Assembly: GCA_001655205.1 (NCBI GenBank)
Contig: LPNZ01008651.1
Coordinates: 1-38,645 of the forward strand
DNA: 38,645 nt
DNA from: Lenisia limosa
Lineage: Eukaryota > Protista > Breviatea
Direction of reading: 5' to 3'
Under the pieces are notes generated by a model that was not told the DNA's origin, ran no database searches, and worked only from the letters and a program-made list of their open reading frames with translations. A program made the translations under genes and the position numbers. How positions within the stretch are numbered: the stretch's first letter is position 1; the number at the start of each line of letters is the position of its first letter. This document shows, one piece after another, positions 1-38,645 of the stretch.

Positions 1-330
1 TGCATGCCAGGCGGACACCACATACTGTAGCACAACTCTCATGTCCTCATCTTGCACAAAGGGAAGGGACATGACGACAGACGACAGTTTATCGGTAAGT
101 CCGGTGAACAATATGGCAGCTACATCTCAGAAAATATGAGTAAAATGATTATCGAAGCAAATTTGAAGGATTAAATCGGGATTACTGAAGTAACTTAAAA
201 AAGAAGTTTCGAACGGTTTGAATGGTAGGATCTGGGAGGTGGCAAGGAAACATGTAGGGAGGTTGTAAACTGGTCAAATTACGTCGGAAATTAATAAAAC
301 CAGTATAATTAATGTAGTGGGAGTTACAAA
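1..330 (-). CDS. Possible multi-exon hypothetical gene running off the left edge
   Basis: Minus-strand segments read as plausible exons (LQPPYMFPCHLPDPTIQTVRNFFFKLL; AAILFTGLTDKLSSVVMSLPFVQDEDMRVVL) next to GT/AG sites. No family recognised; start not located. Confidence 0.25.
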
Positions 331-482
331 AGTTAAAGAAGGCGAAGAAATCTATTTCACCTCAAAAAACAATGAACTATGAGTAGCGGTGATTTGTCAG
401 CAGAACTGAACTACAGTAACCCAATTATTTTTCACGAAAATAATTTTTGGTTTTTGTTGATTTATTTTCTGTATTATTAGTG

Positions 483-1340
483 ATGTACGGTGGTGGTGTG
501 AATCGACGTGCTGGCGGTATGGAACTGGATGGTTGATTTTTGGTGACAAATATTTAGATTGGGATTGTCCTGGCTGTGGTGAGCTCTGTTTTGGCTCTAG
601 GAAGTCATGTTTCAAGGTGGGGAAATTTGTAGAGCGTTAGGAGATCTTTCAACCTTGAAAGCTCTGCTTTGCATGGATTTGGGTGGAGTAGGCATGTGGG
701 TGAATGTAGCATTAAGATGAGATGAGCTCCCTCAACAAATTCTTCCTAAAATAACTTGCCTAGTGCGGAACTCCTCGTGGTGATGGCGGAATGGCTAATG
801 AAGGCATGAACAACATGGGAGGAATGGGAATGGGTGGCATGAACATGGGAGCCATGGGGGGAATGGGAATGGGTGGGATGGGAATGGGTGGAATGGGAAT
901 GGGTGGTATGGGAGGAATGATGGGTGGCATGAACATGGGTGGCATGAACATGGGTGGCATGAACATGGGTGGTGGTATGGGTGGAATGGGAATGGGTGGT
1001 GGAGGAGGAGGAAACTACCAGTCCAACAGACGCCCTGGAGGTGAGCGAATAGAGTTATTATTATGATGCTTTCATTCATATATCCCAAGATTGTCGAAAA
1101 AAGAGCACTACTAACGTAATAGATTGGGATTGTCCATCTTGCAATGCTATGTGTTTTGCTTCCAAGACTTCTTGCTTCAAGTGCAACACCCCTCGTCCTT
1201 CGGATCGTGCGATGAGTAGTCAGTTCAATCAACAACAAAACGATCGTCGTCCTGGTGACTGGGATTGCCCCAATTGCAACTTCATGAACTTCCAGTCCAG
1301 AGGAAGCTGTTTCAAATGTAGTACCCGAAAGGAGGACTAG
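483..1340 (+). CDS. Triple RanBP2-type zinc-finger RNA-binding protein with Gly/Met-rich low-complexity region
   Basis: Exons 483-516, 558-616, 764-1040 and 1123-1340 join in frame: MYGGGVNRRAGDWDCPGCGELCFGSRKSCFKCGTPR-(GM-rich)-RRPGDWDCPSCNAMCFASKTSCFKCNTPR...RRPGDWDCPNCNFMNFQSRGSCFKCSTRKED*. Three W-x-C-x2-C-x10-C-x2-C fingers; TACTAAC branch site near 1109. Confidence 0.9.
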
Positions 1341-1989
1341 TTGTTCTCTTCTTAATATATATAGTCAAGTCAGCAAATTTACATTCTTAGAAAAGCCATA
1401 ATGTTATGATGTTATTCATCATTCAATCCAAATTCAATCAGGATGGCCTTTTAGGGGCCATTTAATTTCTGATAACCAGTGGGAATTTCTTATAACATCT
1501 GTAAAATTGCGAGATATGCACCATTTGGAGATAATACCTAACCTCTTTATCCCCCCTTAAAAAACTGTTTATCAATTGAATAAAACTTGCATTCCCGAGA
1601 AGGAAGGCTCGAGAGAGCAATGGAGAGAGTACGAAGACTGTTTCAGAGAAAGCAGGATGGATTTGGAAATTATTACTATGAAATAATAATATGGTCATAT
1701 CATTTTCTTCCCCTCTCCTCCCCTACCTTCTATAATTAAAAGGAATTTACTTCAGTTTTCAAATTAAAAGTGGGCTAGTCAAGGTGTTCAAATTTCTGAT
1801 TGAAACTTTTTTAGATGGATCACTAAATTCATTAAAAATGACATTGTTTGGGCTGTTTCTGCCACACGCACACACCAGTTATATTGGGGCATTTCAGATG
1901 CCTCTGATATTCTTTTTTTATTCCATTGTTGCACCACAATAAACGGTTATACATTTTGGTTCATATAATAAGTAAATTGTTGCTATGCA

Positions 1990-4900
1990 TCAGAGAGTTG
2001 ATAGTAAAAGAGAAGCAGCCTCATCAACATTCTCTTTGGTGGCTGAAAGGGCCTGGATCGCCTGTTCTCTCGAAAACCCAATTTCCAGCAAAAAGGCAAT
2101 TTTTTCCTGCACTTGGTCAAAAGATTGAAATATGATTTGGCAACAATTGTGATACCCTCTCACTTCAGTACTTGAAGGGGCTTCCGATGGGGTACTTCGA
2201 GATAATTCTGAATCTACAAATGGTGAAAACCTGTCTTTATGGAAACCCACAAACTCTTGGAAACCAGAGAAATGATACATTATTGACAGAGAGTTGGTAA
2301 AAAGAGTTGGTAAAAAGAGTTGGTTAAAAGAGTTGGAAAAAGAGTTGGTAAACTTTGACGACTTTAGATTCATGAAGGGCAGTGAAGTGATTGATCCATC
2401 AGTGAGTTTTTCCAGGATCAGCTGATCTTTTCCTTTGGATCATCACCAAATAAAACCAAGACAAAATCTCCACAGAGTGAATACGATCCTAATGAATAGA
2501 GCCCACTGAATTAAGTTATTTCCAAGCAATTTCACTTGGACTTGCCCGATTGGTCTTTTTGCTCCGCTAACTTGAACTTTCCGTTGCTACGGCATCACGT
2601 TTGCTTCACTTCGTTCCACTAAACTCGTAGCCTCCACTTAGGAAAAGTTTCGTGAGGGTGTTTATCAGATCACCCCCTTTTAAGTGATGTAGTCTTTAGT
2701 AATATCATATATAAAAAGAAAGTCAACATTGTCAAATTTCTCGTCCTCGGTCGGGTTGCTTTCCTTCTTAGAGGAGTCTTCTCACTCGCTACTTCCACTC
2801 GAACAATGCACTACGTTCCAGCTTCATTCCCACTGGAGGTAGCTCGTGAGAAGGTCCTCTTATACTCCCTCCATATAGAATGTTCTTTTCCGTCCTAGAT
2901 TGGCTCAACTGCTCACTTGGTTCTTTAGCGTCTGAAGAAGGCGTTGAAGGCTGGGGCAACACCTGGCTCTTGGCAGTGTCTTCTTCTTCTTCAAGCTGTG
3001 GGAGAGGAGGAGGGGGTGATAAATAAATATTTTAGCAAAATATTTTGGGCAAACAAGAGGGTCCAGCATAAAATGGTAATTCATGAAACTAAAACTGAAC
3101 TTTTAAAATATCAACTTGCGTCGAATACTATATTACTGGCGAGGCCAGAATGATCATTTTGTAGTTCATCAAGTCTTTTTTTGCAAAGCTGAAACTAGTT
3201 TCAAGTTCTTTTTTACAGTAACCTAAAACTGAACGGGTTTTGATTCCTTAAACGAAGATATACCCAACCCCGCCAACAGCACGTTTCAGCTTCTTTGGAA
3301 TCTCGCCTTCAGACAAAAATGGAACACTCCCACTACCTTAAAGGGTGAAGAGAGTTGGTACCATATAGTAGTATCTGATATGTGTAGAGAGGTGAAATAA
3401 AAATTGGTGGAACCTGGTTGAAGCCGTCCACACCATCACGCTTATCAAGGTATTGGATTATATTCACCCAATTTTTGCCTTACAACCATCCCAGCTTTCT
3501 GCGTGCCTCCCCAGCATACCTACAAGGTTTAGTTTCATGAATTAAGATATTACCTCTACACAATAACCCAGTGGGCCCTCCTAATCCGTCTTGCGCCACG
3601 GATTCAGGAAGGTCCAGAGTTAGAATTGGAGGATATGAAGAGGATTATTGAAGCCGAATAGAAGAAGTAAGTCGACACCACTATCATGAACATGATGCTG
3701 TTGCCTTGAGGTTCGAAAAAGTGAGCACGACATCTTTTATGCTTCCTTGCTCTATGTGTTATAGCATCATATTCTACTTCATGGAAGAGGGGCCACTCCC
3801 ACCTCCCTCCATAGGGGGGGAGGTAAGATTACCCTTATGTGGCATGTTGCATCATGTTCAATATTACCCTTATGTCGCATGTTGCATCATCCCCCATTAT
3901 TCAGCGCTCATTATTTGGAGGGCTACCCCAAAGCAATATGTAATTGTATCTGGTATCCTCCTGAAATGCCGTGTAAATATGCTCAATCAAGTATTACATC
4001 ATATGTTATGTATTTCAACACAATAGCAAATATCATACCTATTTTGAGGCAGTTCTCTTTCAGATCAACACAGCACTGGTGTCGTTTCATGTTATCAAGA
4101 CCCTGCAATATGAAAAGATGATTCTTGATGTTTCCAATTTTAGGGTTTATTCTAATTATAATATATCATATCATATGATGATATACATTATATATTATAT
4201 GATATACTATATACGTTTAGCTATATATATCTGATATATACATTATTTTGTCTTACCAGGATGAAAGGGATGCTACTATTCTCCAGAACAGTTAGAGAGA
4301 CGTCAATTATTTGTCCTATAAATCAGAAGTGTAAGAACAATGTACTGTTTGACTATTGATGCCTTGATATTGTGTATTTATTAATTTGATATCTTTCAGC
4401 AATTTAAATATCTCCAAAGAATTGTAGCAGCAAACCTCCAAGAGTTAACTCGGCTGCATGGATACGCCCCAAAATCTTGCCTTGACCAACCCCCTTGAGG
4501 GTAATAATGAAAGGTCAAACACGGTTCTTGAATAAAAAATTCATACATTTCAACAATGTGATTGACGATAATACTATCATATAATATCTTATAAGCTATC
4601 CCAGATCTTTTCCTTGCTGTAATTATCGCTTATTGTTAAAATATGATCTTACTAAAGACTTATAGAAAGAATTGTTTGGATGAGATTCTCTCTTAAAAAG
4701 AGGTGATCATAATGATCACCCACTTATCACTTGCTGGATGGATATTATTTTTAGATTTACATGTCACTCAATTTTATGCTGTTGTTAGCATATCATATCT
4801 CGTCACTCTGTATATCGATATGGGCTAAATTTGGGTCATTTTCAACGGATTACTCTTCCACTTGTAAATATGTGTTGAATATAGCATATCATATAGTATT

Positions 4901-7900
4901 ATATGTATATGATAGTATATATATCAATATATATGTGCTACCGGCCAAAAACCCCACCATTAAATCATTTTCCCGCCATTAAATCATTTTTCCGTCAAAT
5001 TATCTTTTTGGTGATTGTTTACAATGTTACTCCAGATGTTTTCTCAGTTTCTGTTTTTGCTTGTTAATAGTGAATAGAAATAGCAAGATCCTATTGTAAC
5101 CAAAATAATTAGAACAAAATATATCAAAAAAAAAAATACCAAATAAATGCACAAAAACAACCACTATCAATTTTTGCGTGGCTTCTTTGGAGCTGGAGTT
5201 GCTTTTTTCTTTGTTTTAGTCTTGAGGTTGTCTTCAAACTTGTTCAAACCTCCGACATCCAGACAAGTTGCGTGGTTGACAAATAAACCTGTTTTTGTTG
5301 ACAGTTTACACTTTCTCACAGGTTTTACCTTCAGCTCATCAATCCAAAATCACTATGAGAGATATGGTACAATTCAATCACCAGATTTACAACGTTTCTT
5401 ACCTGTCCCTTTTCCAGTACAACAGCTCTCTGTCCAGGCTTGATAAAATCAGAATGTTCTTCATCATCATCAACTCTTGCAATTGCTTGTTGAGCAAGGG
5501 CCTGTTCAAAGGTGATGTCGTTCATTTTTTTACTTCTTGCACATCAGTTCGAAACAGAGTGACTTCTTCGGTAGTTGACTTCAATAAGAATTTGTCCCTT
5601 AGTGTAGACCTTGGGATATTTACAGCGTATCCGCTGTGGGTTGGAAAAACCAAAAAAGAAGATAGACCATATGGCGAATTTGGTGGTAAATTTAAAAAAT
5701 CGGTAGCGGCAATATCAACATAGGTTTCGATCTCTTGAGGGGAGAGATACTCTTTCCAGTTACCGTTTTCAACATCCATATCCCTCAACTTGTTTTCATA
5801 GTAGTTGGGTTTGGTTGGTCTCCCTTTCTAAAAAGGTGAGAAGTTATCAAATTGGTCGTAAAAAACATCCTAAAACGGGAACAAAAAGATTCAGAAATGT
5901 GCGGTGGCGATGCAAAAAAAGCACCTCTCTGCTTTCCGCAATATGGCTTATTTTTTATGCGGTAAATTTCTACAATCATATATTTGACCANNNNNNNNNN
6001 AAAACGGGAACAAAAAGATTCAGAAATGTGCGGTGGCGATGCAAAAAAAGCACCTCTCGGCTTTCCGCAATATGGCTTATTTTTTATGCGGTAAATTTCT
6101 ACAATCATATATTTGACCAAAAATGATGGGGACAGGGGGTGAAAAATTTTTTTAAAAAAAATAAATAGAGACCCGGGTACCCGGGTAAAAATAAAATATC
6201 TTTCTTACTGTTACACACCATATATTGTCCAATATCCACTATCAAAACTATTTCGTCTGAATGTTGTTCCAGTTCCATAATTAAAAAAAGTCGATGATAA
6301 AGGAAAATGAAGGGGGGAAAAAAAAGGTCACTTAAATATCCCCGGGTACCATTTTTTGAGGTACCCGGGTAAAAAAATTAAAAACTCCAAAACGGATGTT
6401 TTGAACGCATTTCCCAAAAAATGTCATTTTTGGTGATTTAGCCCGTCTCGAATATTTTGACTTTGCAAAAAAAAACACCCACTATTTCAGATATTTCCCC
6501 CCAATTCTAACGTTTACAACCTAAAAAATATTATATTTTGATATTTTTGTATAGCTGTAGGTTGTTCTAGTTCCAAATTTAATATTTAATGGCAAACGAG
6601 CAAACATATGATTAAAATAGTGTGAAAAAAGCACCAAAAATGAATTAATGGCGGGAAAATGATTTAATGGTAGGGTTTTTGGCCGGTAGCATAAGGCGAC
6701 CCCCCTGAGTGCGAATTCCAACCTGAGTGCGAATTTTTTAATTTTTTTAANNNNNNNNNNCATATACACTTCAAACCTTTTGTATTTCGTCTGCATGTTG
6801 TTCCAGTTCCATAATTAAAAAAAGTCGATGATAAAGGAAAATGAAGGGGAAAAAAAAAGGTCACTTAAATACCCCCGGGTACCATTTTTTGAGGTACCCG
6901 GGTAAAAAAATTAAAAAAATTAAAAACTCCAAAACGGATGTTTTGAACGCTCATTTCCCAAAAAAATGTCATTTTTGGTGATTTAGCCCGTCTCGAATAT
7001 TTTGACTTTGCAAAAAAAACACCCACTATTTCAGATATTTCCCCCAATTCTAACGTTTACAACCTAAAAAATATTATATTTTGATATTTTTGTATAGCTG
7101 TAGGTTGTTCTAGTTCCAAATTTAATATTTAATGGCAAACGAGCAAACATATGATAAAAATAGTGTGAAAAAGCACCAAAAATGTATTAATGGCGGGAAA
7201 ATGATGTTTAATGGCGGGGTTTTTGGCCGGTAGCATGTATGAATTATTGCTCAAAAGTTGATGTATAATTACAATTAATTATTTTTTTTAAAAAAAACCA
7301 GACTGAAATGTAAGCGGAAAACAGATTGTTCACCCCATATTTGCTATACCCAACTACTCTATGGTCTTAAGTGATCAAAACACAAGCACATTTACAATTA
7401 CAATTCCCTCAAACAGAAGCAATGCCTTGGAATCTCCTGTCCATGAGGTGTAACACGTGATACTCTTCAGCAATCTTTTGGGAAATAATAGTCATTTGTG
7501 CACCTAAGGAGTAATTGGGTAGAAGATGAGTATTAATAATATTATATCAAAAGTAGCCTTCACTGACCAGTATCAACGAATACAGTCAGAGGTTTATTGT
7601 TTAAAGTGGCGGAGACGTAGAGCATAACGATCTCGCCAAAGAGCTCAGGGTTTTCTTCCATTGCCTGAAACATAGGAACGTTGTATCAGATATTGAAGCA
7701 CACTATTCTTTTTTTACATCAAATTGAATATCGATATGATCTCTTCCAATTTTGTCTGTTTTACTCCCTTTTCAAATATGTTTACTCTCTAATCAAAAAG
7801 ATAATTAACATTAATCAATTCAACCTATATATATGTATATATCTTCAATTTTTAATCCGAGAATATGTTAGTTTGATAAAAACAAGCATATCCACAGACC

Positions 7901-8948
7901 TTCTCGTATGATCTCATCACATTCTCCTTTTGCATTTTCTCTAAAAGAAGTCGCTGACCTTCAGGATTGTTGGGATCTGCCATAATTCTCTGACCCATGA
8001 AAACGATAAACTCATCCTCGTACCTCATTCTCCATATTCTTTTTATAATCTTCATCTGCCGCTTTCTTTTGCTCAATAATCAGCTCCGAAACCTAAATCA
8101 ACGATTATAGTTTCCTTATAAAAGGGAGAGTATGGATGGATTCTGTCAAAAGACAATTACTATCTAATTTCTTATCAAACCTTATTAATATTGTTTCCCA
8201 CAACTGCTTCATAGAGAGGTGGATGGTACTAAGAAGTTAATAAAAATGAGAACAGCCATTTAAAGTTATTTCAATTTCCCACAGCGAATCAATATTACAC
8301 TTGTATTAAAGTCACAAGAGTAAGGCAGCATATACATAACACTGTCGATTCTCTGCATTTCTATACATTCCAGGGCTGTAATGACCTCTGTCAACCGCAA
8401 ACAAATTTCATTTGTGCAAAGTTGGGATCCTTCTTTAATTTGGCTATGGTTTCGATAGCTTCTAGAAGAGTTTAAAAATAAAGGAAATGCCAGCTAACCT
8501 TGCTTGGCTACTTCTTCCATTGACATGATCTGAGGAGTCCCAACACTGAAACAGTGAAACTCTTTCTCACGATATTCCAGCTTCTATCCTCCATACATAA
8601 CCGCTTCAATTGTGTCTCCTGGTTTCAGAACTTGACCAACTAAGATTCCTGGTGCAATTCCGCGATTTGTATAACAACTTCAAAGTTATAAAATTGTTAC
8701 TCCTACTTGACGAGGGAGAGGACCATCACTTTTGTGCGTTTTGAAACTTCACTCATGAGCTGACTAATCTTAATATAAAATAACTATAACTATGCAATTT
8801 TTCAACCAACTGGCATCATTGGCACATACGGCATCTTAATTTGCAATGAGGGCGTCAATTTTATGATAATGTCCATTTGGAAAATTGATGTTAATGACAA
8901 TTCGTGAATATCTCAACTGTATCACCACACTCCTCCTGAATCACTCAT
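1990..8948 (-). CDS. DDI1: DDI1-like protein (UBL - retroviral-like aspartyl protease - UBA)
   Basis: Spliced peptide DPNNPEGQRLLLEKMQKENVMRSYEK|AMEENPELFGEIVMLYVSATLNNKPLTVFVDT|GAQMTIISQKIAEEYHVLHLMDRRFQGIAS|GVGQGKILGRIHAAELTLG|GQIIDVSLTVLENSSIPFIL|GLDNMKRHQCCVDLKENCLKI|GSGSVPFLSEGEIP...EKIAFLLEIGFSREQAIQALSATKENVDEAASLLL*. This matches the Ddi1 protease (catalytic DTGAQ) plus a C-terminal UBA. Long introns at 2214-2916, 3337-4038 and 4494-7414. N-terminal exons and start are uncertain. Confidence 0.9.
2288..2352. repeat. 12-bp tandem repeat (about 5 copies of AGAGTTGGTAAA) in a DDI1 intron
   Basis: agagttggtaaaa agagttggtaaaa agagttggttaaa agagttggaaaa agagttggtaaa is directly visible (12-13 bp units). 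Confidence 0.9.
3828..3891. repeat. Direct repeat ATTACCCTTATGTSGCATGTTGCATCAT x2 in a DDI1 intron
   Basis: Two near-identical ~28-bp copies about 36 bp apart. Confidence 0.85.
4937..7234. mobile_element. Non-autonomous TIR DNA transposon with 4-bp target-site duplication (ATGT)
   Basis: Left end 4937 GCTACCGGCCAAAAACCCCACCATTAAATCATTTTCCCGCCATTA; right end ...TAATGGCGGGAAAATGATGTTTAATGGCGGGGTTTTTGGCCGGTAGC 7234 is its reverse complement (~50 bp). ATGT flanks both ends (4933-4936, 7235-7238). Two 10-N gaps with duplicated flanks inflate the apparent length. Confidence 0.8.
5167..5827 (-). pseudogene. Cargo gene of the TIR element, one frameshift at an A7 run; unknown basic, probably nuclear protein
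   Basis: KGRPTKPNYYENKLRDMDVENGNWKEYLSP...DVQEVKK, then -1 frame MNDITFEQALAQQ...VLEKGQ, intron 5329-5402 (GTAAGA...GAAG), then VKPVRKCKLSTKTGLFVNHATCLDVGGLNKFEDNLKTKTKKKATPAPKKPRKN*. First exon unresolved. Confidence 0.6.
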
Positions 8949-9329
8949 CAGTTCACTCAAATCCTCAAATCACTCACTTTTGGCCTTTTGGCAAGGCTGG
9001 TCAACAAGGGGAAAAGGATGCTAAACACCGCACCGGGGCATTCCCCCCCCCCCCNNNNNNNNNNNNNNNNNNNNNNNNNNNNNNNNNNNNNNNNNNNNNN
9101 NNNNNNNNNNNNNNNNNNNNNNNNNNNNNNNCACAACTTCCCTTCAATTGCCTCTTTGCCACTTCCAGCCCAGCCCACCACCATCCATCCCAATCCACCC
9201 AACCTCCCCACAGTTGCTCACCCACCCAATAACAACCGAGCTAAGCCTCCCAGTACTCACGCTCACCGCCCTCGACCTTCACTCTCCTTGAAAACAAAAT
9301 TGATAGACTGACGGACTGACTCTTGTAAC

Positions 9330-10783
9330 ATGGACTGTAAGTGGTTAATTTTTAAGATTTACCAGAATAGTTCATTTTGGGGAGTATGGCGAGAGGGATG
9401 ATGAGGTTATTTTTGATGTGTATGCATCACCGACATCCCCTCCTTCACCAACACTCAAAACAAGACGAGGAACTAGAAGAGAGTTGACTCCTGAACCAGA
9501 GGTGGCAGGCAGTCCGATGGACATCTTTTATGGTGGGTCCGCATCCCGAAGTCCCACTCCAGATGACATTGTCGTTGTCAAGCGAAAGTGAGTTGGAGGG
9601 AGTTGTTCACCAATTTCAGCTTTCTCCACTAGATTTGCTATATGACATCGTTTCGCCCATTTGCTTTTGTTCATGAAGAAATGGAAAATATGTTAACTTT
9701 GTAGCTCATGTTCAGCAGCTGGTGGTACTGCTCTCATGACTCCAATAACTGCTCTTGATGTGAAAAGTTCTCAAACAACCCAGGAGCTTGCTGTTCCTTC
9801 CTCACAAACTAATGACCATATTATTCCTGAATCGCAGGTCTCAGTTGACCCAAGGTACTTAATTGATTCACCTGATGAAGAGTACAATGCAAATCGTAAG
9901 CTTAATTCTGGGTTACTTTTTAGGACCACGCACAAGGCAATCTGGTAAGATAAAGGAGAGAGGCCCCAAAACAGTTTGTGTATTCTTAATAAAATAGCCA
10001 CAAATATCTTTGAGCTTTAGTAAACCTAAAGTTATTAAGCAATCTTTAAGGAATGCAAGGAATACAAAGAAAAAAGATGATAGGAAAGTGCAAACCACTT
10101 TAACCTTTCTTCCTAGGTTTGTTTATGACCATTGCGTTCTTATCACTTTTTAGAAAAGAAAAAACTCCTCCACCAACCGCCACACGTGAAGAACTGTTGT
10201 CCCCTTCAGAGTCACCAGAGGGCAAAATTGGGGCAAACTCCAGAGTATGTTCTCAAATAATTTTGGATCAGGAATGCCTGAAAAGTCAGTCAAAGCATTT
10301 GGTGGAGCCGACAGATTTCGTTTATTCAGATGATCTTAGTCAAGCCAGACCAAGGCGGTTGTTTTCTTCCCAGTCCAACGCCAGAGATGGAACCAATGAG
10401 GAAGCACCTTTAGAAGGAACTTATTTTGAGACTCTTCCCAAGCGAAGAAGATCAACAGCTCGAGAGGGAACTAACCCAGAGGAGCTTGTAGTCAAGCATA
10501 AAAACCTGACTTTTCTTGAGATAACAACACCTGAAGCAGTGGTTGGCGGTGTATAATATATCTTGTAACCTTCTTGTAGTTAATAAATAAACGAAGTACA
10601 CTTCCGAAAGAAGACGTTATGTCCCCTGTATTGCCTTCCCAGCAGGAAGTAAGTTTAATTTTCCATTGACTTATCACAGGAATCCCAATGTTCAAGCTAT
10701 CACGACTTTGAGTACGTGCCCAGTGATTTTGCAATGGTTTGAAAGGGTTCCAACTCTAGATTGTAACGTATATAAAAGCATAG
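9330..10783 (+). CDS. Hypothetical Ser/Thr-Pro-rich, low-complexity multi-exon protein
   Basis: ATG 9330, then exons FHFGEYGERDDEVIFDVYASPTSPPSPTLKTRRG..., MTPITALDVKSSQ..., PQISLSFSKPKVIKQSLRNARNTKKKDDRKVQTTLTFLP and EKTPPPTATREELLSPSESPEGK... flanked by GT/AG. 3' end uncertain (10556 or later). Confidence 0.55.
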
Positions 10784-10944
10784 CACATCCATCTAATATC
10801 AGTTTAAAATCTTCTATTTTGGTGGTCATCCAATCATATTATTTTCACACATGTGACACCTATGTGCCTCCTTGGGATTTTCCCTTTCACTTTTTCGAAC
10901 CTGCCCTAGGGAACGAGGAAAAAAAACTCGTGGTTTTCTTATAG

Positions 10945-11490
10945 GAAACATCGAGGCCGTTTTCCTGAAAAACTCAAATTTTCCAAGAGTTCTGGGGGTT
11001 TCCCTTTGAAAGGGACAACGAAACCGAGCAGCGAGTTATGGTCTGAAAAGGGTGTTTAAACAAAAAAAAAAAACCAGACACTTCAATCAACACACAAAAT
11101 ATCAAAAGAGATCAATTTGTCTATCAAAAACTCTTAAATTTTCATCCATCTAGGTAACTATTGTTCAGGAATATTAATATATATACATTAGTTTCAATAT
11201 TGAGCAATTTTTTTCGACATCAGTCACTCTTCAAGGACAATAGTAAGCAATTAAATATTAAAGTACAAAATTAGTATTGAAAGTAGAGCAGCGAACGGAA
11301 ACGGAAACGGCATGTTGTGAGCGGAAGTCTCTTTGCTATTCCTCCCTCGAGTAGGTGCGAACCGTTTTAGGCCCTCGAACACAGCTCTCAAGAAAACTGA
11401 TCTTTTCTTACGCATCAACTTCTTCTTGGTTCACTCGAATCTCAATTTTCTCTCGATTGTAGACTCTAGGACCGTCGAGCACGGGGCACT
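10945..11490. repeat. Dispersed repeat, copy 1 (homologous to 35065-35430)
   Basis: Shared blocks: AGTCTCTTTGCT(A/G)TTC(C/T)TCCCTCG, AAGAAAACTGATCTT (11390-11404 = 35343-35357), CACTCGAAT(C/A)TCA(A/G)TTTTCTCTC, GAGCA(C/T)GGGGC, plus a weaker upstream GTTTTCCTG..GGGGTTTCC block. Confidence 0.75.
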
Positions 11491-12794
11491 ACTTTTTCGT
11501 TATTTTCCTTTGGGATTTTCACTTAAAAATATCTTGGAAGTCTAGAGTTACGGGATTCCTGTCAAGTCTAGAGTTTACGGGAATAATCTTTTTTTTTTTT
11601 CTTTTTTTTTTCTTTCTTTTTNNNNNNNNNNNNNNNNNNNNNNNNNNNNTTCTTTTTCTTTTTGTTTTAATGAAAAAAAGAAGACAAAAAAAGATATGAA
11701 AATTCCAGGGAACAATGACAAAAATGAAAATACTAAGGGCACATGATTGTAGTACAAGAATATTAAATAAATCAAGCAGATATCTTTTTTGCTAAACAAA
11801 AGCTGTAGTCATAGCGAAGTATCAGAGTAAGAAATAACTCAACTCTTTGTTTTTTCATCCAGTTTTAATTTAATACTAGACTCCTCAGGTTGAGTATCCA
11901 CTTGTTGTATGATGATATTACCGTATTTTTGAGTCGAAACAAATGTCAATGAAGTATTATTTGACCTCTTAGACACAAACCGCTGCATTATGGAACCATC
12001 GGGTTCAAAGTGATAATGATACTGATGAAACTAAATCCGATCTTCAAAAGTGCACTCAGTATTCTGAAGAGGTTTGCATTGTAAATTTTATCTAATCTTT
12101 CAGGCAATAAAAAAATGGACAACAGGCCAAATTAAGGCTTGGAGTAATCGCTTGGAATTGAAAAATAATTTTCTTTTTCACTTTAATGGTACGAGTTACA
12201 GTTGCGCTCCAATGTTTCTTCAGATGTTCTTGAGGTACCCACTTTAGGACCATTTTCTTCCGAAGAAACATCAAATTTCATTAGTAACGTTTGTTTGGTG
12301 TGAACTGTCACTGTAACATCAATTATACAATAGCTATTCAACAATCCCCATCTATCAGCATAACCATCTTTCAAACGATAATTTGACCTCCTACTAAGTA
12401 TAATATAATACTTCTCAACATATTAATATAAGATACAATATTGTATCTTTGGGCCTTTTCACATGTGTGAACTATCATTTTCCACGTGACTTGATACCTC
12501 ATATACACCCATGGGATTTCTTTTCGGCATCATTTCCCCTGGGACTTTTGTCATTTTTACCCAAAAATGATGTTTTCCCCTGGAAAGAAGATCATTTTTT
12601 AGTCACAGTATCACAATAAAAAAAAATTGCTGATCGCTAAAATTGAAGATCAGGGATTGGTGAGGAGGGAGTGAAACCGCATTTTGGCAGTATTTTGTAC
12701 ATGGTTACATTGAATTCTTAAAGCGGGCCAAAAGCATATATTTTACGCGCCATTTTTTTGTGGTCAAATGAACATTTCATCTCATTTGATTATA

Positions 12795-13238
12795 TTTGGG
12801 TAAAATCTACTCATTTAGCGCACTTCTCTTTGAAAAATTTGGGTACAATTCCAATTTGTAAAATCTTGGGTTAAATTCAAGTACACAACCTTTGTAAAAT
12901 TTAGGACTTTGTGCATTTAATTGACAAAATTTGAAATTGAAATGGAGTGCCCATTACAATAGGTTTCAATTCTAATTTTGCAATGAATAACTAATTGCAC
13001 TGGAGCCCAAGTTAAATTCCATGTGAGGTAAAATTCCTAAATAACTAATTTGTTATCTGGGTCAATTTCATCACAATTGGGTGAAATTACCGCTTGTATT
13101 GGGTCAAATTTAACCTAAAAAAAAACTTCCTTATAAGGTAAGTGTAACAGCAAATTGGGTAACATTCCACCCTCCTGGGTAAAAGTCAAATAGTTTGGTA
13201 AAATTTCAGCCAGTTGGGTAAAAGTTTTGGATAAAATT
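12795..13238 (+). repeat. Dispersed array of about 12 degenerate TTGGGTAAAATT motifs
   Basis: Copies near 12795, 12838, 12865, 13024, 13057, 13077, 13099, 13155, 13175, 13194, 13214 and 13227, with irregular spacing. Confidence 0.75.
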
Positions 13239-13303
13239 ACGGTCGAAATGTTGACCCATGTCCTCTTGTGATATTCATATCATTATCTATTTAATGATTG
13301 CAG

Positions 13304-13669
13304 ATTAAAACTTGGAGATCAAAGAGTTACCAAATTGGCACCAATTGGGGTTTGTTTAGCAAAGATATTCAAGGAAGAACTGGACATGAATGCTCTGTTT
13401 ATTTTAAGCAACTTTTGAAGCAAGGACTTGTTCAAGGTTTGAAATTTTTTGAGAGCTTAACATCTTAGATATCAAACCATCAAAAAAGAAGCAGCCACCT
13501 CTTTATTCAGTTTGGCAAGCCTCTTTTTATATTTTAGATTGAATTGAGTCTTAAGAAAAGATGGCAAGAAGAAGACTACATTAGTGCATCTCAAATTGTT
13601 GAAGATATTGTGCAGAAGGTTGGTACAATATTTTGGACCATAGTAACACCCTAGGTACATCTCTCCTAA
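13304..13669 (+). CDS. Small Myb/SANT-like domain protein (5' end unresolved)
   Basis: IKTWRSKSYQIGTNWGLFSKDIQGRTGHECSVYFKQLLKQGLVQ|DIKPSKKKQPPLYS|IELSLKKRWQEEDYISASQIVEDIVQK|VHLS*. WGLFS..I.GR.G..C...(Y/F)..L resembles the protist/fungal Myb variant WGLFS..IPGRVGYQCSNFYR (recalled). Confidence 0.55.
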
Positions 13670-13749
13670 AATTAGATTATTCTGTCCTAATTTGATTATT
13701 TATAAGATAAATAATACACTTGATTCAATGTACAGAGTAGAGTAGATGG

Positions 13750-15255
13750 TTAGAAGTTGGGGTTTGACCATGGCGAGGCATCACTAAATCGATACACCCC
13801 AGTACCGTGAATAACACCGTCTTTCCACTAAAAGGTCAAACCATTTAAGAATAATCATTCCAACTTACCACTCCCTCATATGAATCTCCTGAAGCGAAGT
13901 AAATAACTCCTTTTCCTTCTTTCCTTCCATGCCTCCATTCTCCTTCATAGTAACCGCCACCAAGAGTGTCTGGTGACGTAAACTTACCGAAACCGTGTCT
14001 CTGAAAATGTAAGACTTACATAAATAGTTTTTTAAAGACAGCAACAAACCTTATCCTCAAGCCAGTTTCCATCATAAATAGCTCCACTTGAATATGTAAG
14101 AACACCATAGCCAGTAGCTTGATCATTCACCCATTCTCCACGGAAGGTATCTCCATTCGCATACACCAGTTCTCCCTGAGGAGTTTAATGTAAAATAGGA
14201 CCAACTTCTCCGTGCTTCTTTGCTTGGATCCAGTTTCCAGTGTAACGATCGCCTGAAAGATATGTCAAGGTACCTCGTCCATGAGCTCGGTCATCCTTCC
14301 ACTCTCCTTCATAGCTTTCTCCATTGGCATAGGTTAACACACCTTGAAATAAGAACACCATAAACCCTTCCTACCATAACCACACTTCATATCATCTTGC
14401 CATTCACCCTCATAGCGGTTTGAATTAGGGAAAACATAGGTTCCACGACCATGCATCTGGGGAATCATAAGGGTTTTCACATATTACCTTTCCATCACGC
14501 CACTCTCCAGTGTACGATCCTCCATCTTGGTAAATGTAGACTCCAGCACCATGCATTCTTCCTTCAACCCAGTCTCCATCATATTTTTCAACAACCTAAT
14601 AGCTAATAATCTCAAGGGAATTATACCTGTCCATCAGGACCAGCATAGGTAACAATACCTCTTCCATGGCGTTTATCTTGATTCCATTCTCCCTAAAAGT
14701 GAATAATTGTGAAGACAACCCACTTCATAAATGTCCCCAGAAGCATATCTATAGGTACCACGACCATGCATCTTTCCATCTCTCCAATCACCCTTGAAAG
14801 AATCAAAAGAAGGCTTCCCTACCTCATACACATCTCCATCACTGTAGGTTAAAGAACCATATCCACTAATTTTTCCCTTATGAATAAGAACTGTTTTCAG
14901 AGGACAGAATACCCACCTCAACCCAGTCTCCTTCATAACGGTTTCCTGAAGCATAGACACTTATTCCTTTTCCATGAACTTTGTCATCAACCCATTCTCC
15001 AGTATAAGTCCCTCCATCAGCATATTTGTATGTTCCTTAACAAAATTAGGGAAAGCAAAAAATCGAACAAACCATATCCATGGCGTTTTCCATAATAAAA
15101 ATCACCCTATGTAAAGTTAGAAAACCACAAGAAGAGCCTTACCTCAAATTCTTCGTTATTTGGATACCTCAAACGGCCACGGCCATGCATTTGGCCATTT
15201 TCAATACTGCCTTCGTAGATCACTACAAATTAAGCCGTAATATACCAGATTTACT
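13750..15255 (-). CDS. MORN1: All-MORN-repeat protein, orthologue-like to Trypanosoma/Toxoplasma MORN1
   Basis: [27 protein letters not shown]|[11 protein letters not shown]...YAGPD...[16 protein letters not shown]...[20 protein letters not shown]...[25 protein letters not shown]. About 15 YxGxWxxGxxHGxG repeats; both termini match recalled TbMORN1/TgMORN1. Symbol refers to the protist family, not human MORN1. Confidence 0.9.
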
Positions 15256-15637
15256 CTTCACACAAAAGACAGTTAATCAGTGACAAGCTTTCTTCTCTTC
15301 TTTCTTTCTGAGCTACAACAAGCTACCAAAAACAAAGCCAAGAACGGGGTTAACAGTTTTTTAAAAAAAACCTGAAAAAAAATTGTGTTGAAGCTGTGCC
15401 GCGGTGCCGCAACTCTCACACCTCTCATCAGTTAGGGATTTTTCAGATCTTTCCGATCTTTCCCTGGTGACAAGAAGTAGCAAAAAAGCAAGAAGCAGAT
15501 TCATATTGGATTCATATTCAGTCACATCAGTCAGTGTTTTCAGTTTCAGTTCTTCAGCCAGTCTTCAGCCAGTCTTCAGCCGTTCAGCCAAAGCCAGGGG
15601 AGAAAGCAATCTGAGCAGTGGAGTTTCGCAAGTTAAT

Positions 15638-16632
15638 ATGGCAGTGTCTCTTGAAGCATGGTTTCAATCCATCCCTCCTGTTACTAAATACCTTTTCCTA
15701 GCAACTATTGGCATAACACTCTGTGCCAATTACAGTATAGGTCCATTGACTTTTGCCAATCTCTACTGGGATGTTCAGTTGCTTTGGGAGAAATTCCACG
15801 TAATTATATCCTTGTTGTTTGACTGTGTAGTTTTGGAGGCTGGTCAGTCCATTCTTTATTCATGGACTTGGAATGTCTTTCTTAATCGATCTTTTCTATC
15901 TGTATACGTAAGATCTATTTACATTTTGTATTATATGCCAGCTATTCAAAATCTCTTGAAGAAGAAAAGTATCAGGGATTAACAGCCAGCTATGTGTACC
16001 ATGTCCTTCTACTTTCACTTGGGTGCCTCTTTGCTGCCACATTCATGAAGTTACCTTACTTGGGTATGTTCTGCTTCTTTCATTTGTCTTCCATCTTGCG
16101 ATTGTGTCGTTATCTTCTGCACAACAAGTCATACTTTAGGACATATGTTTATTATGACAATCGTGTATGTTTGGTCAAGAACATGGCCTGAAGCAAATGC
16201 ATCCTTCTTCTTTGGGATTAAATTCAAGGTTGGAAGCGTTCATTAAAACTTACCTTCCAAGGCCAAGTTCCTTCCGTTTGTTCTTTTAGTTGCCAACGTT
16301 ATGCTTGGCCAGTCGCCTATCAATGATATTATCGCTATTCTTGTTGGACATTTTTTCTTTGTTTGCCATTCCATCATTCCTGACCTGTATGGAATTGATG
16401 TCACCAAGCCCCCAATTTGGATGTCAGTTTTATTCTTTTATTTACAGTTTAGTCAACGTATAATTCCCACAAACACACACGCAGGAGTTAACTTCGGAGA
16501 AGCAATAAATAGAGACACCATTCATAGGTAACTGGAAAAACGTGTTTACTTTCTAGGCGGCAAACAGCAACAACTTCTGTGGCTCAAACTCAAGGATACC
16601 GTTGGGGCTCAGGGCATGCTCTTGGCAGCTAA
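15638..16632 (+). CDS. DERL1: Derlin (ERAD rhomboid pseudoprotease), Derlin-1-like
   Basis: MAVSLEAWFQSIPPVTKYLFLAT...WRLVSPFF...TFIMTIVYVWSR..P...FFFGIKF|AKFLPFVLLVANVMLG...IAILVGHFFF...TQGYRWGSGHALGS*. Typical Derlin N-terminus, GH motif and C-terminal WGxGxxLG SHP box. Confidence 0.88.
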
Positions 16633-16784
16633 ACTTCAATTTTCTTATTGTTTTTTAGAGCATCATCACTACAAATACAGAATTTTCTGACAGTTTTGCT
16701 TTTCTCGTTGGGCATGCACTTCATTGAATAGCTGAAAAATAAGTCGCAGGATTTGAAACAAACTAGTGGTATGACGATAGTTGC

Positions 16785-19489
16785 TCAATCATGAATAATG
16801 TTGGCTCTTTTGATGACTACATTTAATTAGAGTTATGTTGTTCCCTTACTGTCTTGATTTTCTCAAAATGGACTTGCCAGCTGTCATAAATTACGTCATC
16901 CTCAACCCCATTGAACTTCTAAACAATAAAATTACTACGCAAAACCAACTTGATTTGGGTTAACATAATGTAAATAGGCTTGGAACATTGGTGGTTGATC
17001 CTTTCTTCGACTACCAAGTTGAGTGGTCCAAAACAAAACTTTGTAATACTACAAGTGACTGAAGATGAGAATCTTACTTCTTTCTCAATTGGGTACATTA
17101 ATTCCCCAAAATTAGTCAGTTTATCTTTAGAAAAATGAACGGCTTCGATATGCAATTCCGGTTGAAGTACACATACGGAGTGATACTTTGATGGTACTTT
17201 CTGAATTTGTAAGTACATTTTACAACAAAATAACACTACTTACATTCAAAATATGTTCATAAAACCGTTTTCTGAGGATAATAGCAATTTGCTAAATGGT
17301 AAAACATACAAACATACTCACCGATGCTGTAAAAGATTGATTCATTGATTTCGGGTATGTTGCAAAATCGAAAGGGTGATTTTCAAATGGAATAATTGAA
17401 GGTGTATGACCATTAAATGGGGTGGATATCTCTCTATCAAAAACCCCAAGCCCAGGAACATCCTTTGACTACACTCATTATTTGCACACCTCCTTACATG
17501 AGACCTTCCTTCAAAAATACCCGCATAATTACAAAGGCAGTGGGAAGCAGGAACACCAATATCAGAACACGATCGGTAAGGAACAGGAACTAGCAAACTT
17601 TTTGCAATCTAAAAAAAGTCATTGAAACCATTGCATTTACCTTAGTATGCCACCAGCTACTGCGACGTTCATCAATAAGTGTTAACGGGTACACAGATAA
17701 ATGTCTTTGTTATGAAAAAAGTAAACCTGAGTGTTTTGTCGAAGTCAACTGGTGAAGTTATTCCATTTGAATTATAACTGAGAGCTCGACTGAAACAAAT
17801 CAATATAGTAGTGTACCATACCCCAATCCTGGATAATGTTGAAGGATATCTTTGGAAAGAAGAAAAGTTGAATGGGGATTATTTTCATCAAAAAGTCCTA
17901 ATTGTTAGAATAAAAAGATTCCAACCCTGTTCGGATTGCAAATAGCGGCCAAAGCTAAGTCCATGATCGGCCTGGAAAAGAACAACAAGCGGGTAGCTTT
18001 TCTGCTTGGCATCCTCAAAGGCAGCTTGGATCACTGAAGCAACACGCTGAAAACATTAAAAAGAAAAAGAAACAGAAGTGAGATCTAACCCCATACCACA
18101 TCTTCACTTTCACAACATTTTTTTATCGTTGCAGCATGAGAACTTGTCATCTAAAGTTGTGATAAGTGGTAGATCTAAACCTGAAGATAAGTAAAAAGGG
18201 GGCCCTTTTCGCTGTTCTGTTTGATATATTCATGAGTGGAAAAGGCACGTTCTGAAGGTGACTCGCTTACAACCATCTGTTCATATGCCTACGCATTAAA
18301 TATTTTGGAAGACACTTACATTTTTAGGAAATTTATAACCAAATTTGGGATTATCAAGTTCATAAGTCAGATTATCTTCATACGTTGCCTGGAAAGTTCT
18401 CCATCCTTGTCCTCCAAAAGAGGCAGAAACAAGGGACATTTGTGAGGAGATGTAATCTTTAAATTTTTGCTGGAGAGTGAAAAGAAAAATAGAATTAAGA
18501 AAGCCTACAGTTCCTTCTACTCCTTCTGCAATATCAAAATCAATATCGAAAGGTCCAATGATGGAAACACTACCACCTTTTTTCTAAAAAGTGACCTTTT
18601 GATATCATCTAACTGTTTTTCTCCAACCAGCAACCATCCCAGTATTAAAACCCATACGGTTCGGATAAGTGGTACCTTGGTGAAATCTATGAGACTACAA
18701 GCAGTGAGAATTTGCATTACCTTATACCTTATGGAAGTTAAACGCTGTGAACAGTTCCGAATTTTGGGAGTGTAGTAACTTCCATATTGTAGGATAGATT
18801 CTCGGCATTAGTGCATTTCCAGCACACTCTGTGATCACTCGAAGAATATGAGGAGGATTGTCCAAAAAATATAATGAAAGGGCATCTAATCACATGAAAC
18901 CAGGGGACTAACCAAACCATTTCCTCGTGATTCGTTCACCTTTGAGATGATTGTATTCATTTGAGTAAGTCGAGAATGCAAAGCTGCTGCACAATCTTCG
19001 TAAATAGATTCATCATATTTGGGCTTCTATCACAATAAAATCCAAGCCACAACAGCGCACCTACAGTGTAGTTGACTTCAGCAACTCGTAATTTGAAACG
19101 AGTCCCAAAAGGAACAAAAGATTCAGTGCTTCTGTCAAGGTCTGGGGCTTTGATGACACAACTCTTTTCTTCACTGCTCACAGTTATGCAAAATTAGAAC
19201 TAACAAATGAGTTTCTTTCTTTGTTACTAAAGGAGGACCAATCTTCAAGCCACCAACAAAAGAAGGAGAATGATATTTTCTCAAGGTTAAGGGATGTGAA
19301 GGTTCAAGATTGAAGGGGTCTGTTGTCGACATCTAAACATTTAAAAGAAACCCATTCTACCTGATGTGAACTTGGATCACCCATTAAAAACAAAATCAGT
19401 GTTGACATCTGAAATAAATGATAAGTGAAAGGCAACACTACTATTGTAAGAGTCATCAATAGCAGAAAGAATAGCTTAATCGATACCAT
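16785..19489 (-). CDS. DUF229-like (alkaline phosphatase/sulfatase superfamily) secreted or membrane protein
   Basis: Exons YPLVVLFQADHGLSFGRYLQSEQ|GLFDENNPHSTFLLSKDILQHYPGL|RALSYNSNGITSPVDFDKTL and VPYRSCSDIGVPASHCLC fit the DUF229 core (DHG metal motif, N..RLTS..D..TL, C-terminal CxxxGIP.H.C.C). Hydrophobic N-terminus MVSIKLFFLLLMTLTIV. Boundaries approximate. Confidence 0.6.
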
Positions 19490-20055
19490 TTGAACTGCCA
19501 AGAAAATAATATACGAATTGTCTGCCACTGTTCCTAAAGGTCGTCAGATATTGTAGCCCTGCGTAATGAATTGAAAATGGGAGAAAGCTTGGAGATGATG
19601 TGCCCTCCCTCCTGTCCCAGCTTCACCAGTGGGTTTTGGATGGTAGTAGGGGTTTGTCGTGGCGTTCGTGGTTGTGGGTGCTAGTTGGGTTGGTGGGTTG
19701 GTGGCAAGTTTTTTTGGTGGTCGTCAGTCACTCAGTAACACACACAAGTACACACAAATACACACAAATACACAAAAGACTTGAAAAAGACTCCACACAT
19801 TCGACAAAGATGATTTTTGAAACAGGATCATAGAGATCCGGTTGAAACTAGGATCATAGAGATCCAACGGTTGACTACACAAAGAAAAATCCGCAGAAAA
19901 CGACAGAAACAGAAAGACTTCACGACAATTAGATAAAAAATCAGTTAGCTAGCTACTTTGCACAGTTTGCACAATATTTTTAAAACAAAGTTTCTGCGCC
20001 GCCGTAAAAATAAGATTAACATCGGATAGAACTTTTGTTTTTCTAAAATTCGACC

Positions 20056-20127
20056 GGCTGCGTAGTGTAATGGTCATCACCCTGGGTTCTGATTCCAGTA
20101 ACGCGAGTTCGATTCTCGCCGTGGCCT
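20056..20127 (+). tRNA. trnQ-CUG: tRNA-Gln (anticodon CUG)
   Basis: GGCTGCG/CGTGGCC acceptor stem, D arm, CTGGG-TTCTGAT-TCCAG anticodon arm, GCGAG-TTCGATT-CTCGC T arm, U discriminator, then an oligo-T Pol III terminator. Confidence 0.95.
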
Positions 20128-20280
20128 TTTTTTTGTTGCTGCAACCCTTGGCGCCTCTATGTTCAAAGATAAATTTTTTATTTGGGCTTTCTCCTTCGGT
20201 CTCTCTGTCTCTCCTCTTCTCCTCTGTCTTCGCTGTTGTTGTTTTTAAAACAACTGGTGACGTTGAACTTTAACTTTAAC

Positions 20281-22612
20281 ATGTTTCGTGACCACTTTGG
20301 TTCACGAGAAAGTGCCCCCCTCGTGCAACCCCTTCGGTTATCTCAAGATGATATTATGGAAAAACGATCAGATGGGCGGAAGAACCTTGAACTGAGGCCG
20401 ATATGTTCGTCGCTCATTCTCATTCTCACTTCTGTAGTCATGAAAGTTGGAGTTTTGAACCAATCAAGCGGTTCTGCCTACCTTGAAATTGGGAATACAA
20501 AAATTGCGGCTTCAGTGTATGTGATTTATTTCTCTATTTCACCAGTGAATGAGCCAATATTGTTATTCTTCCAGACGAAGCCCCTCAATGTCAATGGATG
20601 CGTTTTCAGCAACAGCCTCTCTCAAGGTTGGTGCATGCGTTGTTTTGGCTGATAAATAGTGGTGGTGTATTTCAAGATTAGAGATTTTGTTTATATTATT
20701 ATTTGCATAGGTGGAGGTGAAGTATGCTGAATACTCCAATACCAAATTAAAGAAGGCTGAGCGTTTTGGAGAACAGGTGGGGAGAGGAATGGTCCTTTGT
20801 CTCTCTTGTTAATTACACTCCAGACACCTAATGAAGCATTTATGGCCCAAGTTGTGAAAGAAGCCGTGGAACCTGCTATTATGCTGGAAAACTACCCGAA
20901 GTGTGATATTGAATGTTACTGTAAGAGGGATTATGACAAGTAATCATTGTTGGAGTACTGCCATCAGCTGATAATTTAGTGAAAGTTCTTGAGGAAGGAG
21001 GCGGAGTCATTTCAGCAGCGGTATTGGCCCTGAGCTTGGCGTTGTGTGATGCTGGAATCATGATGACTGACATACCAACTGCATCATCATCGGTGGGCTT
21101 CATGAACTATATATTGTAAAGGTTCTATTCTAATCATCATCAGGTAAGTGTCAAATATTCTAATCATCATCAGGTCTTTAAGTGCCAAATATTCTAATCA
21201 TCAGGGCTGTACAGTTTCATGTTTTAGACTGGTTGAGTAATGAAAAAAAACCCATGATTTTTCAGAGGGTTCGAGTTGATATGATATATTTTACGTTGAA
21301 TTACTGTCTCTACTGAAAGAATTTTTTTGTATAATTTCAAACAGTGTGTTTAAAATATTTAAATTCACGAGTTCATCATTATTATCATATTATATCGATA
21401 TATCATAGAATAGTGTATCATTACATCAATATAGTTTTTTTGGGGTTTTTATCTTCTCACTTTTGTTTCAAAAATCTACAATAGTTTATCGCTCTCTCTA
21501 ACATTGTGTCCCCGTATATGTATACCACCCTTAACATCCTACCCTGGAGTGATGGGATGCGATGCTGCAGAAGCCTGGCCTGGGCTTTATTTGTTTTTTT
21601 GTTATCAATCGTCGTGTGTTTTCAGCCAACAGNNNNNNNNNNNNNNNNNNNNNNNNNNNNNNNNNNNNNNNNNNNNNNNNNNNNNNNNNNNNNNNNNNNN
21701 NNNNNNNNNNNNNNNNNNNNNNNNNNNNNNNNNNNNNNNNNNNNACTCCGTCCAGAAATATGTGAAATTTTAGAGTATCAATATGTGAAATTTGGCCATT
21801 TTTTCATCATTTTGTACCAAAAACAGCTTTTTGAAAAGTCCAAGTGATCGTACTTGTCCCCCCATTGGTATGGTTCACTTATCGTTCACTTTATCTAGCT
21901 ATGAGAAGAAGAACAAGTAACAACAGTACGTAAAAGTGATTTCTCAGTATTTTTTGACAATTTTGAAGGATAATATTTCGTGTTGTTTTTTATTATTTGA
22001 CAAAGTTGTTTGGATTTTTTTGAAAAAAACTACATGACGCACTCAGAGCATTGCAAATAGTGTCAGACATGGGAAAATCATGAACACAAGAATTTGAACA
22101 TTCTACAATTTCACATATATATATCTGGACTGTGTGCCATTTTTTCATGTATATGTGTAATTCTTTCCTATAATTACGTTAAAGTGAGGTTTTCAGAAGA
22201 AAATCATGTTTTTGCATAAACGTTCTTCAGTACTCACACAACAATCATCCCTTTAACTCTTGAAGGTAGTAATAGGAGGTGAAGTGCGAGCCGACCCCTT
22301 GTTATTGGAGGAGCAGGTATCGTCCGCAACAGTTTTTATGTCAATCCTACCAAAATCCCGCAAGGTATTATTTTGTTTTTGTAATAATGTGTTTTTTTTG
22401 CTCTTTGTTATTTTTCTTCTGAAGCTGACTGTTAAGATTATGTCCTTCTCTCAGCAGGGTTCATTAACAGAGGAGGAAGCTGCCTTGGTATGGACTCCCT
22501 GTCGCCCCCCTTATGAATTTAGAGCATGGATGTTTGCATGGATACAGCCAATCAAGTCTATATGATCATGCGAAATTGTCTCGCTGAAAATGTAGAAGGT
22601 CTTCTAAAATGA
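20281..22612 (+). CDS. EXOSC6: RNA exosome RNase PH-like subunit, MTR3/EXOSC6-like
   Basis: KRSDGRKNLELRPI|..GVLNQSSGSAYLEIGNTKIAASV...AVEPAIMLENYPKCDIECY|VKVLEEGGGVISAAVLALSLALCDAGIMMTDIP, then after intron 21093-22265 VVIGGEVRADPLLLEEQ...SMDVCMDTANQVYMIMRNCLAENVEGLLK*. The Rrp41 versus Mtr3 assignment is inferred. Confidence 0.8.
21126..21205. repeat. Triple direct repeat TATTCTAATCATC(ATC)AGG
   Basis: Three copies about 30 bp apart at the start of the long EXOSC6 intron. Confidence 0.85.
21747..22132. mobile_element. Possible MITE bounded by imperfect inverted repeats in the EXOSC6 intron
   Basis: GTCCAGAAATATGTGAAATTTTAGA (~21750) versus TCTACAATTTCACATATATATATCTGGAC (~22102-22130, reverse complement). 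The left end abuts an N gap; no TSD can be seen. Confidence 0.4.
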
Positions 22613-22884
22613 AGTTTTAATGCAATTAATAGGTTGGTGTCGTGAACAATACATCCTTCAAAATATATCTTGGTTTGTTATCTCGATAAATCCTCGATAA
22701 AAATCGGTATTTTACCAGTACATTTCTGACCGTGGGGAGGGCTCATCTCTTCAGTTCCTTCGTTTGAAACCTGTTCTCCAAAAAGATTTCAGCACCTTTT
22801 CAGTTTATCATCCAGTTATTATCTTTCACAAGAAAAAATATATCATATCAACCAACCCCATGAAACAACAACATAAACCCCCAT

Positions 22885-25800
22885 TTATAGAATTTGACAG
22901 CACCCCTTCTTCTTCTTTTTCTTATTTCCTGAGAGAAGCTCCTCAGTATCAGGGCCTGTTTCTTCTTCGGGTGGTGGAATGTCCACTCGCTTCTTGTCTC
23001 CTGCAAAAGTAAACAAGGCAAACAAAAAACAATAAAGGTTAAATTTTTCAAACAATGATTTAAGACCCTCTCTCACCAAGCATATGAGGCGATGACTCAA
23101 CACCTCCAAGGTCTCCCCACCCAACATCTACCTTGCGACCGCCTCGCATAATGTAACCCGAGGGTTTAACCTCAAACTGAATCCAGTTATAATACAGAGG
23201 GAAAATGAAATTGATTGACACTGCACAAAGAATGCCTGGACCACCTCTGGCAACAGACCTTGGCCTTGCCAATGGGAGCAACAGCAGCCGGGGCGGCAGC
23301 TGGGGTATCTACCATGGCCACAGGTGCTAACGTCGGCTCCTCAGCAAGCTCCGGCTTTTTACGGTTGGCAATAATGATACCAAGGGCAGCTAGGGAGGGG
23401 GGGGGGGNNNNNNNNNNNNNNNNNNNNNNNNNNNNNNNNNNNNNNNNNNNNNNNNNNNNNNNNNNNNNNNNNNNNNNNNNNNNNNNNNNNNNNNNNNNNN
23501 AAGTCCTCCAAGGGCAGCGAGAATGAGGTAGGGCAGGAAGAAGAGCACCCATGGGAAATCCTTCTCTTCGGATTCGCAACCTGAAATAATAAGTGCTTCA
23601 CCACTATGCCAGCCAGGTGGTCAAGATACTTAAGTGTATGATAAGCTGACTACATAGGAGTCAAGATACTTCAGTGTATGATAAGCTGACTACAAAGGAG
23701 TCAAGATAGTTTTCGAACCTTGACACACGATGGTGACCGAATGAAGGACTGGGCCACGGGTGTACTGTTCACGATGCAGTTCAACACGAACTTGGATATA
23801 GCGACCTTGGATCTCCTAATACTATCATTCCAAAACATCCAAGATTACTATCATTTGACAACATCCAGACCATCTTAAGTTACACTTGGCTTACAGTGAT
23901 TCTTGTTTCATTGACTGAGGCGGGGAACACGTCAGGATCATCAGAAGCAGCAACACGAACAACCACCTCTTCATCCTCCGCAAGCTTGGAATCCTCTTGA
24001 AGGTCGGCGTCAATCTAAACTGCATGACCACAGGTCTACAATCAGCTCTTGCAACTACAACCCTCCCCCTCCTACCAGAACCTGTGCCCACCAAGCACCC
24101 TCATTTCCTTCGCCCAAGTCGTAGACGATAATCCAGGAGCCAGAAGTGGGTGATGCGGACGCGCCAGCACCAGTCAGATCAGAGTAACTATACATCGAGC
24201 TGGAAGGTCAAGAATAGTGCAACAAAAGGTGTTTTTACAATAAATGTAAGTATATTCAGAGACGTACATACCCTGGGAGGATAGGTGAAACCCAGTCAAC
24301 AGCTCCTTCACCCCGATTAAGATCAGGATTAATTCGCATAATAGTCCTAAGGGGTGAATAAAACTACAGGCCTAAAAGTATAAATGGCGCTTGAATAATA
24401 TAATAAAAAAAGATGTGTACTATATCAAAATTTATTTTTCTCAATCTCTCGATGGTGTCTCAAATGTCTATTGAATAGAATTGAGTTTTTTTTGGGAAAA
24501 TATTCACCATTGCCCAATATCAGATAGGGAGAGAGGAAGGGAGAGGGAGAAGGCAATAAAATATATAAAAACAGTTTCAGTTCCTACTTTGACCTGTAGC
24601 AAATGGCAAAAAGATAGCCATCCCTGTCAACAGACACGCCAGTTGGACCCTCTCCCCATTGTGTTTCTGTCGAATCGAATGGCTGTGGGGTGAGTAGGGG
24701 ACATTGAATAAGTGAAATGAACCATCTCAAGGATTTGGAGTGGCCTTACCGTGTATTTCAGCTCAATGTTGCCGATGTGTCTTCCAAAGGGGTTCGTGTG
24801 AGCCACAGTACGTACTCCGCTTCCTGCTGGGTCAATACTCAGTAGTCGCAATTGTGGTGGACCTGACGCGTACCAAGTGAGTGAGCAACCCAAACAGTGT
24901 TATCATGGTCAACAACACAGCCTTGGGCTGTAGCAAGGCCTTGGGCTCCTTCAAAGATCTCCATCTAATGTTCAATTATTTGAAATGTGAAGACTGAGCA
25001 CAATTCTAGAAAGACAAACGAGAGTCAACTCACATCTCCGGTCTCGTCTTCTCCACGAACACGCTCCGGATCGAAGCGGACCAGTGACATTTCGGGGTTC
25101 GAATATTTGGTTCCCCAAATGTGTCTACTACGCCCACTACACAGTGACAGAAGAATATCTTCCAAAAATAAGACGTTTCAATTTTCGAGTTTTTCCCTTA
25201 TTGATAATGAGACTGAATGAATGCACAATAAATCACGGGTGCTTACGTGCAAACACCGTAGATGCCATAACCTCTGTTGTCAACGGTCGTAGCCTCAGAA
25301 TTCGGAAGGTTGAGATCCCACATGTATAATGCTGAAACATTTAGATTCAAACGTTTTTGTAAAACACAAAAAAAAGATCCAATCATAATAAAATATAAAC
25401 CCGCTGCCAACATCCAGGGGCTGAGTAGATAGTTCCCTTCTTATCAGGGTCTAAACTCTTGAGGTAGACACCACCATAGCCTAAAATATCACGTGGCAGC
25501 ATTAATAAGAACATCATACGTTGAAAAAAAACTCTTAAATCAGAAAATTGGATCGGAGGCAAGACCATAAAGTAAAAGGGAATCAATTATTACCTCTTTC
25601 ACAATTGAGTAAATGGTGGTTATTAACAAAAAAACATATTTTATCTCACGGAAGGACTGTCAGAGTGACTTTCATACCGAGTCAATTATCCAATTATCTG
25701 AGAGCTTGCTTTAAGAAGATCCAACCCAACCTCCAGCAACTTGGACTCCATAGTCTTCAATTACTTCTCCTTCAGGGGACAAAACGCGGAGATGCTAGGA

Positions 25801-26648
25801 TGATGAGAATTGACTCTGATCACCAGGGGGAAACATAAGACCACCTTGAGAGAGCGACCCATGTAATAGACGTTGTTGTACTCGTCAATGGTAATATGGC
25901 GGATGTCAGTGTTGATAGAGGCATCATCCTTGTGGTAGAGAAGAATACATTCGTCTTCAGGTTCCTTGCCAGCCTCCCAGGGCATAATCTCATCAATTGC
26001 CTATATTGTGAGCATGTAACCAAAAATTAAGAAAACTCTCACTCTTGAAGTGTCAATGATTCCATTTCCATTCCTGTCGACGCATTGACCAGTCTCCTCC
26101 ATGCCAATCTTGGTCATGCTTCCCTCGGATCGGTTTCCAACCCAGCAATTGGCATTACTAAGAGGTAAAGTTAGAGCCTTTCTGGCAAAACAGGCTTCAG
26201 GAAAAAAGGGTTTTCAAATATCTAACATAGAAAAAGAACTATTGCTGTTTCGCCACCAACGAGTCAATACCGATGCGAGAAGGATTTTGAGCTCCACCAG
26301 GGGATGTTTTGTACATGGCAACAATTTTTGGATAGGGTCTACATGCCGTGCAAAGCTGAATAGGTCAGATAAGAAGGATATCGGAACAATTAAGCAAACC
26401 TTAGCAACATAGCCAGCAGACGAGACCTGATGAGTTAGTTCAGTTCATATTACTCAATAGGTACTTACAGGGATCCACATTGAGGTCAGAGACGGGGAGA
26501 GAGTAAGTCTAATTGATCCTGGTTGAAATTCATGATCCATGTTAACTGCAAGCCCCATATAGAAATCTTCTTGCGTTGTGTAGGTAATTGGCCGCAATCC
26601 AAAGCAGAATGTAAAGCAAACAAAAAAAAGAAGCAGTTCCCTTGCCAT
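22885..26648 (-). CDS. Type-I membrane protein: signal peptide, bacterial-type beta-propeller and beta-sandwich ectodomain, TM helix, cytoplasmic tail ending in polybasic CaaX
   Basis: MARELLLFFVCFTFCFG-LRPITYTTQEDFYMG...YKTSPGGAQNPSRIGIDSL...CWVGNR...CVDRNGNGIIDTS...EPEDECILLY...VDHDNTVWVAHSL...GPTGVSVDRDG...MRINPD...YSYSDLTG...GSWIIVYDLG...VVVRVAASDD...GRYIQVRVEL...PVLHSVTI...FPWVLFFLPYLILAALGGL[gap]AALGIIIANRKK...FEVKPSGYIMRGGRKVDVGWGDLG|GDKKRVDIP...KKKKKKGCCQIL*. About 14 or more GT-AG introns; one N gap within the TM region. Confidence 0.8.
23621..23708. repeat. 40-bp tandem repeat (about 2.2 copies), intronic
   Basis: TCAAGATACTT(A/C)AGTGTATGATAAGCTGACTACA(T/A)AGGAG at 23621-23660 and 23661-23700, plus a partial third copy. 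Confidence 0.9.
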
Positions 26649-26872
26649 CTTGCTGAGATGAGAAGGNNNNNNNNNNNNNNNNNNNNNNNNNNNNNNNNNN
26701 NNNNNNNNNNNNNNNNNNNNNNNNNNNNNNNNNNNNNNNNNNNNNNNNNNNNNNNNNNNNNNNNNNNNNNNNNNNNNNNNNNNNNNNNNNNNNNNNNNNN
26801 NNTGCGGAGAGAGAGCACACAAGCGAAAGAACGACACACAGGCAGGATTCGACCCAGAGGATTGTCTCTCAA

Positions 26873-31592
<4,720 letters not shown>

Positions 31593-32015
31593 TCCTTTTT
31601 CTTTGTTTATCTTTATCTATTTGTTTTTTTTTTGTTTCTTTGTTCGCGTGTTGCAATTTTGTACAATAGATTATGAGAGCATATTTTTGAGAAACAGAAA
31701 AATTCCGCATTGCACAAATCACAAAACAACAACAGCAGGCCCAGACTCCGACTGTGCTGAGTGGTAACCTTTGTTTCAACCCCTCTTACTGTCTGTGAAA
31801 TATATGCTGAGGGATTTTTGAGTTTTTGTTTTAAAAAACAAATTCATGGATTTCAAGCTCACCTCCTCTTATCCATCTTTCATTATGCTAGTATCTATTC
31901 ATTAGGCCAAAGAGTGACCACCAAGTGACCACAATATCAGGTGGTGTATTAAATCCAAATTACTCTAAAAAACCATCGTAACCTTAAAAAGAAAGAAAGA
32001 AATAAGAGGTAACGC

Positions 32016-33209
32016 TTAGGGCTCAACTGGTGAAATTTTGTTGATCAGAGCAACAGGATCAGATTCAACAATAAGCCTCTCAAAAACATTCTGTTCAATG
32101 AAACCTAATAAATCAGTCTTGATTCAATGGTAGTCATTCTAACCTTCCTCAACAGCTTGCTCGATCCAGGCGACGATATGGTCATAGAATCCATTGACAT
32201 TTAAAATCCCCACTTTAGCTGGGTAGAACCTTGGGGATTAGAAAACAACCCCAAAAACATACCCGAGCTGGTCATTACAGAGAACTTCAAATAACTCATC
32301 CATTGAACCGTATCCTCCAGGAAGAACTAAAAGCAAATTACAATAAACTAGTTCACACCCCTAACCAAAACCCCTATTGCGTTTAAATGGGTACCTCAGG
32401 CATAAGGGGACTTTTTTATTGTTTTTCGAAAAAAAGTTCGAACTATTTTTCGAATATTCTAGAAGCTTTTCGGCACTTTCATCAATAGGTCCCTCCTTCC
32501 TACCTATGCTATAAATTGGAAAATAACAGTTTCAAAATTGGATTTTGAAACTGTTATTTTTTTGAAGCCTCAAAAAATCAAAAAAAAAATAAGGACGCTA
32601 GTAGGGGGGGAGTAACCTATCAAAAAGTCCAAAAGTTGCAAACATTCGAAAAAAAAAAAAAATCAGATTTCCTTATGCTTAAATTGCACCCATTGAGGGT
32701 TTTGTTTTANNNNNNNNNNNNNNNNNNNNNNNNNNNNNNNNNNNNNNNNNNNNNNNNNNNNATAGGCATTGGAAATAGTAAATATGTGCTCCTTGCGAGC
32801 AGACATCGAGTCGACAACAACCACATCACAAGGACTGTCTCCAGAGATTTCACGAGGCTCAAGGGCACTGGGAATCACACCAATCACCTGTTACATCAAA
32901 TAAATAACTTAATCTATTAAAAGCTCAAAAGCTCACCTTGGCTCCATTTTTGTGTGCCGTTTGAGAAACAGCACCCCTAAAATAATAATTAACAACACTC
33001 AAACCAAATCACTCACATGATACCAACAGAACCACCACCATAAACCTGTAAAGTGAAGAAAGCAATGTAACAACAACCCTTCATATGCCTACCATCTGCC
33101 ATCCTTTCTCAGCAATGTGCTGCCCAATCACTTCGGCAGTTTCCTGGTACTTTTGATTCTTTCCAAAGCGAGAACCACAAAAAACACAAATACTGAAAGG
33201 TTTAGTCAT
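32016..33209 (-). CDS. LOG: LOG family nucleotide 5'-monophosphate phosphoribohydrolase
   Basis: MTKPFSICVFCGSRFGKNQKYQETAEVIGQHIAEKGWQM|VYGGG...VIGVIPSALEPREIS...VVVDSMSARK...PGGYGSMDELFEVL...VGILNVNGFYDHIVAWIEQAVEEGFI. Contains the CVFCGS, YGGG and PGGxG(S/T)xxE motifs. 3' end approximate. Confidence 0.88.
32520..32560. repeat. Perfect 19-bp inverted repeat with 3-nt loop in a LOG intron
   Basis: AAAATAACAGTTTCAAAAT-TGG-ATTTTGAAACTGTTATTTT. Confidence 0.92.
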
Positions 33210-34091
33210 ACTCAAAGTGCAGCAAGTCAAGTCAGCTTGAAAGTGGGCCTTATTTTTTTTTGCCCCCCTTTGTGTCTTAATACACAGCCCCATGCTACGA
33301 TGAAAGTGATCGGGGGGCCCGGGTAGAGCCCGGGTACCAGGGAGAGTTCAATTTTTGCATGCATTTTTAGAGCCCCCTTCTTCGCCCTTCTTTCAGTCTA
33401 TTGCCCTTCTAGGTCATTCCTGCCTAGTTCCTGCAGAGTTCCTGCCTGACTTCTTGACCCTCTCTTGATCTGTGGCTTATTTTTATTAATGATTAAAAAT
33501 GAAAATAGCTCAAACCAAGTTTAGTGTTCTCCATTTTGATGATACAGATTCCCTCTAAAAGGAAAATCTCACGTTGATGGATGCTCTTGTCCACTCACTC
33601 AGACGAACTGAAAATGAAGAGACACTTGATGAACTTTTTGTTTTTTTTTGTACATTATTCATTTGTATGTTGTGTGTGAGCTATATCTCTTGCTCTCTCT
33701 TTCCTTTCTTGATTTTTTTTTGTGGTTGAGCCATCAAAGCGCTATTCATTTCCTAAAAAAAAAGACAAATGGATAAATGGATTTACGATTGTTTCTAAAA
33801 GGTCAGTGACCTGTTAGTGACCGTCACCAATCCTTTACTGTGTACTTCCGTGTTGCTTCCGTGTGCAGGCTTCTCCCAAATGGCATTTTATCACTTTCAA
33901 GAAAAATGTGTGCCGCCAAATTATCCTGCGGCTGCAGACCAGGAGATCATCAAACACGTCCACATCTCGCTTTAATTCACCGAATCATTTGCCTCACAAA
34001 AATCATATGCATATCACCATTCCCCCCAACTACCAACCTGCTACTTTTAAGTTTGCTGTACGCAACCATGTATCAATACAATTTTCCAACA

Positions 34092-36953
34092 TTAGCTTGA
34101 GATTGGTTTTGTGAAAAGATATTTTTTAAACGTAATGGACACAGAATCACCTTGTGAGACTTTGTCCCCTCCTGTCGAGAGGAAAACGGACATTTTGCCC
34201 TGCTTTGTTAATTGCAACGTCAACTTACAGTTTTACCAAATGGCCCTTGAACAATTCCTTGAACAGGGCCTTGGCTCGTTTCAAAAATAGCAATTTTTCC
34301 AACGAAAAAAGAAGGGTCACTATCTTTTGAGAATAAATCTTTCACAATAACTGTGCTCTGATTTGAAACCTAAAAGCTGAGAAGAATATATATATTTTTC
34401 TTACTCTATCAACAACTCCCTCTCGTCTTTTCAACCGAAATATTTTGGCAGGCCAAATTTCATTGGTTTTAACCGTCTCAATAATCCGTCCAGTGAATCC
34501 CAATCTACACTGTCCCTTGTCTGAAATATATGAAAAAGTGAGATGAAAACCAACGATGGTCAATGTCAAGTCGTGATCCAATAAAGAGGCTGTCTCGAGG
34601 AACAATAACAGGGTGCAATAATTTCATAAGGCATAAATAGTCCTAAGATCGTAAGGACACATAAAGTAAATAAACCAAACGTTGGATGAGGATTCTTGAA
34701 CTTGTTCAACAAATGGATAGTCTTGACGATGAGAAAAGCCTACGGCTTTGACAGTGTCATTCTGAATAGTGAGTATTTCTTCCAAGGAGCTTTTACCCAA
34801 GCAAAATAATAATAACAATCGTGGTTTCCCACATTGTAGGTCGGAACAAGGAGGTAGGTATATATATACTAAAGTATTGGGAGTCAAAATGAAATCCTTA
34901 TATTTTGTCGAGGGAATTGAGGAAAACTGTTCTGTTATTTTTACAAGGAGTTTTCTGGCCGGAAAACATGAGTTTGCAAAGCGAGAGTGTTTTCCTCAAC
35001 AGAAAACTCCCAAGTAACAAATGGAAGACAACCACGAGCAAAAAAACGAGGGGGAATTCGATTGGAAAACACTCGAGTCGGGATTTTTCCACTTTTCCAG
35101 CAGTTTTCCTGGAAAAGTACAGTGAATTTTCTGGAAAAAGTTGCTTCCAGGAACAGTTTTAGGGGTTTCCATGACAGTTTTCTGTTGTCTGTCGAAAATT
35201 GCAATCGAATGTGTAAAAAAATAAAAGCTTAGTTGTGAACAGAAAGCGATGGAAACGTCGTTAGTCTCTTTGCTGTTCTTCCCTCGGTTAGTTGCGAAAA
35301 GGCGTGAAAAGTTAACAATCCCGTGCCGAGTCCAAAATCATGAAGAAAACTGATCTTCTATTACACCTTGACTGCGCTGCCACTCGAATATCAGTTTTCT
35401 CTCAATTTTGGACTTTGAGCATGGGGCTCTCTACCCTCTTCTTCCCTTCTGTAAGTCACAAGGCCCAAGTTCCAAGTGTCAGAGTTCTACAAGCTTGCTG
35501 TAAGCAACACGCAGTTTTTACCACCAACAAACAAGGATGAGAACATACCAAAGGAGAAGCATCAACAAATGGCTTGAAATCGCTACGAATTTAGTTTGAT
35601 AGCAGGTAGGTAGGTACTCTTACTTGGAATTTTCATCAGGACGAAACAGATGTAGGTCTCCCATCACTGTCTGGTGGCCAAATGTGACTAGAAAAAGAAA
35701 ATAGTCAGCAAATCATCTTAGCAAACTGTGAAATCTGCCACCAGAAGAAATTGGTTGCTTGAAATAGGGAATTTTTCGTATCCGGCAAATAAACGCCTGA
35801 AGAATAAAAGAAAAAGAATACCTATTTCAGGAAATATAACCTGAATATAACTAACTCCTACTCACTCACCTCAACTGTAATAACAGCATTTAAATCTGCA
35901 ATCAATCCGCGCTCCATAAGCTTAGCATCGAAACCTGCCACACAAAGGCCTGCTCGATCTCCCTATTTTTATCATAAACCCGAGTACTCGCTCTATACCT
36001 TTTTCACTCTATTAACAGATTTATGGAACATTTGCATTGATTTAATCTTTTTTGTTTGTCCAAGCCCAGGAAACTCAACAGTCTACAAGTTAAACTGAAA
36101 TAGTTTGCCAACCTCATTAACCTTCACCTCTCCTTGAAGAACAGTACCAGTCACAATTGTTCCCTGCTTGTAAATACCTTTTAAAATATCGTCAAACTTT
36201 TCCCTTTATCGAAAAGCAATGGTCAACAGAAAAAATGAAAGGTTCATTAGAATGAACAGCTGGTTTCTTGTGAAATTATGAACATATACCTCAATGTGCT
36301 TCGGTATTTCGTTTAAAACATCTTGAATTCCCAAAGATGAGGCTGCAGAAACTGGGAAAATTTCAGAATCACAAAATTTTGTTTTTTTCAAAAGAGCTTT
36401 CATTTTTTGAGCCATCAAATAAAAAAACAACATCAACTTTACTGAGCTTGGCCGCGCGAACATTTTCTTCAATCAAATCAATTTTATTTAAAATAACGAT
36501 AAGAGATTTAGCAGTATACTCAGCTAATATTAAGCTCCAATTAGGCAAATTTAACAACTTCAGCTGTTTGCGCTTGAATTCCCTTTGTTGCATCAACAAC
36601 CAGAATAACTGTATTGATAATATTTGCCCCTCCAATTATAGACTTCATTAATGAGGCATGTCCAGGACAATCAACAAAGGTAACTTGAATTCGTTCATAA
36701 AACTCTGCCAATATCAGAAAAACAGAGAGACCAACACCAAACTCTTCACCGACTCACCATTTAGAGGAGCTGGAATGTCTTCAATGAAAGTTGCCGAAAA
36801 GCCTAGGTCCAAGGTAATTCCACGGTTTTGACTCTCAGGGGACTTATCGAAACTTGCAGTCGACTCCACAGTTGAAAGAGCTTTAGCAAAGGTGGTTTTC
36901 CCTGAATCCACATGTCCTAAAATTCCAATATTTAAATTTAAAATTGGTTCCAT
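34092..36953 (-). CDS. EEFSEC: Selenocysteine-specific elongation factor eEFSec
   Basis: LNLNIGILGHVDSGKTTFAKALS...FDKSPESQNRGITLDLGFS|..FVDCPGHASLMKSIIGG..LNKID..GDRAGLCV..GHQTVMG..SLFIGSRLDID..CRLGFTG..VKDLFSKD..GPFGKTGK..FKKYLF. All four eEFSec domains are seen; long intron at 34790-35623. Confidence 0.93.
35065..35430. repeat. Dispersed repeat, copy 2 (homologous to 10945-11490), inside the eEFSec intron
   Basis: Same ordered blocks and orientation as copy 1, preceded by a GGAAAAC/GTTTTCC-rich tract. Confidence 0.75.
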
Positions 36954-37529
36954 TGTCCAATCAAGAATTCAAGACTATCAACAAAAGTCCTCAGAGAAAT
37001 AGAACGGCAGTTAAAATTTCAAAAGAAGAAAAGTAGTTGAAAATTTTGGATATGTATTGTTTATATAACAAAATGTACAAATTAAAAAACAAAACCAAAA
37101 AAACTGTAACTATACCACATAACTTCTTGAGTTAAAAAAATTATATTGATACACAGTTATGGCTTGTTCCTTGTGTTTTTATTTCTAAAGAATTATTATA
37201 CAAATATATATAATTAATACTTGTCTATAATTATTGAGATACTAATTTTACTCTTAAACGATATTTTTGTTATTCATACATTATTAAACAGTTATATAAT
37301 TGTTATCGAAAAAAGGAAAATGTGTAAATAATTTTCATTGAAAATATTTCTATATTTTTTTTTGGAAATTATTTTCAATTTTAAATTTGTTTTTTACACT
37401 AATTTTAATTTTACATTCTTTTAATTATTCCGAGTGTGAGAACCATATTTCGTAGGTGGAAATTCCTCAATATGGGTACTAAATTCAATATTTGGTCATA
37501 AAAGTGAGATGGGGAGGAGGAGTCAGTCT

Positions 37530-38591
37530 TCAAAAATACATTTTATAACAAAGGTCACGGCTACGAATTAACGAGAAGAAGAAGTGCAACCTCTTCAAAC
37601 CATCATGACTAAACCATAAATTAAATAATATTTCAATCATACATCTACTTGCCTGAACTCTGTCGCTATCAATCGACATTTTACTAGCAACACTTTTCCT
37701 GAAACAAATAACAGAAATAAGCAAGGGAAAAGTACAAAATATTTAGCTTGTAACTGGGATTGATTGTGTAAAGAAAAAGCCAATCCTACAAAGTTTCTCT
37801 TCTTCGGACTTTGGGACCTTTAGGAGTCTCAGGAACAGAAGACCTGTATCAAAATAAATATTACCATTTCATTAATTTTGGGTTTATATTTACTGTTTCT
37901 GTTTTTATCAAATTTAAATGAACGATATCGATGAAACTACTCGGCTTACATAAATGGAAGGGCCATTTCTTTTGGCAAACCCATGTCTGATCGACTTGTC
38001 AACATTTTGTCATCAGAATCTTTCTAGTTTGTAAATTGTGATCAAAAACAGATAGCAAACTTGTTCATCATCTGGATTCTCAAACAGTTTGCTTTTGAGT
38101 TGTTTTAATTTTTCAAGTGATTCAGAGCAATCAACATGATGCTCTTGATCATTGAATTCGACAGAATAACAAAGCAAAAAAAGAACTGTTTGAATCCATA
38201 TTAGTTTCTATGTACTGTAACATCTGCCTGTCAACAACTTCTTTTCCTGTCGGTTTCTGAACAAATGACAAACAAGAACCCCAGGTTAATCAAACCGAAA
38301 AAGAGTTTAAATTTGTTGCGACACCTTCTTGCTCCTGAGGAATAAAATTGAACAGCGAATCAACAAAGTTCAAACCTCCACAGCTGTGCTTCTTGAACTT
38401 AAATGAGACCCAATTTTACTGACAGCCTTTTTTGTGTGCGTGAAATCCACACCTTTTTGCCTCTTGGTGATCTCATGTTTCACCCTTTGTACTTCCAGAG
38501 TTGATGAAACTGAAGGGCCATCATCTCCTTCAAGGGCAGTTTTTGATTTTCTAAACTGTTTTTTTGCTCTTGGCTTTATTTTTATCTCCAT
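37530..38591 (-). CDS. Probable TLS1/C9orf78 (HCA59) family splicing-associated protein
   Basis: MEIKIKPRAKKQFRK...TLEVQRVKHEITKRQKGVD...VDRQMLQYIETNM...MGLPKEMALP..NLIKTE resembles the recalled family motifs (LRKRxxGV, D..MMxYIE.EL, PEV.L...N...TE). Splicing is only partly resolved. Confidence 0.45.
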
Positions 38592-38645
38592 TATTCAGGA
38601 TGGGCGTGATATCAGTTTTGCTGGGGGGGGGGGTGCTCGTGTGTT

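What the first reader, a model, noticed from the sequence alone, without database searches (positions are those of the whole stretch)
23700..26648. Intron-riddled eukaryotic gene whose ectodomain looks like a bacterial giant-surface/RHS-protein N-terminal propeller
Seen in sequence: collinear motifs TYTTQEDF, NPSRIGID, WVGNR, CVDRNGNGIIDTS, EDECIL, VWVAHSL, GPTGVSVD, MRINP...GAVD, YSYSDLTG, GSW...DLG, VRVAASD, GRYIQV.VEL, PVL.SVTI. From memory, the same series (TYT..DF; NPSRTTVD; CIDRNGNGVIDTS; AEDECII; VWVAHSL; GPTGVAVD; NVMRIDP; YxYSDMTG; GRYLQV) occurs in Vgb-lyase-like propellers at the N-terminus of cyanobacterial, planctomycete and myxobacterial RHS/surface proteins. DRNGNGIID is a Dx[DN]xDG-like Ca2+ loop. 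Inference: an old lateral transfer, domesticated with many spliceosomal introns, a signal peptide and a TM anchor. Propeller plus beta-sandwich plus TM is an integrin-alpha-like layout, possibly convergent.
Basis: partly seen in the sequence, partly recalled or inferred. Interest (0 to 1): 0.8.

Follow-up and report, generated by a model that had tools for sequence, protein, structure and literature searches.

The report
Bacterial surface propeller in protist gene
An expressed protist gene with at least 16 introns encodes a membrane-anchored surface protein whose whole outer part is a propeller-shaped module otherwise found on bacterial cell surfaces, so it was most likely taken from bacteria; this is a clear but not unprecedented case.

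Summary

The spliced ectodomain (residues ~20-522) aligns end to end with more than 1,800 bacterial proteins (E about 1e-72, 30-37% identity). It keeps 38 of the 51 invariant family positions.

An AlphaFold model of the nearest bacterial member (pLDDT 93) shows:
- a 7-bladed YVTN/NHL-like propeller;
- a beta-sandwich built from N- and C-terminal strands;
- a cysteine-flanked insert carrying the DRNGNGxxD loop.

All 36 secondary-structure elements of that model are matched in the window protein.

In bacteria the module sits on LPXTG, dockerin, T9SS or SLH anchors, or inside PKD/Calx-beta/VWA adhesins. I saw no RHS repeats and no N-terminal preference. The Pfam Vgb_lyase match is below threshold.

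The only other eukaryotic members found are diatom genes, which nest within bacteria. The window protein sits on a very long branch inside the same bacterial subfamily (100/100), but its exact position, the donor and the age of the transfer are unresolved (AU p = 0.06-0.09).

Horizontal transfer followed by domestication is well supported. The function, most likely a Ca2+-dependent surface binding module, is inferred. The scan had not noted this family before on other DNA.

The parts
26469..26648 (-). Exon 1: ATG at 26648, signal-peptide-like MARELLLFFVCFTFCFG, then TYTTQEDF (N-terminal strands of the beta-sandwich)
   Evidence: RNA contig piece 26467-26666; translation; highest hydropathy at residues 1-20; aligns with the bacterial mature N-terminus
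26400..26426 (-). Exon 2: 27-nt microexon (VSSAGYVAK), flanked by 42- and 44-nt introns
   Evidence: Joint 26355->26400 plus record arithmetic of the RNA contig; matches the bacterial 'VSTKGTAVK' strand
26261..26355 (-). Exon 3: ...NPSRIGID (blade 1)
   Evidence: Joints; alignment
26043..26157 (-). Exon 4: CWVGNR and QCVDRNGNGIIDTS (Dx[DN]x[DN]GxxD loop, first Cys of the conserved pair)
   Evidence: Joints; alignment; weak EF-hand_5 match, E = 0.24
25845..26000 (-). Exon 5: EDECIL (second conserved Cys), IRHITIDEYNNVYYMG blade
   Evidence: Joints; Pfam SBBP propeller repeat, E = 4.8e-4
25731..25794 (-). Exon 6
   Evidence: Joints
25412..25480 (-). Exon 7: GGYGG motif
   Evidence: Joints; invariant G-Y-G-G kept
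25247..25331 (-). Exon 8: LYMWD blade
   Evidence: Joints
25034..25136 (-). Exon 9
   Evidence: Joints
24874..24964 (-). Exon 10: AQGCVVD...VWVAHSL
   Evidence: Joints
24750..24823 (-). Exon 11 (follows a 50-nt intron)
   Evidence: Joint 24822->24873
24588..24682 (-). Exon 12: GPTGVSVD blade
   Evidence: Joints (donor GTAGGA at 24587)
24272..24346 (-). Exon 13: MRINP...GAVD (last blade)
   Evidence: Joints
24076..24199 (-). Exon 14: YSYSDLTG, GSWIIVYD (link and first sandwich strands)
   Evidence: Joints (donor at 24075)
23895..24014 (-). Exon 15: VVVRVAASD sandwich strand
   Evidence: Joints
23719..23815 (-). Exon 16: GRYIQVRVEL, PVLHSVTIV (last sandwich strands)
   Evidence: Joints
23521..23580 (-). 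Exon 17 (start): 12-residue stalk CQGCESEEKDFP, then hydrophobic WVLFFLPYLILAALGGL running into the N gap (23409-23520)
   Evidence: Joint 23577->23716; sequence
23259..23408 (-). After the gap: end of the membrane helix (LAALGIIIA) and start of the cytoplasmic tail (NRKKPELAEE...GKAK). Reading frame inferred.
   Evidence: Sequence; the RNA contig extends 456 nt beyond 23580; the splice to the last exon is not resolved
22885..23000 (-). Probable last exon: ...DKKRVDIPPPEEETGPDTEELLSGNKKKKKKGCCQIL-stop (polybasic plus CaaX-like end). Inferred.

Best explanation
This is a genuine, transcribed protist gene with at least 17 exons. It encodes a type I membrane protein made of a signal peptide, one ~500-residue extracellular module, a 12-residue stalk, a membrane helix and a short cytoplasmic tail. 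The extracellular module belongs to a very large, functionally uncharacterised bacterial family of cell-surface modules. In that family a 7-bladed YVTN/NHL-like beta-propeller has its N- and C-terminal strands packed into one beta-sandwich, and blade 2 carries a Cys-flanked insert with a Dx[DN]x[DN]GxxD loop, probably a Ca2+ site. The gene most likely entered the protist lineage by horizontal transfer from a bacterium. It then gained a eukaryotic signal peptide at the position of the bacterial one, a membrane anchor in place of the bacterial anchors (LPXTG, dockerin, T9SS, SLH), and many spliceosomal introns, and it diverged strongly. Inferred function: a Ca2+-stabilised binding (adhesion or receptor) module held close to the plasma membrane, probably recognising a polymer on bacteria or particles. 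Shown here: the gene structure, its expression, the homology, the fold of the family, and its bacterial surface contexts. Inferred: the direction of transfer, Ca2+ binding, and the binding function.
For: Gene structure and expression: polyA RNA contig with 16 GT-AG joints. Exon GC is 0.49 against intron GC 0.37. Neighbouring genes are eukaryotic.

Homology: E = 5e-69 to 1e-72 and 30-37% identity over residues 20-525 against bacterial proteins. 38 of 51 invariant and 76 of 115 columns conserved at 90% or more are kept, including the Cys pair and the D-x-N-x-N-G-x-x-D loop.

Family size and taxa: more than 1,800, 1,457 and 1,329 hits in three searches. Named members come from Myxococcota, Chloroflexota, Acidobacteriota, Planctomycetota, Actinomycetota, Desulfobulbaceae, Patescibacteria and Clostridia.

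Fold: AlphaFold model of P0104:36-545 with pLDDT 93 and pTM 0.86. Best solved match is 1L0Q, the YVTN propeller plus PKD of an archaeal S-layer protein (Z = 35). 193 of 196 secondary-structure residues are covered by the window protein, with most indels in loops.

Surface context in bacteria: an LPXTG-type end in P0104, dockerin in L027, T9SS, SLH, PKD, Calx-beta, VWA and NIDO partners.

Rarity in eukaryotes: the only named eukaryotes are two diatoms, and these nest within bacteria. An exon-5 HMMER scan of 1.8e9 cluster representatives found only the window's own ORF. A metagenome scan found no close relative.

Tree: the split between the P0104-type subfamily including the window protein and the other subfamily has support 100/100.
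Against: The window protein has a 3.5 substitutions-per-site branch and a deviant amino-acid composition. Its place inside the subfamily is an unresolved polytomy. The AU test does not reject placing it outside the subfamily (p = 0.089) or with the diatom clade (p = 0.057). The family tree is unrooted.

The search for eukaryotic orthologues was weak. The spliced protein could not be submitted as a query, so only single exons and bacterial proxies were used.

The structure was predicted for a bacterial proxy, not for the window protein. No member of the family has a tested function. Thirteen invariant positions are changed (for example E67M, T82I, T83G, N394S), so any ancestral activity may be altered. 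The membrane helix and tail cross an assembly gap.
Confidence: 0.7

Rival explanations
1. Same origin, different function: the module is a surface-tethered enzyme (lactonase- or lyase-like, as in SGL, Vgb or 6-phosphogluconolactonase propellers) that acts on extracellular bacterial or matrix compounds.
For: Bacterial relatives pass the Pfam SGL threshold on one blade region (42-47 bits against a cut-off of 26.3) and weakly match Vgb_lyase. Lactonases and Vgb are among the structural matches. The family has many invariant charged or polar residues. Unchecked notes of this scan report other membrane-anchored bacterial-type lyases in the same genome.
Against: The Vgb_lyase match is below the curated cut-off. 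The best structural match is a non-enzymatic S-layer propeller. The domain partners are adhesin-type (PKD, Calx-beta, VWA, NIDO, dockerin). Invariant E67 and N394 are replaced in the window protein. No family member has a shown activity.
Confidence: 0.25
2. The window gene and the diatom genes derive from one acquisition (or a eukaryote-to-eukaryote transfer), not from independent bacterial transfers.
For: Both fall in the same P0104-type subfamily. The AU test does not reject the window protein joined to the 11-row diatom-containing clade (p = 0.057).
Against: The free tree keeps them apart. Window protein plus Discostella alone is rejected at p = 0.02. Identity to the diatom proteins (28-30%) is lower than to the bacterial ones (33-37%). 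The Discostella copies are almost intronless, so no intron positions are shared.
Confidence: 0.1
3. The family is ancestrally eukaryotic, or shared vertically since before the eukaryote-bacteria split, or moved from eukaryotes to bacteria.
For: The tree is unrooted, and the long window branch could in principle hold the root (where the midpoint root falls on it).
Against: Thousands of members occur across many bacterial phyla, against a handful of eukaryotes. The diatom genes nest deep inside bacteria. The window protein groups with one bacterial subfamily against another at 100/100.
Confidence: 0.04
4. Artefact: bacterial contamination or a chimeric assembly rather than a eukaryotic gene.
For: The source is a mixed (metagenomic) culture, and the scaffold has N gaps on both sides of the gene.
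Against: Sixteen spliceosomal introns are removed in a polyA RNA contig. The gene lies on one 7.6-kb DNA contig. Eukaryotic genes are on the same scaffold. No bacterial sequence exceeds 37% identity.
Confidence: 0.01

Closest known systems
Uncharacterised bacterial surface-propeller module annotated 'streptogramin lyase / Vgb family / NHL repeat / SMP-30-like' (e.g. P0104, the L007 Myxococcus adhesin, the L027 Phycisphaerales dockerin protein)
   Same: Collinear homology over the whole ~490-residue module (E about 1e-72). The same motif series, the Cys pair, the DRNGNGxxD loop, and extracellular display next to an anchor.
   Different: 30-37% identity only, and 13 of 51 invariant residues are changed. 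One loop (NAGGADDSGGVST) is deleted. Anchoring is by a eukaryotic membrane helix and tail instead of LPXTG, dockerin, T9SS or SLH. The gene is split by at least 16 introns.
YVTN beta-propeller plus PKD of the Methanosarcina mazei surface-layer protein (PDB 1L0Q)
   Same: Best solved structural match (VIA Z = 35.1, rmsd 2.0 over 283 residues). It is a 7-bladed propeller on a cell-surface protein followed by a beta-sandwich domain.
   Different: Only 14-18% identity. The sandwich here is built from both N- and C-terminal strands. The large Cys-bridged Ca-loop insert is absent from 1L0Q. Family membership was not shown.
Virginiamycin B (streptogramin B) lyase Vgb (PDB 2Z2N, Pfam PF24684)
   Same: 7-bladed propeller with a weak blade-level sequence match. 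This is the source of the automatic annotation.
   Different: Vgb is a ~300-residue cytoplasmic enzyme. The Pfam score for relatives is below the gathering cut-off. Vgb has no sandwich, no insert and no secretion signal. Catalytic residues were not tested.
Diatom Trailins: bacterial 'choice-of-anchor A' surface domains acquired by horizontal transfer and used as adhesive proteins (bioRxiv 10.1101/2023.03.06.531300)
   Same: The same kind of event: a bacterial surface module that occurs with alternative bacterial anchors is transferred to a eukaryote and exposed extracellularly.
   Different: Unrelated domain (CAA, PF20597) and a different host. Trailins are secreted adhesive-trail proteins with experimental localisation. 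Here nothing has been tested experimentally.
Integrin alpha subunit
   Same: The overall layout: a 7-bladed propeller with Dx[DN]x[DN]GxxD-type loops, a beta-sandwich, a single membrane helix and a short tail.
   Different: No FG-GAP or integrin Pfam match on any exon. Different propeller family. A single sandwich formed with the N-terminus. No evidence of a beta partner. An analogy only.

Membership tests
Bacterial 'Vgb-like/SGL/NHL'-annotated surface propeller module (no dedicated Pfam model for the whole module) | Significant collinear homology over the whole ~490-residue module | tested here: met
   blastp/tblastn E = 5e-69 to 1e-72 over residues 20-525; 36.9% identity over 463 aligned positions to P0104
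Bacterial 'Vgb-like/SGL/NHL'-annotated surface propeller module (no dedicated Pfam model for the whole module) | Conserved motif set (TYT..DF, NPSR, W..NR, C.DRNGNG..DTS, DEC, GGYGG, VWVAHS, GPTGV.VD, RI[DN]P, Y.YSD.TG, G.W, GRY.QV, PVL) | tested here: met
   38 of 51 invariant and 76 of 115 columns conserved at 90% or more are kept; 13 invariant positions are substituted
Bacterial 'Vgb-like/SGL/NHL'-annotated surface propeller module (no dedicated Pfam model for the whole module) | Fold: 7-bladed propeller plus a beta-sandwich built from N- and C-terminal strands | tested here: inconclusive
   Shown for the bacterial proxy P0104 (pLDDT 93). For the window protein it is only inferred: 193 of 196 secondary-structure residues align. 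The spliced protein could not be submitted for folding.
Bacterial 'Vgb-like/SGL/NHL'-annotated surface propeller module (no dedicated Pfam model for the whole module) | Extracellular display (signal peptide plus anchor) | tested here: met
   Hydrophobic N-terminus directly before the TYT motif, and a hydrophobic helix 12 residues after the module. By sequence only; localisation was not testable.
Virginiamycin B lyase family (Pfam PF24684) | Score at or above the Pfam gathering cut-off (50 bits) | tested here: not met
   No exon matches. Single-module bacterial relatives score 23-46 bits.
Virginiamycin B lyase family (Pfam PF24684) | Vgb catalytic and Mg2+-binding residues | not tested
   No reliable residue-level alignment to Vgb was made (12-16% identity in structural matches)
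RHS / YD-repeat proteins | RHS/YD repeats in the protein or in its bacterial homologues | tested here: not met
   No RHS Pfam family appears in the domain lists of about 300 homologues or in the three giant ORFs scanned
Integrin alpha | FG-GAP repeats or integrin-alpha domains | tested here: not met
   Ten of the 17 exons were scanned and none matched. The bacterial proxies match SGL, NHL and Vgb_lyase only.
SMP-30/gluconolactonase/LRE-like (Pfam PF08450 SGL) | Score at or above the gathering cut-off (26.3 bits) | tested here: inconclusive
   Bacterial relatives pass on one ~60-residue stretch (37-47 bits). The window exons tested singly give no hit, and the spliced protein could not be scanned.

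The most novel reading that the evidence does not exclude
The protist uses a module taken from bacterial adhesins as its own receptor for bacteria, either prey or the epibionts it is reported to carry if the genome is indeed the breviate Lenisia limosa. Ca2+-dependent capture at the surface would be coupled to the cortex through a lipid-modified polybasic tail. That would be a host-side adhesin of bacterial origin mediating a eukaryote-bacterium partnership.
Probability: 0.12. Interest if true: 0.7.

Novelty: new member of a known kind. Interest (0 to 1): 0.4.

Why it matters
The gene is a clean, transcript-verified example of a complete bacterial surface module rebuilt into a eukaryotic type I membrane protein. 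It carries a new signal peptide, a membrane helix, a tail and at least 16 introns. It also draws attention to a very large bacterial family (thousands of members in many phyla, with many anchor types) that has no full-length Pfam model, no solved structure and no tested function, and that automatic annotation calls 'streptogramin lyase'. If the host is a bacterivorous, epibiont-bearing anaerobe, the protein is a candidate for host-bacterium contact. Horizontal transfer into anaerobic protists and into diatoms is already well documented, so the interest is moderate.

Tried and rejected
(1) An HMMER scan of 1.84e9 representatives with exon 5 alone found only the window's own 74-aa ORF and two low-complexity repeat proteins. 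Single exons are too short to reach the bacterial relatives.

(2) Pfam on single exons gave only a marginal SBBP repeat and a weak EF-hand_5 hit.

(3) An alignment of one bacterial module with all exons (A2) was unusable, because the exon fragments aligned to each other as propeller blades. It was not searched.

(4) A metagenome scan with exon-5 peptides gave 176 pattern matches, none confirmed.

Full-length work was therefore done offline (blastp, MAFFT, IQ-TREE) against fetched proteins, and the fold was taken from a bacterial proxy.

(6) The first gene model, built from GT-AG rules alone, missed the microexon and two donors. It was corrected from the RNA contig.

(7) Intron-position comparison with the Discostella gene was uninformative. 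That annotation fuses two tandem, almost intronless copies.

(8) The cyanobacterial loci carrying the DRNGNG motif (L012, L029) are not homologues. The motif also occurs in many unrelated proteins.

(9) Literature searches found no description of this family in breviates or diatoms.

(10) I did not verify the organism's identity myself.
Full report
**What is in the sequence**

The finding lies on the minus strand. I built a GT-AG exon model by hand and tested it against public reads.

Two runs hold the stretch. One is a DNA-like run with 100% of the sampled words. The other is a polyA 'metatranscriptomic' RNA-Seq run from 2016 with 38% of them.

Laying their contigs on 23521-26667 gave one 7.6-kb DNA contig covering the whole stretch without joints. 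It also gave one 2,086-nt RNA contig (depth 33.6) that skips 16 segments, all CT..AC on the plus strand, which is GT..AG on the gene's strand.

The RNA confirmed 13 of my introns as drawn, including the 42-nt and 50-nt ones and the weak GTTGGT donor. It moved two donors 6 nt downstream, so those exons end at 24588 and 24076. It also revealed a 27-nt microexon (26426-26400, VSSAGYVAK) between introns of 42 and 44 nt.

The corrected model has 17 exons up to an assembly gap and gives 543 residues. Exon GC is 0.49 and intron GC is 0.37.

The layout of the protein is:
- It starts at the ATG at 26648 with MARELLLFFVCFTFCFG, the most hydrophobic window of the protein.
- The TYTTQEDF motif follows immediately.
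- After PVLHSVTIV come a 12-residue stalk (CQGCESEEKDFP) and a hydrophobic stretch (WVLFFLPYLILAALGGL) that runs into the N gap at 23409-23520.

Beyond the gap the frame continues with LAALGIIIANRKKPELAEE... An ORF further on ends ...KKKKKKGCCQIL-stop at 22885. I could not settle the splice between these two, because the phases do not match at the obvious sites. The RNA contig does extend 456 nt past 23580.

The neighbouring genes are eukaryotic: PI3K C2 and kinase domains at 27.2-31.4 kb, a UBA domain, and RNase PH. Contamination and chimeric assembly are therefore excluded.

**Is the bacterial resemblance real?**

Single exons were too short to reach relatives. An exon-5 HMMER scan of 1.84 billion cluster representatives returned only the window's own ORF and two repeat proteins. 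Pfam on exons gave only a marginal SBBP propeller repeat and a weak EF-hand hit on the DRNGNG exon.

I then scanned one genome per prokaryotic species for the back-translated loop DRNGNG[IV][IV]D. tblastn of the spliced model against these loci gave collinear matches over residues ~20-520:

| Locus | Organism | Result |
|---|---|---|
| L007 | Myxococcus sp. | 35% identity over 487 aa, E = 5e-69 |
| L068 | Thermoanaerobaculia | E = 1e-33 to 1e-48 |
| L066 | Chloroflexota | E = 1e-33 to 1e-48 |
| L027 | Phycisphaerales | E = 1e-33 to 1e-48 |
| L011 | unclassified bacterium | E = 1e-33 to 1e-48 |
| L120 | Pyrinomonadaceae | E = 1e-33 to 1e-48 |

Weaker hits fell in other Myxococcota and Pseudomonadota.

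That recollection was therefore correct.

Only about 18 of the 120 motif-bearing loci are homologues. The two cyanobacterial loci are not among them. The loop by itself is a common motif.

**Size and nature of the family**

Three searches of the 5.8-billion-protein collection each returned more than 1,300 to 1,800 hits, with the candidate list truncated. The queries were a profile, the nearest standalone bacterial protein P0104, and the Discostella protein.

Names, where given, are 'streptogramin lyase', 'Vgb family', 'NHL repeat', 'SMP-30/gluconolactonase/LRE-like' or 'hypothetical'.

On single-module members the Pfam Vgb_lyase model scores only 23-46 bits against a cut-off of 50. SGL passes on one ~60-residue stretch. 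No Pfam model covers the whole module. A profile search of PDB sequences finds only NHL 'Pizza' designs, PknD and regucalcin, through single blades.

The bacterial contexts are those of surface proteins:
- P0104 has a signal peptide and ends in LPRTGG plus a hydrophobic segment and basic residues, a sortase-type anchor.
- L027 carries a dockerin.
- Others carry T9SS sorting domains, SLH, PKD, Calx-beta, cadherin-like, RTX or MopE domains.
- In giant ORFs the module lies in the middle, among PKD, CARDB and Big_3_5 (L007), Calx-beta (L068), or NIDO and VWA (L066).

RHS repeats were never seen, and the module shows no preference for the N-terminus.

**Fold**

AlphaFold2 on P0104:36-545 with a 65-row alignment gave pLDDT 93.1 and pTM 0.86. 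There are 28 strands between residues 32 and 384, which makes seven four-stranded blades. A large insert (residues 113-160) in blade 2 carries the DRNGNG loop and the two nearly invariant cysteines. Two N-terminal strands (7-10, 20-22) and five C-terminal strands (409-497) form a sandwich.

The best solved matches are all 7-bladed propellers:
- 1L0Q, the YVTN propeller plus PKD of an archaeal S-layer protein, leads (Foldseek E = 2e-12; VIA Z = 35.1, rmsd 2.0 over 283 residues).
- Designer propellers, N2O reductase, 6-phosphogluconolactonases, Vgb (Z = 26) and YncE follow.

The AlphaFold DB clusters that cover the whole module carry SLH, HYR, EF-hand or DUF4215 labels. Swiss-Prot holds no close relative.

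**Does the window protein fit the family?**

I added the spliced model to the family alignment offline. It keeps 38 of the 51 invariant columns and 76 of the 115 columns conserved at 90% or more. Kept features include the Cys pair, D-R-N-G-N-G-I-I-D, GGYGG, R-I-x-P and Y-x-Y-S-D-x-T-G.

It covers 193 of the 196 residues in the 36 secondary-structure elements of the proxy model (40% identical there). Most indels fall between elements. One loop (NAGGADDSGGVST) is deleted.

Substitutions cluster in blade 1 (T53Y, G62P, G66A, E67M, T82I, T83G), where two extra cysteines appear (LCTAC).

The fold of the window protein itself could not be predicted, because a spliced sequence cannot be handed to the tool. 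Fold membership is therefore an inference from homology.

**Eukaryotic distribution and phylogeny**

Only two hits carry a eukaryotic name. P0004 is from the centric diatom Discostella pseudostelligera, and P0250 is from the pennate diatom Nitzschia inconspicua.

The Discostella gene lies on a 161-kb contig between Rpb8, an AAA ATPase and a trypsin-like gene. Its annotated 1,005-aa product is a fusion of two tandem, almost intronless copies.

In a careful IQ-TREE analysis (LG+C20+F+G4 PMSF, 65 rows, 507 columns) the two diatom proteins fall in an 11-row clade (96/72). The other nine rows are unnamed metagenomic sequences. This clade nests inside a 21-row, otherwise bacterial clade (97/100).

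The window protein is only 28-30% identical to the diatom proteins, less than to bacterial ones. It has a terminal branch of 3.5 substitutions per site and a deviant composition.

It groups with the P0104-type subfamily against the other subfamily at 100/100, but it sits in a basal polytomy there. AU tests gave:

| Constraint | p (AU) |
|---|---|
| Window protein plus Discostella alone | 0.02 |
| Window protein plus Discostella and P0028 | 0.064 |
| Window protein plus the 11-row diatom clade | 0.057 |
| Window protein outside the subfamily | 0.089 |

The data favour an origin within bacterial diversity, separate from the diatom acquisition. They cannot name a donor, and they do not firmly exclude a shared eukaryotic origin.

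No orthologue or paralogue of the window gene was found, but those searches were weak.

**Mechanism**

Shown here: a transcribed type I membrane protein whose ectodomain is a single copy of a bacterial surface module held about 12 residues from the membrane.

Inferred:
- The DxNxNGxxD loop between two conserved cysteines is a structural Ca2+ site in an oxidising extracellular setting.
- The module binds a ligand. The partner domains in bacteria are adhesin-type, and the nearest solved structure is an S-layer propeller.

The main rival is a tethered enzyme of the lactonase or lyase kind. Support for it comes from the SGL and Vgb blade similarities, the many invariant polar residues, and unchecked notes that the same genome carries other membrane-anchored bacterial-type lyases.

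The integrin-alpha comparison is only an analogy of layout.

**Organism**

I did not establish the organism. Earlier follow-up notes of this scan call the genome the breviate Lenisia limosa. The run metadata (2016, polyA 'metatranscriptomic') are compatible with that, from my memory of the published culture. If this is right, the host is an anaerobic bacterivore with bacterial epibionts, which gives the speculative reading in the novel case. The literature searches found no description of this gene family in breviates or diatoms. A conceptual precedent is the diatom Trailins, which are bacterial 'choice-of-anchor' surface domains acquired by transfer (10.1101/2023.03.06.531300).

**Verdict**

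It is wrong or unproven in its details (RHS, N-terminal position, cyanobacteria, Vgb membership, age of the transfer, integrin likeness). This is a new member of a known kind of event. The scan had not noted this family before on other DNA.

Noticed in passing
window 26400-26426 (-): A 27-nt microexon flanked by 42- and 44-nt introns. It is spliced in the RNA contig and is easy to miss in gene prediction.
   Followed up: yes
window 23620-23699 (intron 16): A 40-nt tandem duplication at 95% identity (GTCAAGATACTT.AGTGTATGATAAGCTGACTACA.AGGA), with the start of a third copy at 23700.
   Followed up: partly
window 22885-23408 (-): The cytoplasmic tail appears to end in KKKKKKGCCQIL-stop, a polybasic plus CaaX-like end on a protein that already has a membrane helix. 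The splice between about 23259 and 23000 does not fit in phase at the obvious GT/AG sites, so an unseen exon or a different donor is likely.
   Followed up: partly
window 23380-23530: The sequences on the two sides of the 112-N gap look alike (gctgcccttgg on both sides), and the far side starts with a C run. The gap may hide a short overlap or a homopolymer problem, so the membrane-helix sequence is uncertain.
   Followed up: no
window 27210-31370 (+): A PI3K gene (C2 domain E = 7e-13, kinase domain E = 5e-21) lies head to head with the propeller gene. The shared upstream region holds the second N gap (26668-26802).
   Followed up: partly
L122 6001-12470 (Discostella pseudostelligera contig JALLBG020000286.1): The annotated 1,005-aa protein ACHAWU_005918 is a fusion of two tandem, almost intronless copies of the module (about 6001-7797 and 10560-12467), joined by a 3.3-kb 'intron'.
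   Followed up: partly
L106 4850-5353 (Candidatus Aenigmatarchaeota MAG): A partial copy of the module (tblastn E = 2e-15 to the window protein, E = 2e-21 to P0104) sits in an archaeal MAG, so the family may not be purely bacterial.
   Followed up: no
loci L001-L120: The back-translated DRNGNG[IV][IV]D loop occurs in more than 120 prokaryotic genomes, but only about 18 of the 120 fetched loci carry the module. It is a generic Ca-loop-like motif shared by unrelated proteins.
   Followed up: partly
Atlas search of L007:4900-6399: One related propeller cluster (61 members, Reg_prop/SGL/NHL) is labelled Viruses/Uroviricota, which hints at phage-borne relatives of this type of propeller.
   Followed up: no
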